Shown: positions 1 through 64,000 of the stretch, piece by piece
How positions within the stretch are numbered: position 1 is the first letter of the stretch
How the letters are laid out: each line of letters starts with the position of its first letter
Assembly (NCBI GenBank): GCA_963667465.2
Contig: CAXXDN010000001.1
Location: 192,001-256,000 of the forward strand
Reading direction: 5' to 3'
Length of the DNA stretch: 64,000 nt
From: Dehalococcoidia bacterium
Lineage (GTDB): Bacteria; Chloroflexota; Dehalococcoidia; UBA2979
Notes under the pieces: generated by a model
Seen by the model: the letters and a program-made list of their open reading frames with translations, nothing else
The model's database searches: none
Told to the model about the DNA's origin: nothing
Translations under genes and position numbers: made by a program

Positions 1-528
1 GCGCAGCGGCCCGTCGGCGCGTCCGCCGACGCCGGTCACGATCCGTCGCAGCGCGCGGTCCTCGGCGTCCGTCACCCGCCGCCAGGTGATGCCACCGGGG
101 GCGAAGCCGTCGATCAGCCGGGAGCGCGCCGCGTTGTCGGCCATCGCTGCGAGGAAGTTGTGCGCGGACTGGATCGCGTGGAAGTCGCCGGTGAAGTGCA
201 GGTTGATGTCCGCCGCCGGCTCGACAGTCGCCAGTCCACCGCCGGAACCGCCGCCCTTCATGCCGAAGAGCGGCCCCAGCGAGGGTTGCCGAATCGCGAG
301 CACGGCGCGTTTCCCGATCTTCGCGAGCCCGTCCGTGAGCCCGATCGAGGTGGTGGTCTTGCCCTCGCCGGCCGGCGTCGGCGTGATCGCCGTGACAACG
401 ACCAGCTTCCCGGAGGCGCCGCCCTGCGGGATCGCCTCCAGCGGCACCTTCACCTTGTCGCGGCCGTACGGCTCGATCGCCTCCCAATCGAGGCCGAGCT
501 GCCCGACCACCTCGCGCATCGCGCGCAC
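1..528 (-). CDS. fhs: formate--tetrahydrofolate ligase, 5' part (runs off the window)
   Basis: Not in the ORF track. Manual translation from GTG at 528 (GGGAGG upstream) gives EPYGRDKVKV..KLVVVTAITPTPAGEGKTTTSIGL..RQPSLGPLFGMKGG..INLHFTGDFHAI, hallmark Fhs motifs. Confidence 0.93.
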   Translation of the reverse strand, partial: MRAMREVVGQLGLDWEAIEPYGRDKVKVPLEAIPQGGASGKLVVVTAITPTPAGEGKTTTSIGLTDGLAKIGKRAVLAIRQPSLGPLFGMKGGGSGGGLATVEPAADINLHFTGDFHAIQSAHNFLAAMADNAARSRLIDGFAPGGITWRRVTDAEDRALRRIVTGVGGRADGPLR

Positions 529-613
529 GGCGACCTCCCTGATAGTACCTACCCCTGTGGAGGGTACCGGATCGCGCATGCGACCCGCCGTAACGCCTGG
601 AGATCGCTGCCCG

Positions 614-1573
614 CTAGCCCCGGCCCACCGCCTCGTCGATGCGCGCCAGCAACTCCGCATCCAGGGGGCCGCGCGCCTCGGCGTCGGCGCACTCGCGCAA
701 CTCCTCGCGGTTCTTGACGCCCAGCACGACGGTCGAGACGCCCGGCATCGAGAGCGCGTAGCGGTGCGCGAGCGCGGCCGGCGACTCGCCGAGCTCGCGC
801 GCGAGGTGGCGGAACGGCGCGGCGCGATCGAAGTCGGCCGCGTCGCCGTGCCCTTCAGGCAAATCGCGGTCGATCGCGTCGGTGAGGGCGCCGGCCTGCA
901 CGGCGCGGATGCCCATCACAGCGACGCCCGCCTCGCCAGCCGCGGCGATCACCTCGCGCGGGCGCAGCGCGCCTTCGAAGCGCTGGATCGCCCCCGCCGA
1001 GTCGAGGAGGTTGGCGATGCACTGCACCGCGCCGGGCGGCGTTGCGGAGCGGAGCGTCGCAATCACGGCGTCGGGCACGCCGATGCCCGTGATGCCCCAC
1101 GCGCCCGCCAGCCCCTCCGCCACCAGGCCCTCCAGCGCCGGCCGCACGGCCTCCTCGAAGAGTGTGAGCGGCGTGCCCAGGTAGCGATCGGCGTCGGCAG
1201 CGGCGACGAGCAGGTTGTGCACGATGAACACGTCGACACGATCGAGGCGCAGCCGCGCGAGACTCTCCGTGAGGCTCGAGCGCAGCAGGTCCGCCACCTC
1301 CGAGGCCGGCGGCGCGCCGACGCGGCACTTGGTCGAGACGCGCACGCCGCCCGGGAGCCGCCCGCCGAACGCCTCGCCGATGACTCGCTCCGCCTCCCCG
1401 TCGCCGTAAGTCGGCGCGACGTCGAGCAGGGTGATGCCGAGCTCGATCGCCTCGCGCGTCGTGGCGACGCACTCCTCGCAGGTCGTCGCGCCCCAGACCT
1501 GGCCAATCCCCCCGCCGCCGAGGGTGAGCGCGCTCACGTCGTATCCGAGGCTGCCGAACGCACGTTGCTCCAT
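614..1573 (-). CDS. aldo/keto reductase
   Basis: MEQRAFG..LTLGGGG..LDVAPTYGDGEAE..STK..SLARL..DVFIVHN matches the AKR pattern. Confidence 0.88.
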   Translation of the reverse strand: MEQRAFGSLGYDVSALTLGGGGIGQVWGATTCEECVATTREAIELGITLLDVAPTYGDGEAERVIGEAFGGRLPGGVRVSTKCRVGAPPASEVADLLRSSLTESLARLRLDRVDVFIVHNLLVAAADADRYLGTPLTLFEEAVRPALEGLVAEGLAGAWGITGIGVPDAVIATLRSATPPGAVQCIANLLDSAGAIQRFEGALRPREVIAAAGEAGVAVMGIRAVQAGALTDAIDRDLPEGHGDAADFDRAAPFRHLARELGESPAALAHRYALSMPGVSTVVLGVKNREELRECADAEARGPLDAELLARIDEAVGRG

Positions 1574-1633
1574 GCCGCGAGCGTAGCGCCCGCGCTTGCG
1601 GCGAGACAATGGGGCAGTGGAGACGCGCTGGCG

Positions 1634-4408
1634 CTAGCTGATCTCGGCCAGCGACTCCTCGAGGCCGCGCAGGCGCGAGGAGGCCGTCGCGAGGCGCTCC
1701 TCCTCGCGGGCGACAACGGCGGCCGGAGCGCGCGTGCGGAACTGCTCGTTCGCGAGCTTCGCGTCGAGCTTCCGAACCTCGTCCTGCGCCTCGCCGATCT
1801 GCTTGCCGAGCCGCGCGCGCTCAGCATCGAGGTCGAACAGGCCCGCCATCGGCAGCACCACGCGCCCGACCGGCAGCACGGCGGTCACGACGCCCTCGGA
1901 CGGCGCATCCGAGGCGCCCGCCACCACATGCAGCGGGCGCACCCGCGCCAGCTGCCCGATCGCCGCCGCGAGGTCGCCGGCCGCCTCGGCCGCGCCGTCG
2001 GCGACGACGTAGGCCTCGACCCAGCGGCCAGCCTCGACACGCTTGGCGGCGCGCTCGTTGCGGATCGCGCGCACGAAGTCCTGCACGGCGGCCAGGTCGC
2101 GCTCCGCGGCCTCGTCGTGGCGGGCTGCGTCGGCCGCGGGGTAGCGCGCGACGATCAGCTGCGGCGCGCCCTCCGGGTCCGGGCGCGCCTCGGCGAGACG
2201 CTGCCAGATCTCCTCGGTAACGAAGGGCATGAAGGGATGCAGCAGCCGCAGCACGCGATCGAGGACGTGCGCCGCCACGGCGAGCGGGACGCCGTCGCCC
2301 TCGCGCACGCGCAGTTTTGCCAGCTCCAGGTACCAGTCGGCGAACTCGTCCCAGAAGAAGTCGCGCGTCTGGCGCAGCGCCTCGGCGAGCTGGTAGGAGC
2401 GCAGCAGCTCGTCGGCAAGCCCGACCGTGCGCTCCAGCCGCGAGAGCACCCAGCGGTCCTCGCGACGCAGCCGCGGGTCGCCTGCCGGCGGCAGCTCGAG
2501 GTCGGCGTCCGGCCCGGCGAGCGTGCGCACGAGGCGCGCGGCGTTCCAGAGCTTGTTCGCGAAGTTGCGGCCCGCCTCGAGGCGGTCGTCGGTGATGCGC
2601 TGGTCGTTGCCGGGGCTGGTGCCGGAGATCAGCGCGTAGCGCAGGGCGTCCGTGCCGTACTGCTCGATCACGCTGAGCGGGTCGACGACGTTGCCGAAGG
2701 ACTTGGACATCTTGCGCCCGTCGGGCGCGCGCACGAGGCCGTGCAGGTAGACCGTCTCGAAGGGGATGTCGCCGCCCTCGAAGCCGCGCATGTTGTAGAG
2801 CGAGAGCATGATCATGCGCGCGACCCAGAAGAAGATGATGTCGTAGCCCGTCTCCATCACCTGCGTCGGGTAGAAGCGCGCGAGGTCCTCGGCGTCCTCG
2901 TCCGGCCAGCCGAGCGTCGAGTGCGGCCAGAGGCCCGACGAGAACCACGTATCGAGGGTGTCCTCGTCCTGGCGCAGCGGACCGCCGCAGGCGGGGCAGG
3001 CGTCGGGGTCCTCGACAGCGGCGGTCGTCTTGCCGCAATCCCCGGCGTCGCAGTACCAGACGGGGATGCGGTGGCCCCACCAGATCTGGCGGCTGATGCA
3101 CCAGTCGCGGATGTTCTCCATCCAATGCAGGTAGGTGCGCTCGAAGCGCTTCGGCACGAACGCGATGCGCCCGTCACTCACGGCCGCGATGGCCGGCTCG
3201 GCGAGCGGCGCCACGTTCACCCACCACTGCTCCGAGACGATCGGCTCCACCACCGCGCCCGAGCGCTGCGAGTGCCCGACCGCGTGCGTGTAGGGCTCGA
3301 TCTTCTCGATCAGCCCCTTCGCCTCGAGGTCCGCGACGACGCGGTCGCGCGCCTCGAAGCGGTCGATGCCCTCGTAGCGCCCGGCATGCTCGTTGAGCGT
3401 CCCGTCCGGCGCGAGGATGTTGATCGTCTCCAGCCCGTGGCGCTCGCCGATCTCGAAGTCGACCTGGTCGTGCCCGGGGGTCACCTTGAGCGCGCCGGAG
3501 CCCGCCTCGATCTCGATCGCCTCGTCGGCGATGACCGGGATCGCGCGGTCCGAGGTGGGCTCGAGCACCTTGCGCCCGATCAGATGGCGCCAGCGCTCGT
3601 CCTCGGGGTGCACCGCGACGGCGGTGTCGGCCGGGATCGTCTCCGGCCGTGTCGTCGCGATCACGATGTAGTCGCCGGCCGGCGCGGCGGGCTGCGCCCG
3701 TTCCACCGCACCCCCGCCCTCTCCCTCCACGGGAGCGGGGGCCGGATCGGTCCCCGGCTCGCCGTCCTCGCCAACGGCGGGGTAGCGCACGTACCAGAAC
3801 GAGGACTCCACGTCGCGGTACTCGACCTCGAGGTCGGAGAGCGCGGTCTGGCCGACGGTGTCCCAGTTGATCATCCGCTCGCCGCGGAAGATCAGCCCGT
3901 CCTCGTAGAGGTTCACGAAGGTCTGGCGGACGGCGCGCTGGCGCGCCTCGTCGAGCGTGAACGCCTCACGATCCCAGTCCGCCGAGGCGCCGAGCCGGCG
4001 ATGCTGCTCGGCGATGCGCGCCCGTGAGGCGTTCACGAATTCCCAGACGCGCTCGAGGAAAGCCTCGCGCCCGATGTCGTGGCGGCTCACGCCTTCCTCG
4101 TCGAGCTGGCGCTCGACGAGCGCGTTGACGGCGATCGCCGCGTGGTCGACGCCGGGCACCCAGACGGTGTCGTCGCCGAGCATGCGGTGCCAGCGGATCA
4201 GGGCGTCCTCGACGGCGGCGGTGAGGGCGTGGCCCATGTGCAGCTCGCCGGTCAGGTTGGGCGGCGGCATGATCACCGTGAAGGGCCGATCGCCGCCCTG
4301 CGGCTTGAAGAAGCCGCCCTCCTCCCAGGCGCGATAGATGCGCTCCTCGACCTCGGAGGGGTCGTAGACGCTGCGCATCTCCTCGCGGGCGCCGTTCTCG
4401 GTCGTCAT
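1634..4408 (-). CDS. valS: valine--tRNA ligase
   Basis: PPPNLTGELHMGH (HIGH), DWCISRQIWWGHRIP, KMSKS, C-terminal coiled coil; start ATG at 4408 after GAGGAG. Confidence 0.97.
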   Translation of the reverse strand: MTTENGAREEMRSVYDPSEVEERIYRAWEEGGFFKPQGGDRPFTVIMPPPNLTGELHMGHALTAAVEDALIRWHRMLGDDTVWVPGVDHAAIAVNALVERQLDEEGVSRHDIGREAFLERVWEFVNASRARIAEQHRRLGASADWDREAFTLDEARQRAVRQTFVNLYEDGLIFRGERMINWDTVGQTALSDLEVEYRDVESSFWYVRYPAVGEDGEPGTDPAPAPVEGEGGGAVERAQPAAPAGDYIVIATTRPETIPADTAVAVHPEDERWRHLIGRKVLEPTSDRAIPVIADEAIEIEAGSGALKVTPGHDQVDFEIGERHGLETINILAPDGTLNEHAGRYEGIDRFEARDRVVADLEAKGLIEKIEPYTHAVGHSQRSGAVVEPIVSEQWWVNVAPLAEPAIAAVSDGRIAFVPKRFERTYLHWMENIRDWCISRQIWWGHRIPVWYCDAGDCGKTTAAVEDPDACPACGGPLRQDEDTLDTWFSSGLWPHSTLGWPDEDAEDLARFYPTQVMETGYDIIFFWVARMIMLSLYNMRGFEGGDIPFETVYLHGLVRAPDGRKMSKSFGNVVDPLSVIEQYGTDALRYALISGTSPGNDQRITDDRLEAGRNFANKLWNAARLVRTLAGPDADLELPPAGDPRLRREDRWVLSRLERTVGLADELLRSYQLAEALRQTRDFFWDEFADWYLELAKLRVREGDGVPLAVAAHVLDRVLRLLHPFMPFVTEEIWQRLAEARPDPEGAPQLIVARYPAADAARHDEAAERDLAAVQDFVRAIRNERAAKRVEAGRWVEAYVVADGAAEAAGDLAAAIGQLARVRPLHVVAGASDAPSEGVVTAVLPVGRVVLPMAGLFDLDAERARLGKQIGEAQDEVRKLDAKLANEQFRTRAPAAVVAREEERLATASSRLRGLEESLAEIS
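3703..3748. repeat. palindromic repeat copy inside the valS reading frame
   Basis: Minus strand GATCCGGCCCCCGCTCCCGTGGAGGGAGAGGGCGGGGGTGCGGTGG closely resembles the repeat unit GATCCGGCCCCCTCGCCCCCCGAGGGAGCGGGCGGGGGTGAGGGGG at about 32554-32599. Confidence 0.7.
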
Positions 4409-4476
4409 CCCATGCTCCTCGGGTAGCAGTCTCCGCGAGTAGCGGTCTCCTCGGATGGCTGTTCGTAACGCCGGGC

Positions 4477-4501
4477 AAGCAAAACCCCGCCGAAGCGGGG
4501 C
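4477..4501 (-). terminator. intrinsic terminator in the valS leader
   Basis: Minus strand GCCCCGC-TTCG-GCGGGG-TTTTGCTT: GC stem, UUCG loop and U tract, about 70 nt before the valS start. Confidence 0.75.
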
Positions 4502-4533
4502 GTGGGCGACCGGCGCGGCCCTCGCTGGGCCGG

Positions 4534-4569
4534 CTAGCCGCCGCTGGCTACAGCTACGTTCCCGTTCAC
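4534..4569 (-). CDS. putative valS leader peptide MNGNVAVASGG
   Basis: GTG AAC GGG AAC GTA GCT GTA GCC AGC GGC GGC TAG; two GTA Val codons; preceded by GAGGGC; lies between promoter and terminator. Confidence 0.55.
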   Translation of the reverse strand: MNGNVAVASGG

Positions 4570-4576
4570 GCCCTCG

Positions 4577-4606
4577 ATGGTAGGCAGCGTTCGGCGGAGG
4601 GGTCAA
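4577..4606 (-). promoter_or_regulatory. sigma70-type promoter of valS
   Basis: TTGACC (4606-4601), 18 nt spacer, TACCAT (4582-4577). Confidence 0.6.
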
Positions 4607-4628
4607 CGCGGGGGCACCCTGCTAGCGG

Positions 4629-4820
4629 AGTTACACTCGCCGCCGCCATTTGTTAGTCATCGGGCTCGCACTTACATGACGGGCCCCGCTTTGAAAGCAA
4701 AGTTTCACTTGCATCGCCACTTGTTAGTCATCGGGCTCGCACTTACATGCCGAGTGCCACTTTGAAAGCGCAGTTTCACTCGCCGTCACCATTTGTTAGT
4801 TTTTGCGGCATCACTTACAC
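4629..4820. repeat. 71-72 bp modular tandem array (about 2.7 units) upstream of Fic gene
   Basis: Identical 29-mer TTGTTAGTCATCGGGCTCGCACTTACATG at 4650 and 4721; third partial copy at 4793; AGTTWCACT at 4629, 4701, 4772; TGAAA-N6-TTTCA palindrome occurs twice. Confidence 0.85.
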
Positions 4821-4867
4821 TTCACGACCAGGCCCGCAACAACGCTAACTCGGAAAGGCGCCTGAAT

Positions 4868-5998
4868 ATGGATGCAGCGAGGTTCGTCAACAGCCGAGCC
4901 GGCCGTCTCGAGGAGACGACGAATGGGGCGCTGGCGTTCGTACCGGCGCCTCTGCCTCGGCTGCTCGAACTTTCGCCCGAGCGTGTGTACCAACTTGATG
5001 AGGCATCACGCGCGGTCGCGACACTGGCAGGCGCCGGGGAAACGCTGCCGAATCCACGCCTGTTGATCACGCCGTTCATGCGGCGCGAGGCGCTGCTCTC
5101 CTCGCGCATCGAGGGTACACAGGCCTCCGTCTCGGACGTGTACGCCACGGAGGCGACGGGCCGCCCGCACGGCGACGCGGATGAGGTCGTCAACTACGTG
5201 CGGGCGCTTGAACTCGGCATCGAGCGGCTCGCCGAACTCCCAATCTGCACGCGGCTCGTCCTCGATCTACACGCCGAACTGCTCACCGGCGTGCGCGGGC
5301 AAGACAAGCGCCCGGGCGACCTGCGAGATCTGCAAGTCTGGATCGGCCCGGAGGACAGCCCGATCGAGGCCGCCAGCTTCGTGCCCCCACCCCCCAACTA
5401 CGTCGCCGATCTGATGTCCGAGTGGGAAGCGTTCGTCCACGACGAGGCAGCGATGCCGCCCCTTGTTCGCAGCGCACTCATGCACCAGCACTTCGAGACC
5501 ATCCACCCGTTCCGCGACGGCAACGGCCGCATCGGGCGGCTGCTGATCCCGCTACTCCTGATCGAGCGCGGCGTCCTGCGCTCCCCACTGCTCTACCTGA
5601 GCGCATACTTCGAGGCCCATCGGCAGGCCTACTATGACCATCTCTCCCGCGTTAGCCAGACCGGCGAGTGGGATCCCTGGCTCGACTTCTTCCTCAGCGG
5701 CGTAGCCGAACAGTCGCGGGACGCCGTGCGGCGCACCCGAGCCCTGCGCGATCTGCAAGAGGAGTACCGGCAGCGGCTGCTCGCCGCCTCAGCGTCGGCG
5801 AACGCGCTGCTGCTAGCCGACGAACTGTTCCTCAGTCCGGTCGTGGCATACCGCATGGTCGCGGAGCGCCTAAGCATCACGGTTCCCGGCGCGCGCCTCG
5901 TCGTCCGCAAGCTTGTCGAAACCAGCGTCCTCAGCCCTTTCATGGAGACGAGCCCGCGACTCTTCGCAGCACGCGAGTTGCTCGATCTGTTGCGGTAG
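4868..5998 (+). CDS. Fic family protein (class II) with probable C-terminal HTH
   Basis: HPFRDGNGRIGR catalytic motif; N-terminal SSRIEG inhibitory motif; ATG at 4868 after GGAAAGG. Confidence 0.92.
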   Translation: MDAARFVNSRAGRLEETTNGALAFVPAPLPRLLELSPERVYQLDEASRAVATLAGAGETLPNPRLLITPFMRREALLSSRIEGTQASVSDVYATEATGRPHGDADEVVNYVRALELGIERLAELPICTRLVLDLHAELLTGVRGQDKRPGDLRDLQVWIGPEDSPIEAASFVPPPPNYVADLMSEWEAFVHDEAAMPPLVRSALMHQHFETIHPFRDGNGRIGRLLIPLLLIERGVLRSPLLYLSAYFEAHRQAYYDHLSRVSQTGEWDPWLDFFLSGVAEQSRDAVRRTRALRDLQEEYRQRLLAASASANALLLADELFLSPVVAYRMVAERLSITVPGARLVVRKLVETSVLSPFMETSPRLFAARELLDLLR

Positions 5999-6245
5999 TA
6001 GTCGCCCCCTCACTCCCCCAACCGCCGCCGCACCTCCCCTACGACCCGCGCCACGGACCGCGCGCGTGTCTCCGCCGTCCGCGCGCGCTCGAGGAAGGTG
6101 ACCGTGCCCTCGCGCTGCGCCTCTCTCAGCGACTCGAACTCCTCGAGGCAGCCGGGGAGCGCGGACGGGCGAGGAGCCGCGGCAGCGGGCTGCGCAGCGG
6201 CGGCCGAGCGCCTACCCTCGTCGGAGTGCGGAACGGAGGGACGGC

Positions 6246-6767
6246 ATGGAGCTGCGGGGCCTCGGCTACCCGGCCATCATCTGCAAGAACATGCAGCGGA
6301 GCATAGAGTTCTACTCCAAGCTCGGCATGCGCCACCTCTACACCGAGCCGAACCGCGACGACGCCGAGTCCGCGCAGGCCCTGCTGCACGCCGGCGGCGA
6401 CGCCTACCTGCTGCTCGTCGGACCGACCCACGAGGGCGTACGCATCGCCGAGGCCAGCCTCGGCGTCGGCTCGATGCAGTACCTGACCATCCAGGTCTCC
6501 GCCGCGTTCATGGACCAGGCCTACTTCGAGCTCTCCACCGCCGGCGTGCGCGGCAGCGAGGAGATCCGCCGCGGCTACGAGCGCCTCGTCTTCCTCGAGG
6601 ACCCGGACAACGTGCTGATCGCGCTCGTCGCCTGGTCGACCGAGCCGCCACCCGGCCTCGACCGCGCCGAGGTGCTGGCGCGGGCGGGGGAGATCAAGGA
6701 CGCCACAGGCGCGCCGTTCGTCGAGGACGAGCACATCCAGCAAGCGATCGCGGCGCTGAGCGCCTGA
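6246..6767 (+). CDS. VOC/glyoxalase-family protein
   Basis: MQRSIEFYSKLGM..VFLEDPDNVLI; GGAGGG RBS. Confidence 0.75.
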   Translation: MELRGLGYPAIICKNMQRSIEFYSKLGMRHLYTEPNRDDAESAQALLHAGGDAYLLLVGPTHEGVRIAEASLGVGSMQYLTIQVSAAFMDQAYFELSTAGVRGSEEIRRGYERLVFLEDPDNVLIALVAWSTEPPPGLDRAEVLARAGEIKDATGAPFVEDEHIQQAIAALSA

Positions 6768-6789
6768 ACGCCGGACGAGGAGCAGGCCG

Positions 6790-7575
6790 ATGCCGTACGC
6801 CGAGGTCCGCGACACCCGCAGCTGGTACGAGTTGCGCGGCGAGGGCCCGCCGCTGTTCTATATCAGCGGCAGCGGCGGCCCGCGCTGGTCGATGCCCGGC
6901 ACGCTCGACCCACTGATCGAGCGCTTCCGCGTGCTCGCCTACGACAAGCGCGGCCTCGGACGCTGCGAGGCGCCCGCGACGGTCTGGGAGATGGCGGACT
7001 TCGCCGACGACGCGGCGGCGCTGCTCGACGTGGTCGGCTGGGAGCGCTGCGCCGTGGTCGGGGCCTCGTTCGGCGGGATGATCGCGCAGGAGTTCGCGCT
7101 GCGGCACCCCGAGCGCGTCACGAAGCTGGTGCTGTGCTGCACCTCGCCCGGCGGCGACTACGCCTCCTACCCCCTGCACGAGCTGATCGACCTGCCGCCC
7201 GAGGAACGCGCCTCGCGCCGCGTCGCGGTCAACGACCTGCGCCACGACGCGGCCTGGCAGGCCGCGCATCCCGAGGAGTACGCGGAGCTGGCCGAACGTT
7301 CCGTCGGCGGCTACGCGAGCGAGGAGGACGAGCAGCGCCACCGCCGCCTGCTCGCCGCGCGCTCGCGCCTCGACACGATCGAGCGGCTGCCGCAGATCGC
7401 CAGCCCGACGCTGATCGCGGGCGGCCGCCACGACGGTATCGCGCCGCTCCGCAACCAGGAGTTGCTGCACGATCGCATCCCCGGCTCGCGCCTCGAGCTG
7501 TTCGAGGGCGGGCACGGCTTCATGCGCGAGGATCCGCGCGCGCTCGAGGTGATCGTGGACTGGCTCACGGCGTAG
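6790..7575 (+). CDS. alpha/beta hydrolase
   Basis: YDKRGLG, GASFGG nucleophile elbow, GRHD, GGHGF. Confidence 0.88.
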   Translation: MPYAEVRDTRSWYELRGEGPPLFYISGSGGPRWSMPGTLDPLIERFRVLAYDKRGLGRCEAPATVWEMADFADDAAALLDVVGWERCAVVGASFGGMIAQEFALRHPERVTKLVLCCTSPGGDYASYPLHELIDLPPEERASRRVAVNDLRHDAAWQAAHPEEYAELAERSVGGYASEEDEQRHRRLLAARSRLDTIERLPQIASPTLIAGGRHDGIAPLRNQELLHDRIPGSRLELFEGGHGFMREDPRALEVIVDWLTA

Positions 7576-7608
7576 CGTCCGGGGCGAGCAGCGAACGGAG
7601 GGACCGCG

Positions 7609-8817
7609 ATGCGCATCGCCGAGGCGAAGACCTGGGCCGTCGCCAACCCCAACCCGCAGCGCGGCGGGCCCTGCTGGATCTTCCTCAAGCTCACCACCGA
7701 CGACGGCATTGTTGGCTACGGCGAGGCCTACGGCGTCCCCTTCGGCGCCAGCAAGGTGCGCGGGCTGATCGAGGACGTCGCCGAGCGGCACGCGATCGGC
7801 CGCAGCCCCTTCGACATCGAGGCGCTCTGGCGCATCGCCTACTCCAGCGGCTTCGCGCAGCGGCCGGAGCTGACGATGGGCTCCGTGATCAGCGCGATCG
7901 AGCTGGCCTGCTGGGACATCGTCGGGAAGGCGCTCGGTCAGCCCGTCTACAACCTCCTCGGCGGGCGCGTGCACGAGACGCTGCGCTCCTACACTTACCT
8001 CTACCCCGCCGAGTCCGGCGAGGACGGCATGCGCTACGCCGACGCCTTCGACGACCCCGACGCCGCCCCGGCGCGCACCGCGGCCTACATGGAGCAGGGC
8101 TTCACCGCCGTCGGCTTCGACCCGGTCATGCCCTACGGCTCATTCGACCCGCGCCAGATCTCGCTCGCCGCGCTCGACAACATCGAGGAGGTCGTGAGGC
8201 GGATGCGCGAGGTGGCCGGCAGCCGTTGCGACCTGCTGATCAAGATGCATGGCCAGCTCACGACCGCCGCCGTGATCCGCCTCGCGCGCCGCCTCGAGCC
8301 GTACGAGCCGCTCTGGATCGAGGAGCCCGTCCCGCCGGAGAACCCGCGCGAGATGGCCCGCGTGGCGCGCGCGACCTCGATCCCGATCGCCACGGGCGAG
8401 CGCCTCGTCACGCGCCATGAGTTCGTCGACGTGCTGCGCTACGGCAGCGCCTCGATCCTCCAGCCCGCGCCGTCGCGCGTCGGCGGCGTCTTCGAGACGA
8501 AGAAGATCGCGGCGATGGCCGAGGCGCACTACGCGCAGCTCGCCCCGCACCTCTACGCCGGGCCGATCGAGGCGGCCGCCAACATCCAGCTCGGTGTCTG
8601 CTGCCCGAACTTCCTGATCCAGGAGAGCATCGAGGACTTCAGCGGCTTCCACGCGGAGCTGCTGAAGGAGCCGATCGAGTGGCAGGACGGCTACATCATC
8701 CCCTCGGAGCGGCCGGGCCTCGGCTACGAACTCGACGAGGCGGTCGCCGACGCGCACCCCTACGCGGGCGACGACGTCTTCCCGCACATGGAGGAGACCC
8801 CGTCGCCGACGGTGTGA
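7609..8817 (+). CDS. mandelate racemase/muconate lactonizing enzyme family (acid-sugar dehydratase-like)
   Basis: SAIELACWDIVGKALGQPVYNLLGG, WIEEP, IATGE, PGLG. Confidence 0.88.
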   Translation: MRIAEAKTWAVANPNPQRGGPCWIFLKLTTDDGIVGYGEAYGVPFGASKVRGLIEDVAERHAIGRSPFDIEALWRIAYSSGFAQRPELTMGSVISAIELACWDIVGKALGQPVYNLLGGRVHETLRSYTYLYPAESGEDGMRYADAFDDPDAAPARTAAYMEQGFTAVGFDPVMPYGSFDPRQISLAALDNIEEVVRRMREVAGSRCDLLIKMHGQLTTAAVIRLARRLEPYEPLWIEEPVPPENPREMARVARATSIPIATGERLVTRHEFVDVLRYGSASILQPAPSRVGGVFETKKIAAMAEAHYAQLAPHLYAGPIEAAANIQLGVCCPNFLIQESIEDFSGFHAELLKEPIEWQDGYIIPSERPGLGYELDEAVADAHPYAGDDVFPHMEETPSPTV

Positions 8818-9289
8818 GCAGGCGCCGACGGCTCGGCGGCCCGGCGCGCGAGCGCCTTGTCCGCCGCCGCGATCTCCGCGAGCGAGGTGTAGTACCAGTC
8901 CTCCCAGCCATCCTCCGGCATGCCGGTGAAGAGCATCAGCTTGAGCGGGTAGTGCTCGCTCTCGGTGGCGCGGCGCAGGTCGTCGCGAAAGGGGAAGGTG
9001 GGCTTGCCGAGGGCGACCGCCATGCCCAGCTCCACCATCACGCCCTCGCCGGGCGGGACGCCGTTGACCACGCCGAAGCTGGCGTGGACGTCGACTACGT
9101 CACGGAGATCGGCCTGTCCGATCCGGTAGGCCCAGCCCCGCTCCGTGAAGTCCTGCTGGTTGTTGCGGGCGAACGGCGCCCAGACATCCAGCCCGAGCGC
9201 CTCGAGAACGGCGACAAGCGGCGGCAGCAGCGTCGCCTTCTGCTGCGTGGAGAAGCCATACGGGTTCGCGAGGTAGACCGTCTCGTCAC
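8760..9289 (-). pseudogene. nucleoside 2-deoxyribosyltransferase-like gene, frameshifted just after the start codon
   Basis: Open frame TVYLANPYGF..WAPFARNNQ..VNGVPPGEGVMVELGMAVALGKP has no in-frame start; GTG at 9289 is one base out of frame; the 3' end overlaps the convergent gene by 58 nt. Confidence 0.65.
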
Positions 9290-9291
9290 GG

Positions 9292-10059
9292 TTACATCAC
9301 CGCGTAGCCGCCGTCCACGGCAATCACCGCGCCGGTGACGTAGTCCGAAGCGGAACTCGCGAGGAACACCACCGCCCCGTGCAGCTCGTCCGGCTCACCC
9401 CAGCGGCCCGCCGGGATGCGGCGGTTGATCAGCTCGTAGCGCTCCGGCTGGTTGTCGGCAATCGGGGCGGTCAACTCGGTCATGAACCAACCGGGGAGGA
9501 TCGCGTTGGACTGGATGTTGTCCCCTGCCCAGGCCACGGCCAGGCTCTTCGATAGTTGAACGATCCCTCCCTTGCTGGAGGAATACGGCGCGCCGCTCCC
9601 ACCACCTCCAAAGATCGAGAACATCGAACCGATGTGGATCAGCTTTCCGCCGCCCTGGGCCTTCATCGACGGGTAGACCGCCCGGGAGGCCAGGAAGGCT
9701 GCCCGCAGGTTGACGTCCAGCACGTGGTCCCACTCATCCGCCGACAGGTCCTCGGGCTCCTTGCGCACGGTGATGCCCGCGTTGTTCACGAGGATGTCGA
9801 GGCGCCCAAACGCATCGAGGGTCTGGGTCACCATGCCGTCGATGTCCGCTTCATCCGTGACGTCGACTGCGATCCCCAGCGCCTGTGCGCCTGCTGCTTC
9901 GATTTGAGCGAGCGCCGCGGCCGTCTTGTCCGGGTTCCGGGCCGCCACGACGATGTTGGCCCCGGCCGTGGCCAGTCCGGTGGCCATCGCGAGCCCGAGC
10001 CCGCCGTTGCCGCCCGTGACGATCGCGACCTTGCCCTCGAGGTCGAACAACTGCGTCAT
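9292..10059 (-). CDS. short-chain dehydrogenase/reductase (KduD/IdnO-like)
   Basis: TGGNGGLG, NNAG, YSSSK, VDGGY. Confidence 0.92.
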   Translation of the reverse strand: MTQLFDLEGKVAIVTGGNGGLGLAMATGLATAGANIVVAARNPDKTAAALAQIEAAGAQALGIAVDVTDEADIDGMVTQTLDAFGRLDILVNNAGITVRKEPEDLSADEWDHVLDVNLRAAFLASRAVYPSMKAQGGGKLIHIGSMFSIFGGGGSGAPYSSSKGGIVQLSKSLAVAWAGDNIQSNAILPGWFMTELTAPIADNQPERYELINRRIPAGRWGEPDELHGAVVFLASSASDYVTGAVIAVDGGYAVM

Positions 10060-10118
10060 GTGGATTGCCTGTCCCTCCGGGAACCCCTTGCACAACTTGC
10101 CGGCAGGTGCCCGCTCTC

Positions 10119-10189
10119 GGCGTTCCCGTGAACCGGGAATCTACCCTCTTTCAGCGGCGCTCTGGATTCCGGCTTCCGCCGGAATGACG
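10119..10189. repeat. REP-like paired palindromes
   Basis: TTCCCGTGAACCGGGAATC facing TGGATTCCGGCTTCCGCCGGAATGAC, resembling the GTCATTCCCGCG..GCGGGAATCCA repeat class. Confidence 0.6.
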
Positions 10190-10311
10190 GGACGGGTGGC
10201 GGGATTGCGGGACGGGAAAGGGCGCTCCCTCAAGGCAACGCTGGCCGGGCTGAATTGTTGGAGCGTCGCTGCAGGAACCGTGCGCGCCGTCGTTCCGGGC
10301 GGCGAAGCGGC

Positions 10312-10797
10312 TCAGTCCGCCTCCCAGGGCGGTCGGGTCGGCTTCGGGAGGCGCTCCTCGATCTCGCCGCCGGCCGCGTCGAGCTCCTCGTCCCGCAGCG
10401 TGTCCTGCAGCACTTCGAAGAAGGTGCGCTCCTCCCAGCGGATGTGGGAGCGGAGCGATTCGCCGAAGAGCATGAGCGCCTCGCGGCGCGCCCCCGGGTT
10501 GCCCTCGTTGTCGCGCATCCAGGCGATGAGCGCCTCCATGCCGACATGATCGCGCAGCAGGCGCCGCCCGCGCCGGTCATCGGGTCCGGTGTGCCGCATC
10601 AGCCGCGCGAGCAGGCACTCCGACTCGCTGTGGAAATGCGGCAGCAGCCCGCGCGTCCAGAAGCGCAACAGATCGGCGTACAGCTCGTCCATGGCGGCAT
10701 CGTCCGCCTCGGGCAGCTCACGTTCGATGCGCAGCGCGAAGGCAAGCCCGTGGTGGTGCTCCTCCGATAGCCGTCGCAGCCGCGGGTCACGCTCCAT
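10312..10797 (-). CDS. hemerythrin/HHE-domain protein
   Basis: LSEEHHHGL, HFHSE, LLRDH, HIRWEER. Confidence 0.8.
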   Translation of the reverse strand: MERDPRLRRLSEEHHHGLAFALRIERELPEADDAAMDELYADLLRFWTRGLLPHFHSESECLLARLMRHTGPDDRRGRRLLRDHVGMEALIAWMRDNEGNPGARREALMLFGESLRSHIRWEERTFFEVLQDTLRDEELDAAGGEIEERLPKPTRPPWEAD

Positions 10798-10805
10798 CGG
10801 GCTCC

Positions 10806-12041
10806 TTACTCTCGATCGAGGTCGAAGGCGGCGTGCAGTGCGCGCACGGCGTCCCCCACCTGCTCCGCCCGCACGATACACGTGATCCGGATTTCCGAGG
10901 TCGAGATGAGTTCGATGTTGATGCCGTGCTCGAACAGCGTGCGGAACATCCGCGCCGCGAAGCCGGGGCTCGTGCTCATCCCCGTCCCGACGATCGAAAC
11001 GGAACCGAGATCGGGGTCGGCCACCACCTCGCTGGCCTCGAGTTGCGGGAGGATCGATTCGACCACGCGCAGCGCGGGATCGGCCTCCCCGCGGTCCACG
11101 GTGAAGGTCATGTCCGTGAGGTTCTCGACGCTTGCGTTCTGCACGATCGTGTCGACCGAGACGCCGGCGTCGGCGAGCGGGGTGAACAGCTGCGCGGCGA
11201 TGCCGGGGCGGTCCGGCACCCCGCGCACCGTGATCTTCGCGATCGCTTGCTCGTGCGCGATGCCGCGCACCTTGTTCGCCTGCTCCATCGTGCTCTCCTC
11301 GTGGATCAGCGTACCGGGCGAATCGACCTCGAAGCTGCTGGCGACGAGGATCCGCACCCCGTAGAGCGCGCCCACCTCGACGGCCCGCGCGTGCATCACC
11401 CGCGCGCCGGTAGCCGCCAGCTCCAGCATCTCCTCGTAGCCGATGTCGCGCAGCGGGCGCGCCTCCGCACAGATGCGCGGGTCGGCGCTGTAGACGCCGG
11501 CGACGTCCGTGTAGATTTCGCAGCGATCGGCGCGCAGCGCGGCGGCCAGCGCGACCGCCGTCGTGTCGCTGCCGCCGCGCCCCAGCGTCGTGATATCGAA
11601 GTCGTCCGAGGCGCCCTGGAAGCCGGCGACGATCACGATCCGGCCCCCCGCCAGCTCGCGCTCGATGCGCCCCGTCTCGATGTCCGCGATGCGGGCGCGC
11701 CCGAAGACCGCGTCCGTGCGGATCCCGGCCTGCAGCCCGCTGAGGCTGATCGCGTCGCTCCCCAGCTCGTGCAGCGCCATCGAGAGCAGCGTCGAGGACA
11801 CCGCCTCGCCGGTGGAGAACAGCATGTCCAGCTCGCGCGGGCGCGGGTTGCTCGTGACCTCGTTCGCCAGCTCGATCAGCCGGTCCGTCGTGTCGCCCAT
11901 CGCGGAGACGACGGCGACGACGCGGTCGCCGCCCGCGGCGCGGGCGGCGATGCGGCCGGCGACGTGCGTGATGCGCTCCGCGTCCGCGACGGAGCTGCCG
12001 CCGTACTTCTGGACCACGAGGGCACCGCTCGGCTCGCTCAA
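10806..12041 (-). CDS. lysC: aspartate kinase
   Basis: VQKYGGSSV, VVSAMGDTTD, TLGRGGSDTTA, two ACT domains, STSEI. Confidence 0.96.
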   Translation of the reverse strand: MSEPSGALVVQKYGGSSVADAERITHVAGRIAARAAGGDRVVAVVSAMGDTTDRLIELANEVTSNPRPRELDMLFSTGEAVSSTLLSMALHELGSDAISLSGLQAGIRTDAVFGRARIADIETGRIERELAGGRIVIVAGFQGASDDFDITTLGRGGSDTTAVALAAALRADRCEIYTDVAGVYSADPRICAEARPLRDIGYEEMLELAATGARVMHARAVEVGALYGVRILVASSFEVDSPGTLIHEESTMEQANKVRGIAHEQAIAKITVRGVPDRPGIAAQLFTPLADAGVSVDTIVQNASVENLTDMTFTVDRGEADPALRVVESILPQLEASEVVADPDLGSVSIVGTGMSTSPGFAARMFRTLFEHGINIELISTSEIRITCIVRAEQVGDAVRALHAAFDLDRE

Positions 12042-12053
12042 CTGGTTACTGCC

Positions 12054-12956
12054 CTACTGCCCGCCCGCTGAGAGCACCTCGGCGCCCTTCGTCCGCAGCG
12101 CGCAGATGCGCGTCGAGGCCTCCACGCCGCGAGCGGCCGCCGCGGCGCGCATCGCGCCCGCGATCTCCGCGAAGCGCTCGGTCGCGAGCGCCGCGATCGT
12201 GGGGCCGCCGCCGGAGAGGTAGACGCCGTGCGCGCCCGCGTCCCGCGCAGCCTGGAAGATCTGGTACATCGGCTCGAAGATCGTCGCGCGCGCCGGCTGG
12301 TGCAGCACGTCCTCGGTGGCGATCTGCAGCAGGTCGTAACGGCGCGCCTGTAACGCCGCGAGCAGCAGCGCGGCCCGCCCGATGTTGTGCACGGCCTGGT
12401 TGCGCGTGAGCCGCTCCGGCAGGCGCCGTCGCGTTTCCTCGGTGGGCATCGAGAACGCCGGGATCAGCAGCACGAGCTGCAGCTCTTCGGGCAAGTCGAC
12501 GCCGATCTGCGTGACGCCCTTGCCCTCGTCCGTCTCGACGATCACGCGCAGCCCGCCGAACATCGCCGGCACGGCGTTGTCGGCGTGCCGCTCGAGCTGC
12601 ACGGCCAGCGGCAGCAGCATCTCCCGGTCGAGCCCGCTCCCGGTCAGCGCGTCGGCGGCCAGCAGCCCGGCGACGCGGGTCGCGGCGGAGATGCCGAGCC
12701 CGCGCCCCACCGGCAGGTCGGACTCGTACGTCACCTCGATGCCCGCGGGCATCGGAAGCGCGGCGCGCTCATAGAGCAGCAGCGCGGCGCGAGCCGCCAG
12801 CGCGGGGATCGGGTCGGCGTAGGGCGCAACGGGTTCGTCGCTGAGCCGGAACTGCAGCCGCAGCGTCCAGTCGAGCGCGACGCCCAGGCTGTCGAAGCCC
12901 GGCCCGAGGTTCGCCGAGGTCGCGGGAACCTCGACGGTGACTTCGCTGGCGACCAT
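12054..12956 (-). CDS. thrB: homoserine kinase
   Basis: VPATSANLGPGFDSLG, PVGRGLGIS, HADNA, LSGGGPT. Confidence 0.95.
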   Translation of the reverse strand: MVASEVTVEVPATSANLGPGFDSLGVALDWTLRLQFRLSDEPVAPYADPIPALAARAALLLYERAALPMPAGIEVTYESDLPVGRGLGISAATRVAGLLAADALTGSGLDREMLLPLAVQLERHADNAVPAMFGGLRVIVETDEGKGVTQIGVDLPEELQLVLLIPAFSMPTEETRRRLPERLTRNQAVHNIGRAALLLAALQARRYDLLQIATEDVLHQPARATIFEPMYQIFQAARDAGAHGVYLSGGGPTIAALATERFAEIAGAMRAAAAARGVEASTRICALRTKGAEVLSAGGQ

Positions 12957-12969
12957 CGCCGCCGCGGGC

Positions 12970-14145
12970 CTAGTTCAGCCGCTCGAAGATCGAGGCGATG
13001 CCCTGGCCGCCGCCGATGCAGAGCGTGACAAGGCCGTAGCGGCCACCGCTGCGCTCCAGTTCGTGCATCGCCTTGACAGTCAGGATCGTGCCGCTCGCGC
13101 CCACGGGGTGCCCGAGGGCGATCGCGCCGCCGTTCGGGTTCGTGCGCTCGTCCGGCAGCCCGAGCGAGGTGCTGCAGGCAGCCGCGACGGCGGCGAACGC
13201 CTCGTTCAACTCGATCGTGTCGAGGTCGTCGACGCTGAGGCCGGCCCGCTCGAGCGCGCGCTCGGAGGCCGGAATCGGGCCGGAGCCCATGATCCGGCCC
13301 TCGACGCCCGCCTCGGCGCGCGAAACCAGGCGCAGCCGCGGCGTCAGGCCCAGCTCGGCGGCCTTGCTCGCGGTGGTGACCACCACGGCCGCCGCGCCGT
13401 CGTTGATGCCCGAGGCGTTGCCGGCCGTCACGGCGCCGTCCGCCTTGAAGGCCGGGCGCAGCCTGCCGAGCGACTCCAGGTCTGTGCTGCGCGGGTGCTC
13501 ATCCGTGTCGAAGGTGACGGTGTTGCGGCCCTGGCGCACCTCCAGCGGGAGGATCTGGTCCTTGAAGCGGCCCGCCTCGATGGCGGCGAGCGCGCGTTCC
13601 TGCGACTTCAGCGCGTACTCGTCCTGGACCGTGCGGGAGACCTCGAACTGCTCGGCGAGGTTCTCCGCGGTGATGCCCATGTGGCACTGCTCGTGCGGGT
13701 CCGAGATGAGGTGCAGCAGGTTGTCCTCGACGGTGTCGTGGCCGAGGCGGTAGCCGGTGCGGCCCTTGCGCAGCAGGTAGGGCGCCATGCTCATGTTCTC
13801 CGCCCCGCCGGCGACGATGATCTCGGCGTCGCCAGTCTGCAGCCAGCGGGCGGCGGTGTTGATCGCCTCCAGCCCGGAGCCGCAGATGCGATTGACGGTG
13901 TAGGCCGGCGTGTCGACCGGCAGCCCCGCCTTGAGCGTGGCGACGCGAGAGATGTAGCCGTCCTCGGCGACCTGCCCGACACAGCCGAGGATCACCTGGT
14001 CGACCTGCTCGCCCTCAATGCCGGAGCGGGCTACTGCCTCCTTGATGACAGCCGCGGCGAGGTCCGAGGCGGGCGTCTGGCTCAGCGTTCCGTTCATCGT
14101 GCCGATGGCGGTGCGGACACCGCTGATGATGACGACGTCATCCAT
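12970..14145 (-). CDS. acetyl-CoA C-acyltransferase (thiolase)
   Basis: NRICGSG, ELNEAFA, GAIALGHPVGASG, LCIGGGQG. Confidence 0.95.
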   Translation of the reverse strand: MDDVVIISGVRTAIGTMNGTLSQTPASDLAAAVIKEAVARSGIEGEQVDQVILGCVGQVAEDGYISRVATLKAGLPVDTPAYTVNRICGSGLEAINTAARWLQTGDAEIIVAGGAENMSMAPYLLRKGRTGYRLGHDTVEDNLLHLISDPHEQCHMGITAENLAEQFEVSRTVQDEYALKSQERALAAIEAGRFKDQILPLEVRQGRNTVTFDTDEHPRSTDLESLGRLRPAFKADGAVTAGNASGINDGAAAVVVTTASKAAELGLTPRLRLVSRAEAGVEGRIMGSGPIPASERALERAGLSVDDLDTIELNEAFAAVAAACSTSLGLPDERTNPNGGAIALGHPVGASGTILTVKAMHELERSGGRYGLVTLCIGGGQGIASIFERLN

Positions 14146-14277
14146 GCCGAGGCCCCCTCTGGGCGCGCCACTGCGATTCCGGCGCAGTCTACATGAGCGA
14201 TCCGCAGCGGTCGCCCCTCCCGGATACACAAGCCGTGCACAAATCGTCGGGGATTCCGGGATATTCCGCGTGGCGGC

Positions 14278-14910
14278 TCACGCCTCGAAGAGGCGTTCCA
14301 CGCTCTCCCACGCCTCCTCGGCGAGCGTCTCAGGCGATCGGGTTGCATCGAGCACGAGCCAGCGCCCGGAGTCGGCCTCCGCCTCGGCCAGGTAGCCGGC
14401 TCGGACGCGGCGGTGGAAGTCGAGCGGCTCGCGCTCCAGGTAGTCGGTCACGAGCCCGCCGCGGCGCAGTCCTTGGTACGGAGGCAGGTCCAGCAAGACC
14501 GTCAGATCGGGCATCAGTCCGCCCGCCGCCACGGCGTTCGCGGCGTCCACCGCCTCGCGCTCGATGCCGCGGCCGTAGTGCTGGTACGCGACCATCGAGT
14601 CGCCGTAGCGGTCGCAGAGGACGAGCGCGCCACGCTCGAGCGCCGGGCGGATCACCTCCGCGACGAGCTGTGCGCGCGCCGCCGCGAAGACCAGCAGCTC
14701 CGCCCTCGCGTCCGGCGGCTCGGTGGAGGGGGCGCCCAGCAGCGCCTCGCGCAGCCGTTCGCCGAGTGGGGTGCCGCCGGGCTCGCGGCAGGTCACGACC
14801 TCGCCGCCTGCTTCGCGCGCTCGCGCTTCGAGGGTGGCCACCAGTGTCGACTTGCCCGCGCCCTCGCCGCCCTCGAACGTGACGAAGCGGCCGCGCCTCG
14901 GCTCGCTCAC
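14278..14910 (-). CDS. tmk: dTMP kinase
   Basis: FVTFEGGEGAGKST, REPGGT, CDRY..S..AYQ; GTG overlaps the upstream TGA. Confidence 0.95.
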   Translation of the reverse strand: MSEPRRGRFVTFEGGEGAGKSTLVATLEARAREAGGEVVTCREPGGTPLGERLREALLGAPSTEPPDARAELLVFAAARAQLVAEVIRPALERGALVLCDRYGDSMVAYQHYGRGIEREAVDAANAVAAGGLMPDLTVLLDLPPYQGLRRGGLVTDYLEREPLDFHRRVRAGYLAEAEADSGRWLVLDATRSPETLAEEAWESVERLFEA

Positions 14911-16535
14911 CCGCGCTCCTCCAGCGGATCGGCGCCGCGCGGCCACGGCGGGGGCGCTCCGGCGCCCGGGCCGCGCCCGACGAGCACGCGCCGGTAGGGC
15001 TCGCGCCCGCGCGAGGACGAGGTCGCCCCGTGGCGCGCGGCCAGCTCGTGCTGCAGGCGGCGGATGTAGGAGTTCTGTGGCGTCAGCTCGATGCGCTGCT
15101 CGCCGCGATGGCTGACCGCGGCGATCGCGTCCTCCGCCTCACGCAGCGCCGCCGTCGTCGGGTCCGCGCCCTCGCCGTCGCCGCGCATCCGCAACAGCGC
15201 CCCGGCCATCTGCATCACCGTGTTGTTGCGCAGGACCAGGACCGGCACTCCACGCGCTTCCGCCTCGCGCAGCGGGCCGCTGCGCCGCCGGTAGTAGGGA
15301 CGCAGCGTGAGCACCGCGTCCGCGTCGGCGAGGCGATCGACCACCTCGGCCTGCGATCGCGTCGAGCTAATCGCCTCCTCCAGCCGCGCGCGGCTCACAC
15401 CGAAGGGCAGCAGCCGCCGCGGCGGGCCACCCGGGGCGGGGGTCAGCATCCGCGGCTCCGCGCGCGCCTCGTCGCGCTCGCCCGCCAGCGATTCGTGCGC
15501 ACTCGGCGCAACGCTGACCCGCTCCACCTGCGCCACCTCGCCGACAGTGCCGAGCGTGCGCACCTCGGCGTCCGCGTCGAAGCCGCGCAGCAGCTTGTCC
15601 ACCGTCGCGCCGATGTCCTCGTGTACCGCCACTCGCACGAACGACTGGATCTCGACCAGCGAGTTGAAGGTCGGCGGCGCGCGCCGCTCCAGCACCGTCT
15701 TCTGCGTGCCGCGCCGGCGCGCCTCCTCGTCGCCGAGGGTGACCGACTCGATGCCGCCGATCAGGTCGGACAGGGTCGGGTTCTGCATCAGGTTGTGCAG
15801 CGTGTTGCCGTGCGCCGTGCCGATCAGCTGCACCCCGCGCTCGGCGATGGTGCGCGCCGCCGTCGCCTCGAGGCTTGCGCCGATCTCATCGATCACGATC
15901 ACCTCGGGCATGTGGTTTTCGACCGCCTCGATCATCACCTGATGCTGGAGCTCCGGCTTCGGCACCTGCATCCGCCGCGCGTTGCCGATCCCGTGGTGCG
16001 GGATGTCGCCGTCGCCCCCGATCTCGTTCGAGGTGTCGACGATCACGACGCGGCGTCCGAGCTCGTCGGCCAGCACGCGCGCCGCCTCGCGCAGCATCGT
16101 CGTCTTGCCGACGCCCGGCGCGCCGAGCAGCAGCACGCTGCGGCCGGACTCGACGAGGTCCAGGATCGCGCCTGCCGATCCGGTCACCGCACGACCGACC
16201 CGGCAGGTCAGCCCGACGATGCGGCCGCGGCGGTTGCGGATCGCCGAGATGCGATGCAGCGTCCTCGGGATCCCCGCGCGGTTGTCGTCGCCGAACTCGG
16301 AGACCGAGGCGACGACGTGGTCAATGTCCTGCTCGGTGACTTCGCCCTCGTCCAGCGCCAGCTCGCGGTCGCTGTAGCGCGCGGTCGGCGGCCGCCCGAG
16401 GTCGAGCACCACCTCGAGCAGCCCGTCGCCGTTCGGGGCGCCGTCGTCATGGGCGGTCAGCGCCGTGGCGACGCGCGGGGGCAGCGCCGCGATCAGCAGC
16501 TCGCGCTCGATGCGATCGTCGAAGCCGTCGGCCAC
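14907..16535 (-). CDS. Ycf45/SpoIIIAA-like AAA ATPase with C-terminal R3H domain
   Basis: GAPGVGKTT, DTSNEIGGDGDIPH, VIDEIG, PQNSYIRRLQH. Confidence 0.9.
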   Translation of the reverse strand: MADGFDDRIERELLIAALPPRVATALTAHDDGAPNGDGLLEVVLDLGRPPTARYSDRELALDEGEVTEQDIDHVVASVSEFGDDNRAGIPRTLHRISAIRNRRGRIVGLTCRVGRAVTGSAGAILDLVESGRSVLLLGAPGVGKTTMLREAARVLADELGRRVVIVDTSNEIGGDGDIPHHGIGNARRMQVPKPELQHQVMIEAVENHMPEVIVIDEIGASLEATAARTIAERGVQLIGTAHGNTLHNLMQNPTLSDLIGGIESVTLGDEEARRRGTQKTVLERRAPPTFNSLVEIQSFVRVAVHEDIGATVDKLLRGFDADAEVRTLGTVGEVAQVERVSVAPSAHESLAGERDEARAEPRMLTPAPGGPPRRLLPFGVSRARLEEAISSTRSQAEVVDRLADADAVLTLRPYYRRRSGPLREAEARGVPVLVLRNNTVMQMAGALLRMRGDGEGADPTTAALREAEDAIAAVSHRGEQRIELTPQNSYIRRLQHELAARHGATSSSRGREPYRRVLVGRGPGAGAPPPWPRGADPLEERG

Positions 16536-16538
16536 TCG

Positions 16539-17474
16539 TTACCCTCCGGCCGGCGCGGCCACGCCCACGGTGGCGGGCACGGCCTCCTCCACGGGCTGCG
16601 TGAGCCGGCGGCTCAGCAGCACGCACTCCTCCTGCAACTCGAAGCCCGCCCGCGCGAGGGCGCCCTCGACGGCAGTCGAACCCGCGGGCGTGAGCGCGAA
16701 CAGCGGCTCGCCCGCGGCGAGCCGCGGGCGGGCGCCGGCGAGCAGCGCGGCCGCGGCCTCGCTGCTCGCGGCCTGCAGCTCAAGCTGCTCACCGCCCTGG
16801 CAGCGACCGAGGCTGACGCAGCCAACGATGCGGCTCTCCTCGACTGCCACGGTCTCGTGCGGACGGCGGCCCAGCCACTGCTCCTCACGCATCGCACGCC
16901 ACTGCTCGAAGGTCGGCGCGATCACGCGCCGCGCGGCGGGCGGCAGCAGGCGCCGGGAGAGCTGGAAGCGCCCGAACCAGTCACTCTCGACCGCCTCGCG
17001 CACTTCCAGCGAGGACTCCGGCGGCGAGGCCCGCAACCGCCCCGCCAGCGGGGCGCGCCAGAGCCGCTCGGCGAGCACCGGATCGAAGCCGTGCGAACGC
17101 ACCTCGGCGATCGCGTCACCGAAGGCAGCGGGCATGCGCAGCAGCAGCATGCGCACCGCGGAGCGCAGCGCCTCTTCTTCGGCCTGCGCCAGCAGCGCGC
17201 CGAGGACCGCGCCGTCCCCGTCGCCCGCGTCGATCAGCGTGTCGATCTGCCAGGCGTCCGGCCTGGCGAGCGGGCGCGCGGTGGCGATTCCGTGGATCTG
17301 CCTGCCGCGCACCTCGAGCCAGAGGTCGCGGCGGCGCAGCCAGTGCGTGAGCGCCGCGCCGAGGGCGTGCGGGGCCTGCTGCGGCTTGCCCAACCGCTCG
17401 CGCGTGATCGCCAGGTTCGGATAGACGGCTCCCTCGAAGGTGACGAGGGCAATCAGATCGCCGGGGCCGATCAC
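16539..17474 (-). CDS. hypothetical protein, possible tandem GNAT fold
   Basis: Translationally coupled to pdxT; ..LARAGF.. and ..SHGF.. GNAT-like domain ends; weak. Confidence 0.6.
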   Translation of the reverse strand: MIGPGDLIALVTFEGAVYPNLAITRERLGKPQQAPHALGAALTHWLRRRDLWLEVRGRQIHGIATARPLARPDAWQIDTLIDAGDGDGAVLGALLAQAEEEALRSAVRMLLLRMPAAFGDAIAEVRSHGFDPVLAERLWRAPLAGRLRASPPESSLEVREAVESDWFGRFQLSRRLLPPAARRVIAPTFEQWRAMREEQWLGRRPHETVAVEESRIVGCVSLGRCQGGEQLELQAASSEAAAALLAGARPRLAAGEPLFALTPAGSTAVEGALARAGFELQEECVLLSRRLTQPVEEAVPATVGVAAPAGG

Positions 17475-18121
17475 GCGCTCAGCTCCTCCGCCCGCACGTG
17501 GCGCTCAGGCGCCCCGTCGAGTCGCTCCTCCACCATCGCGGCGAACATGGCATGCAGCCGCAGGTCGTCCGTCAGCTCCGGGTGGAACGTCGTCGCCAGC
17601 AGCGCACCGTCGCGGCAGGCCGCGATCGAACCGTCCTCGAGGCGCACGAGCACCTCGACGGCAGGTCCGGTCTCGACGATCGCGGGGGCGCGGATGAAGA
17701 CGCCGCGGAAGGAGCCGCCCTCGAGGCCGGCGATCTCCAGGTCGGCCTCGAAAGAGTCGAGCTGCCGCCCGAAGGCGTTGCGCTGCACGGTGATGTCGAG
17801 CGCACCGAGGGTGGGGCGGTCCAGCCCCGGTGCGCGCGCGGCGAGCAGGATCGCGCCCGCGCAGGTGCCCCAGACCGGCAGGCCCGAAGCGATCCGCTGC
17901 GCGAGCGGCTCACGCAGTTCAAAGGCGAGCAGCAACCGCGCGATCGTCGTGCTCTCGCCACCGGGGATGATCAGCCCGTCGGCATCGTCCAGCTGCTCCA
18001 GCGTGCGCACCTCGAAGGCGGGCAGGTCGAGCGCCGCGAGGCTGGCGACGTGCTCGCGGAAGTCACCCTGCAGGGCAAGCACGCCGATCCGGGGACGCCT
18101 GGCGCTTGCTGGTGCGGCCAC
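17471..18121 (-). CDS. pdxT: PLP synthase glutaminase subunit
   Basis: GVLALQGDF, PGGESTT, GTCAG, FHPE. Confidence 0.97.
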   Translation of the reverse strand: MAAPASARRPRIGVLALQGDFREHVASLAALDLPAFEVRTLEQLDDADGLIIPGGESTTIARLLLAFELREPLAQRIASGLPVWGTCAGAILLAARAPGLDRPTLGALDITVQRNAFGRQLDSFEADLEIAGLEGGSFRGVFIRAPAIVETGPAVEVLVRLEDGSIAACRDGALLATTFHPELTDDLRLHAMFAAMVEERLDGAPERHVRAEELSA

Positions 18122-18130
18122 GGGCGCAGC

Positions 18131-19057
18131 CTAGTTGCCGCGAACCGCCAGCTGCTCCGCCGGCGGCAACGCGGACGCGGACTGCCCGCGCATCGGTTCG
18201 CCAATCTCGCGCGAGACCTCGGCGAGCACCGCGGGATCCTCGAAGTGGGTGACCGCCTTGACGATCGCCGCCGCCATCTGGGCGGGCTCCTCCGACTTGA
18301 AGATGCCGGACCCGACGAAGACGCCGTCCGCGCCGAGCTGCATCATCAGCGCTGCGTCGGCCGGCGTGGCGACGCCGCCCGCCGAGAAGTTGACGACGGG
18401 CAGGCGGCCGAGCCGCTTGACCTCCTGCACAAGTTCCAGCGGCGCGCCGAGCTCCTTGGCATGTGAAGCCAGCTCCTCGTCGCGCAGGCCCTCGATGCGG
18501 CGGATGCCGCCCCGGACGGCGCGCATGTGGCGCACCGCCTCCACGATGTCGCCGGTGCCGGCCTCGCCCTTGGTGCGAATCATCGCCGCGCCCTCGGCGA
18601 TTCGCCGCAGCGCCTCACCCAGGTCGCGGCAGCCGCAGACGAAGGGCACGCCGAAGGCGCGCTTGTCGATGTGGTGCGCCTCATCGGCGGGGGTCAGCAC
18701 CTCCGACTCGTCGATGTAGTCGACGCCGATTGCTTCGAGGATCTGCGCCTCGACGAAGTGGCCGATCCGCGCCTTGGCCATCACGGGGATCGTGACGGAC
18801 TGGCAGATCTCCTCGACGAGCGCGACGTGGCTCATGCGCGCGACGCCGCCGGCGGCGCGGATGTCGCTCGGTACGCGCTCCAGGGCCATCACAGCCGCAG
18901 CGCCCGCCTCCTCGGCGATGCGCGCGTGCTCGGGCGTGACCACGTCCATGATCACGCCGCCCTTGAGCATCTGCGCGAGCCCGGCCTTCACGCGCCAGGT
19001 AGCCGTCTCGCCTCGCTCGTTCGCGTCGTCGACGCGGTTTCCGTTGGTGGTCGCCAT
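18131..19057 (-). CDS. pdxS: PLP synthase lyase subunit
   Basis: [34 protein letters not shown]. Confidence 0.98.
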
Positions 19058-19270
19058 GACGCTCCTGTACGCGTTCGCGGTCTTGCGCCCTCCATTGTAG
19101 CCGAGGGCCCCGTGCTATCGGGGGCCGATCCCGGTCAACCGGCGCGCCGGAATCCCGCCCGCGGCACGACCGTACCCCCTGCGAACACCCCGCCGAGCGC
19201 GCTCCGCGCCGCGCCCGCAGCGATTCGGACGTAGAATGGGCACAGACAGCGATCGACGCCTCGCGACACG

Positions 19271-19681
19271 TTGCGAGGGGAGGACGCCACGGCACAGCAC
19301 TCCGACGCCCCGCCCGCGCAACCAGCGCCCAACGGCCCGGAACCGGACGCGGCCGCGCCGCTGCGCCCTCCGGCGCCGCTGATCCCGCGCGCCGACGCCT
19401 CCACCGGCGACGCTCCCGAGGACGAGCCGCCCGCCAGCGCGCCCTACGCGGACCTCGTAGCCGCCGCCGCGGAGCCGGAGCCCGATCCGGAGCCCGCGGC
19501 CCAGCCGGACGCGGGGCAGCGCAGACGGCACCTGATCGTCGCGTCGCTGGCGGCGGGCGTGGGCGCCGCGGTGATCGTCTCCAGCTTCGCAGCCGGCGAC
19601 GTGGTTTCGATCAGCTCGCTCGCCGGGGTGCTGTTCCTCGCCGTGGCCGCCACGCGCTACAGTCTGGCGCGCAACGCCTGA
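19271..19681 (+). CDS. hypothetical membrane protein
   Basis: Pro/Ala-rich N-terminus and two C-terminal hydrophobic helices; start uncertain. Confidence 0.55.
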   Translation: MRGEDATAQHSDAPPAQPAPNGPEPDAAAPLRPPAPLIPRADASTGDAPEDEPPASAPYADLVAAAAEPEPDPEPAAQPDAGQRRRHLIVASLAAGVGAAVIVSSFAAGDVVSISSLAGVLFLAVAATRYSLARNA

Positions 19682-19700
19682 CCTGAAGCGGGGAAGCAGC

Positions 19701-20174
19701 ATGGCCAGACCCGAGCGCACCCGTCCTGTCGAGCAGTTGCTCGTACCCCTCGACGGCTCGGCGGCCGCCTACCAGGCGCTCGGAGCCGCCTGCGACATCG
19801 CCAGGCTGCACCGCGCCGCCGTCACCACGCTGTACGTCATCGAGGTGCCGCGCACGCTTCCGCTCGACGCCGATCTCGCGGGCGACTTCGACCGCGGAGA
19901 GGCGATCCTCTCGCGCGCCGAGGAGGTCGCCCGCGATCACAAGGTCCCGCTCGAAGGCTCGATGTGCCAGGCGCGACAGGCCGGCCACGCCGTCGTCGAC
20001 GAGGCGATCGAGCGCAACTCGGACGCGATCGTCGTCGGCGTCGGGTACGAGCGCCCCTACGGCCGCTTCCGCCTGGGACGCCTCCCGCAGTACGTGCTCG
20101 CGCACGCGCCCTGCGAGGTCTGGCTGTTCCGCTGCACGCCGGGGGAGGCAGCCGACGGGGGCGGCGTGGCGTAG
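19701..20174 (+). CDS. universal stress protein
   Basis: LLVPLDGS..DAIVVG..VLAHAPCEV. Confidence 0.88.
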   Translation: MARPERTRPVEQLLVPLDGSAAAYQALGAACDIARLHRAAVTTLYVIEVPRTLPLDADLAGDFDRGEAILSRAEEVARDHKVPLEGSMCQARQAGHAVVDEAIERNSDAIVVGVGYERPYGRFRLGRLPQYVLAHAPCEVWLFRCTPGEAADGGGVA

Positions 20175-20183
20175 GGTTATGCC

Positions 20184-20588
20184 ATGAAGATAGTGATCAT
20201 GGGCTGCGGCCGCGTCGGCTCCACCGTCGCTACGCGCCTCGACGCCGAGGGCCACGACGTGACGATCGTCGACCTCGAGACGCAGGCCTTCCGCCGCCTG
20301 CCGGACAGCTTCGGCGGCGAGCGTTTCGCGGGCTCCGGCGTGGACGACCGCGTGCTGATCGCCGCCGGCATCCGCGAGGCCGACGCCTTCATCGCGCTCA
20401 CGCAAGGCGACAACCGCAACCTCTTCGCCTCGCAGCTTGCGAAACACCTCTTCCGCGTCGAGACGGTCGTCACGAGGGTCTACGACCCACTGCGCGCCGA
20501 GCTGTTCGCCGACCTCGGGCTGCGCACCTTCAGCCCGACGCGGATCAGCGCCGACCTCGCCTACGACTCGCTATTCGAGGGCCGCTAG
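20184..20588 (+). CDS. TrkA-type RCK_N NAD-binding protein
   Basis: MKIVIMGCGRVG..TQGDNRN. Confidence 0.88.
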   Translation: MKIVIMGCGRVGSTVATRLDAEGHDVTIVDLETQAFRRLPDSFGGERFAGSGVDDRVLIAAGIREADAFIALTQGDNRNLFASQLAKHLFRVETVVTRVYDPLRAELFADLGLRTFSPTRISADLAYDSLFEGR

Positions 20589-20590
20589 CC

Positions 20591-21289
20591 GTGTACATCA
20601 TCATCGTCGGCGCCGGAAACGTCGGCTACGGACTCGCGCTCGAGCTCTACGGCAACACGGACTACGAAGTGCTGCTGGTCGAGCGCGACCGCCAGCGCGC
20701 GCTGCTGCTGCGCGAGGAGCTCGGTGAACTCGCCGTGGAGGGCGACGGCACGGAGGTCACCTTCATGGAGCGCATCGGGGCACGGCGCGCGGATCTGGTG
20801 ATCGCGGTCACCGGCGACGACGCGCACAACCTCATCGCCTGCCAGGTGGCGCGCCACTACTTCGGGATCGGCCGCACGATCGCCCGCGTCAACAACCCCC
20901 GCAACGAGCGTCTCTTCCAGCTGCTCGGCATCGAGGCGACCGTCTCCGCAGCCGCCGCGGTCCTCGCCCAGATCGAGGTCGACCTCCCGGAGCAGGCACT
21001 CATCCCGCTGGTCAAGCTGCGCGCGAGCGGCCTCGAAGTCGTCGATCTGCATGTGCAGGAGGACGCCGAGGCGGCGGGGGTGGCGCTGCGCGATCTCGAA
21101 CTCCCGGAGCGCACCAGCATCTCGCTCGTGATCAGCGGCGAGGGCGCCGCCGTGCCCGACGGCGACACCGTGCTCCAGCCGGGCGACGAGATCATCGCGA
21201 TCATCGACCAGCAGGCGGAGCCGCAGATGCGAGCCCTCGTCAGCGCACCGCCGCCGCCCGGCGCCGAACCGAGGGAGCCGGCCCCGTGA
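20591..21289 (+). CDS. trkA: TrkA family potassium uptake protein (RCK_N plus RCK_C)
   Basis: YIIIVGAGNVG, GDGT, VTGDDAHN, PDGDTVLQPGD. Confidence 0.88.
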   Translation: MYIIIVGAGNVGYGLALELYGNTDYEVLLVERDRQRALLLREELGELAVEGDGTEVTFMERIGARRADLVIAVTGDDAHNLIACQVARHYFGIGRTIARVNNPRNERLFQLLGIEATVSAAAAVLAQIEVDLPEQALIPLVKLRASGLEVVDLHVQEDAEAAGVALRDLELPERTSISLVISGEGAAVPDGDTVLQPGDEIIAIIDQQAEPQMRALVSAPPPPGAEPREPAP

Positions 21290-22119
21290 GCCGCATCGCG
21301 CACCTCGGCCCGCGCGGGACCTACACGGAGGCCGCCGCGCTCGGTTGGGATCCGGACGCCGAGCTGCTACCGCTGCCCAGCGTCGGCGCCGCCGCGGCGG
21401 CGGTCGAGCGCGGCGAGGCGGACGCCGCCGTCTGCGCCATCGAGAACTCGATCGAGGGCAGCGTGCGCGAGACCGTGGACCTGCTGCTGAGCGAGGACAC
21501 GACGCTGCAGATCCGCGGCGAGATCGTGATCGGCATCCGCCACGCCCTCGTCGCCGCCACCGGGGTCGACCCTGCCGAGGCGTCCATCGTCTACTCGCAC
21601 CCGCAGGCGCTCGCGCAGTGCCGCGGGCGGCTCGCCGAGCTGGCCCCGAAGGCCCAACCGGTCGCGGCGCTCTCCACGGCGGGCGCGATCGAGTCCGCCG
21701 TCGCCGAGCCCGGCACGCTCGCCGTAGGCAACACGCTCGCGGCCGCGATCTACGGCGCGGCCATCTACGCCGAGGAGATTGCCGACGCGCCCGGCAACGC
21801 GACGCGCTTCGCCGTCCTCGCGCCGGAGGACCACCCGCCCAGCGGCGACGACAAGACCTCGATCGCCTTCACCACCTACCACGACCGGCCCGGCACGCTG
21901 GTCGGCGTGATGCAGGAGTTCGCGACGCGCGGCCTCAACCTCACGCATATCGAATCGCGCCCCACGCGGCAGGCGCTCGGCACCTACGTCTTCCTGCTAG
22001 ACCTGCAGGGCCACCGCCTCGACGACCTCGTGCGGGACTCCCTCGCTACCATCGAGGAGCAGACGATGTGGCTGCGCGTGCTCGGCTCCTACCCGCGCTG
22101 GACCGCGTCCGACGCCTGA
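21286..22119 (+). CDS. pheA: prephenate dehydratase
   Basis: LGPRGTYT, IENSIEGSV, SHPQALAQC, NATRF, IESRP. Confidence 0.96.
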   Translation: MSRIAHLGPRGTYTEAAALGWDPDAELLPLPSVGAAAAAVERGEADAAVCAIENSIEGSVRETVDLLLSEDTTLQIRGEIVIGIRHALVAATGVDPAEASIVYSHPQALAQCRGRLAELAPKAQPVAALSTAGAIESAVAEPGTLAVGNTLAAAIYGAAIYAEEIADAPGNATRFAVLAPEDHPPSGDDKTSIAFTTYHDRPGTLVGVMQEFATRGLNLTHIESRPTRQALGTYVFLLDLQGHRLDDLVRDSLATIEEQTMWLRVLGSYPRWTASDA

Positions 22120-22184
22120 GATCGCGGACGCCGTTCGGCCTGACGAGCCGGCCTGACCGGGAGAGGGGACGCCGCACCGCTCCG

Positions 22185-23048
22185 ATGCCTGAGATACCTG
22201 ACCTCGAGGTGATTCGCGGCTTCCTCACGCCGGTCCTGCGCGACAACCGCGTCCGCGGCGTCGAGGCGCGCCTGCCCTGGCTCGTGCGGACCGGCGCGGG
22301 GGAGCTGGAGACGCTGAGCGGCCACGCCTTCGGCGACGTGCTCCGCCACGGCAAGTTCCTGCTCTTCCCTTCGGACGACGGCCGCGTGCTGGTGGTGAAC
22401 CCGATGCTGACCGGCCGCTTCCACTGGGCCGAGGCCTCCGCGGCGCGCCGCCCCACCCCCGCGATCACGCTCGCCTTCGAGGACGGCCACGAGCTGCGCT
22501 ATGCGGACGAGCGCCGGATGGGCCGCCTCTACCTCGTCGCCGCGGACGACCTCGGCAGCGTGCCGCAGTTCGCCGAGCTCGGGCCGGATGCGCTCGCCAT
22601 CGACGAGGACGAGTTCACCGAACGGCTGCGCAAGCGCCGCGGTCAGCTCAAGAACACGCTCACCAACCAGGGTTTCATCGCGGGCATCGGCAACGCCTAC
22701 GCCGACGAGATCCTCTGGGAGGCGGGCCTGCACCCGCACCGCCGCGGCGCAACATTGGGCGACGCTGACCGCCGGGCGCTGTACCGTGCGCTGCACGCCG
22801 TCTTCGATCGGGCGCTCCCGATCCTCGAGGAGCATGTCCGTGACGGCCTGAAACAACGCAAGGAGGAGTGGCGAGCGCACCTCTGCGTCCACCGCCGCGC
22901 CGGCGAGGACTGCCCGCGCTGCGGACGCGAGGTGCGAGGTCGCACATCGGGCAGCCGCGAGACGAACTTCTGCCTCGGCTGCCAACCGCTCGACCTCGGA
23001 CAGCGGGGCGCCGTCCCCGCAGCCGCCGACAGTGCGGCGGAGGCCTGA
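22185..23048 (+). CDS. Fpg/Nei family DNA glycosylase
   Basis: N-terminal MPEIP, GIGNAYADE H2TH motif, CPRC..CLGCQ zinc finger. Confidence 0.93.
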   Translation: MPEIPDLEVIRGFLTPVLRDNRVRGVEARLPWLVRTGAGELETLSGHAFGDVLRHGKFLLFPSDDGRVLVVNPMLTGRFHWAEASAARRPTPAITLAFEDGHELRYADERRMGRLYLVAADDLGSVPQFAELGPDALAIDEDEFTERLRKRRGQLKNTLTNQGFIAGIGNAYADEILWEAGLHPHRRGATLGDADRRALYRALHAVFDRALPILEEHVRDGLKQRKEEWRAHLCVHRRAGEDCPRCGREVRGRTSGSRETNFCLGCQPLDLGQRGAVPAAADSAAEA

Positions 23049-23079
23049 GCGGGAGCATCGCGAAAGGTAAGGAGACCAG

Positions 23080-23799
23080 GTGCAAGTCAACGGCCGCGAC
23101 ATCGGTGACGTCCTCGACGGACTGTACGAGGAAATCAGCAACCGCTTGCGCGAGGAAGCCTCGCGCGAGCTGCAGATCGACAGGTTCGACGGGGATTCAT
23201 TCTCGCGCGTGCGCTGGAGCGCCGAGACACCCTCCGTGCTGATCTTCATGCACGAGCAGCTGCCGACCCACGCAATCCCGCACGCCCTCGGCGTCGCGCT
23301 GCAGCACGTGCGGCAGCGCCTCGACGGCTACCCAGACGTCCGCGCCCCGTCCGGGCGGCAGGCCGCCGCCGGCGCGGGCCCGCTGCGCACGATGCTGCGC
23401 GAGCTGGTGATGGCCCCCGAGGCCGAGGCGCAACTCGCCGACCTCGGCCTCGACAGCGAGTGGGAGACGGAACAGCGCCACGAGGCGATGAAGCAGATCC
23501 TGCGGGCGCCGCCCTCCGACTGGAAGCGCGACGGCACGCTCGGCAACAAGTTCGCCGCGCTGCAGTACGCCCGCTTCGAGCTCGAGCACCCCTCGGCGAT
23601 GTGGAAGAGCCTGCGCGACGACATGGAGGACTCGCTCCCGATCGCCGCGGAGCGCGGCAAGCGCGCCGCCGCGACCGTGCGGGAACACGGCTGGGACTCC
23701 CAGGACGCCTGCCTGCAGTCGCTGCTCGGCGTGCGCGACAGCATGGGCATGGAATACATCGCCTGGATCGAGGACCGCCGCAACGGCGAGATCGTCTGA
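23080..23799 (+). CDS. hypothetical protein
   Basis: Strong AAGGAG RBS, genome-typical codon usage, no family recognised. Confidence 0.75.
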   Translation: MQVNGRDIGDVLDGLYEEISNRLREEASRELQIDRFDGDSFSRVRWSAETPSVLIFMHEQLPTHAIPHALGVALQHVRQRLDGYPDVRAPSGRQAAAGAGPLRTMLRELVMAPEAEAQLADLGLDSEWETEQRHEAMKQILRAPPSDWKRDGTLGNKFAALQYARFELEHPSAMWKSLRDDMEDSLPIAAERGKRAAATVREHGWDSQDACLQSLLGVRDSMGMEYIAWIEDRRNGEIV

Positions 23800-23828
23800 C
23801 GCCTCGCGCCGCACCGGGAGCGCCCTCG

Positions 23829-24779
23829 ATGCCGCCGCCCGCTGACCTGCCTGACCCGCCGCTACGGGGCAAGGTCGCCGTCGTCACCGGCGGCGGACGC
23901 GGCATCGGGCGCGCCGTCGCCGCCCGCCTCGCACGCGAGGGCGCGGCCGTCGTCATCGCCGACTACGGCGGCAGCGTCGACACGAGCGCCAACCCGCAGG
24001 CCGCCGTCGCGGAAGAGGCCGCCGAGGCGATCCGCGCCGCGGGCGGCCAGGCCTCCGCCTGCTTCGCCGACGTCTCGACGATGGAAGGCGGCCGCCGCGC
24101 CGTGCAGCAGGCGCTCGACGAGTTCGGCCGCCTCGACGCGATGGTCTGCTGCGCCGGCATCATCCCGCAGGGGACGGTGCTGACCGCCTCCGAGGAAGAC
24201 TGGGACCGCACGATCGCCACGCATCTCAAGGGCCACTTCTCCTGCGCACAGGCGGCGGCGCGGGTGATGACCGGGCAGGGCGGCGGGCGGCTCGTCTTCT
24301 TCGCCTCGCGCGCCTCGTTCGGCAGCGCCAGCGGGACCATCGCCTACAGCGCCGCGAAGGCCGGCATCCTCGGCCTCACCTTCACCTCCGCGACCGAGCT
24401 GATCGCGCACGGCATCACGACCAACTGCATCGTGCCGCGCGCCTCGACGCGGATGATCGACTACATCGCGGAGACGACCGGCCGCAGCGAGGGCCGCCCC
24501 GGCTCGGACAGCGCGACCGGCACCACCTTCGACCCGGACAACATCCCGCCGATCGTCGCCTGGCTGCTCAGCGACGCGGCCGAGGGCGTGAACGGTCAGG
24601 TCTTCGGCGTCGTCGGCCGCCAGATCACCCTGCTCGAGCGCGCCGGCTGGGCCGCCTCGCTCGCCTCCGGCGCCCCCTGGCGCCTCGGGGGCCCCGACGG
24701 TCTGGTGGCCCGCATCCCGGCCGCCTTCGGCGCCGACCTCTCGCTGCGCCGCTTCGAGTGGGAGCTGCCTGCGGAGTAG
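23829..24779 (+). CDS. short-chain dehydrogenase/reductase
   Basis: TGGGRGIG, YSAAKAG. Confidence 0.9.
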   Translation: MPPPADLPDPPLRGKVAVVTGGGRGIGRAVAARLAREGAAVVIADYGGSVDTSANPQAAVAEEAAEAIRAAGGQASACFADVSTMEGGRRAVQQALDEFGRLDAMVCCAGIIPQGTVLTASEEDWDRTIATHLKGHFSCAQAAARVMTGQGGGRLVFFASRASFGSASGTIAYSAAKAGILGLTFTSATELIAHGITTNCIVPRASTRMIDYIAETTGRSEGRPGSDSATGTTFDPDNIPPIVAWLLSDAAEGVNGQVFGVVGRQITLLERAGWAASLASGAPWRLGGPDGLVARIPAAFGADLSLRRFEWELPAE

Positions 24780-24817
24780 GCGCGGTGCGCGCTGCGACTA
24801 AACGCCCGACCGCGCCT

Positions 24818-25432
24818 CTACCGGCGCTCGTTGGGTAGTTTGCGTTGCAGGAGTTCTGCGAGCCGGGCGCGGCAACTGGCGAGGCTCGGAGAGCGCTCAG
24901 CTGCCGCTGCTGGATCCCATTGTCGATCGACGAAACGGCTCAGGGTCGTGCTGTAGAGCGGCCCCACCCGGGCGTTCTTCCGAGGCACGAGAGCATCCCG
25001 CATAGTGCTGCTGCGCGATCTCTCAGCAGCCGCGAGCAGCTGCTTCTTCGGATCTCCGGCCCGATCCGGAGACGTAGGAAGCTGGGCGGCCGTCACGCCC
25101 AGGAACCTTGAGAGACCGCCGCGATCCGCCAACAGCCAACTCTCGACGCTTCGCACCGCGACACGGAAGCACAGCCCACCAGGATCCTCGTCAACTCCCC
25201 AATCGCTGCGGAGCTGTGGCGGGCAGCGGTCCCGATCAAGGTCGACGAGGACGAGCCATCTCGCCTGGCGTGAGGCGTAGCGGTACCCGTCGATCTGACG
25301 CCGCAGCCATTGCTTGCCGCGCCGCCCGTGCACCAGCGAGACAACACCCCCTGCTTCCTCGACAAGCCGCACGGCGACGCGCTCATCCAGATCGCCCTCG
25401 ACAGCGACGGTGACGTGAGGCGCCATAGACAT
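24818..25432 (-). CDS. TOPRIM-like protein (DUF4276-type), partner of the upstream ATPase
   Basis: VAVEGDLDE, VDLD (DxD), ESWLLAD, SPSL; 10 nt downstream of the ATPase. Confidence 0.75.
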   Translation of the reverse strand: MSMAPHVTVAVEGDLDERVAVRLVEEAGGVVSLVHGRRGKQWLRRQIDGYRYASRQARWLVLVDLDRDRCPPQLRSDWGVDEDPGGLCFRVAVRSVESWLLADRGGLSRFLGVTAAQLPTSPDRAGDPKKQLLAAAERSRSSTMRDALVPRKNARVGPLYSTTLSRFVDRQWDPAAAAERSPSLASCRARLAELLQRKLPNERR

Positions 25433-25442
25433 AGGCCGAGCG

Positions 25443-26603
25443 TTACTCGAAGAGCACGAGTTGATGTGCGTTCGGCGGTCTCGTGTGGGGCAAGAGGGCG
25501 TCCATCAGCATCGCGCCGCCTTCGAGGAGGTCATGTAGCTCAAACACATCGTCCGCCTGCCGCACAGTGGTTCCCTCCCCTTGTGGAGTGAGGATCAAGA
25601 TCTCGTCCAGCGAGATCCCTTCGTCGAGAAACAGATCGGTCGAGTGCGTACTGAGAATGGCCTGGCGACCGGTACGGCGCGCCACACTGTGAAGCAGTTG
25701 GGGGAGACGGCGGACAACCTCTGGGTGCAGCGAGAGCTCCGGCTCCTCGAGCAGCACAGGACCGGCACCGTCCTGCAGTACCCACAGCAGTCCTAGAAGC
25801 CGCAAGGTGCCATCGGAGAACTGGGACTCGTCCTGCCAGGCGCCACTCCCCCGCCAATGCAGGTAGCGACCGCGCAGGTGGGGAGCGCCGGACTCGTCGC
25901 GGTACTCCTCAAGCTCCTGCAGTTGGGGTATCGCGACTTGGAGGGCGGCTGCGATGCGCCGCAACCGCGCATTCTTCGTTCGTGAGTTCGTCCGGGCGAC
26001 CTGTTCCAAGAAGTCGCTCCCGTAGGGATCGTTGGCGTATGGCACGGCCCGACCGGGCTCGCGAATCAGCTGCGGGAGGATGTGGAGGTAGCGCACGGAT
26101 CTCAAGAACTCAGATACTTCGCGAAATTCGCGGTTCGACGCGACCTGCTCCAGCACAGTCTGAGTGCGAACTTCCTGGTCCTCGCCCGTCGCGTCTCGCC
26201 CCAACACGAGCTCGCCATCGTGGGTCACACGCTCAGACTCGATCTGGGGCAGCCGACGCCCCCGTGTTTGTTGTCCGAAGGCAACCTCGTACCCCCATCG
26301 ATCCGGGCTCTCCTCGGTCCCGATTCGCACGGACACGCTGACCGTTGGGTTGCGACGGGCCGCCAGAGAACGCACCCGTGACACCCCACCCCGCTCCTCG
26401 ACTGCAGCCTGGAAGCCGCCGCCGACTGCCGCGATGTCCTGCAAGAAGCGCAGGACATCGAGCAGGTTCGACTTTCCTGACGCATTCGGCCCAACCAGGA
26501 ACACGCGCTGCCCAAGCGCGACGGATGCGCTTGTAAAGTTCCGCCAGTTCGTGATCTCGAGATGCGTGAAGCGCAACGCGTCACGGCTGGATCGCGAGGT
26601 CAT
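25443..26603 (-). CDS. ABC-type ATPase (AAA_21/AAA_15-like)
   Basis: NWRNF, GPNASGKSN Walker A, FSDG signature, LLEEPE Walker B, STHS H-loop. Confidence 0.9.
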   Translation of the reverse strand: MTSRSSRDALRFTHLEITNWRNFTSASVALGQRVFLVGPNASGKSNLLDVLRFLQDIAAVGGGFQAAVEERGGVSRVRSLAARRNPTVSVSVRIGTEESPDRWGYEVAFGQQTRGRRLPQIESERVTHDGELVLGRDATGEDQEVRTQTVLEQVASNREFREVSEFLRSVRYLHILPQLIREPGRAVPYANDPYGSDFLEQVARTNSRTKNARLRRIAAALQVAIPQLQELEEYRDESGAPHLRGRYLHWRGSGAWQDESQFSDGTLRLLGLLWVLQDGAGPVLLEEPELSLHPEVVRRLPQLLHSVARRTGRQAILSTHSTDLFLDEGISLDEILILTPQGEGTTVRQADDVFELHDLLEGGAMLMDALLPHTRPPNAHQLVLFE

Positions 26604-26734
26604 GACCGCTCCAAGCCCGCTCACCGCCCGTCAAGTCAGAGTGTACGCCGTGTACGCCGCTTGAACGCCCGCCCGCGCCCCGACTACCCTCGATCCACGA
26701 TCCACGAACGCGCATGACCCGCGAGGCCTGCACG

Positions 26735-28669
26735 ATGCCGACTACCTACGACGAGCTGATCGACCGCGTCCAGCGACCCGCACGCTACGTCGGCGGCGAG
26801 CTGCACTCGATCGTCAAGGACTGGGCTGCGCCCGGTTCGCCCGAGGTGCGGGTCGCCCTCGCCTACCCGGACCTCTACGACCTCGGCATGTCCAACCTCG
26901 GGCTCGGCATCCTCTACGACATCGTCAACCGCCGCCCCGACGCACTCGCCGAGCGCGTCTTCTCGCCCTGGACGGACTTCGAGGATCTGCTGCGCGCGAA
27001 CGGCGAGCCACTGCGCTCGCTGGAGACGCGGCACGCGCTGCGCGAGTTCGACCTGCTCGGCATCACGCTCTCCTACGAGGTCTGCTTCACCAACGTCCTC
27101 AACCTGCTCGAGCTCGGCGGCATCCCGATTCGCAGCGCCGACCGCGCCGAGGACGACCCGATCATCGTCGGCGGCGGCTCGGCCGCCCTTGAGCCGGAAC
27201 CGATGGCCCCGTTCTTCGACGCCTTCGCCCTCGGCGAGGGCGAGGAGTTGATCGATGAACTGGTCGACTTCGTGCGCGACTGGAAGCGCGCCGGGCGTGG
27301 CCCGCGCCGCGAGCTGCACCGCGCACTCGCCGCCATCGACGGCGTCTACGTGCCCTCGCTCTACGAGGCGAGCTACCGGCCGGACGGCACGCTCGAGGCG
27401 ACACGGCCGATCGACGAGGCCGCGCCGGCGAGCGTAACGCGGCGCGTGATGCAGGTGCTGCCGCCGCCGCTGACGAAGCCGATCGTGCCCTTCATGGAGG
27501 TCGTCCACGACCGCGCCGCGATCGAGATCCAGCGCGGCTGCACCCAGGGCTGCCGCTTCTGCCAGGCCGGGATGATCTACCGCCCCACCCGCGAACGCTC
27601 CGTCGACGAGGTCGTCGCGGCGGCGGGCGAACTGCTCGACAACACCGGCTACCACGAGCTCTCGCTGATGTCGCTCTCGACCACCGACCACCGCGACATC
27701 GTGCCGATGGTGCACGCGCTGATGGACGCCTACGGCGACCGCGGCCTCAAGATCGGACTGCCCTCGACGCGCGTCGACTCGTTCTCCGTCGAGGTCGCCG
27801 ACGCAGTGGCGCGCGGCAAGAAGCACACGCTGACGCTCGCTCCCGAGGCCGGCTCGCAGCGGCTGCGCAACACGATCAACAAGCTCGTCACCGAGGAGGA
27901 TCTGCTCAACGCGGCCGAGCACGCCTTCAGCAACGGCTGGACGAGCATCAAGATGTACTTCATGGTCGGCCAGCCGACCGAGACCGACCACGACATCGAG
28001 GAAATCGTCCGCATCGCCTCCGAGGTGAAGGCGATCGGCAGGCGGCACCGCGGCGGGCGCGCGCGGGTGCGCGTCTCCACCTCGAACTTCATCCCCAAAG
28101 CGCACACCCCCTACCAGTGGATCGCGCAGTGCGACGCCGACACGCTGCGCCGCCGCCATCGCATCCTGCGCGAGGGCTGCCGCCGCGCCGGCGTGCAGTT
28201 CAGCTGGGAGGATCCTGAGAAGTCGCTGCTGGAGGCCGTGCTGTCGCGCGGCGACCGCCGCGTCGCCGCAGTCATCGAGACGGCCTGGCGCCTGGGCGCG
28301 AAGTTCGACGCCTGGTCCGAGCACCACGACTGGTCGATCTGGGAGCGCGCCTTCGAGGCGCACGACCTCGATCCGGCCGATTACGCCTATCGCGACCGCG
28401 ACCTCTGGGAACCGCTGCCCTGGGACCACATCGACTCGGCGACGACGAAGTCGTTCCTGCGCGGCGAGTGGATGCGCACGCTCAACGAGGAGATCACGCT
28501 CGACTGCAAGCGCGACCCGTGCAACGTCTGCGGCCACCAGGACATCAACGGCGACTGCACCCACAAGATCGCCGAGCTGGTCGCGATGAAGCGCTCGGGC
28601 GACACCTTCAAGCGCGACCGCACCATCGAGGTCGCCGAGCGCGTCGGCGCGCCGCTCACACTGGTGTAG
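26735..28669 (+). CDS. B12-binding-domain radical SAM protein (TIGR03960-like)
   Basis: RPARYVGGE, YPDLYDLGMS, CTQGCRFC, APEAGS, LPWDHI. Confidence 0.92.
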   Translation: MPTTYDELIDRVQRPARYVGGELHSIVKDWAAPGSPEVRVALAYPDLYDLGMSNLGLGILYDIVNRRPDALAERVFSPWTDFEDLLRANGEPLRSLETRHALREFDLLGITLSYEVCFTNVLNLLELGGIPIRSADRAEDDPIIVGGGSAALEPEPMAPFFDAFALGEGEELIDELVDFVRDWKRAGRGPRRELHRALAAIDGVYVPSLYEASYRPDGTLEATRPIDEAAPASVTRRVMQVLPPPLTKPIVPFMEVVHDRAAIEIQRGCTQGCRFCQAGMIYRPTRERSVDEVVAAAGELLDNTGYHELSLMSLSTTDHRDIVPMVHALMDAYGDRGLKIGLPSTRVDSFSVEVADAVARGKKHTLTLAPEAGSQRLRNTINKLVTEEDLLNAAEHAFSNGWTSIKMYFMVGQPTETDHDIEEIVRIASEVKAIGRRHRGGRARVRVSTSNFIPKAHTPYQWIAQCDADTLRRRHRILREGCRRAGVQFSWEDPEKSLLEAVLSRGDRRVAAVIETAWRLGAKFDAWSEHHDWSIWERAFEAHDLDPADYAYRDRDLWEPLPWDHIDSATTKSFLRGEWMRTLNEEITLDCKRDPCNVCGHQDINGDCTHKIAELVAMKRSGDTFKRDRTIEVAERVGAPLTLV

Positions 28670-28691
28670 GAGGCAGCAGCCCGCCCAGGCG

Positions 28692-30500
28692 CTACCGCGC
28701 TGCCTCCACCTCCACCGTGACGACGTCGATCTCGTGGTACTTGCGGTGCTGCACGGATGAGGCGTAGTGGCGTAGCAGGCGGAACGTGAGCTCGTTGTCG
28801 TCCTGGCTCTGCGGCGTGTCGCCGAGGTAGGCCAACCGGTCCTCGAGGTTCTCGTCCCGCTCCTCGGAGGTCGCGACGAACTCCAGCTCGATCGTTCCAG
28901 AGCCGCTCCGCGTGCTGATGATCAGGTTCCGATCGCCGCGGGTGAGCTGGTCGGGTTCGAGGCTCAGCAGGCTCGCCAGCGTCTCCTCGCCCGCCGAACG
29001 CAGCCGATCGGTCGAGGGCTCGTCCCAGCCTGCCTTCCCGGCGATCTCACGGAGATACTCATCGACCTTCGGCAGGGAGAGGATGTCCAGATTCACGCTC
29101 AAACTGCGGGCTCGTGGTTGGGTCAGGTTGATCAGCACGGTGAAGAAGATCATGGCGACGCAGCCGGTGGTCAGGCCGTTGCTGAACAGGATCTCCCACG
29201 GCCCGGTGATCAGATTCGGGAAGATTAGATCGTTCTGGAACCCCACCCCCAGCCAGAACGAGACGCCCACCACTGTGGACGTGCGCGGGTCCAGCCCTCC
29301 CTGGATCACCAGTCGCATGCCCTGCACGAACAACAGGGCCAGCCTCACGATCACGTAGGCCGCGAACAACGGAGTCGGGATCGCCGTCAGGACCGCGATC
29401 GCCTTCGGCAGAACCGCCACCGCCAGCAGGATGCATCCGGCGTAAATTCCGACGCGGCGCGCCGCCACGCCGGTGAGGAGCACGTGCGCGGAGTTTGCGG
29501 TCGGCACCGTGTTCGGCAACCCGGACGCGACCGCCGCGAGCAGGTTGGTCACCGCCATGACGTTGAACGCGCCCTGGACCACGCGGAAGTCCGTCGCCCG
29601 GGGGTTGCGCCACGACACCTGCTGGATGGAGATCGTGTCGCTGATGCCGTAGATCGCCGCTGCCAGGTAGACGATCGCGAACCCCGGCAACAGCGTCCAG
29701 AACTCGACCCCGAAGTTGAAGCCGAAGCCCGGCCAGCCCTCGAGCGGAACGCCGATCCAGGCCGCATCGCCGACGCTCGCGGTGTCGTACAGACCCACCG
29801 GCACCGCCACCACGCAACCCGCGAGGATCCCGATGAACGGCGTCCACTGCTGCACGACCGGTGGCGCGAACAGCCGCAGACCCATCATCACGCCCAGCGT
29901 CGTCCCGGCCACGGCAAGCGCCGCGGTATCGGAGCCACCACCGGCTGTGTCCGACATCCTGTTGAGCAGAACCGACATGACCGTGGCCGCGAGCAGCATC
30001 AACACCGTGCCCGTGACCGTCGGCGTGATGATCCTCCGCAGCAGCGAGAGCCGCTGGATGAAGAGGAACAGCAGGATGGACGAGACCACCATGGTGCTGG
30101 CCAGCAGCGCCGGCCCGCCCTCCGTCAGCGCGGCGATGACCACGGCGATGAACGCCGAGGTGCTGACCACCCCGATCGCGTAGCCCGCGCCGAATCGCCC
30201 GAACTGGAAGACCTGCGCAATGGTGCCGAGCCCGCAGACCACCGCCGAGACCGAGAACAGCCACGGGGTGTATTCGCTCGGCTGACCACTCGCCTCAACG
30301 ACGATCGCCGCTATTGCTGCCAGCGTGATGAGGCGGCCGGCAATCGAGAGCAGGCCGTGGCCAAGCGCCGCCAGCGGAGGGATCGGCTCGTCCGGCTCGT
30401 AGAGGATGTAGTCGTTAGTCTGCGCTGCCGCCAAGCTGGCTTCCGATCGTGAGTCTCGGCCCGGCTCGCGGCTCGCACGAGCGGGCCTCGCGCCAGCCAA
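28692..30500 (-). CDS. NCS2 (xanthine/uracil) permease with C-terminal HATPase/RsbW-like extension
   Basis: YEPDE, ITPTVTGTVLML, TGVAARR, many TM helices, about 140 aa soluble tail; start may be TTG at 30434. Confidence 0.8.
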   Translation of the reverse strand: MAGARPARASREPGRDSRSEASLAAAQTNDYILYEPDEPIPPLAALGHGLLSIAGRLITLAAIAAIVVEASGQPSEYTPWLFSVSAVVCGLGTIAQVFQFGRFGAGYAIGVVSTSAFIAVVIAALTEGGPALLASTMVVSSILLFLFIQRLSLLRRIITPTVTGTVLMLLAATVMSVLLNRMSDTAGGGSDTAALAVAGTTLGVMMGLRLFAPPVVQQWTPFIGILAGCVVAVPVGLYDTASVGDAAWIGVPLEGWPGFGFNFGVEFWTLLPGFAIVYLAAAIYGISDTISIQQVSWRNPRATDFRVVQGAFNVMAVTNLLAAVASGLPNTVPTANSAHVLLTGVAARRVGIYAGCILLAVAVLPKAIAVLTAIPTPLFAAYVIVRLALLFVQGMRLVIQGGLDPRTSTVVGVSFWLGVGFQNDLIFPNLITGPWEILFSNGLTTGCVAMIFFTVLINLTQPRARSLSVNLDILSLPKVDEYLREIAGKAGWDEPSTDRLRSAGEETLASLLSLEPDQLTRGDRNLIISTRSGSGTIELEFVATSEERDENLEDRLAYLGDTPQSQDDNELTFRLLRHYASSVQHRKYHEIDVVTVEVEAAR

Positions 30501-30554
30501 TCATACCGACGAACTCCCGACAGGCCGCTACACAAACGGCGTATCATCCCGGCC

Positions 30555-30854
30555 ATGCCCGGCACGCTTGGCGCCAACTACTGCCCCGAGGGCTGCTACT
30601 GGCCCTGCGAGCACCGCGCGCCCGGAGCCTCCGGCAGCAGCACGGGCGGTTGGACCCTGGGCCCAAACCCCGGCGACGACCCCGAGGAGCTGGCTCTCGA
30701 GGAGTGGCAACTCCACTCGATCGCCGGGATCCCTCACTCCCGGTCGATCCCGACGCTCAAGTTCTGCTCCGAGTGCGGCGAGTCCTTCGCCGACTCGGCA
30801 GAGCATTCCCGCGAGCACGAGCGCCTGCGCCAGCTCCGCGACGACCGCCGCTAG
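30555..30854 (+). CDS. small Cys/His-rich protein, probable zinc binding
   Basis: CPEGCYWPCEH and CSECGESFADSAEHSREH; TATCAT -10-like box just upstream. Confidence 0.6.
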   Translation: MPGTLGANYCPEGCYWPCEHRAPGASGSSTGGWTLGPNPGDDPEELALEEWQLHSIAGIPHSRSIPTLKFCSECGESFADSAEHSREHERLRQLRDDRR

Positions 30855-30958
30855 CCTCTCGCCGCCCTCGAGGGCGATCGCGCGCATCCCTGCGGGGGGG
30901 TGTCCCCATCTTCTTCGTCAAGGGTCGCGGGCCGGTGACGGTGGGCAAGGGGAGGCCA

Positions 30959-32173
30959 TCAGGCGGCCACGGGCTCGTGTTGCGGGCCCGCGGCCTGGTA
31001 CGCACGGCGCGAGCGAAGCATGGCGAGGATCACGTCGCAGCGCCGGCGCGCGAGGCAGATGACGGCCGCGTTGTGCGCCTTCCCCTCGGCCCGCTTGCGG
31101 TCGTAGAACGCCCTCGAGGCAGGGTCGCGCAGCGAGGCGAAGGCAGCGAGGAACATCGCGTTCTTGAGCCGGTGGTTGCCACGCCGGCTGCGGCCCTCGC
31201 CGCGGAGGCTGGAGCCGGACTGACGGGTCACGGGCGCGAGTCCGGCGTAGCTGGCGAGTCTCGATCCGTTTGCAAAGCGGGACCCGTCGCCGATCTCAGC
31301 GAGGATCCTCGACCCGGTCCGCGGACCGATGCCCGGAAGCGTGCCGAGGATGCGCCCGAACGGGTGCGCGTTGAAGAGCTCCGCGATCTCGGTCTCGAGC
31401 CGCTCGCGGCGCTCAAACATGCGGTCGAGTTCGACGACTACCTCGGCGATCACGCGCCCCATCACGGTCTCGACGGGCACGACGACGGTCTGCGCGTCGA
31501 GCGCTTCGGCTACAGCTGCGGCAAGGGCCCTGGCGAGGCGCGGGGAGCGCTTCCGGATGATGCGGGCGCTGCGGCCGCGGCCGGCCTGGGCCAGCGCTTC
31601 GGGCACGGGGTGGCGGGCGAGAAGGTCGCGGACACCCGGATGGTGCAGCCTGGGGCCGAGAACGCGCTCCAGGGCCGGGGAAACACCCGTCAGTGCGTCA
31701 CGAAGCCGGTTCGAGAGCCGTGTGGCGTCGGCCGCAAGGTCGGCGTCGTAGCCGTTGAGGACGCGCAACTGCGCGAGCAGCTCGTCGTCGCGGGCGTCGA
31801 GCCAGTGCACCTGGTGGCGCCGGGTGCGGCCGGTGTCGGCGAGCACGAAGGCGTCGCGGCGGTCGGTCTTGGCCTCGCCCGGGTAGAGGTCGGCGGCGCG
31901 GCGCATCACCAGTCCGGGCACGTAGGCAACGGGAACGCCCCGGCGAGCGGCGACCGCGAGCACGAGGCTCGCGAGCGAGCCGGGCTGATCCACGACCAGT
32001 GCCGGGCTGCCGGTCGACGTCGCGCGGTCGAGCAGGGCCTCGATCTCCGCCTCGTCGTTGGCGACGGCTCTGGAGAAGAGCGGCGAGCCCGCGGCGTCGA
32101 GCACGTCGGCAAAGTGCTCCGCCTTCCCGATGTCGAGGCCGATCCACACGTCGATGTCGTCGGGCGTACCCAC
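30959..32173 (-). CDS. IS110-family recombinase/transposase
   Basis: RuvC-like acidic residues in GLDIGK, VVDQPG and KTDRRDA; LPGIG; SYAGLAPVTRQSG with the conserved Ser; GNHRLK; GTG at 32173 after AAGGGAG. Confidence 0.95.
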   Translation of the reverse strand: MGTPDDIDVWIGLDIGKAEHFADVLDAAGSPLFSRAVANDEAEIEALLDRATSTGSPALVVDQPGSLASLVLAVAARRGVPVAYVPGLVMRRAADLYPGEAKTDRRDAFVLADTGRTRRHQVHWLDARDDELLAQLRVLNGYDADLAADATRLSNRLRDALTGVSPALERVLGPRLHHPGVRDLLARHPVPEALAQAGRGRSARIIRKRSPRLARALAAAVAEALDAQTVVVPVETVMGRVIAEVVVELDRMFERRERLETEIAELFNAHPFGRILGTLPGIGPRTGSRILAEIGDGSRFANGSRLASYAGLAPVTRQSGSSLRGEGRSRRGNHRLKNAMFLAAFASLRDPASRAFYDRKRAEGKAHNAAVICLARRRCDVILAMLRSRRAYQAAGPQHEPVAA

Positions 32174-32194
32174 TGTGGCTCCCTTCGGTTGCTC

Positions 32195-32390
32195 GCCCAC
32201 TCGTCCGGAAGGCCGCAGGTACGCTCGCCGTCATCCACCTTACGAATCAGCGATCCGCCGCATGTCCCCATCAGAGGTTCACGCACCGAACAGCGCCGGT
32301 GGCAACACCCCCCAGGCCGTCGAGCGACAGGGGGCACTGAGCCATGCCGACGCTGCCGGACTTCCCGGTCTCAGACGCTACTGAGGCCGT
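32195..32390 (-). ncRNA. putative IS110 bridge RNA
   Basis: Two stem/internal-loop domains; loop sequences match the element right end (10/10 nt), the left end (6-8 nt) and the C-rich target. RNA ends are approximate. Confidence 0.75.
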
Positions 32391-32403
32391 ACGGAGAAAG
32401 TAA

Positions 32404-32428
32404 GGGGGCTGCGCCCCCCACAGCCCCC
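32404..32428. repeat. hairpin at the IS110 insertion site
   Basis: GGGGGCTG-N9-CAGCCCCC perfect 8 bp inverted repeat abutting the IS left end. Confidence 0.65.
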
Positions 32429-32484
32429 ACCTGGAGGTTCTGGAGGTCGCACGCGGCTTCCGCTGATAGACACGGTCCGGCGAG

Positions 32485-32730
32485 CCCCCTCACCCCAACC
32501 CTCTCCCCCAGGAGAGGGGGTCGGATCGAGGGCACACCCAACCCTCGAGGGCAGATCCGGCCCCCTCGCCCCCCGAGGGAGCGGGCGGGGGTGAGGGGGT
32601 CCGACGCCCAGGGGACGACAACCCTCGAGGGCAGACCCGGCCCCTTCGCCCCCCGAGGGAGCGGGCGGGGGTGAGGGGGTCCGACGCCCAGGGGACGACA
32701 ACCCTCGAGGGCGCACCCGCCCCCTCGCCC
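32485..32730. repeat. REP-like cluster with an 80 bp tandem duplication
   Basis: CCCCTCACCCCAACCCTCTCCCCCAGGAGAGGGG followed by inverted copies; ACCCTCGAGG at 32541, 32621 and 32701 (exact 80 bp period). Confidence 0.9.
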
Positions 32731-32818
32731 GGACACGGAGAGACATTGACAAACCTCGAAGCCCACGCGAGAGCGCGGTGCGGGCTACGATGCCGGCAGG
32801 CACGGAACGGAGGCAGCG

Positions 32819-33115
32819 ATGCCGAGACCACAGAAGCTGAGTGACGCCGAGATCGAGGAGCAGCTCGCCGGCCTCGCTGGCTGGAGCCGCGAGGGCGATG
32901 AGATCGTGACCGAGTTCCAGCTGGACGACTTCGTCGCGGCAGTCGGGCTGATCGCGCAGATCGGCGTGCTCGCCGAGCGGATGAACCACCACCCGACGCT
33001 GACCAATACCTACAACCGCGTCGGCGTGGCCCTCAACACGCACGACGCGGGCGGCATCACCGAGTACGACTTCTCGCTCGCCACGGAGATCAACCAGCGT
33101 GCGGGCAGGGGATAG
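32819..33115 (+). CDS. pterin-4a-carbinolamine dehydratase
   Basis: AERMNHHP, THDAGGITEYD. Confidence 0.92.
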   Translation: MPRPQKLSDAEIEEQLAGLAGWSREGDEIVTEFQLDDFVAAVGLIAQIGVLAERMNHHPTLTNTYNRVGVALNTHDAGGITEYDFSLATEINQRAGRG

Positions 33116-33120
33116 GCTCG

Positions 33121-33984
33121 ATGAGCCTCGATAGCCTGCGAATCGGCATCTCGCTCCCCGTCCGCGAGCTCGAGAACGACCTCGCGGGCATCCGCGACTT
33201 CGCCCGGACCGCCGAGGAGCTGGGCTTCACCCACCTGCGCATCCCGGACATGGTCATGCGCCCGGGCGGCGGTCACCTCCACGAGCCGCTGACGCTGCTC
33301 AGCTGGGTGGCGGCGCTGACCTCGGCAATCGAGCTCGTGCCCTCGGTGATCATCCTGCCCGCGCGGCAGACGGCGCTCGTCGCCAAGCAGGCGGCGGAGC
33401 TCGACGTGCTGAGCGGCGGCCGGCTGCGGCTCGGCGTCGGCGTCGGGCGCAGCGCCGAGGAGTACGCGGCGCTGGGGCAGGACTACCGCACCCGCGGCCG
33501 CCGCTGCGACGAGCAGATCGAGCTGCTGCGGCTGCTCTGGACGCAGGGCGAGGTGACCTTCGAGGGCGAGTGGGACCGCGTCGAGGGAGCCGGCATCAAC
33601 CCGCTGCCGGTGCAGCGCCCGATCCCGATCTGGATCGGCCCCGGCGGTGGCGGGCAGGCGCCTGCGGTGCTGCGCCGCGTCGGCCGCCTCGCCGACGGCT
33701 GGTTCGCGATCATCCCGCGGGAGGCCATGCCCGCCGCCAGCGCACAGATCGCCGAGGAAGCCGAGGCCGCGGGGCGCGACGCCGCCGCGATCGGCGTCGA
33801 GGCCGCCGTGGCAATCACTGGCAAGCAGCCGGGCGAGTGGCTCGCCGAGGCGCACGCCTGGGCCGAGGCGGGCGCGACGCACCTCTGCCTCCGCACGCTC
33901 GGTGGCGGCCTCGATGCGGCGGGCCACCTCGCCGCGCTCCGCGAGGCGCGCGCGGTTCTCGACTCGGCGCAGGCGGCGCGCTGA
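33121..33984 (+). CDS. LLM-class (probably F420-dependent) oxidoreductase
   Basis: AEELGF, HEPL, ALVAKQAAELDVLSGGRLRLGVGVG, PIPIWIG. Confidence 0.9.
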   Translation: MSLDSLRIGISLPVRELENDLAGIRDFARTAEELGFTHLRIPDMVMRPGGGHLHEPLTLLSWVAALTSAIELVPSVIILPARQTALVAKQAAELDVLSGGRLRLGVGVGRSAEEYAALGQDYRTRGRRCDEQIELLRLLWTQGEVTFEGEWDRVEGAGINPLPVQRPIPIWIGPGGGGQAPAVLRRVGRLADGWFAIIPREAMPAASAQIAEEAEAAGRDAAAIGVEAAVAITGKQPGEWLAEAHAWAEAGATHLCLRTLGGGLDAAGHLAALREARAVLDSAQAAR

Positions 33985-33987
33985 GGC

Positions 33988-34302
33988 TCAGGCGAGCTTG
34001 ACGGCCGTCCCGTAGACCAGCACCTCGGCCGCGCCCTGGGCGACGGCGGCCGTCGCCATCCGCACGGCGACGATGGCGTCCGCGCCCTGCTGCTCCGCGT
34101 CCTCCTGGAGCGCTGCGAAGGCCTGCTCGCGTGACTCCACCAGCAGCTGCTGGTAGGCGCCGATCTGGCCGCCGACGAGATTCTTGAGGCCCGCGAGGAT
34201 GTCGCGGCCCACGTGCCGCGCGCGCACCGCGTTGGCGCTCACGAGGCCGATCGTCTCGCTGATCTCGCGGCCGGGGATGGTGTCGGACGTGGTCATGATC
34301 AT
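33988..34302 (-). CDS. YbjQ (UPF0145) family protein
   Basis: MIMTTSDTIPG..RDILAGLKNLVGG..EVLVYGTAV. Confidence 0.92.
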   Translation of the reverse strand: MIMTTSDTIPGREISETIGLVSANAVRARHVGRDILAGLKNLVGGQIGAYQQLLVESREQAFAALQEDAEQQGADAIVAVRMATAAVAQGAAEVLVYGTAVKLA

Positions 34303-34415
34303 CTGCATGCTCCTTCGCGTGCGCACTCCATCCTCGCGCATCCGCGCGCCCGGCGCAGCGCGGCAGCCAGGAGCCGGCGACGCCAGAGTCGAGGTCGCTG
34401 CGCTAGGCTTGCCGC

Positions 34416-35108
34416 ATGACACACCATGCGGCGGCAATCCTCCTCGCGGCAGGCGTCTCGCGACGCATGGGCGGCGTCGACAAGGTCTGGGCCGAGGTCT
34501 GCGGACGTCCGCTGCTCGCCCTCTCGCTCGAACGCCTCGCCACCGTCGACGCGATCGAGGAGCTCGTGGTCGTCGCCCCGGGCGCGCGCCACATCGAGAT
34601 CGGCGAACTCGCGTTCGCGCTCGGCGTGAGCCCCAGGCTGCCGCTCCGCTGCGTCGAGGGCGGCGAGCGGCGCCGCGACTCGGTCGCGGCCGGCCTGGCG
34701 GCGCTGCCCGGCGCACGCTGGGTGCTGGTCCACGACTCGGCCCGGCCGCTGGCGAGCAGCACGCTCGCCTCGAGGGCGCTCGCCGCAGCGCGCGAGAGCG
34801 GGGCCGCGGTGCCCGGCCTGCCCGTCGCCGACACGATCAAGCGCGTCGACGGCGAGGGGCTGGTGCGGGAAACGCCGGACCGCGCCTCGCTGCGCGCGAT
34901 CCAGACGCCGCAGGCCTTCGACGCCGCCCTGCTGCGTCGCGCCCACGCGGAGATCGAAGGCGACGCCACCGACGACGCCGCGCTCGTCGAGCAGCTCGGC
35001 GCGCCGGTCCGCGTCATCGAGGGCGAGCCGCAGGCCTTCAAGGTGACGACCGCCGCGGACCTCGACCGCCTGCGCGCGCTGATCGCGGACGCCGGGACTG
35101 CTCCCTGA
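34416..35108 (+). CDS. ispD: 2-C-methyl-D-erythritol 4-phosphate cytidylyltransferase
   Basis: LAAGVSRRMGGVDK, VHDSARP, QTPQAF, TDDA. Confidence 0.95.
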   Translation: MTHHAAAILLAAGVSRRMGGVDKVWAEVCGRPLLALSLERLATVDAIEELVVVAPGARHIEIGELAFALGVSPRLPLRCVEGGERRRDSVAAGLAALPGARWVLVHDSARPLASSTLASRALAAARESGAAVPGLPVADTIKRVDGEGLVRETPDRASLRAIQTPQAFDAALLRRAHAEIEGDATDDAALVEQLGAPVRVIEGEPQAFKVTTAADLDRLRALIADAGTAP

Positions 35109-35587
35109 TGCGCATCGGCGCGGGCTACGACGTGCATCGCTTTGGCGAGAGCGGCGAGTTGCGCCTCGGCGGCATCGAGATCGCCGAGGCGCCCGCGCTG
35201 ATCGGCCACAGCGATGGCGACGCGCTGATCCACGCCGTGATCGACGCGCTGCTCGGCGCGGCGGGCGAGGGCGATATCGGCGAGCACTTCCCGCCGGGCG
35301 ACCCCGCCACGGCGGGCATCGACAGCCGCGAGCTGCTGACGCGTGTCATGCGCCTGGTCGCGGCGCGCGGCTACCGCGTCGTCAACGTCGACGCGACCGT
35401 CATCGCCGAGCGCCCCCGCCTGCGCCCGCACATCGCCGCCATGCGCGAGGCCCTCGCCCGCGACCTCGGCGTCGAAGCCGGCGCCGTCAACGTCAAAGCG
35501 ACGACAAACGAGGGCCTCGGCGCCATCGGCGCCGGCGAGGCGGTGGCCGCCCACGCCGTCGCCCTGCTGGATGAGGGTGCGGGGTAG
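35108..35587 (+). CDS. ispF: 2-C-methyl-D-erythritol 2,4-cyclodiphosphate synthase
   Basis: MRIGAGYDVH, HSDGD, DIGEHFP, KATTNE; TGATG coupling to ispD. Confidence 0.96.
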   Translation: MRIGAGYDVHRFGESGELRLGGIEIAEAPALIGHSDGDALIHAVIDALLGAAGEGDIGEHFPPGDPATAGIDSRELLTRVMRLVAARGYRVVNVDATVIAERPRLRPHIAAMREALARDLGVEAGAVNVKATTNEGLGAIGAGEAVAAHAVALLDEGAG

Positions 35588-35597
35588 GGGGTGCGTG

Positions 35598-35626
35598 GAA
35601 TAAAGAATGGGGCCCCGAAGGGCCCC
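35598..35626 (-). terminator. hairpin with the U-rich tail on the minus strand
   Basis: Minus strand GGGGCCC-TTCG-GGGCCCC-ATTCTTTATT. Confidence 0.6.
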
Positions 35627-35782
35627 AAGCCTCGCCTCCGCCCTCAGGGCCGCTAAGCCCATCAGGCTAAAGGGCACGAGGCCTACGCATCGTCGTCAGA
35701 CAGCCAGCGCCCCAAGCCAGAGGAGCCTGGAGCGCGGCGCTGGTCCCCACGGATGGCGTTCATACCGTGGTAGGATGTCGCC

Positions 35783-36028
35783 ATGCCGGTAGAGAAGATC
35801 AGCATCTCGCTCGACGCCGGGCTGGGCGATGCCGTTCGCCAGGCTGCGCGGCGCGACGACAAGGGGCTCTCCGCCTGGCTGGCCGAGGCGGCCAGGGCGA
35901 AGCTGCGTGCGGAGGCGCTCGGAGCCTTCCTCGACGCCTGGGAGCAGGAGCACGGCCCGGTCACCACCGAGGAACTGCGGCGCGCCGAGGCCGAGCTGGG
36001 GCTCCTCGCGGAGGCCCCCTCCGCTTGA
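35783..36028 (+). CDS. putative RHH-type antitoxin
   Basis: EKISISLD..SAWLAEAA; overlaps the PIN gene; TAGGAT -10 box 6 nt before ATG. Confidence 0.8.
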   Translation: MPVEKISISLDAGLGDAVRQAARRDDKGLSAWLAEAARAKLRAEALGAFLDAWEQEHGPVTTEELRRAEAELGLLAEAPSA

Positions 36029-36408
36029 GCGCACTCGTGCTTGACGCGGGCGCGTTCATCGCCGTCGATCGCGACGACCGCGCCATGATCGCGCGCCTGC
36101 GAGCCGCCGAGCAGCATGAGATCGGGCTTCGTACGAGCGCAATCGTCGTCGCCCAGGTATGGCGCGATCCGGCCGGCCGGCAGGCGCGGTTGGCGCACTT
36201 GCTCCACGCTGTGGACATCCGGGCCGTGGACGATCGGCTTGCGCGCGATGCCGGCGTCCTGCTTGGACGCGCGGGCACCGCCGACCCGATCGACGCGACC
36301 GTGGTCCTCGTCGCCGAGAGTGGCGATCGCATTCTCACCAGCGACCCCGGCGACCTGCGCCGCCTCGCCGACACTGCCGGTGCGCGCGTTGCCGTGGTCC
36401 CCTGCTGA
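36025..36408 (+). CDS. PIN-domain toxin (VapC-like)
   Basis: LVLDAGA..DPIDA..ILTSDPGDL; TTG overlaps the antitoxin TGA. Confidence 0.85.
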   Translation: MSALVLDAGAFIAVDRDDRAMIARLRAAEQHEIGLRTSAIVVAQVWRDPAGRQARLAHLLHAVDIRAVDDRLARDAGVLLGRAGTADPIDATVVLVAESGDRILTSDPGDLRRLADTAGARVAVVPC

Positions 36409-36614
36409 CGGCCCCTGACCGCGTCATCGCACGGCGTGGTCCACACCGCCCACCACAGACAGTCGTCTTCAGGCCAATCGGTAAGCCGCTCCGCGATGAG
36501 CCCTTCGCAAGCGCCCTCGCGTCGATCGGCACCAAGGCGGCATAGCGCCGCCCACCCGGCCGCACACCCCGCGTGTGCGATAATGGCGCGCGGCGGAGCG
36601 GAGGAACCCGCGAG

Positions 36615-37301
36615 ATGAGCTGGCTGCGCGCACTGCGCGAGGACATCGAGGCGGCGCAGGACCGCGACCCGGCGGCGCGCGGCGCACTCGAGGTGCTGCT
36701 CACCTACCCCGGCATCCACGCCCTCATGGTGCAGCGCATCACCCACGAGGCCGCCCTGCTCGGCGTGCCCCTGCTGCCCCGCCTGATCTCGCACATCGCC
36801 CGCTTCCTCACCGGCATCGAGCTCCACCCCCTGGCGACCATCGGGCGGCGCTGCTTCATCGACCACGGCATGGGCGTGGTGATCGGCGAGACGGCGATCA
36901 TCGGCGACGACTGCCACCTCTACCAGGGCGTCACCCTCGGCGGCACCTCGACCCGGCGCGAGAAGCGCCACCCCACGCTCGAGGACGGCGTCGTGGTTGG
37001 CGCGGGCGCGAAGATCATCGGCGACGTCACCATCGGCCATAACTCGCGCATCGGCGCGGGCGCCGTCGTCGTCTCCAGCGTGCCGCCCAACGCCACCGTC
37101 GTCGGCGTGCCCGGCCACGTCGTCGCCTTCACCAACCAGAGCAACGACACCGTCGAGCGCCTCCCCGACCCCGAGTGGGACCGCATCGAGGAGCTGGAGC
37201 GGCGCATCGCGCGCCTCGAGCGCGAGCGCCAGCCCGCCCCGACCGCCTCGGGCTCGAGCTCGCCCGGCGGCTTCGACGGCGGCGCGGCGCGCGAGCCCTA
37301 G
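36615..37301 (+). CDS. cysE: serine O-acetyltransferase
   Basis: [32 protein letters not shown]. Confidence 0.96.
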
Positions 37302-37341
37302 CCAGCACGCGATCGCAGGCAGGACCAACGGAGCGCTTGCG

Positions 37342-38790
37342 ATGCGCCTGACCAACACCCTCAGCGGCGCCGTCGAGGACTTCCGGCCCCTCGAGGACGG
37401 ACGCGTCGGCATCTACGTCTGCGGCGTCACGCCCTACGAGGAGAGCCACTTCGGCCACGCCCAGTACGCGATCATCTTCGATGCCTTCATCCGCTACCTG
37501 CGCTGGAACGGCGCGCCCGGCGGCGGCGCCGAGGTGACCTACGTCTCCAACTACACCGACATCGACGACAAGGTGATCGACCGCGCCGCCGCGCTGGGCC
37601 GCGACCCGCTCGACCTCGTGAACGATCAGATCGCGCTGTGGGAGAGCCAGCAGCGCGCGCTCAACGTGCGGGAGCCGGACGTGCGCCCGCGCGTCACCGA
37701 GCACATCGAGACGATCGTCGAGGCGATCGAGCGGATCATCGAGGCCGGCTACGGCTACGCCACCGCCGCGGGCGACGTCTACTACCGCGTGCGCGCGATG
37801 GCGGACTACGGGAAGCTCTCGCACCGCAATATCGAGGAGCTGCGCGCCGGCACGCGCGGCGAGCCCGGCGAGGGCAAGGAGTTCCCGCTCGACTTCGCGC
37901 TCTGGAAGGCGCTGAAGCCCGGCGAGCCGAACTGGCCCTCGCCGTGGGGCGCGGGGCGGCCCGGCTGGCACATCGAGTGCTCCGCGATGTCGCAGCGCTA
38001 CCTCGGCGCCTCGTTCGACATCCACGGCGGCGGCGTGGACCTCGTCTTCCCGCACCACGAGAACGAGGTCGCGCAGGCCGAGGCGGTAAGCGGCCCCGGC
38101 TCGTTCGCCCGGATCTGGCTGCACAACGGCCTCGTGCAGCGCGACGGCGAGAAGATGTCGAAGTCGATCGGCAACGTCGTCACCGTGCGCGACGCGCTCG
38201 AGACCTGGCGGCCGGACGCGCTGCGCCTGTTCGTCCTCGAAGGCCACTACCGGCGCCCCAACAACCTCACGGACGAGGCGCTGGCGGCGGCCGAGCGCGG
38301 CCTCGACCGGCTGCTCGCCGCCGTCCGCGACGAAGGCGCGGCCGCCGGCCCCGCATCGAGCGCAGGTCCGGCCGAGCGCGCCCGCTTCGTCGAGGCGCTG
38401 GAGGACGACTTCAGCACGCCGCGCGCGCTCGCCGCGATCTTCGACCTCGCGCGCACCATCAACCGCGAGCGGGACGCCGGGGCGGACGTGCGCCCGGCGC
38501 AGGCCGAACTGCGCGAGCTGGCCGGCGTGCTCGGCCTGCGCCTCGACGCCGCGGACGACGGCGAAGACGGGCTCGACGCCGTCGCGCTCTCGAAGCTGGC
38601 CGCGCGCCACGAGGTGGCCTGCGGCGGCAGCGATGCCGAGACGACGATCGAGGCGCTGCTGGCGCGCCGCCAGCAGGCCCGCGAGGAGCGCGACTTCGCC
38701 CTCGCCGACGCGATCCGCGCCGACCTCGCCGAGGCCGGCATCGAGGTGGAGGACACGCCTCGCGGCGCGCGCTGGAGCGCGGTGCGGTAG
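37342..38790 (+). CDS. cysS: cysteine--tRNA ligase
   Basis: YVCGVTPY, HFGH, GRPGWHIECS, DIHGGG, KMSKS. Confidence 0.97.
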   Translation: MRLTNTLSGAVEDFRPLEDGRVGIYVCGVTPYEESHFGHAQYAIIFDAFIRYLRWNGAPGGGAEVTYVSNYTDIDDKVIDRAAALGRDPLDLVNDQIALWESQQRALNVREPDVRPRVTEHIETIVEAIERIIEAGYGYATAAGDVYYRVRAMADYGKLSHRNIEELRAGTRGEPGEGKEFPLDFALWKALKPGEPNWPSPWGAGRPGWHIECSAMSQRYLGASFDIHGGGVDLVFPHHENEVAQAEAVSGPGSFARIWLHNGLVQRDGEKMSKSIGNVVTVRDALETWRPDALRLFVLEGHYRRPNNLTDEALAAAERGLDRLLAAVRDEGAAAGPASSAGPAERARFVEALEDDFSTPRALAAIFDLARTINRERDAGADVRPAQAELRELAGVLGLRLDAADDGEDGLDAVALSKLAARHEVACGGSDAETTIEALLARRQQAREERDFALADAIRADLAEAGIEVEDTPRGARWSAVR

Positions 38791-38814
38791 GAGCGCGCTC
38801 GGCCCTGCCGTGAT

Positions 38815-38827
38815 ATACAATGTGTAT
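38815..38827. promoter_or_regulatory. probable mazEF operator overlapping the -10 box
   Basis: ATACA-ATG-TGTAT inverted repeat containing TACAAT. Confidence 0.6.
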
Positions 38828-38842
38828 TCGCGAGGGGGTCAC

Positions 38843-39082
38843 ATGGGCGCTAGATCGCACGTCTCCAAGTGGGGTTCCAGCCTTGCTGTTCGCATACCCA
38901 AGCCCATCGCCGAGCAGTGGGGTGTTCAGGAGGGCTCGGTAATCGAGATCGTCTCGCGCGGCGACGAGGTCGTGCTACGCAAGCGGACATACGACCTGGC
39001 TGAGCTGGTCGCCAGGATGAACCCCGAGAATCAGCATCCTGAACAGGATTGGGGTGAGCCGCAGGGCGACGAGGCATGGTAG
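38843..39082 (+). CDS. mazE: AbrB/MazE family antitoxin
   Basis: KWGSSLAVRIP..LAELV..DWGEPQGDEAW. Confidence 0.9.
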   Translation: MGARSHVSKWGSSLAVRIPKPIAEQWGVQEGSVIEIVSRGDEVVLRKRTYDLAELVARMNPENQHPEQDWGEPQGDEAW

Positions 39083-39417
39083 ACGCTCCCTACGTCCCGA
39101 CTCGGGGCGACATCGTCTGGCTCAGCTTCTCGCCCCAGGCAGGTCACGAGCAGGCAGGCCACCGACCCGCCCTGGTTTTGAGCCCACGTGCGTACAACGA
39201 GCGTTCCAGCGTCGCCCTCGTCTGCCCGATCACATCAAGGATCAGTGAGCACCCTTTCGAGGTTCCCTTGCCGTCCGATGGCCCTGCAACAGGCGTAGTG
39301 CTGGCCGACCAGATCCGGAGTCTGGACTGGCGCGCCCGAGGCGCCCGCTTCGAGAGCCTGGCGCCACGGAAGGTTGTGGGAGACGTCCTGGCGAAGGTCC
39401 ACGTCCTCCTCGAGTAA
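39076..39417 (+). CDS. mazF: MazF/PemK endoribonuclease toxin
   Basis: YVPTRGDIVW, GHEQAGHRPALVLS, CPITS, DQIRSLDW. Confidence 0.95.
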   Translation: MVDAPYVPTRGDIVWLSFSPQAGHEQAGHRPALVLSPRAYNERSSVALVCPITSRISEHPFEVPLPSDGPATGVVLADQIRSLDWRARGARFESLAPRKVVGDVLAKVHVLLE

Positions 39418-39482
39418 GGCGGAGGCTTGGTGCTGGTCGCGACCACAACCGCCCACCGCCGCATCGTGACTCCCCCGTAACC

Positions 39483-39521
39483 TGCCGCCCTGTATCCTTG
39501 CCGCCCTGTATCCTTGCCGCC
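39483..39521. repeat. 16 bp tandem repeat (about 2.4 copies)
   Basis: TGCCGCCCTGTATCCT at 39483 and 39499, partial copy at 39515. Confidence 0.8.
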
Positions 39522-39549
39522 GTGCACGTAGCTCGAAGGTGATTGCCAC

Positions 39550-40719
39550 GTGATCGTTGGCGTAACGGCGGAGTCAGACCAGGGTGAGCGCCGCGTCGCG
39601 CTCGTCCCCGCCATCGTGTCCCGGCTCAGCGACAGCAGCGCCGAGGTGCTCATCGAGAGCGGCGCGGGCAGCGCGGCCGGCTTCGCCGACGAGGACTACA
39701 CCGCGGCCGGAGCGCGTATCGCCGGGAGCGCCGCCGAGGTGCTGGCCGTGGCAGACATCGTCGTCCGCATCGGCGCGCCCGCGGGCGACGCGGACCGCGA
39801 GGGCCTGCGCGAGGGGCAGACGCTCGTCGGGCTGCTCAACCCGCTTGGCAACGCCGCGGGCGTCGCGGCTCTCGCCGAGCGCGGCGTGAGCGCCTTCGCG
39901 CTCGAGTTGCTGCCGCGCATCAGCCGCGCGCAGCCGATGGACGCGCTCACCTCGATGGCCACGATCGCGGGCTACCGGGCGGTGTTGCTGGCCGCCGGGG
40001 CGCTCACGAAACTGTTCCCGTTGATGATGACCGCCGCCGGGACCGTCACCCCTGCCCGCGTGCTGGTAATCGGCGCCGGCGTCGCCGGCCTGCAGGCGAT
40101 CGCCACCGCGCGACGCCTCGGCGCGGTCGTGCACGCCTACGACGTCCGTCCCGCCGTCGCCGAGCAGGTCGAGAGCCTCGGCGCGCGCTTCGTCGAGCTC
40201 GAGCTCGACGCGGGCGACGCCGAGGACAGCGGCGGCTACGCGCAGGCGATGGGCGAGGACTTCTATGCCCGCCAGCGCGAGCTGCTCGGGAACGTCGTCG
40301 CCGAGAGCGACGTGGTGATCAGCACGGCCGCCGTGCCCGGCAGCGCAGCGCCGCTGCTCGTGACCGCCGACGCGGTCGCGCGCATGAAGGCGGGCTCCGT
40401 GATCGTCGATCTCGCCGCCGAGACCGGCGGAAATTGCGAGCTGACCCGCGCCGGCGAGGACGTGAAGGCCGCTGGCGTCACCATCTTCGGACCACTCAAC
40501 CTGCCCGCAGAGGCACCCTTCGACGCAAGCCAGATGTACGCGCGGAACGTCACCGCCTTCCTCGGGCATGTGTTGCAGGATGGCGAGCTCGCGCTCGACC
40601 GCGACGACGAGATCGTGAGCGGCGCGCTCGTCACGCACGGCGGCCAGGTGGTGCATCCGCGGGTGCGCGAGCAGCTGGGACTCCCGGGGCTCGAGCCGCA
40701 GCCCGCAGGAACGGAGTAG
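39550..40719 (+). CDS. pntA: NAD(P) transhydrogenase subunit alpha, part 1
   Basis: ERRVALVP, PRISRAQ, GAGVAGLQA, DLAAETGGN. Confidence 0.95.
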   Translation: MIVGVTAESDQGERRVALVPAIVSRLSDSSAEVLIESGAGSAAGFADEDYTAAGARIAGSAAEVLAVADIVVRIGAPAGDADREGLREGQTLVGLLNPLGNAAGVAALAERGVSAFALELLPRISRAQPMDALTSMATIAGYRAVLLAAGALTKLFPLMMTAAGTVTPARVLVIGAGVAGLQAIATARRLGAVVHAYDVRPAVAEQVESLGARFVELELDAGDAEDSGGYAQAMGEDFYARQRELLGNVVAESDVVISTAAVPGSAAPLLVTADAVARMKAGSVIVDLAAETGGNCELTRAGEDVKAAGVTIFGPLNLPAEAPFDASQMYARNVTAFLGHVLQDGELALDRDDEIVSGALVTHGGQVVHPRVREQLGLPGLEPQPAGTE

Positions 40720-40722
40720 CCG

Positions 40723-41013
40723 ATGGAAGTCTTCGTCGCCGCGCTCACGATCTTCGTGCTCGCGCTGTTCGTCGGGTACGAGGTGATCACGAAGGTGCCG
40801 CCACTGCTGCACACGCCGCTGATGTCCGGCGCCAACGCGATCTCGGGCATCACTCTCGTCGGCACGCTGGTCACCGCCGGCGCGCAACTCACGCTCCTGA
40901 CCACGATCCTTGGCGTCGTCGCCGTGGCGATGGCGACCGCGAACGTCGTCGGCGGGTTCCTCGTGACCCACCGCATGCTCTCGATGTTCCACGACAGGGG
41001 TGACCGTGCCTGA
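40723..41013 (+). CDS. NAD(P) transhydrogenase subunit alpha, part 2
   Basis: LHTPLMSGANAISG, NVVGGFLVTHRML. Confidence 0.95.
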   Translation: MEVFVAALTIFVLALFVGYEVITKVPPLLHTPLMSGANAISGITLVGTLVTAGAQLTLLTTILGVVAVAMATANVVGGFLVTHRMLSMFHDRGDRA

Positions 41014-42412
41014 GCTGAACCCGGAGTGGATCGACCTCTTCTACCTGGTGGCGGCGGTCCTCTTCATCTGGGCGCTCAAGGACATGTCGCACCCGCGCAC
41101 CGCGGTGCGCGGCAACCTGCTCGGCTCCTCGGGCATGCTGATCGCGATCATCGTCACGCTCACCGACCACCGCATCATCAGCTTCGAGGTGATCATCGCC
41201 GGCATCGTCGTCGGCGCGCTGATCGGCGCCTTCATGGCCTACCGCGCGCCGCTCACGGCGATGCCGCAGGTGGTGGCGGTCTTCAACGGCTTCGGCGGCG
41301 GCGCCTCCGCGCTCGCCGTCGGCGCCGCGCTCGAGGAGGCGCTCAAGGGCGGCTTCGTCGAGGCGGTCGACTTCCAGTTCACGATCGCCGCGGTCGCCTC
41401 CGGGCTGATCGGCGGCATCTCGATGACGGGCAGCGCGATCGCCTTCGGCAAGCTGCAGGGCATCGTCACCGAGCGTCCGATCCTGCTGCCGGGGCGGCAC
41501 TTCCTCAACGCGACGCTCTTCACGGTCTGCGTCGCGCTCGGCGTCTGGCTGATCGCCGACTCCGATCCCTCGCTGCCGTTCTGGTTGCTGGTCGCCTTCG
41601 CCGCCGCGCTCGGCATCATGCTGGTGATTCCGATCGGCGGGGCAGACATGCCGGTCGTGATCTCGCTGCTCAACGCCTACTCCGGCCTCGCGGCGGCCGG
41701 GCACGGCTGGGTGCTCAACAACAGCGTGCTGATCATCGCCGGCTCACTCGTCGGGGCGGCCGGCTTCATCCTCACGGCGCTGATGTCGCAGGCGATGAAC
41801 CGCTCGCTGGTGAACATCATCTTCGCCGGCGTCGGCGCCGAAGTCGCCTCGGACGAGGACAGCGACGATGTCTACGCGGGCCGCGTCAAGTCGGCGTCCG
41901 CCGACGAGGTCGCGATGCTCCTCGACGGCGCGCGCCGCGTGGTGGTGGCGCCGGGCTACGGCCTGGCGGTCGCGCAGGCGCAGTACGCGATCCACGACCT
42001 GATGGACCTGCTCGAAGAGCGGGGCGTCGAGGTCGAGTTCGCGATCCATCCCGTGGCCGGCCGGATGCCGGGCCACATGAACGTGCTGCTGGCGGAGGCG
42101 GACATCCCCTACGAACAGCTCAAGGAGATGGACGAGATCAACCCGACCTTCCGCCAGACGGACGTAGTGCTGGTCTTCGGCGCGAACGACGTGGTGAACC
42201 CGATGGCGCGCGAGGCGGACCCCTCGATCCCGATCGCGGGCATGCCGATCCTCGATGTCGATCAGGCGCAGACGGTGGTGATCGTGAAGCGATCGATGAG
42301 CCCCGGCTTCGCCGGCATCCCGAACCCGCTGTTCGCCGCCGACAACACCCTCATGCTCTTCGCCGACGCCCGCGTCGCCGCCAACGAGCTGACGGCGGCG
42401 CTGCGGGGATAG
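41000..42412 (+). CDS. pntB: NAD(P) transhydrogenase subunit beta
   Basis: GGADMPVVISLLN, HPVAGRMPGHMNVLLAEA, GANDVVNP. Confidence 0.96.
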   Translation: MTVPELNPEWIDLFYLVAAVLFIWALKDMSHPRTAVRGNLLGSSGMLIAIIVTLTDHRIISFEVIIAGIVVGALIGAFMAYRAPLTAMPQVVAVFNGFGGGASALAVGAALEEALKGGFVEAVDFQFTIAAVASGLIGGISMTGSAIAFGKLQGIVTERPILLPGRHFLNATLFTVCVALGVWLIADSDPSLPFWLLVAFAAALGIMLVIPIGGADMPVVISLLNAYSGLAAAGHGWVLNNSVLIIAGSLVGAAGFILTALMSQAMNRSLVNIIFAGVGAEVASDEDSDDVYAGRVKSASADEVAMLLDGARRVVVAPGYGLAVAQAQYAIHDLMDLLEERGVEVEFAIHPVAGRMPGHMNVLLAEADIPYEQLKEMDEINPTFRQTDVVLVFGANDVVNPMAREADPSIPIAGMPILDVDQAQTVVIVKRSMSPGFAGIPNPLFAADNTLMLFADARVAANELTAALRG

Positions 42413-42614
42413 GGATTCGGGCGGCGGCACGGCTGAGAGGAACCTTCGGGGCGCCAAGGCTCCCGGAGCAGCAACACTCGACGGAGGCGGGGGTACTGGT
42501 GGACGGCGGCGGCGCGACCTGATCCGTCCGCCGTGCGAGGCGACACCATCGCGCACACTCGCGCCCGTGCGATACAATGGCGCACACGTTTCATACAACG
42601 CCGCGAGGGGGCGC

Positions 42615-42854
42615 ATGGTCGGCAGCTACGTGATGAAGGTCTCCTCGAACGGGCAGGTCTCGATCCCGGCGGAGGCGCGTGCGCGCTGGAAGGCCGACCG
42701 AATGCTCGTCGTCGACATGGGCGATCGCGTGGTGATGCGTCCGCTCCCGCCGGACCCCGTGGGCGCCCTCAGGGGGAAGTACGCCGGGCGCGGGCCAAGC
42801 TCTGATGAGGCTCGCCGGGAGGCCCGGGCCGAGGACGCCGACCGCGAGCGGTGA
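42615..42854 (+). CDS. AbrB-family antitoxin
   Basis: KVSSNGQVSIPAEAR; GTGA overlap with the PIN gene. Confidence 0.85.
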   Translation: MVGSYVMKVSSNGQVSIPAEARARWKADRMLVVDMGDRVVMRPLPPDPVGALRGKYAGRGPSSDEARREARAEDADRER

Positions 42855-43276
42855 TCATCCTCGACACGTACGCGGTGCTCGCGCTGCTGAGGGATGAGCC
42901 CGCGGCGCCACAGGCCCAGGCCTTGATCGAAGGCGACGAAGAGACGGCGCTGACGCTGCTCGGCGTCGCCGAGGTACTCGACCGCCTCGTGCGCCTCGCC
43001 GGCGCCGACGGGGAGCAGGCGTGGGGAGACCTGGTACAGCTCGGGCTGGCCGACTCACCGGCGCTCGATCCTCAACTGGCGGCGAGAGCGGGGCTGCTGC
43101 GGGCGCGTCACTACAACCGCCGCACCCGCGCGCTCAGCCTCGCGGACTGCGTCGCCGCGGAGACGGCGCGACGCCTGGACGCGTCACTGGCGACCGCCGA
43201 TCCCGCGCTGCTCGAGACCTGCGAGGCGGAACGGATCGCGGTCATCGCGCTTCCCGGCAGCGATTCGTCGCGTTGA
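42851..43276 (+). CDS. PIN-domain toxin (VapC-like)
   Basis: IILDT..AEV..LSLADC..LATAD. Confidence 0.88.
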   Translation: MIILDTYAVLALLRDEPAAPQAQALIEGDEETALTLLGVAEVLDRLVRLAGADGEQAWGDLVQLGLADSPALDPQLAARAGLLRARHYNRRTRALSLADCVAAETARRLDASLATADPALLETCEAERIAVIALPGSDSSR

Positions 43277-43302
43277 CCCTCCTCGGACGCCGTTTCTATA
43301 CT
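43273..43302 (+). promoter_or_regulatory. sigma70-type promoter of the tRNA-tuf operon
   Basis: TTGACC, 18 nt spacer, TATACT; the -35 box overlaps the PIN gene stop codon. Confidence 0.7.
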
Positions 43303-43365
43303 TAACTGATCGCACTTCGCCGGTTGGCCGGGTGTGATTGTTTCATGTGCTCCGGCACTGTTCGG

Positions 43366-43441
43366 GCCCGAGTGGCGCAATGGCAGCGCAGCCGATTTGT
43401 AATCGGCAGGTTAGCGGGTTCGAATCCCCTCTCGGGCTCCA
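43366..43441 (+). tRNA. tRNA-Thr(UGU)
   Basis: Acceptor GCCCGAG/CTCGGGC, anticodon arm GCCGA-TTTGTAA-TCGGC, GGTTCGAATCC, encoded CCA. Confidence 0.96.
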
Positions 43442-43501
43442 CTCACTCCCTGCGGGGTCCTGTGGAGACGCGCGGGGTGCGGATGCCGGGCATCGACGCC
43501 C

Positions 43502-43587
43502 GCAGGGGTGGGAGAGTGGTTAATTCCAGCGGTCTGTAAAACCGCCGCCTTACGGCTACGCAGGTTCGAATCCTGCCCCCTGCACCA
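43502..43587 (+). tRNA. tRNA-Tyr(GUA)
   Basis: Acceptor GCAGGGG/CCCCTGC, GCGGT-CTGTAAA-ACCGC, long variable arm, encoded CCA. Confidence 0.95.
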
Positions 43588-43653
43588 GTCGCACGCGCTA
43601 CCGGGACTGGAACGCAGCGTCCCGGCGGTGGGTGGCGCCAGAAGCGGAGATGT

Positions 43654-43729
43654 GCCCTCATAGCTCAGTCGGTAGAGCGCGTTCTTGGTAAGAACGAGGT
43701 CAGCGGTTCGAATCCGCTTGAGGGCTCCA
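43654..43729 (+). tRNA. tRNA-Thr(GGU)
   Basis: Acceptor GCCCTCA/TGAGGGC, CGTTC-TTGGTAA-GAACG, encoded CCA. Confidence 0.96.
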
Positions 43730-43805
43730 CCACAGCATCAGCTACAGCAGCGCCGCCGGCCGGCAGGAAAGCCTGGGGGCGGCGGAGGGGAACGGGAGTC
43801 GAGGG

Positions 43806-45005
43806 ATGGCGCGAGGCAAGTTTGAGCGGACGAAGCCGCACGCGAACGTGGGCACGATTGGCCACGTCGACCACGGCAAGACGACGCTGACGGCGGCGAT
43901 CACCAAGGTGCTCGCGCTCAAGGGCGAAGCTGAGTATCGCGAGTTCGACTCGATCGACAACGCGCCCGAGGAGAAGGCGCGCGGCATCACGATCGCGATC
44001 GCCCACGTCGAATACGAGACGGACGCGCGCCACTACGCGCACGTCGACTGTCCCGGGCACGCCGACTACATCAAGAACATGATCACCGGCGCCGCCCAGA
44101 TGGACGGCGCGATCCTCGTCGTCGCCGCCCCGGACGGCCCGATGCCGCAGACCCGCGAGCACCTGCTGCTGGCGCGCCAGGTCGAGGTTCCCGCCGTCGT
44201 CGTCTTCCTCAACAAGGTCGACATGATGGACGACGAGGAGCTGCTGGAGCTGGTCGAGCTGGAGATGCGCGAGCTGCTGGACGGCTACGAGTTCCCCGGC
44301 GACGAGGTGCCGATCATCCGTGGTTCGGCGCTGGCGGCGCTCGAGTCCGCCTCGACCGACCCGGACGCCGAGGAGTACAAGGCGATCTGGGAGCTGATGG
44401 AAGCGGTGGACAGTTACATCCCGCAGCCGGAGCGGCCCAAGGACCAGCCGTTCCTGATGCCGATCGAGGACGTCTTCGGGATCAAGGGTCGCGGCACGGT
44501 GGTGACGGGGCGCATCGAGCGCGGCGTCGTCAACGTGGGCGACCCGATCGAGATCGTGGGCATCAAGGAGACCGAGACCACGGTGGTGACCGGGGTCGAG
44601 ATGTTCAAGAAGATTCTCGACACCGGCGAGGCGGGCGACAACGTCGGTTGTCTCTTGCGCGGCATCGAGCGCAGCGACATCGAGCGTGGTCAGGTGCTGG
44701 CCAAGCCGGGCAGCATCACGCCGCACCGCCGCTTCTCAGGCGAGGTCTACGTGCTCTCGAAGGAGGAGGGCGGCCGGCACACGCCGTTCTTCACCGGCTA
44801 CCGGCCGCAGTTCTACGTGCGGACCACGGACGTGACGGGGGTGGTGACGCTGCCCGCGGGCACGGAGATGGTGATGCCGGGCGACAACGTGACGGTCGAC
44901 ATCGAGCTGATCACGCCGATTGCGATCGAGGACGGCCTGCGCTTCGCCATTCGCGAGGGCGGCCGCACCGTCGGCGCCGGCGTCGTCACCGGAATCAACG
45001 AGTAG
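43806..45005 (+). CDS. tuf: elongation factor Tu
   Basis: [34 protein letters not shown]. Confidence 0.99.
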
Positions 45006-45051
45006 CAACCAGGAACGCGGACGCGGGCGGGACGCTCGGGGAGCGGACATC

Positions 45052-45213
45052 ATGGCCAAGGGAGACCGGGAGCACATCACGCTGGCGTGCACGCAGTGCC
45101 GCTCCCGCAACTACCACACGCGGAAGAACCGGCGGAACGATCCGGAGCGGCTGGAGCTGCGCAAGTTCTGCCGCCGCTGCCGGGGCCACCAGCCACACCG
45201 CGAAACGCGGTAG
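45052..45213 (+). CDS. rpmG: 50S ribosomal protein L33 (zinc-binding form)
   Basis: [21 protein letters not shown]. Confidence 0.95.
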
Positions 45214-45255
45214 GCTGGCCCCCCGGGCCGAACAGACAGCCGAACGGAGCCATCG

Positions 45256-45588
45256 ATGGGTCGAGCGCTGCGCAGGCAGCAGGAGCGTGCTCAGCGCCGC
45301 CAGCAGCGGCAGCAGCAGCGCGCCGCGGCCTCGGGCGGGGGAGGTGGTCGCGGGCCCTCGATGAGCGTCTCGACGCCTGCGTCGGGGGACGCCCGGCGCG
45401 GACGGCGCTGGGTTCCGCGCTGGATCGCCGACATCTTCAGCGAGCTGCGCAAGGTCACCTGGCCCACCCGCCAGGAGGTCGGCTACCTGACCCTGGTCGT
45501 CGTGATCGTCTCGCTCTTCTTCGGGGCGGTCCTCGGCCTCGCCGACCTGGGCTTCGGCTGGCTCATCGAGAACACGGTGCTCCGCTAG
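45256..45588 (+). CDS. secE: preprotein translocase subunit SecE
   Basis: ELRKVTWPTR followed by one TM helix; located before nusG. Confidence 0.92.
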   Translation: MGRALRRQQERAQRRQQRQQQRAAASGGGGGRGPSMSVSTPASGDARRGRRWVPRWIADIFSELRKVTWPTRQEVGYLTLVVVIVSLFFGAVLGLADLGFGWLIENTVLR

Positions 45589-45655
45589 TGGCGGCGCACG
45601 GACAGGGACGAACGAGGCGCGCGGCGGAGCACAGCGGCGCGCACGTGGAGGCAGC

Positions 45656-46300
45656 ATGACCAGCGAACGCCACCCGCCACCGCCGCCCGCGCCGCCTAAT
45701 CCGTTCACTGCGGAGCTGGAGGAGCGCGCCGGTCAGGTCGCCGCTCCCACCGTCGTCGAGGAAGACGGCCGCGCCTGGTACATCGTCCAGACCTACTCCG
45801 GCTACGAGAACAAGGTGAAGAAGAGCCTGGAGCAGCGCATCCAGCAGATGGATATGAGCGACCAGGTCTTCGAGGTGGTGATCCCCACCGAAGACGAGAT
45901 CGAGATCCGCGACGGCCAGCGCAAGACCGTCTCCCGCAAGCTCTTCCCCGGCTACATCCTGGTCCAGATGCTGATGGGCGACGACTCCTGGTACGTGGTC
46001 CGTAACACCCCGGGCGTCACCGGCTTCGCCGGCGCCAGCTCCGACGAGCGCTCGCGGCCTCCCGCCCTCGAGGACGAGGAAGTCTCGCGCATCCTGCGGC
46101 AGATGGACACCGGAACGCCGAGGATCAACGTCGGCTTCGCCGTCGGCGAGGCGGTACGCGTGATCGACGGTCCATTCGTAGACTTCGTCGGCCAGGTCGA
46201 CGAGATCAACCTCGACAAGGGCAAAGTGCGGGTCATGGTCTCGATGTTCGGCCGGGAGACGCCGGTCGAGCTGGACTTCCTGCAGGTGGAGAAGCAGTAA
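45656..46300 (+). CDS. nusG: transcription termination/antitermination factor NusG
   Basis: WYIVQTYSGYENKV, FPGY, KOW motif, FGRETPVEL. Confidence 0.97.
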   Translation: MTSERHPPPPPAPPNPFTAELEERAGQVAAPTVVEEDGRAWYIVQTYSGYENKVKKSLEQRIQQMDMSDQVFEVVIPTEDEIEIRDGQRKTVSRKLFPGYILVQMLMGDDSWYVVRNTPGVTGFAGASSDERSRPPALEDEEVSRILRQMDTGTPRINVGFAVGEAVRVIDGPFVDFVGQVDEINLDKGKVRVMVSMFGRETPVELDFLQVEKQ

Positions 46301-46303
46301 CCA

Positions 46304-46729
46304 ATGGCGAAACGAGTACGCGCACTGGTCAAGTTGCAAATCCAGGCGGGGCGGGCGAACCCCGCGCCGCCGGTGGGTACCGCGCTGGGCCCGCACGGCA
46401 TCAACATCATGGACTTCTGCAAGTCCTACAACGCACGCACCCAGGCACAGCAGGGACAGATCATCCCAGCCGTGATCACCATCTACGAGGACCGCTCGTT
46501 CAGCTTCGAGCTGCGCACGCCGCCGGCCTCGGACCTGCTGCGCAAGGCCGCGGGCGTGGAGAGCGGCGCCGCCAACCAGCTCACCGAGGTGGTCGGCTCC
46601 GTCACGCAGGACCAGGTGCGCACCATCGCCGAAACCAAGCTCGTCGACCTCAACACCGACGACATGGACGCCGCCGTGCGGATCATCGAGGGCACCGCGC
46701 GCTCGATGGGAATCGAGGTGAAGCCGTAA
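46304..46729 (+). CDS. rplK: 50S ribosomal protein L11
   Basis: [19 protein letters not shown]. Confidence 0.98.
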
Positions 46730-47445
46730 TGGGCAAACGAGGCAAGCGCTACCGCGAGGCCGCCTCCAGGGTGGATCGCCATGAGCTGTACCAGCCAGAC
46801 GCGGCGCTCAGCGCCGTGAAGGAAACCGCCACCGCGAAGTTCGACGAGACCGTCGAGCTGCACCTCCGCACCGGCCTCGACGGCCGCCACGCGGAGCAGC
46901 AGATTCGCGGCGCGATCACGCTGCCGCACGGCCTCGGCAAGGAGCAGCGCATCGCCGTCTTCGCCGAGGGCGAGGGGGCCATGCTCGCGACCGAGGCCGG
47001 CGCCGACCTCGTCGGAGCGGACGAACTCATCGCACGCGTCGCCGACGGGTTCACGGACTTCGATGTCGCGCTCGCGCAGCGCGAGCTGATGGGCAAGGTC
47101 GGCCGGCTGGGCCGTGTGCTGGGCCCGCGCGGCCTGATGCCGAACCCGCGCAACAACACCGTGCTCGAGGCCAACGACATCCCGCGCGCCGTCAAGGAGG
47201 CCAAGTCCGGCCGCGTCGAATACCGGCTGGACAAGACCAACTACGTGCACGCGCCGATCGGCAAGGTCTCCTTCAGCGACGAGCAGTTGATGGAGAACCT
47301 GAGCGCGCTGCTCGGCGAGATCGTGAAGTCACGGCCCAGCGACCTGAAGGGCCAGTACATCCGCGCCGCCACGCTGACCTCGACGATGGGACCGGGCGTG
47401 CACGTCGAGCTGGCGCCGCTCATGGCGCTCGGCGCCGAGGGGTAG
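46729..47445 (+). CDS. rplA: 50S ribosomal protein L1
   Basis: KFDETVE, LGPRGLMPNP, STMGPG. Confidence 0.98.
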   Translation: MGKRGKRYREAASRVDRHELYQPDAALSAVKETATAKFDETVELHLRTGLDGRHAEQQIRGAITLPHGLGKEQRIAVFAEGEGAMLATEAGADLVGADELIARVADGFTDFDVALAQRELMGKVGRLGRVLGPRGLMPNPRNNTVLEANDIPRAVKEAKSGRVEYRLDKTNYVHAPIGKVSFSDEQLMENLSALLGEIVKSRPSDLKGQYIRAATLTSTMGPGVHVELAPLMALGAEG

Positions 47446-47494
47446 CGGCACAGCAGACAACCCGGAACCACGAGCGTTCGCGCGTAAGCGCGGG

Positions 47495-47610
47495 CGCGGT
47501 AGAGACTGTACGGGCGCCCAACGGGCGCGGACACCGGAGACCACGGGTTCCAGCCGGGCGGACCGCCCGGACGGAAGAATGGCCGCAGGCCGCCCGTGCA
47601 GGTGGGATCA
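47495..47610 (+). promoter_or_regulatory. ribosomal protein L10 leader (autoregulatory RNA)
   Basis: AGACTGTACGGGCG pairs with CGCCCGTGCAGGT upstream of rplJ; position and shape fit an L10 leader. Confidence 0.65.
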
Positions 47611-47718
47611 GGCGAAACGGCGACGCGTCCCCGGCCAAGGGCCGGACGGCGCGGCGCGAACGCCCTCCCGCCGGAGGGCGTTTCGTTCGCCCTCGAATGC
47701 AGCAGGAGAGGAGGCGCG

Positions 47719-48252
47719 GTGCCTACGGAGCGCAAGATCGCGCAGGTCGCCGAGCTCAAGGAGCTGATCGAGGGCGTCAACATCGCCATCGGCACGGCCT
47801 ACCAGGGAATCCCGGTGCCGGACCAGACGCAGCTGCGGCGCGCGCTACTCGACGAGGGGGCCACCCTGCGCGTCATCAAGAACACGCTGCTGCAACGCGC
47901 CGCCACCGAGAGCGGGCAGCCGCTGTTTGCCGAACTGGCGCAGGGCCCCACTGCCCTGGTCACGCACCCCGACGACCCCGTCGCCGCGGCGCGCGCGGTC
48001 TGGAACTACCAGCGGAACAACCCGCAAACGCCGTTCGAGGTCCGCAACGCCGTCATCGACGGCCAGCTGGTCGACGCCGCGTACATCGCCGATCTGGCGA
48101 CCGTGCCGACTCGCGAGGTGCTGGTCGCCCGTATCGCGGGCGGGCTGACGGGCAAGATCGTGGAACTGCTGGGGCTGCTTGAGGCGTCGACCCGCGAGCT
48201 CGCGGGGCTGATCGATGCGCGCGCGGAGCAGCTCGAAGGCACGGAAGCATAG
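47719..48252 (+). CDS. rplJ: 50S ribosomal protein L10
   Basis: YQG..LRR..VIKNTL..GPTA; GTG after GGAGG. Confidence 0.95.
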
Positions 48253-48310
48253 GCGCGAGCGCGCCAACGGAGCATTGCCGCCCGCGGGGCGGTTCGGAAG
48301 GAGCACGAGG

Positions 48311-48697
48311 ATGGCGAAGGTCGAGGAAGCCCTCGAGATCATCAAGGGCATGACGCTGCTCGAACTGAGGGATCTCAACAAGGCGATCGAGGAAGAGTTC
48401 GGCGTGACTGCCGCGGCTCCCGTCGCGATGGCGGCCATGCCCGTGGGGGACGGCGGCGACAACGGCGCGGCCGCGGCCGAGGAGCAGTTCGAGTTCGACG
48501 TGGTCCTCACGGACTTCGGCGCCAACAAGATCAACGTGATCAAGGCGGTGCGCGAGCTCACCTCGCTCGGGCTGAAGGACGCCAAGGACGTCGTCGAGTC
48601 CGCTCCCAAGGCGATCCGCGAGGCGGTGACCAGGGAAGAGGCAGACGCAGCCAAGAGCAAGCTCGAGGAAGCGGGCGCCACCGTCGAGGTCAAGTAA
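48311..48697 (+). CDS. rplL: 50S ribosomal protein L7/L12
   Basis: [26 protein letters not shown]. Confidence 0.98.
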
Positions 48698-48801
48698 CGG
48701 CACATCGTCAGCCGCACGCTGCCGGCCGCCCGTGTCAGCCGGCCTGACGCGGGCGCCTCTCGGGGCCCGGCCCGGCAGCGGCTGAGTGTGAGGCTGGCCT
48801 T

Positions 48802-49575
48802 GTGGAGTGCTTCCGCTGCGAGCGCGAGGCGGCGCGAGAGTGCCCCCGCTGTGGCCTGCTCTACTGCATGGAGCACGGCGACGTGCTCTGCGAGCGCTGC
48901 CTGGACCCCGCGCTCGCCCTGCCCTCGCAGCGGCTCTACCGCGGCGCGCTGATCGCGCTGGTCGCGGCCAGCGTAGTCGCGCTCTGGCTGCTGCTCTGGC
49001 CCTCCGCCGGCGGCGGGGATCTGGATGACGCCGCTGCGGCCCGCGCCACGCCGAGCCCGGTGCGCGTGGCGATCGCCTCCCCGACCGCGCCGCCCACGCC
49101 CGCCACCGGCGCGACGCCAACCAGTGCCCCCAGCCCTGCGGCGACCGCCTCGCCGGTTGCGACCGCTTCCCCCACGCCCTTGCCCACCGCCGCACCGACG
49201 CAGCCGCCGACAGCGCCGCCGACGGCCACGCCTACAGCAGCGCCGAGCCCCACCGCCACACCGACGCCAACTGCCACGCCCACGCCCACACCGACGCCGA
49301 CGCCGACCGCGACACCGACACCGACACCGACCCCCGAGCCCACGCCGGAGGTTCCCCGCAGCGCCTACATCGCGAACACCGACGGTACGGGCGTACGCTG
49401 GCGAGACGAGTGCCGGGGGGAGGCGACTGTCGTCGGCCGCGGCTGGGTCGAGGAGAGCCTGATCAGGATCCTCGAGAACGGCAGCGGTGAGTGCGAAGGC
49501 TGGTTCCGGGCCGACGATACCGATGGAGTAACGTCATGGGTCCGGAGCGAGTACGTGTCTGAGGAGCAGCCGTAG
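48802..49575 (+). CDS. membrane protein: zinc finger, TM helix, Pro/Thr linker, SH3b-like domain
   Basis: CFRC..CPRC..CMEH..CERC; one TM; (TP)n tract; IANTDGTGVRWR..SWVRSEY. Confidence 0.75.
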   Translation: MECFRCEREAARECPRCGLLYCMEHGDVLCERCLDPALALPSQRLYRGALIALVAASVVALWLLLWPSAGGGDLDDAAAARATPSPVRVAIASPTAPPTPATGATPTSAPSPAATASPVATASPTPLPTAAPTQPPTAPPTATPTAAPSPTATPTPTATPTPTPTPTPTATPTPTPTPEPTPEVPRSAYIANTDGTGVRWRDECRGEATVVGRGWVEESLIRILENGSGECEGWFRADDTDGVTSWVRSEYVSEEQP

Positions 49576-50081
49576 TGACCAGCCAGCCCCCAACCCGGAT
49601 CGAAATCATCGGGGAGATGCCGGGGAGCCGCCTGACGCTGCTGCGCATGGTGGCCATGTACGCGCTGCTGACGGCGGCCGGCGGGGCCATCTCGCTCGTC
49701 TCCCTGAGCGCCGTCCTCGGAGACTCGTACGCGGCGCTCATCCCGCTCGCCATCCTGCTGCTCGTCACCAGCGCGGCGCTCTTCCAGCTGATCACGGCGC
49801 TGCTCGATCTGCGAGCGGAGCCGACCTTCACGCGCGGCAAGGTCGTACGCCTCTGGACGAAGGGCGGCCTGTTCTGGTTCTTCCGATCGCACTACGCCAT
49901 GGTCGACCGCCAGGTCTTCGTTATGGCGGCGCAGGTCTGGATCCAGCTCGAGGAAGAGAACATCGCCGAGCTTCACCACTGGCCACATACGCGCACGCTG
50001 ATCCGCGCGGTGCTGATCGAAGGCGCTGTCGACGACCTTCCCCCCGGTGAGCCCGTGTCCCCTCACGGCCTCTTGACGTGA
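49575..50081 (+). CDS. hypothetical membrane protein
   Basis: Two TM helices; overlaps both neighbours. Confidence 0.7.
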   Translation: MTSQPPTRIEIIGEMPGSRLTLLRMVAMYALLTAAGGAISLVSLSAVLGDSYAALIPLAILLLVTSAALFQLITALLDLRAEPTFTRGKVVRLWTKGGLFWFFRSHYAMVDRQVFVMAAQVWIQLEEENIAELHHWPHTRTLIRAVLIEGAVDDLPPGEPVSPHGLLT

Positions 50082-50806
50082 CCGCCCCCGAGCCAAGCCC
50101 GGCGCCGCCGGCTTACCGGCTGCGCGTCTCCGAGATGGCCTCCGGCGATCGCCCGCGCGAGCGGCTGGAGCAGCTGGGCGCGCAGGCGCTGACCACTTCG
50201 GAACTGCTCGCAATCCTGCTGCGCACGGGGACCCGCGAGGAGGGCGTCCTGCAACTCGCGGAGCGGATCCAGCAGGAGCACCACGGCCTGCGTGGGCTTG
50301 CCAGCGCGGACATCACCGGGCTATCGGCGATCCGCGGCCTCGGCCCCGCGAAGGCGGCGACAATCGCCGCTGCCTTCGAGCTTGGGCGGCGGCGCGCGCT
50401 GGAGGGCGATGACGAACGCCCGCTGATCGGCTCGCCGGAGGACCTCGTGCGGCTCCTGCAGCCGGAGCTGGAGCTGCTGCCACAGGAGGAGTTCCGCGTG
50501 CTGGCGCTCGATACCCGGCATCGCGTGCTGGCCAGCCGCATGCTCAGCCGCGGCTCCGTCAGCAGCGCCCCCGTGCGGGTCGCCGAGGTATTCCGCGAGG
50601 CCGTGCGCCGCAACGCCTCCGCCATCGCCGTCGCCCACAACCACCCCAGCGGGGACCCCGAGCCGAGCCCGGACGACGTGGAGACGACGCGCGCCCTCGA
50701 AGCGGCGGGCGACCTGCTCGGCATCCGCGTGCTCGACCACGTCGTGATCGGCCACGGCCGCTGGATCTCGATGCGCCAGAGTGGGCTCGGCTTCACGTCG
50801 CAGTAG
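50078..50806 (+). CDS. radC: RadC/JAB family protein
   Basis: RPRERL, ELLAILLRTG, AHNHPSGDPEPS, LDHVVIG. Confidence 0.95.
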   Translation: MTAPEPSPAPPAYRLRVSEMASGDRPRERLEQLGAQALTTSELLAILLRTGTREEGVLQLAERIQQEHHGLRGLASADITGLSAIRGLGPAKAATIAAAFELGRRRALEGDDERPLIGSPEDLVRLLQPELELLPQEEFRVLALDTRHRVLASRMLSRGSVSSAPVRVAEVFREAVRRNASAIAVAHNHPSGDPEPSPDDVETTRALEAAGDLLGIRVLDHVVIGHGRWISMRQSGLGFTSQ

Positions 50807-50899
50807 GCTCGGGCCGGCCCGGCAGGGTGGCAGCGGCTCCGAACAGTCACGCGTGCTACGATCTGCGCGCAGCCGGGGCGGGCGGCGCAGCGGAGTGTC

Positions 50900-51448
50900 A
50901 TGCAGCCCTTGCACTGGCTCGATCTCGTCATCGTCGCCATCATCGCGTGGCTGACGTTGCGCGCGCTCTCCGTCGGCCTGATCCGCGAGGTCGTGACGGC
51001 CGTCGCGATCTTCGGCGGCGCGATCCTCGCGGGGCACTTCTACGCCGAGCTCGCCGACGACATCGCCTTCGCCATCGAGGACGAGCCGTGGCGGGAGTTC
51101 GTCGCGTTCGCGGCGATCTTCGCCGGCGCGATCGTGGTCGGCCAGATCGCGGCCATGCTGCTCCATCGCGCCTCGAGGCTGCTGCTGCTCGGCACCGCGG
51201 ACCGGGTCGGCGGGGCAGCGTTCGGCTTCCTCAAGGGCGTGATCGTCGTCGAGGTGCTGCTGCTCGCGGCGATCACCTTCCCCATCTCCGGGGAGCTCGA
51301 TGCGGCGCTCGAGGACTCCACGATCGCGCCCGCCTTCATCGAGGGCCTGCCGGTGATCCAGCGGCTGCTCCCGGACGAGTTCGAGCTGGCCGCCGAGCGC
51401 TGGTCGGACGTACTGGACGCGAGCAAGGCGTTGACGCGGGGCCCCTGA
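50900..51448 (+). CDS. CvpA family membrane protein
   Basis: WLDLVI..GLIRE..DRVGGAAFGFLKG. Confidence 0.9.
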   Translation: MQPLHWLDLVIVAIIAWLTLRALSVGLIREVVTAVAIFGGAILAGHFYAELADDIAFAIEDEPWREFVAFAAIFAGAIVVGQIAAMLLHRASRLLLLGTADRVGGAAFGFLKGVIVVEVLLLAAITFPISGELDAALEDSTIAPAFIEGLPVIQRLLPDEFELAAERWSDVLDASKALTRGP

Positions 51449-51535
51449 GCGCGCCCCCCGAAGCGGGCCAACGGCGCAGCCGCCGCTGGCCCGGCCGCCA
51501 CGATCCACTACACTGCCCGCTACACTGGCACCGAA

Positions 51536-52093
51536 GTGGAGAGGGCGAACGCGTTGCTCGACAAGCGCGCGCTGGTGCTCAACCAGGACTACGAACCGCT
51601 GAACGTCTGTGGCGTCAGGCGCGCCTTTGCGCTCGTCCTCGGCGGGCGCGCGGAGCTGCTGGAGGCTGGCGCCGAGCCAATCCGCGGGGTGGACCAGGAC
51701 TACCCGGCGCCCTCGGTGATCCGGCTGCGCCGCCGCGTGCGCCGCCCGCGGCCGCAGGTACGGCTCACGCGCCGCGAGGTCTTCGCCCGCGATCGCCAGC
51801 GCTGCCAGTACTGCGGGAACGGGCACCCGGACCTGACGCTCGACCACGTCGTGCCGCGCCGCCGCGGCGGCTCGCACGTCTGGGAGAACATCGTGACCGC
51901 CTGCCAGCCCTGCAATCACCGCAAGGGCGGCCGCACACCGCGCGAGGCGCGCATGCGGCTGCTCTCCCAACCGGTGCGCCCGCGCCTCTCCGTCCCGCAG
52001 CAGCTCGCGGAGCACCTCCAGCGCTACGAGGAGTGGCGGCCGTTCTTCCTCGGCTGGCTCGACCGGGAGACGCAGCGGGCGTTCGCGATCTGA
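51536..52093 (+). CDS. HNH endonuclease
   Basis: LVLNQDYEPL, RDRQRCQYCG, LDHVVP, WENIVTACQPCNHRKG. Confidence 0.93.
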   Translation: MERANALLDKRALVLNQDYEPLNVCGVRRAFALVLGGRAELLEAGAEPIRGVDQDYPAPSVIRLRRRVRRPRPQVRLTRREVFARDRQRCQYCGNGHPDLTLDHVVPRRRGGSHVWENIVTACQPCNHRKGGRTPREARMRLLSQPVRPRLSVPQQLAEHLQRYEEWRPFFLGWLDRETQRAFAI

Positions 52094-52193
52094 GCGCCGC
52101 CGGCTCGCCCCCAACGCGATGGGGCGTGAGCGCGCGAGGGCGTATGCTCTCCCGCGGCGCCGGCCGCCGCAGCAGCAACGGAAGGAAACGCCC

Positions 52194-52664
52194 GTGAGCG
52201 TCGCGCAGCGACTCGAGGAGCTGGGGATCGCACTGCCGCCCCCGCCACCGCCTGTGGGCATGTACCGCGCCGCGCTTCGCAGCGGCAACTGGCTCATGGT
52301 CTCCGGACAACTCCCGCTGCGCGACGGCGAGCTGGTCAACTCCGGCCACATCCGCAGCGACGACGACATCGACCCCGGCCGCGAGGCCGCGCGCGTCGCC
52401 ACGCTGAACGCGCTCGCCGCCGTGCAGGCGATTCACGGCAGCCTCGAGGGCCTGCGCGTCGTGCGGCTCGTCGGCTACGTCGCCAGCGCCCCCGACTTCC
52501 ACGCCCACCCTGCGGTGGTCAACGGCGCCAGCGAACTGCTGCTGGAACTCTTCGGCGAGGACGCCGGCCTGGGCACGCGGCTCGCGATGGGCGTCGCCGC
52601 GCTCCCGCTCGGCGCGGCGGTTGAGATCGACCTGATCCTCGAGGATTTGGAGGCAGCGGCATGA
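52194..52664 (+). CDS. RidA/YjgF family protein
   Basis: VSGQLP, VVNGASELL, LPLGAAVEI. Confidence 0.9.
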   Translation: MSVAQRLEELGIALPPPPPPVGMYRAALRSGNWLMVSGQLPLRDGELVNSGHIRSDDDIDPGREAARVATLNALAAVQAIHGSLEGLRVVRLVGYVASAPDFHAHPAVVNGASELLLELFGEDAGLGTRLAMGVAALPLGAAVEIDLILEDLEAAA

Positions 52665-53185
52665 CGACCGGCGACGACCGCATCCTGGTCCAGAACCGCA
52701 TCGACTTCGTCACCGGGGCGGTACGCCGCTACCTGCCGGACGCCGACGCCCTGACGCAGATCGCCAGCGAGGTGCAGGCGCTGATTGCGAACCGCAACGG
52801 CTCCTCGCTGCGCAACGCCCCCGCCGGGGGCGAGTGGTCCGCACTGCGCATCCTGGGCCACATGATCGCCTACGCGCGCGGCCTCCACGACCAGCTCGAC
52901 CGCATGGCCCATATGACGGACCCGGTCCTGCCGGTGACCAACGACTCCGCGGTCGCCGAACAGGAGGACTGGGAATCGCGCGACCCCGAGGAGCTGACCG
53001 CCCTCTTCACAGAGGCGATCGGCGAGGCGGTGGAGTTGCTGAAGCACGTCCCGGACTCCTCGTGGGGCCGGGCCGGGCTGCACCCGCTGCTGGGGCGGCG
53101 CTCGATGGTCCAGCAGGTGCGCGGCGCCAGCGCGCACCTGCGCAGCCACGTCGAGCAGATCGAGATGGCGGTCGCGAACGCGTAA
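52661..53185 (+). CDS. DinB-like family protein
   Basis: WSALRILGHM..HLRSH. Confidence 0.75.
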   Translation: MTTGDDRILVQNRIDFVTGAVRRYLPDADALTQIASEVQALIANRNGSSLRNAPAGGEWSALRILGHMIAYARGLHDQLDRMAHMTDPVLPVTNDSAVAEQEDWESRDPEELTALFTEAIGEAVELLKHVPDSSWGRAGLHPLLGRRSMVQQVRGASAHLRSHVEQIEMAVANA

Positions 53186-53206
53186 CCTCGGCAGCAGGCT
53201 CCTGCG

Positions 53207-54052
53207 CTACCCGCGCTCCACCGGCAACTCGCTACGGACGGCCCACTCGGACCAGGAGCCGTCGTAGTTGCGAGCCTGCTTGTAGCCGAGCAGCTCGTGC
53301 ATCACGAACCAGGCGACGGCGGAGCGCACGCCGCCCCCGCAGTACGGGTACGCCGCGACGGAGCCATCGACGCCGGCCGCTGAGAACAGCGCGCGCAGCT
53401 GCTCCAACGGGAGCAGCCGTCCGTCCTCGCGGACCAGGCGCTCCCACTCGAGGTGCACCGCGCGCGGGATCCGCCCCATGCGCGGCGCCTCGGCATGCCC
53501 GTGCGCCTCGCCCAGCCACTCGCCGTCCGAGCGGCAGTCGACGATGCGCGCCGGGCCGCCCTCGGCCGCCTCGAGCACGTCGCCCGCCAGCGCGAGAATC
53601 GAGGCGTCCGGCTCGGCCAGCGTCACGTCGCGGGGGATGACGGCGGGCACCTCGGCGTCCACCGGCACGCCGGCCTCGCGCAGCGCCGGGACGGCGCCGT
53701 CGGCGAGGTGCACACGCGGGAAGCGGTAGTAGCGCAGCGCCCAGTAGGCCCGCGCCGGCCACGCGGAGCGCGCACCTGCTGTGCAGACGATGCGCTGCTC
53801 CGGCGAGACGCCGAGGCGCGAGAGGTTCGCGGCCATACGTTCCGGGTTCGGCACCAGCGCGCGCACGCCGTCGCGGTCCTCGGTGAAGTCGTCGTAGCCG
53901 TGGGCGTAGACCGCGCCGCGCACGTGCGCCTCGTCGTACTCGGCGCGGTCGTTGGCGATGTGCAGCACGCGCAGGTCGGGGTCGTCGAGGTGCTCCGCCA
54001 GCCACGAGCCAGCGACGAGCGCGGGCGCGGAGTCGTCACGCGGTCCGCTCAC
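53207..54052 (-). CDS. thiosulfate/3-mercaptopyruvate sulfurtransferase (tandem rhodanese)
   Basis: WLAEHL, YCGGGVRS, NYDGSWSEW. Confidence 0.92.
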   Translation of the reverse strand: MSGPRDDSAPALVAGSWLAEHLDDPDLRVLHIANDRAEYDEAHVRGAVYAHGYDDFTEDRDGVRALVPNPERMAANLSRLGVSPEQRIVCTAGARSAWPARAYWALRYYRFPRVHLADGAVPALREAGVPVDAEVPAVIPRDVTLAEPDASILALAGDVLEAAEGGPARIVDCRSDGEWLGEAHGHAEAPRMGRIPRAVHLEWERLVREDGRLLPLEQLRALFSAAGVDGSVAAYPYCGGGVRSAVAWFVMHELLGYKQARNYDGSWSEWAVRSELPVERG

Positions 54053-54120
54053 GGAGCCACCTCCCGCCGAGGTCTTCCGCCGGACGCGCCTTCGCGGCTT
54101 CCGGGGGCCGGCCTCGTCTT

Positions 54121-54150
54121 CCCCCTCACCCTCTCCCTCAGGGAGGGGAC
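54121..54150. repeat. REP-like palindrome
   Basis: CCCCCTCACCCTCTCCCTCAGGGAGGGG, same family as 32485-32520. Confidence 0.6.
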
Positions 54151-54155
54151 AGCTG

Positions 54156-55256
54156 CTAGTTCAGGCCGCCGCCGCCCGAGCCGCCGGAGCCGCCCTGGCC
54201 GCCTCCGCCACCAGACCCGCGTCGGCGTCTGCGCCCGCCGCGCCGACCGCGACGGCGCCGGCGCGCGGGCTTGTCGCCCTCGCCCTCCGCGCGCGCGGGG
54301 CGCTGCTCCGCCGTTCGCTCGCCCTCGGCCGGGCCGTCCGCGGGCGCGTCGACCGCCTCGAGGGTTGCGAGCAGCCCCTCACTGCGGCGTTGAGCTTGTC
54401 GCCGCACCGGCTCCTCGACCTGGGCCTCGAGCTCCTCGGGGCGCACGGCCGAGCCGTACTGGCTCGACAGCTCCTCCTCGGTCATCTCGATCACCTCGCC
54501 GCCGTCGTCGAGGCGCATCCGGACCTGGCCTTTGAGGGTGTTGTGGCCGATCACGCGCGCGCGTCCCACCGGGGTGGTGACGCGCTTGCCGACCTTCGGG
54601 AGCGTGCCGCGCAGGCGGCGGTACTCGTCCACCTCGTAGGAGAGGCAGCAGAGCAGGCGGCCGCAGACGCCCGAGATCTTCGTCGGGTTGGGCGGCAGAT
54701 CCTGCTCCTTGGCCATCCGCATCGAGATCGCGGGGAAGGTCGTCTGCCAGGTGCGGCAGCAGAGCGCGAGGCCGCACACGCCGACATCGCCGAGCGCCTT
54801 CGCGCGGTCGCGGTCTCCAACCTGCCGCACCTCGACCTCGACGCCGAGCAGATCGCGGCACATACCGGTGAACCAGCGGTGCTGGATGCGCTCGGGCGCG
54901 GAGAAGGTGATGCGGCAGTGTGTGCCCGCGAGGTTGTAGGTCAGGCTCGCGACGCGCACCCGCGGGTCATTGCGCGTCGCGAGTTCCTGCGCGCCGCGTA
55001 AGTCCTCCAGCGCGCGCTCGCGGTTCTCCCGCCAGGCGTCCACGTCCTCGCCGCTTGCGAGGCGCTCGATGACGCGCAGCGGGCCCTCGGGCTCGGCGGC
55101 CAGCGTCTGGTCCGGCGTGACCACCACCCAGCCGAGCTGTTCGCCCTGTCCAAGGTTGACGACCACGTAGTCGCCCAGCGCCGGCTCCAGGTCGTCCGCG
55201 CTGCACCACGTCAGCGGCCCTGCCTCGGTGAAACGGATCCCGACAATGCCTTCCAT
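54156..55256 (-). CDS. PSP1-domain protein (RicT/YaaT-like)
   Basis: RQVGDRD, GVCGLALCC, ISGVCGRLLCCLSYE; follows holB. Confidence 0.92.
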   Translation of the reverse strand: MEGIVGIRFTEAGPLTWCSADDLEPALGDYVVVNLGQGEQLGWVVVTPDQTLAAEPEGPLRVIERLASGEDVDAWRENRERALEDLRGAQELATRNDPRVRVASLTYNLAGTHCRITFSAPERIQHRWFTGMCRDLLGVEVEVRQVGDRDRAKALGDVGVCGLALCCRTWQTTFPAISMRMAKEQDLPPNPTKISGVCGRLLCCLSYEVDEYRRLRGTLPKVGKRVTTPVGRARVIGHNTLKGQVRMRLDDGGEVIEMTEEELSSQYGSAVRPEELEAQVEEPVRRQAQRRSEGLLATLEAVDAPADGPAEGERTAEQRPARAEGEGDKPARRRRRGRRGGRRRRRGSGGGGGQGGSGGSGGGGLN

Positions 55257-55307
55257 GCAGTCCCGGCGGTCGCGACACCGGCCCCTGCCCCACAGGCGAG
55301 AGCCTGC

Positions 55308-56417
55308 TCAGGCGGGCGGCGCGGCGGCCGGACGGGCCTCCTCTCGGCTTGACTCCGGTTCCTCGAACTGCAGCTGCGGGAGGTCCAGCATCAGCACCTC
55401 CAGCGCGAGCTGCGGGTTGGTGTTCTCGATCAAGTGACGCCGCGCCCGCTCCGTCGCGCGCAGCGCCAGCACCGCCTCGCGCGGCGAGCACCCGGCGGGC
55501 GTGGCCTCGCCGCGGCCGTCCGCGTCAGCGACCGACGCGAGCATGTCGCGCCACCACCAGCGCCAGACATCGAGCGTCTCGAGGACAGCCGCTCGCTCGC
55601 GGCGCCACGAGCGGGCCAGCCGCGATGCGTGATCGAAGCGCTCGTTACGCGAGCCCGCGCAGAGCCGGCGCAGATCCTCGGTCGCGGTCTCGCGCAGCTG
55701 GCGCTGCGCCGGGTCGCGGTGCAGTCGCAGCGCGAGCCCGTAACGCCCGCGACCCTGCGCCGCCAGCTCGCGCGCCTCTTCCGCGCCGAGGCCATCGAGA
55801 TCCTCGCTGAGCGCCTCGGCGAGCGCGGCGCGCGGCAGCGGCCGCAGCGTCAGCTCACGGCAGCGCGAGCGGATCGTCGGCAGCAGCTCGTCCGCGTCGA
55901 CGGCGAGCAGGATCAGCAGCGCGCTGCCCGGCGGCTCCTCGAGCGTCTTGAGCAGCGACTGCGCTGCCTCGGTCTGCAGGTCGTTGGCGGTGTCGATGAT
56001 GAAGATCCGCCGCGAGGCATGGAACGGCGCGAGATTCGCCAGCTTCGAGAGGCGGCGGGCCTGGCAGATGCGGATCCGCGTCGAGCCGTCCGCCACGTGG
56101 TCGCGGTGCCCCTCCTCGTCGCAGGGTCCACCGATGGTGATGCGCTCGACGTCGGGCGCCTCGCCCGACTCGATGCGCGTGCAGGCGCGGCATTCGAGGC
56201 AGGGATCGACGCCCGCGGCGTCCGTCTCATCGCGCTGCTCGCAGTGCAGCGCCTGCACGAGCCGCCGCGCCAGCGTCGCCTTGCCCACGCCGTCCGGCCC
56301 GCTGAACAGCCAGGAATGGCCGAGCCGGCCGGAGGCGAGGGCGGCGCGCAGCTCAGCGACCGGCTGCTCCAGCCCGCGGACGCCCCAGCGCGTCTCCTCG
56401 CCGGTCTCGGCGCTCAC
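55308..56417 (-). CDS. holB: DNA polymerase III subunit delta'
   Basis: HSWLFSGPDGVGK, C..CLECRAC, LLKTLEEPP, LPTIRSRC. Confidence 0.92.
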   Translation of the reverse strand: MSAETGEETRWGVRGLEQPVAELRAALASGRLGHSWLFSGPDGVGKATLARRLVQALHCEQRDETDAAGVDPCLECRACTRIESGEAPDVERITIGGPCDEEGHRDHVADGSTRIRICQARRLSKLANLAPFHASRRIFIIDTANDLQTEAAQSLLKTLEEPPGSALLILLAVDADELLPTIRSRCRELTLRPLPRAALAEALSEDLDGLGAEEARELAAQGRGRYGLALRLHRDPAQRQLRETATEDLRRLCAGSRNERFDHASRLARSWRRERAAVLETLDVWRWWWRDMLASVADADGRGEATPAGCSPREAVLALRATERARRHLIENTNPQLALEVLMLDLPQLQFEEPESSREEARPAAAPPA

Positions 56418-57754
56418 AGGTCCACGTCCAGTGCCATCAGGTCCTCGAAGGTCTGGCGACGGCGCAGCAGCCGCGACTCGCCATCGGCGACCAGCACGAC
56501 GGCGGGCCGGAGGGCGAGGTTGTAGTTCGACTCCATCGCCACCTGGTAGGCGCCGGCGGCGGGCATCGCGACGACCTCGCCGGCGCGCAGCCGCGGCGTC
56601 TCGATGTCGCGCGCCAGCAGGTCGCCGGACTCGCAGTACTTGCCGGCGATCGTCACGGTCTCCTCGGCGGGCGCGGTTGGGCGCTCGGCGGAGATGAGCT
56701 CGTACTGCGAGCCATACATGGCCGGGCGGATGTTGTCCGCCATGCCGCCGTCGACCGAGACGTAGGTGCGCACGCCCTCGATCTCCTTGCGCGCGCCGAC
56801 GGTGTAGAGGGCGAGCCCGGCGCGCCCGACGAGCGAGCGGCCCGGCTCGATCACCAGCCGCGGCAGCGGCAGCCCGCGCGCGTCCGCCTCGCGGCGCACG
56901 GCGCCGCAGACCACGCGCGCGTAGGCGGCGGGCGGCGGCGGCTCCTGCTCGCCGTGGTAGCCGATCGCGAAGCCGCCGCCGACCGACAGTTCGTCGAAGT
57001 CGAGGCCGAACCGGTCGCGGCAGATCCCGGCCTGGAAGGCGGCCACGACCTCGATGCCGCGCTCGTACGGCGTCAGATCGAAGATCGGGCTGCCGAGATG
57101 CATGTGCAGCCCGCGCAGATCGAGGTGTTCCGAGGCGGCGATGCGGCGCACCGCCTCCTCCGCGTCGCCGGTGGCGATCGCCACGCCGAACTTGCTGTCG
57201 AGAATGCCGGTCGTCGTCTTCTCGTGGGTGTAGGCGTCGACGCCGGGCGAGACGCGCAGCAGCACCGGCTGGCGCACGCTGGCCGCCGCTGCGGCCTCCT
57301 CGACCAGCTCGATCTCGCCGAGGTTGTCGATCACGACGCGGCCCACGCCGGCCTCGACGGCGGCGCGCAGCTCCTCGGACGACTTGTTGTTGCCGTGCAG
57401 GTAGATCGTCGCGGGGTCCACCCCGGCGGCGAGCATCACTGCCAGCTCGCCGCCGGAGACGGCATCGAAGCCGTAGCCCTCGGCGGCGATCAAGCGGGCG
57501 AAGGGGCGGTTGAGGAACGCCTTGGCGGCGTAGAGGGCGGTCGTCTCCTCGTGCTCCTGGCGGAACGACTCGAGGAACCCGCGCGCCTGTCGTTGCAGCG
57601 TCGCGAGGTCGTAGACGTAGAGCGGGGTGCCGTACTCGTGCGCGAGCGCGGGCAGGTCGCAGCCGCCGACGGAGAGCGCGCCGGACTGGCCAAGGGCGGC
57701 GGTGACTGGCAAGAGATGCGCCAGCGGCAGTGATGCCGTCGCGGAGCTAGCCAC
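56414..57754 (-). CDS. lysA: diaminopimelate decarboxylase
   Basis: GTPLYVYD, YAAKA, HLGS, IEPGRS, CESGD. Confidence 0.96.
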   Translation of the reverse strand: MASSATASLPLAHLLPVTAALGQSGALSVGGCDLPALAHEYGTPLYVYDLATLQRQARGFLESFRQEHEETTALYAAKAFLNRPFARLIAAEGYGFDAVSGGELAVMLAAGVDPATIYLHGNNKSSEELRAAVEAGVGRVVIDNLGEIELVEEAAAAASVRQPVLLRVSPGVDAYTHEKTTTGILDSKFGVAIATGDAEEAVRRIAASEHLDLRGLHMHLGSPIFDLTPYERGIEVVAAFQAGICRDRFGLDFDELSVGGGFAIGYHGEQEPPPPAAYARVVCGAVRREADARGLPLPRLVIEPGRSLVGRAGLALYTVGARKEIEGVRTYVSVDGGMADNIRPAMYGSQYELISAERPTAPAEETVTIAGKYCESGDLLARDIETPRLRAGEVVAMPAAGAYQVAMESNYNLALRPAVVLVADGESRLLRRRQTFEDLMALDVDL

Positions 57755-58011
57755 AGTGGTCCCGCGTTCCCGCGGTGTCGTCTTGTTCGGCCTCGCGGGC
57801 GGCGCTCCGGCCGGAGCCCGGGGAGCGCGCGCGAGGTTGGACGTCACACGTCGTTCGTTGTGCCGGATTATCGCACGCCCGCCGCAGGACCGCACGGCGG
57901 GCTGCGTACAGGCGACACTACGCGCGTCTCGACGTTCGGTGCGGCCGCGCCTGCCTCGCCCGTGGTTTCGAGGCGGTGGCGCGCGGGCTCGTCAGGGTCA
58001 GCGATCCCGAG

Positions 58012-59199
58012 TCAGTCCTCAATGTCGGCGTCCTGGAAGAGCGCGACGTAGGGACCGTAGATGAAGAGGCGGTCGCGCCTGCGCCCGGTGATCTCTACCA
58101 ACAGACCGAGATCAGCAAAGGCTCGAACCAGCGAGTTCGCCCTGGAGTGACTCAACCCCGCGCGCTGTCCTGCATCGCGGATATCGACGAACGGAGCCGG
58201 GTACAGCGACTCGAGCAAACGTAGCCCGTTGTCCGCCCGCCGCCCGAGCGATCCCGCAACGAGCGCACGGTGTTCCTCACGCAACATGATCAACCGGCGT
58301 GCCGTGTCCGTGGCCTCGGCCGCGACAACCCGGACGCCTTCGAGAAAGAACCGCAGCCATCCCTCCCAGTCGCCCCGGTCGCGCACCGCCTGCAGGCGGT
58401 CGTAGTACTCGGAGCGATGGCGTCGCAGATAGTGGGAGAGGTAGAGCAAGGGGCGCTTCAGGATGCTGGTCTCGCAGAGCAGGAACGTGATGAGGAGGCG
58501 TCCCACACGTCCGTTCCCGTCGAGGAATGGGTGAATCGTCTCGAACTGCGCATGAACGAGCGCGACCTTGATCAGCACGGGCAGGTCGCTCCCGTCATGG
58601 ATAAACGTCTCAAGTGCGCCGAGCGCATCGCGCATCTCCGCGGGCGGCGGCGGGACGAATGAGGCAGACGTCAGGGTGCTGCCCGGCGCGCCGATCCAGT
58701 TCTGCGAGGTGCGGAATTCGCCGGGGTTGCGCTCGGCGCCACGCACCCCCTTCAGGAGCACGCCGTGGATCTCTCGGATCAACCGCAGAGAGACGGGCAA
58801 CGAGTCGAGGCGCTCCAGCCCATGATTCATCGCCCTCACGTAGTTGGCGACCTCGGCAGAGTCGTCGGGCGTGCGGGCGCGCGCCCGCTCCGACTCGAAC
58901 TCAAGCAGATCGACGAGTGAGGCCCGGGTACCCTCGATCTGGCTCGACAGCACCGCCTCCCGCCGGACATACATGTAGACGAAGAGGTCGGGGTCGGGCA
59001 GCAGCTCCGAGGCGCCATCGAGCCGGCCGAGCGCACGATCCGCCTCCGAGAGCAGCCGCACCAACTCGGCGCCGAGGTCCGGCGGAGGGACGGGCGGAAG
59101 CGGCGCGGGAATAAACGCGCGGTAGCCAGCAGGAACACGCACGTAGCGGCCAGCGCGCGGCTCCGTTGCTGTCGATTCCCGGACGTTCTCGCCTACCAT
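58012..59199 (-). CDS. Fic family protein (class II) with probable C-terminal HTH
   Basis: HPFLDGNGRVGR; SSQIEG; EITGRRRDRLF; start uncertain. Confidence 0.92.
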   Translation of the reverse strand: MVGENVRESTATEPRAGRYVRVPAGYRAFIPAPLPPVPPPDLGAELVRLLSEADRALGRLDGASELLPDPDLFVYMYVRREAVLSSQIEGTRASLVDLLEFESERARARTPDDSAEVANYVRAMNHGLERLDSLPVSLRLIREIHGVLLKGVRGAERNPGEFRTSQNWIGAPGSTLTSASFVPPPPAEMRDALGALETFIHDGSDLPVLIKVALVHAQFETIHPFLDGNGRVGRLLITFLLCETSILKRPLLYLSHYLRRHRSEYYDRLQAVRDRGDWEGWLRFFLEGVRVVAAEATDTARRLIMLREEHRALVAGSLGRRADNGLRLLESLYPAPFVDIRDAGQRAGLSHSRANSLVRAFADLGLLVEITGRRRDRLFIYGPYVALFQDADIED

Positions 59200-59411
59200 C
59201 TGGCCTACTATTATCCTTTTCACTAGATAAGTGGCAATAGCTAGCCTCAATCGTGCTCGATATGCTCGCTTCTGGCACTAACGATCGCTTTCTGGTCGAT
59301 TACCCCACCGAAACGACAATAGCGGGGGCCCGCGCGGCCTCTTACTGTCACTTCCGGCAGCTACGCCAGCCTTCCGGGCGCGCTGTTGTCCCTTCGCGGC
59401 CACAATGGACA

Positions 59412-59834
59412 ATGGCGCCCGTGGACGAGCACGAGCAGCGGGAGATCGACGCCCTCCTCGCGCGCTACGAGCGCGAGCTCGAGTACTTCGCGCTGACGCG
59501 CGACCGGCTGCTGCCGCTGATGCGCCAGTTGCTCGACGCGCTGCGCGCCTGGGCAGAGCGCGGCAAGGACACGGACGGACGGGCGGCCATGCTACGCCGC
59601 GAGTACGTCACGGAGCTCAACACGCTCGGCGGGCAGATCGACGACTGGGTGCGGATTCGCGGCTCCGGGCTGCGCGTCTCCTCGCTCGCCGGCGGGATGT
59701 CGGACGAGCAGATCGAGCGCTTCAGCGCGCTGCAATCGCGCGAGGTCGCCGAGGCCGTGGGCCGCGAGGAGTTCGACGCCGCGCAGGCGGAGCTGCGCGA
59801 GCTGCTGCTGATCTTCGAGGAGTTCGCGGGGTAG
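59412..59834 (+). CDS. hypothetical helical protein
   Basis: Genome-typical codon usage from ATG at 59412; no family recognised. Confidence 0.65.
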   Translation: MAPVDEHEQREIDALLARYERELEYFALTRDRLLPLMRQLLDALRAWAERGKDTDGRAAMLRREYVTELNTLGGQIDDWVRIRGSGLRVSSLAGGMSDEQIERFSALQSREVAEAVGREEFDAAQAELRELLLIFEEFAG

Positions 59835-59837
59835 CGC

Positions 59838-61202
59838 TCAGAGCCGCTGCAGCGCCGCAGCGGGCAGCCTCGGGCGCGTCGCGAAGACGAAGCAGAGCGA
59901 GCCGAGTCCCGCGACCACTCCCAGCGCGAGGAAGGCCGGCGTGTACGTCCCTTGCGCGTCGTAGATGATGCCGGCGAACAGCGGCCCGATCATCATCCCG
60001 GTCATTACGATCAGCGAGGAGAAGCCCTGGATCTGCCCGTAGGAGCCGGGCCCGAAGTAGTCCGCGCGCAGCGCCGACGTGAGCGGCCCGCGCGCGCCCC
60101 AGCCCACGCCCTGGATCGCGACGGCGACCGTCACCAGCCAGAACGAGGGGCTCCACGCCAGCAGCAGCATCGCCGTCATGTGCCCGAACATCGCCGAGAC
60201 GATGATGATGCGCTTGTTCATGCGGTCGCCAAAGACGCCGCCGATCATCATCCCCACCACCAGCATCGCCGTCAGCAGCGCGATCAGCCGCGCCGCTGCC
60301 GCCGAGGACACGCCGAACTCGTCGGTCACGTAAACAAAGAGGTGCACCGAGATGGCGCCGACCGTCAGCAGGCCCGCGGCGTGCCCGAGCGAGAGCAGCC
60401 AGAACGCGCGCGTCCGCATCGCCTCGCGCACGGTGAAGCTCATCTCGGGCATGGCGGCCGCGGCGGCTGCTGCCGCAGGCGGGAGGCCGTCCGCGATCCG
60501 CCCGTAGTCGCTCGGGCGGGTCCGCACGAGACTCGCGAGCGGCAGGCCAAGGGCCAGCACGATGACGCCGGAGGCCACTGCGGTGGTGCGCCAACCCCAG
60601 AGCTCGAACGACCAGACCACCGCAGGCGCCAGCAGACCGCCGGCCGCGACGCCCGTCGACATCACGCCCAGCGCAAGCGCGCGCCGCTGCCGGAACCAGT
60701 TCACCACTGCCACCGAAACACTCAGCATCGAGGAGAGGCTGGTGCCGATCGCGATGAACGCGAACACGACGTAGAACGCCAGCAACGAACCGATGAGACT
60801 GAACGCGAACATCGCCCCGGCGAAGATGACCACGCCGATCACCATGATCACCCGCGGCCCGTAGCGATCGACGGCCCAGCCGTGGATCGGGCCGAGGAAT
60901 CCCGTCTCCACGCGCTGCAGCGCGAACGCAAGTGAGAGCTCCGTGCGGCTCCAGCCGAACTCGTCCTCCAGCACCTTCACGTAGGCCCCAAAGGCGTGGA
61001 ACAGCAACCCGCCGCCCATCACCATCAGGCCCCAGCCGGCGAAGACGATCCACCAGCCGTAGAAGATGCGCTCGCGCACCGCGCGAGGCGGCCCGGGCGG
61101 GGGCGCGGCGGGGCCGTCCCCCGACGCGCCGTTCCCCCCGGCGTCCGCTACGTCGACGACCTTCGCCACCCGTGAAGACCCCTCGCGCTGCCGCGGTTGC
61201 AT
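59838..61202 (-). CDS. MFS transporter
   Basis: FYGWWIV, GWAVDRYGPR, about 12 TM helices; start uncertain. Confidence 0.92.
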   Translation of the reverse strand: MQPRQREGSSRVAKVVDVADAGGNGASGDGPAAPPPGPPRAVRERIFYGWWIVFAGWGLMVMGGGLLFHAFGAYVKVLEDEFGWSRTELSLAFALQRVETGFLGPIHGWAVDRYGPRVIMVIGVVIFAGAMFAFSLIGSLLAFYVVFAFIAIGTSLSSMLSVSVAVVNWFRQRRALALGVMSTGVAAGGLLAPAVVWSFELWGWRTTAVASGVIVLALGLPLASLVRTRPSDYGRIADGLPPAAAAAAAAMPEMSFTVREAMRTRAFWLLSLGHAAGLLTVGAISVHLFVYVTDEFGVSSAAAARLIALLTAMLVVGMMIGGVFGDRMNKRIIIVSAMFGHMTAMLLLAWSPSFWLVTVAVAIQGVGWGARGPLTSALRADYFGPGSYGQIQGFSSLIVMTGMMIGPLFAGIIYDAQGTYTPAFLALGVVAGLGSLCFVFATRPRLPAAALQRL

Positions 61203-61273
61203 GGCTCCGCTGCACTGGTGCGGCCCCGCCATCATAGGCGCGAGCCCGCTACACACCCGGCGCCGCGCTCCGG

Positions 61274-61687
61274 CTACCGCGCCTCCGCCCCGCCCTCGAT
61301 TGCGTCGAGCCGCCTCAGCAGCAGGGACGCGCCGACCACCTGCGCGCCCAGCGCCTCGACCTCGCGGCGCAGCGCGGCATCCGAGGTCACGACCGTCAGC
61401 GACGCAGGCTCCGCGTCATCCGCCACCAGCTCCGCGATGCGCTCGTCGGCGGCGTTCCTGCCGCTGCGCCGCGCGTAGAGCACGCGCAGCGGTTCGCCCT
61501 CGGGCTGCTCCGGCGGGCCGGAGCGGCCGGGCCGCCCGTCGAAGACCACCGTCAGTTCGTCGCCACTCGCCCCGGACAGCGCCTCGAGGCGTCGCGCGAG
61601 CCGTCGCATGGCAGCCTTGCGGTCGCGCCACCAGCCGTCCGGCCGCGAGCCGATGACGTTCATGCCGTCGACGATCAGCCGCCCCAC
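61274..61687 (-). CDS. NYN/YacP-like PIN-fold protein
   Basis: LIVDGMNVIG, VVFDG, ADERI, VVTSD. Confidence 0.85.
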   Translation of the reverse strand: MGRLIVDGMNVIGSRPDGWWRDRKAAMRRLARRLEALSGASGDELTVVFDGRPGRSGPPEQPEGEPLRVLYARRSGRNAADERIAELVADDAEPASLTVVTSDAALRREVEALGAQVVGASLLLRRLDAIEGGAEAR

Positions 61688-61787
61688 GGATCTCCTCCGG
61701 CCGCCCATCCCACGCCGCCATCCTCGCACGTCGCCACGGGCAGCCGCGGCGCGCGATCGTGAGCATGGCAGCGGCTACCCTCGGGCC

Positions 61788-62999
61788 GTGACCACGACGC
61801 CCGGCCCTCCCGGCGAGCCCATCGACCCGACGATCGCGACGGCCGCCCGCGCGGCCGAGCCGCCGCCGTTGTTCACGCGCGGCCTGCTGCTGCTCTGCAC
61901 CGCCGCCTTCTTCCAGATGTTCAGCTTCCAGATGCTGCTCCCGGTGATGCCGCTCTACCTGCTCGACATCGGCGGCAGCGAGGGGCAGGTGGGGCTGATC
62001 CTCGGTGTCACCGCAGGGACGGCTCTGCTCTTCCGCCCGCTCACCGGCTGGGTCGCAGACCGCTACGGGCGCAAACCGCTGCTGGTTGCCGGGAACGCCG
62101 ACTTCGCGCTCTCGCTCGCGCTCTACCCGTTCGCGCGCTCGGTCGCGCCGCTGCTCGGCGTGCGCTCGCTGCAAGGCGCCGGACTCTCCGCCGTCAGCAC
62201 TGCCGGCAGCACGATGGTCGCCGACCTCGCGCCCCCGCTGCGCCGCGCCGAGGCGATGGGTGTCTACGGCGTCGCCGTCAACGTCTCGAGCGCGATCGGG
62301 CCGCTGCTTGGCGCGACGATCGCGATCGGGGCTGGCTTCAACCGGGCCTTCCTCGTCGCCGGGGTATTCGCGGTGATCGGTCTCATCCTCACCTCGCGAC
62401 TGCCGGAGCCGCCGCGCCCCGCGGCTCCCGAGGGCGGTACGCGCTTCACGCTGATCAGCAGCGACGCGCTCTTCCCGGCCTCGATCGCGCTCTGCCTCTT
62501 CCCGCCGATCGGCGTCGTGCTCTCCTACGTCGCCGTCTTCGCGGACGCCGAGGGGCTGGGCAACCCCGGTCTCTTCTTCCTCCCCTACTCGCTGACGCTG
62601 ATCGTGGTGCGCGTGCTCGCCGGACGACTCTCCGACCGCTACGGGCGTCTGACCGTACTGCTGCCGGCGATCCTGGCGTTCGTCGCCGCGCTGGTCGTAA
62701 TCGCCTCGGCGAACCACGTGCTCGTGCTGCTGCTCGGGGGGCTGCTGCTCGGCATCGGCTTCGGCATCGCGCACCCGACGATCCTCGCGATGGCGGTCGA
62801 TCGCGCGCCGCCGGGCCGCCAGGGCGCCTCGATGAGCACGCTGATCGGCGCCTTCGACCTCGGCATTGGCGGCGGCTCCGCGCTCGCCGGGCTGGCCGTC
62901 GCCTTCGCGGGTCTGCGCGGCGTCTTCGTGCTCGCGGCGATCGCGCCGCTGATCGCCGCCGTGCTGCTAGGCGTGGCGCTGCGCCGCAGGAGCCGCTGA
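61788..62999 (+). CDS. MFS transporter
   Basis: GWVADRYGRK, GRLSDRYGR, about 12 TM helices. Confidence 0.92.
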   Translation: MTTTPGPPGEPIDPTIATAARAAEPPPLFTRGLLLLCTAAFFQMFSFQMLLPVMPLYLLDIGGSEGQVGLILGVTAGTALLFRPLTGWVADRYGRKPLLVAGNADFALSLALYPFARSVAPLLGVRSLQGAGLSAVSTAGSTMVADLAPPLRRAEAMGVYGVAVNVSSAIGPLLGATIAIGAGFNRAFLVAGVFAVIGLILTSRLPEPPRPAAPEGGTRFTLISSDALFPASIALCLFPPIGVVLSYVAVFADAEGLGNPGLFFLPYSLTLIVVRVLAGRLSDRYGRLTVLLPAILAFVAALVVIASANHVLVLLLGGLLLGIGFGIAHPTILAMAVDRAPPGRQGASMSTLIGAFDLGIGGGSALAGLAVAFAGLRGVFVLAAIAPLIAAVLLGVALRRRSR

Positions 63000-63017
63000 C
63001 GCCTCGGACGCCCACGC

Positions 63018-64000
63018 TCAGGCCGCCGGGGCGACCTCCGCGCAGGTCGGGATCTGCTGCAATGCGGCGACGATCTCGCGCACCTGCGCCTCCTCGTCCG
63101 GGTTACGCGGCTCCACCTCGAGGTTCACGGCCGTCGCGAGCCCGGTGTACTTCTCCCGCATCTCGGCGGCGATCTCGTCCCATGTGCCGATCGCGCAGAA
63201 CTCCTCCAGCATCTCGTCGCTCACGCGGCTCGGCAGCACGTCCCAGCGGCCCTCGATCGAGAGCCGGCGCAGCTCGGCAGCCGTCTCCTCCAGACCGTGC
63301 AGCGCGAGAATGCCCGCGTACGCGCCCGTCGAGGAGTAGAAGGCGACGCGGCGGCGGGCGACCTCGCGGGACTCCGCCAGCTCCTCCTCGTTGCGACCGG
63401 TCACGATGAAGCCGCCGGAGCGCACCATCAGCTCGCCGGGGTCTCGCCCGGCCGCACGCGCGCCCTCGAAGACGCGAGGCAGCACAACCTCGCGCTGGTG
63501 GCGGAAGCTGCTCAGGGGGTGGATGGCGATGCCGTCGCAGAGCTCGCCCGCGAGGCGCGAGTTGTAGGGGTTCACGGCGGAGATCACGATCGGGACGTCG
63601 GGGTGCTCGATCGAACCGGGGTCGAAGTCCGGGTTCGTCAGGGTGTAGCGGTAGTATTCGCCCTCGAAGTCGGGGCGGGCGCCGGTCTGCCAGCAGTGCC
63701 AGATGGCGCGGATGCAGCGGATGTAGTCGCGCAGCCGCGGGCCGGGCGGTCCCCACGGCACGGAGAAGCGGCGCTCGTTGTGCCCCTTCACCTGCGTACC
63801 CAGCCCGAGCACGAAGCGCCCTCCCGAGTAGCGCGCGAGGTCCCAGGCCATGTTCGCCGTGATGTACGGCGCGCGCGGGAACGCGATCGCCACCGAGGTC
63901 GTGAAGCGCACCCGTTCCGTGTGCTCCGTCACCAGCGTGAGCGGCAGGAATGGGTCGTGCTTCGACTCGGTCGTGGCGATCAGGTCATAGCCTCGAGCCT
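63018..64000 (-). CDS. LLM-class F420-dependent oxidoreductase (5' end outside the window)
   Basis: Frame continues upstream of the listed ORF as ESKHDPFLPL; AIAFPR, AWDL, LGLGTQV. Confidence 0.9.
   Translation of the reverse strand, partial: ARGYDLIATTESKHDPFLPLTLVTEHTERVRFTTSVAIAFPRAPYITANMAWDLARYSGGRFVLGLGTQVKGHNERRFSVPWGPPGPRLRDYIRCIRAIWHCWQTGARPDFEGEYYRYTLTNPDFDPGSIEHPDVPIVISAVNPYNSRLAGELCDGIAIHPLSSFRHQREVVLPRVFEGARAAGRDPGELMVRSGGFIVTGRNEEELAESREVARRRVAFYSSTGAYAGILALHGLEETAAELRRLSIEGRWDVLPSRVSDEMLEEFCAIGTWDEIAAEMREKYTGLATAVNLEVEPRNPDEEAQVREIVAALQQIPTCAEVAPAA

Follow-up and report, generated by a model that had tools for sequence, protein, structure and literature searches.

An IS110-family insertion sequence of a Dehalococcoidia bacterium whose left end very probably encodes a bridge RNA, with a target loop that appears aimed at C runs

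The recombinase and bridge RNA of IS621 from Escherichia coli were described by Durrant et al. 2024 (PMC11208160) and Hiraizumi et al. 2024 (PMC11208158), and the comparisons with the IS621 mechanism made here refer to excerpts of these two papers. According to the excerpts, bridge RNAs are predicted in 85.7% of the IS110-group elements of ISfinder (PMC11208160). Experiments on the IS621 loops established that the 5' strand shares the sense of the left half-site and that the 3' strand complements the right one, and in the circular form the core is spanned by a reconstituted promoter (PMC11208160). A literature search for IS110 or bridge RNA combined with homopolymer or poly-C gave nothing relevant among the matches listed.

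Based on comparisons of a locus in the window, i.e. the whole 64-kb stretch of DNA that was analysed, with homologous loci and with these known systems, we propose that the left non-coding end of an IS110-group insertion sequence very probably encodes a bridge RNA. The proposal draws on the domain content of the recombinase, a conserved structure, covariation of guides with DNA, a CC overlap seen in two relatives and the geometry of the promoter elements, all observed here. An earlier note on this DNA had already pointed to such an RNA, and its strings and coordinates were all found on the minus strand. The element, its gene and its surroundings are arranged as follows.

30901..32403, minus strand: IS110-family insertion sequence, 1503 bp, shared CC excluded
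30959..32173, minus strand: recombinase gene, 404 aa, GTG start at 32173, DEDD-type RuvC-like domain and Tnp domain
32174..32403, minus strand: non-coding left end, predicted to encode the bridge RNA, from an alignment of 64 distinct homologous ends
32404..32408, minus strand: left flanking C run, 5 C, of which 32405-32404 (adjoining TTAC) is the left copy of the CC core
30894..30900, minus strand: right flanking C run, 7 C, of which 30900-30899 (adjoining GACA) is the right copy of the CC core

The stretch 30901-32403 is an intact IS110-family mobile element, running on the minus strand from TTAC... (left end, 32403) to ...GATGGGGACA (right end, 30901). Three copies with 99-100% identity are present in the window's own genome, with exactly the same limits, different flanks and C runs surrounding each of them, and the homologues have the same element ends as the window copy; the element thus looks active. 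The left flank of the window copy reads GCAGCCCCC up to TTAC and the right flank reads CCCCCCCGCAGG after GACA. As in the IS110 group, a long non-coding left end (231 nt) is combined with a short right end (58 nt) and long terminal inverted repeats are absent, TTAC../..GACA not being inverted repeats. A blastn search of complete E. coli genomes gave no match to the whole element.

GTG 32173, with a GGGAG Shine-Dalgarno sequence ahead of it, is the most likely start of the reading frame and yields a left end of 231 nt. The product contains both Pfam domains expected of the IS110 recombinase that had been claimed, PF01548 (DEDD_Tnp_IS110; E = 5.9e-41, 140.3 bits against a cut-off of 29) and PF02371 (Transposase_20; E = 1.1e-23, 83.8 bits against a cut-off of 21.3). 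The closest named proteins are IS110 proper and ISArsp5-like proteins of Actinomycetota, with 51-52% identity over 97-99% of the length, the names being those in the annotation of plasmid records NC_008537.1 and AP014720.1. The C-terminal domain matches the IS621 and ISCro4 structures (E = 3.9e-17; 9.2e-23 with a profile), and S319 (QSG) is aligned to the ESG of IS621, the motif that holds S241. The N-terminal domains have diverged too far to be matched in a pairwise sequence comparison (only 10 bits with a profile), and the protein has 404 aa compared to 326 aa in IS621. D14, D62, D104 and D107, the putative counterparts of the D-E-D-D catalytic tetrad of the family, are unchanged in 31 of 31 homologues, L072 having been excluded from the protein alignment due to an in-frame stop. 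The proposal that Asp replaces the second acidic Glu agrees with the invariance of D62, which lies opposite Glu60 of IS621 in a low-scoring (10-bit) profile alignment; in pairwise BLASTP against the other IS110 protein of the genome, the Glu of the latter falls two residues further on.

The left end has two internal-loop domains, in which the target loop precedes the donor loop, with the following strands.

32329..32340, minus strand: 5' strand of the target-binding loop, UCAGUGCCCCCU, with the left target guide (LTG) GUGCCCCC at 32337-32330
32304..32315, minus strand: 3' strand of the target-binding loop, CUGGGGGGUGUU, with the right target guide (RTG) GGGGGG at 32313-32308 and UG at 32307-32306
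32262..32275, minus strand: 5' strand of the donor-binding loop, with the left donor guide (LDG) GAUGGGGACA at 32272-32263
32230..32249, minus strand: 3' strand of the donor-binding loop, with the right donor guide (RDG) GUAAGGUG at 32243-32236

Pairs were counted on a hand-set structure of clear helices in place of the RNAalifold structure, with the 5' hairpin excluded because the MAFFT columns there are not comparable. Over the 64 distinct homologous ends, the 25 pairs of this structure are paired in 97.2% of cells, compared to 90.4% in shuffles and 32-57% in slid controls, and changes on both sides occur in 12 of the 25 pairs as opposed to 5.9 in shuffles, none of 500 of which get there. 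RNAalifold recovered the basal stems but partly paired the guide strands together (CCC/GGG; LDG/RDG). When the single sequence is folded, the minimum-free-energy structure joins the C run to the G run and does no better than shuffles (z = -1.1), and hence the structure rests on comparative evidence rather than on folding energy. In Rfam 15 (30500-32900, E <= 10) the left end was without a match, and only chance microRNA-like matches in REP-like repeats were returned. The two-loop RNA of the earlier note is backed by compensatory changes, and its stems CAGCG../..CGCTG and TGGC/GCCA were found. Its CGGCG/CGCTG hairpin is real, with GCG/CGC as the conserved portion. The TG that it saw after all four segments is present, but two unlike things were merged there: the UG of the 3' strands is at the place of the IS621 handshake guide and is complementary to the CA of GACA, whereas the U of the 5' strands is a spacer ahead of the apical stem.

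In the donor loop, the LDG copies the last 9-10 bases of the element. GATGGGGACA is found at 32272-32263 and 30910-30901 with no other match in the 64-kb window, where 0.08 matches are expected by chance and at least two occur in 0 of 100 shuffles. Over the 18 distinct combinations that 61 insertions provide, the identity between LDG and right end is 9.06/10 compared to 7.77 in shuffled pairings, 0 of 10000 of which reach the observed value. Positions -8, -7, -5 and -4 covary in these combinations, with T/T 12, C/C 6 and no discordant case at -8, G/G 5, A/A 11 and two discordant cases at -7, and G/G 14 and A/A 4 at -4, as anticipated by the proposal of a donor-binding loop. The RDG complements the joined ends CA-CC-TTAC over 8 contiguous nt. 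GTAAGGTG is present at 32243-32236 and its complement CACCTTAC once in the window (0.20 expected), a match that is weak taken alone since 18 of 100 shuffles give at least one. The RDG is invariant in the 64 aligned ends save one base each in L019, L020, L026, L027 and L065 (C216U) and one in L071; RDG and left end, both near-invariant, are concordant yet uninformative for covariation. Dropped from the counts were loci without an RDG anchor (L062, L081, L091), loci without a recognisable left-end start (L024, L025, L028, L055, L068, L095), 12 loci with the right end absent from the fetched DNA, and L039, with its right end wrongly placed. The core CC is paired by LTG (CC), RTG (GG) and RDG (GG), and LDG pairing is absent: the UG of the LDG faces the CC core in the window, and a U is found at the first such position in 61 of 64 aligned ends. 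The lack of core coverage by the LDG, correctly noted before, is conserved across the family.

The target loop corresponds to the DNA on either side of the element. CAGTGCCCCC is located at 32339-32330; the LTG has the sense of the left flank ..G-CCCCC, the RTG strand is the reverse complement of CA-CC-CCCC, and loop 1 (GCCCCC / GGGGGG) corresponds to the flanking C runs. In homologues, the C count of the LTG agrees with that of the left run in 34 of 44 cases for 5 C and in 11 of 15 cases for 4 C, and of 44 insertions with a GGGGGG guide, 38 have a right run of 6 or 7 C. Past the C run, the identity of LTG and flank is modest (5.80/9 compared to 5.35 shuffled). Natural variants aim elsewhere. 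In the subgroup of L019-L027, L065, L069 and L096 the LTG reads CA(UUU/ACU/AGU/AAU)GGCCC, and this is matched by GA(same triplet)GGCCCC in the flank of 6 out of 10 insertions, the other four being off by 1-2 bases. On the right, the RTG of L019 (CAAGUGG) is opposite CCACTTG, that of the L020 group (CGGGUGG) is opposite CCACCC in 6 of 8 insertions, and that of L078 (GAAAGGG) is opposite CCCTTTC. The loop accordingly covaries with the flanks, including three natural, independent retargetings, as the claim of a target loop would have it, and this supports the view that loop 1 of the window element is aimed at C runs.

Two pairs of occupied and unoccupied sites locate the core. An unoccupied paralogous site within the L019 flank reads ..CTGGCCCCACCCCC.., and L020 is occupied as ..CTGGCCCC-IS-CCACCCCC..; for L078 the unoccupied sequence in its flank, ..GTCCCCCTTTC.., compares with the occupied ..GTCCCC-IS-CCCTTTC... 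In both pairs CC is exactly the sequence added, which points to site-specific insertion with a short core common to donor and target. The CC core and the junction GACA-CC-TTAC put forward earlier fit these two unoccupied paralogous sites, the 8-nt RDG complement and the promoter spacing of all 61 loci. A donor core CA, with a left end CCTTAC, would give the same products and would include the core in both LDG and RDG; it is ranked below CC because donor and target cores would be unequal, and because LTG and RTG of three subtypes put the crossover at CC. The spacing concerns two hexamers.

32397..32402, minus strand: -10-like hexamer TACTTT, inside the left end
30916..30921, minus strand: -35-like hexamer TTGACG, in the right end, a promoter being formed only across joined ends

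Given a 2-nt junction, 61 of 61 loci have TTGAC and TAnnnT separated by 17 nt (39 of them) or 18 nt (the other 22), and this match to consensus suggests that a promoter would be reconstituted over the joined ends.

By analogy with IS621 for transcription, RNA binding, chemistry and the order of events, we propose that the element operates using the following mechanism. The element would excise as a circle, with the ends joined as ...GGGGACA-CC-TTAC..., and the joint would set the -35 in the right end 17-18 nt from the -10 in the left end. The resulting promoter would then drive transcription of an RNA of about 200 nt and of the recombinase gene, the RNA being predicted to begin about 7 nt past TACTTT (near 32390) and to run to about 32215. 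The donor loop GAUGGGGACA, being of right-end sense, would pair with the bottom strand, and the trailing UG would be able to pair with the donor CA after strand exchange. A DDDD/Ser recombinase tetramer would swap strands at the shared CC, placing the element inside a C run, the ideal target run per the guides being G-C9-R. The circle junction was not seen in the contigs of four public runs. An RNA-library contig (X20, 152 nt) lies over 32123-32270 and is 95-99% alike; it may be DNA carry-over or a relative's, carries no information on transcript starts, ends or strand, and is no gauge of transcription.

The likeness to IS621, as described in the excerpts, extends to an RNA that is specified by the left end and has two internal loops, target then donor, to loops in which the 5' strand reads in the sense of the left half-site and the 3' strand complements the right one, to the 2-nt core common to donor and target, to the promoter split between both ends, and to a recombinase that combines a RuvC-like domain with a Tnp domain containing Ser-Gly. 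Likewise, the dinucleotide 3' of the RTG core guide is complementary to the donor bases on the left side of the core, in the manner of a handshake guide (PMC11208158). The differences are a CC core as opposed to CT in IS621, and a target that is a homopolymer, unlike that of IS621, hence LTG and RTG are mutually complementary over 5-6 nt. Moreover, the LDG here stops with the base that precedes the core, whereas in IS621 each of the four guides pairs with the core. The UG 3' of the RDG core guide complements the element's own donor CA but only half of the target CC, and in IS621 such cognate donor pairing blocks strand exchange (PMC11208158).

An independent parallel is ISArsp5 of an Arthrobacter plasmid (51% aa identity), which has the same GCCCCC / GGGGGGUGUUG loops and sits between C runs. 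Besides the loops GCCGCCCCC and GGGGGGUGUUG, its left end has a repeat of the right end of the element (AUAGAGGC), and TTGAC occurs in that right end, as here. The donor ends differ (..ATAGAGGC / GTTACC.. in ISArsp5 compared to ..GGGGACA / TTAC.. here), as do the RDG (GUAACGUGG and GUAAGGUGG, respectively) and the hosts, with Actinomycetota for the ISArsp5-like elements and Chloroflexota (Dehalococcoidia) for the closest relatives of the window element. The window's genome also has a second IS110 family with 10 copies (e.g. G000:C1:749551-750021), the left-end loops of which are likewise readable, against their own ends and a REP-like target: the RTG and two further bases complement GT-CT-CTCCC, and a repeat of the right end (CCUGGGGUGU) and the complement of CT-AATGG are also present. 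This family differs by its 30% protein identity, a CT core, a REP-like hairpin repeat as target, Glu as second acidic residue (GIETD) and an LDG that takes in the first core base. Since bridge RNAs occur family-wide in IS110 and poly-C relatives such as ISArsp5 exist, the window element is a well-supported but ordinary example of the mechanism described in 2024.

Two other readings were weighed against this one. The matches might act on DNA rather than RNA, as sub-terminal protein-binding repeats, with the leader being a mere 5'-UTR that controls translation of the recombinase. A repeated protein-binding site would also yield the covariation of LDG and right end, and the unexceptional fold of the single sequence would suit it. 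However, a DNA site needs none of the both-side changes seen in the loop-flanking stems (12 of 25 pairs, 0 of 500 shuffles), loop 1 covaries with host flanks outside the element, and the strand arrangement is that demonstrated experimentally for IS621 (PMC11208160, as excerpted), and we consider this reading very improbable. The other reading accepts the bridge RNA and arises from the lengths of C runs. With n_L and n_R as the C counts left and right of an element, a 2-nt core predicts an empty run of n_L + n_R - 2, which for the poly-C subtype means 9-11 C; in relatives or neighbouring repeats, empty alleles of 5-9 C are seen, and at five poly-C sites those of relatives are 1-5 C shorter than predicted. 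For the window copy (5+7, 10 predicted) G001 and an X8 contig have 6 and a loose end of X2 is compatible with 5; for copy B (5+6, 9 predicted) two neighbouring tandem units have 6; for copy C (7+6, 11 predicted) G010 has 6 and G009 CTCCCC; for L071 (5 + CCTCCCC, 10 predicted) G009 has 7, G010 7 and G025 9, the flanks being 98-99% identical; and for L017 (11 predicted) G012 has 8. Flanks taken from 16 relatives' insertions were compared by BLAST with the window's genome, and no alignment reached a junction; in a paralogue of the L017 flank in G011 the divergence starts before the junction.

It is thus conceivable, in our judgement unlikely, that the general mechanism holds but that the clade departs from the geometry of IS621 on homopolymer targets. 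In one version, LTG (G+C5) and RTG (G6) would read one short C run of about 6-8 C on opposite strands, leaving a near full-length run at each junction, i.e. an apparent duplication or expansion of the run. In the other, the mobile unit would carry about three extra bases (CCN) to the right of GACA, so that the joined ends are separated by about 5 nt rather than 2. The shortfall recurs at all poly-C sites for which an empty allele can be compared (5 of 5), and a 5-nt junction predicts 6, 7, 8, 7 and 8 C for the window copy, B, C, L071 and L017, respectively, which is much closer. ..ATAGGGACA-CCT.., with CCT following the element end, is common to three elements of two clades (L071 and L028; L017) at different sites, which suggests that the T travels with the element. 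The LDG stops short of the core, and the window's genome has 7 runs of at least 9 C, two of them beside or inside REP-like or IS contexts, as compared to 553, 65 and 5 runs of 6, 7 and 8 C. On the other hand, the two non-homopolymer subtypes have the same donor ends and fit the 2-nt rule exactly, the complementarity of the RDG to CA-CC-TTAC over 8 contiguous nt needs a 2-nt junction, a 5-nt junction would lengthen the promoter spacer to 20-21 nt, and right runs of 6-7 C fit the six Gs of the RTG in the canonical register. The duplication version requires extra synthesis or loop repair at both junctions, as strand exchange conserves nucleotides. Furthermore, one site shows an unstable run length, with 7, 7 and 9 C in relatives that are nearly identical, and hence the element may simply select long alleles that are rare; the genomes of the relatives were assembled from metagenomes, and their homopolymer lengths may be miscalled. 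Taken together, it appears rather doubtful that the poly-C clade breaks the 2-nt bookkeeping of IS621, be it by one run read on opposite strands or by about three extra CCN bases past GACA. If it did, each insertion would be bordered on either side by a C run of almost full length, and the run would be expanded after canonical excision. In this way the element would make and lengthen hypermutable homopolymer tracts, i.e. its own future targets, and the missing donor core pairing and the cognate 'handshake' bases would belong to an altered geometry. A real anomaly would thus link an RNA-guided transposon with the creation of hypermutable homopolymer tracts; were it due to run-length instability or assembly error, the element would simply be ordinary.

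In conclusion, the locus, read as an ordinary bridge-RNA element, adds a clean, naturally retargeted series in which one conserved donor loop and one recombinase clade are combined with at least four target loops, namely poly-C (5 or 4 C), GGCCCC-ACCC, the ACTTG variant of the latter and CCCC-CTTTC, with insertion sites matching each. The series is of use as comparative support for programmability and supplies CC-core orthologues of high GC content. Finally, the donor guide without core pairing, the cognate pairing adjacent to the RDG and the Asp that appears to take the place of Glu60 would bear on the generality of the rules derived from IS621.

Based on the fold of the left end, the covariation of its loops with element ends and insertion sites, and the CC junction, we propose that the IS110-family element of the window very probably encodes a bridge RNA of the kind known from IS621, the E. 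coli reference element. This supports the interpretation of the earlier note, whose observation is confirmed and whose quoted strings and coordinates all proved correct when re-checked against the window. The target loop holds the left and right target guides (LTG, RTG) and the donor loop the left and right donor guides (LDG, RDG), as follows.

32403-30901, minus strand: IS110-family element, 1503 bp, starting TTACTTTC and ending GATGGGGACA
GTG at 32173 to a stop ending at 30959, minus strand: recombinase reading frame, the only long one in the element
32340-32329, minus strand: target loop 5' strand, UCAGUGCCCCCU
32315-32304, minus strand: target loop 3' strand, CUGGGGGGUGUU
32275-32262, minus strand: donor loop 5' strand, containing GAUGGGGACA, a same-sense copy of the last 10 nt of the element
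Minus strand: donor loop 3' strand, containing GUAAGGUG, the complement of CA-CC-TTAC

The GTG, preceded by a GGGAG Shine-Dalgarno sequence, is most likely the start codon of the recombinase, which carries the Pfam domains DEDD_Tnp_IS110 (E = 5.9e-41) and Transposase_20 (E = 1.1e-23). D14, D62, D104 and D107 are invariant in 31/31 aligned homologues, and Q63, P64 and G65 vary. In the Tnp domain, a profile built from the homologue alignment gives strong matches to IS621 (8wt6) and ISCro4, with QSG here aligned to the ESG of IS621 that holds S241. The match to the RuvC-like domain of IS621 is weak (10.3 bits) and pairs GlDvgk with GIDTAK, viDqpg with cIEATG (E60) and ktDrrDa with KTDTVDA. Because D62 is invariant and viDqpg lies opposite E60, Asp likely stands for the second acidic Glu of IS621, as the earlier note had suspected. 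As a caution, in a pairwise BLASTP alignment the Glu of the genome's other IS110 protein falls two residues further on. Actinobacterial IS110/IS900-type proteins also have Asp at the second acidic position.

The window's genome holds three copies of the element (99-100% identity), and the sequence common to them ends at the element's limits plus flanking C. With one genome scanned per species, 180 recombinase relatives were found; the best 80, which were taken, come from Dehalococcoidia (81-96% amino acid identity) and from Acidimicrobiia and other Actinomycetota (54-72%). These 80 loci and the three own copies make up 83 sequences. The donor-loop anchor was absent in 3 and a recognisable left-end start in 6, leaving 74 left ends (64 distinct); 12 had no right end inside the fetched DNA and 1 mis-set right end was excluded, leaving 61 insertions with a right end. 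Four copies in two genomes (L024, L025, L068, L095) have the first ~45 nt of the left end swapped for one identical unrelated sequence (..GGCCTTGCAGAAACACCGTCCCTCATAGAAG..); it looks as if a left end had been truncated and then copied in that form. On contigs of different assemblies, L033 and L034 are identical in left flank and element and differ in right flank; copies may have recombined, or the assembler may have made a join at the repeat.

The 64 distinct left ends give a good alignment. A hand-set model of 25 base pairs, spread over six helices that form the basal and apical stems of the two domains, has 97.2% of cells standard-paired, compared to 90.4% in column shuffles, and pairing falls to 32-57% when the 3' partners are slid by 1-3 columns. 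Both sides change in 12 pairs where 5.9 are expected (0/500 shuffles reach 12), mostly in the two basal stems, e.g. columns 96/158 (UA 28, UG 17, GC 11, CG 8) and 169/240 (UA 38, CG 16, UG 9). The model leaves all four loop strands unpaired; in RNAalifold and in a single-sequence fold, the C run instead pairs with the G run, since a homopolymer target makes LTG and RTG mutually complementary over 5-6 nt. An Rfam 15 scan of the left-end region gave no match.

The right-end copy of 10 nt reported earlier is clearly non-random: the 64 kb hold 2 matches where chance would give 0.08. Across 18 distinct combinations from the 61 insertions, LDG and right end are identical at 9.06/10 positions compared to 7.77 with shuffled partners (0/10000 reach this), and the variable positions shift together, a check that the earlier note had proposed: -8 (T/T 12, C/C 6, discordant 0), -7 (G/G 5, A/A 11, discordant 2), -5 (G/G 17, A/A 1, discordant 0) and -4 (G/G 14, A/A 4, discordant 0). 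Position -10 does not covary, hence a guide length of 9 nt. CA-CC-TTAC arises only by joining the ends through CC; its 8-nt complement in the 3' strand is indeed present, but is weak on its own, as 18/100 shuffles also matched. The RDG strand and the start of the left end hardly vary and are therefore concordant, yet give no covariation signal.

For the target loop, natural retargeting is the strongest evidence. In a subgroup of ten insertions (L019, L020-L023, L026, L027, L065, L069, L096), the LTG reads CA(UUU/ACU/AGU/AAU)GGCCCU and the left flank GA(same triplet)GGCCCC in 6/10, the remaining 4 being off by 1-2 bases, and the RTG CGGGUGG stands opposite CC-ACCC in 6/8. Likewise, CAAGUGG in L019 faces CC-ACTTG, and GAAAGGG in L078 faces CC-CTTTC. 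In the 70 insertions that have a left flank, the terminal C run can be predicted from the number of C in the LTG (5 to 5 in 34/44, 4 to 4 in 11/15, and 3 to 4 in 10/10 of the retargeted subgroup). Loop and site thus vary together, as the earlier note had asked to see. Where the guide is GGGGGG, the right run has 6 C in 19/44 and 7 C in 19/44 insertions. Beyond the C run, LTG-flank identity in the poly-C type is modest (5.80/9 versus 5.35 shuffled; 0/5000 reach it). We note that L056, L075 and L070 have only CC on the left, after ..ACA or ..CA (e.g. GCTAACACC / TTACC), and a normal right C6 run. This left flank has no LTG match; it resembles the donor's GACA-CC, and the UG beside the RDG would be able to pair with it. 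These loci look similar to the 'half-match' insertions reported in bioRxiv 10.64898/2026.08.31.748434.

In two relatives, an unoccupied paralogous site adjoins the occupied one: ..CTGGCCCCACCCCC.. compared to ..CTGGCCCC / IS / CCACCCCC.., and ..GTCCCCCTTTC.. compared to ..GTCCCC / IS / CCCTTTC... Both insertions add the element and exactly CC, and other dinucleotides fail to fit both junctions, in support of the proposed CC core and GACA-CC-TTAC junction. A donor core CA, with a left end starting CCTTAC, would yield the same products and place the core in both donor guides; it is ranked below CC because donor and target cores would then differ. With the 2-nt CC junction, the conserved right-end TTGAC lies 17 nt from left-end TAnnnT in 39 loci and 18 nt from it in 22, 61/61 in all, matching the promoter that IS110 elements rebuild across the core of the circular form (PMC11208160).

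The overall plan is that of IS621 (PMC11208160, PMC11208158): 5' strands run in the same sense as the left half-sites, 3' strands complement core and right half-sites, and the UG after the RTG core guide is complementary to CA of the donor, just as the IS621 'handshake guide' is to donor positions 6-7. In IS621, each of the four guides pairs with the core, whereas the LDG here stops at the A before the core and continues with UG instead of CC, bearing out the earlier remark that it does not include the core. The UG after the RDG core guide complements the element's own donor CA and pairs with only one of the two target CC bases; in IS621 (PMC11208158), cognate pairing of this kind leaves the complex trapped ahead of strand exchange. 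The LTG of the retargeted subgroup has one C fewer than its site, so that the last core position would be a U-G wobble.

A 2-nt core predicts an empty site of n_L + n_R - 2 C. Both non-homopolymer cases fit exactly, and the poly-C type departs from this in 5/5 comparisons.

Flanking and empty-site C runs of poly-C insertions (G, related genomes; X, contigs from public sequencing runs)
Window copy, GCGCAG-C5 / IS / C7-GCAGGG: 5 + 7, predicted 10; empty 6 in the G001 orthologue, 6 in a related strain in run X8 (24-nt side only), X2 loose end fits 5
Copy B, GGATTG-C5 / IS / C6-GACGTC: 5 + 6, predicted 9; empty 6 in two adjoining tandem units
Copy C, CGCCA-C7 / IS / C6-GCTTCT: 7 + 6, predicted 11; empty 6 in G010, CTCCCC in G009
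L071: 5 + CCTCCCC, predicted 10; empty 7, 7 and 9 in three relatives, flanks 98-99% identical
L017: predicted 11; empty 8 in G012

Possibly the element enters only rare long alleles of unstable C runs, and the site with 7, 7 and 9 C displays such instability. Metagenome assemblies may also miscall homopolymer lengths, although the 5 and 7 of the window copy are reproduced gap-free by the X1 and X2 contigs. A truly non-canonical geometry, with overlapping guides or a longer junction, appears unlikely, as the spacing of the promoter boxes, the RDG complementarity over 8 nt and the two sites that fit 2 nt exactly all favour the canonical model.

C/G runs in the own genome number 553 at 6 nt, 65 at 7 nt and 5 at 8 nt, yet 7 at 9-15 nt, exceeding the decay trend; this surplus could be slippage products or footprints of the element. 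L071, L028 and L017 share the right junction ..ATAGGGACA / CCT-CCCC at three different sites, the first two in the window's clade and L017 in another, and it looks as if T(+3) travelled with the element. Their own LDG, GAUGGGGA(C/U)A, mismatches the right end at -7, and A(-7) and T(+3) co-occur.

Arthrobacter plasmids encode the closest named proteins (51-52% identity), annotated as 'IS110-like element ISArsp5 family transposase' and 'insertion element IS110 43.6 kDa protein'. In ISArsp5, which sits between C runs, the left end has loops reading GCCGCCCCC and GGGGGGUGUUG and also contains a copy of that element's right end. In E. coli genomes, blastn gave no match to the window's element. The own genome also carries 10 copies of a second IS110-family element (1489 bp; e.g. 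G000:C1:749551-750021, L101), with a 407-residue recombinase 30% identical to the window's and its Glu in GIETD. This element has a CT core in a REP-like repeat (..CACCCCCGCC-CT / TAATGGGG...GGGGTGT / CT-CTCCCC..AGGAGAGGGGGCCGGA), and its left-end loops match own ends and target, readable as in the window's element. The repeat family that it targets is also found directly upstream of the window's element, where contig depth in public runs is highest:

32480-32700, both strands: G+C-rich hairpin repeats, CCCCTCACCCC...GGGGTGAGGGGG, in tandem units of ~60 nt

Bridge RNAs are predicted in 85.7% of IS110-group ISfinder elements, according to PMC11208160. Given this prediction, the poly-C loops of ISArsp5 and the second own-genome family, the finding is ordinary in kind. 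It is of value for its natural retargeting series, three testable departures from the IS621 geometry and the C-run puzzle.
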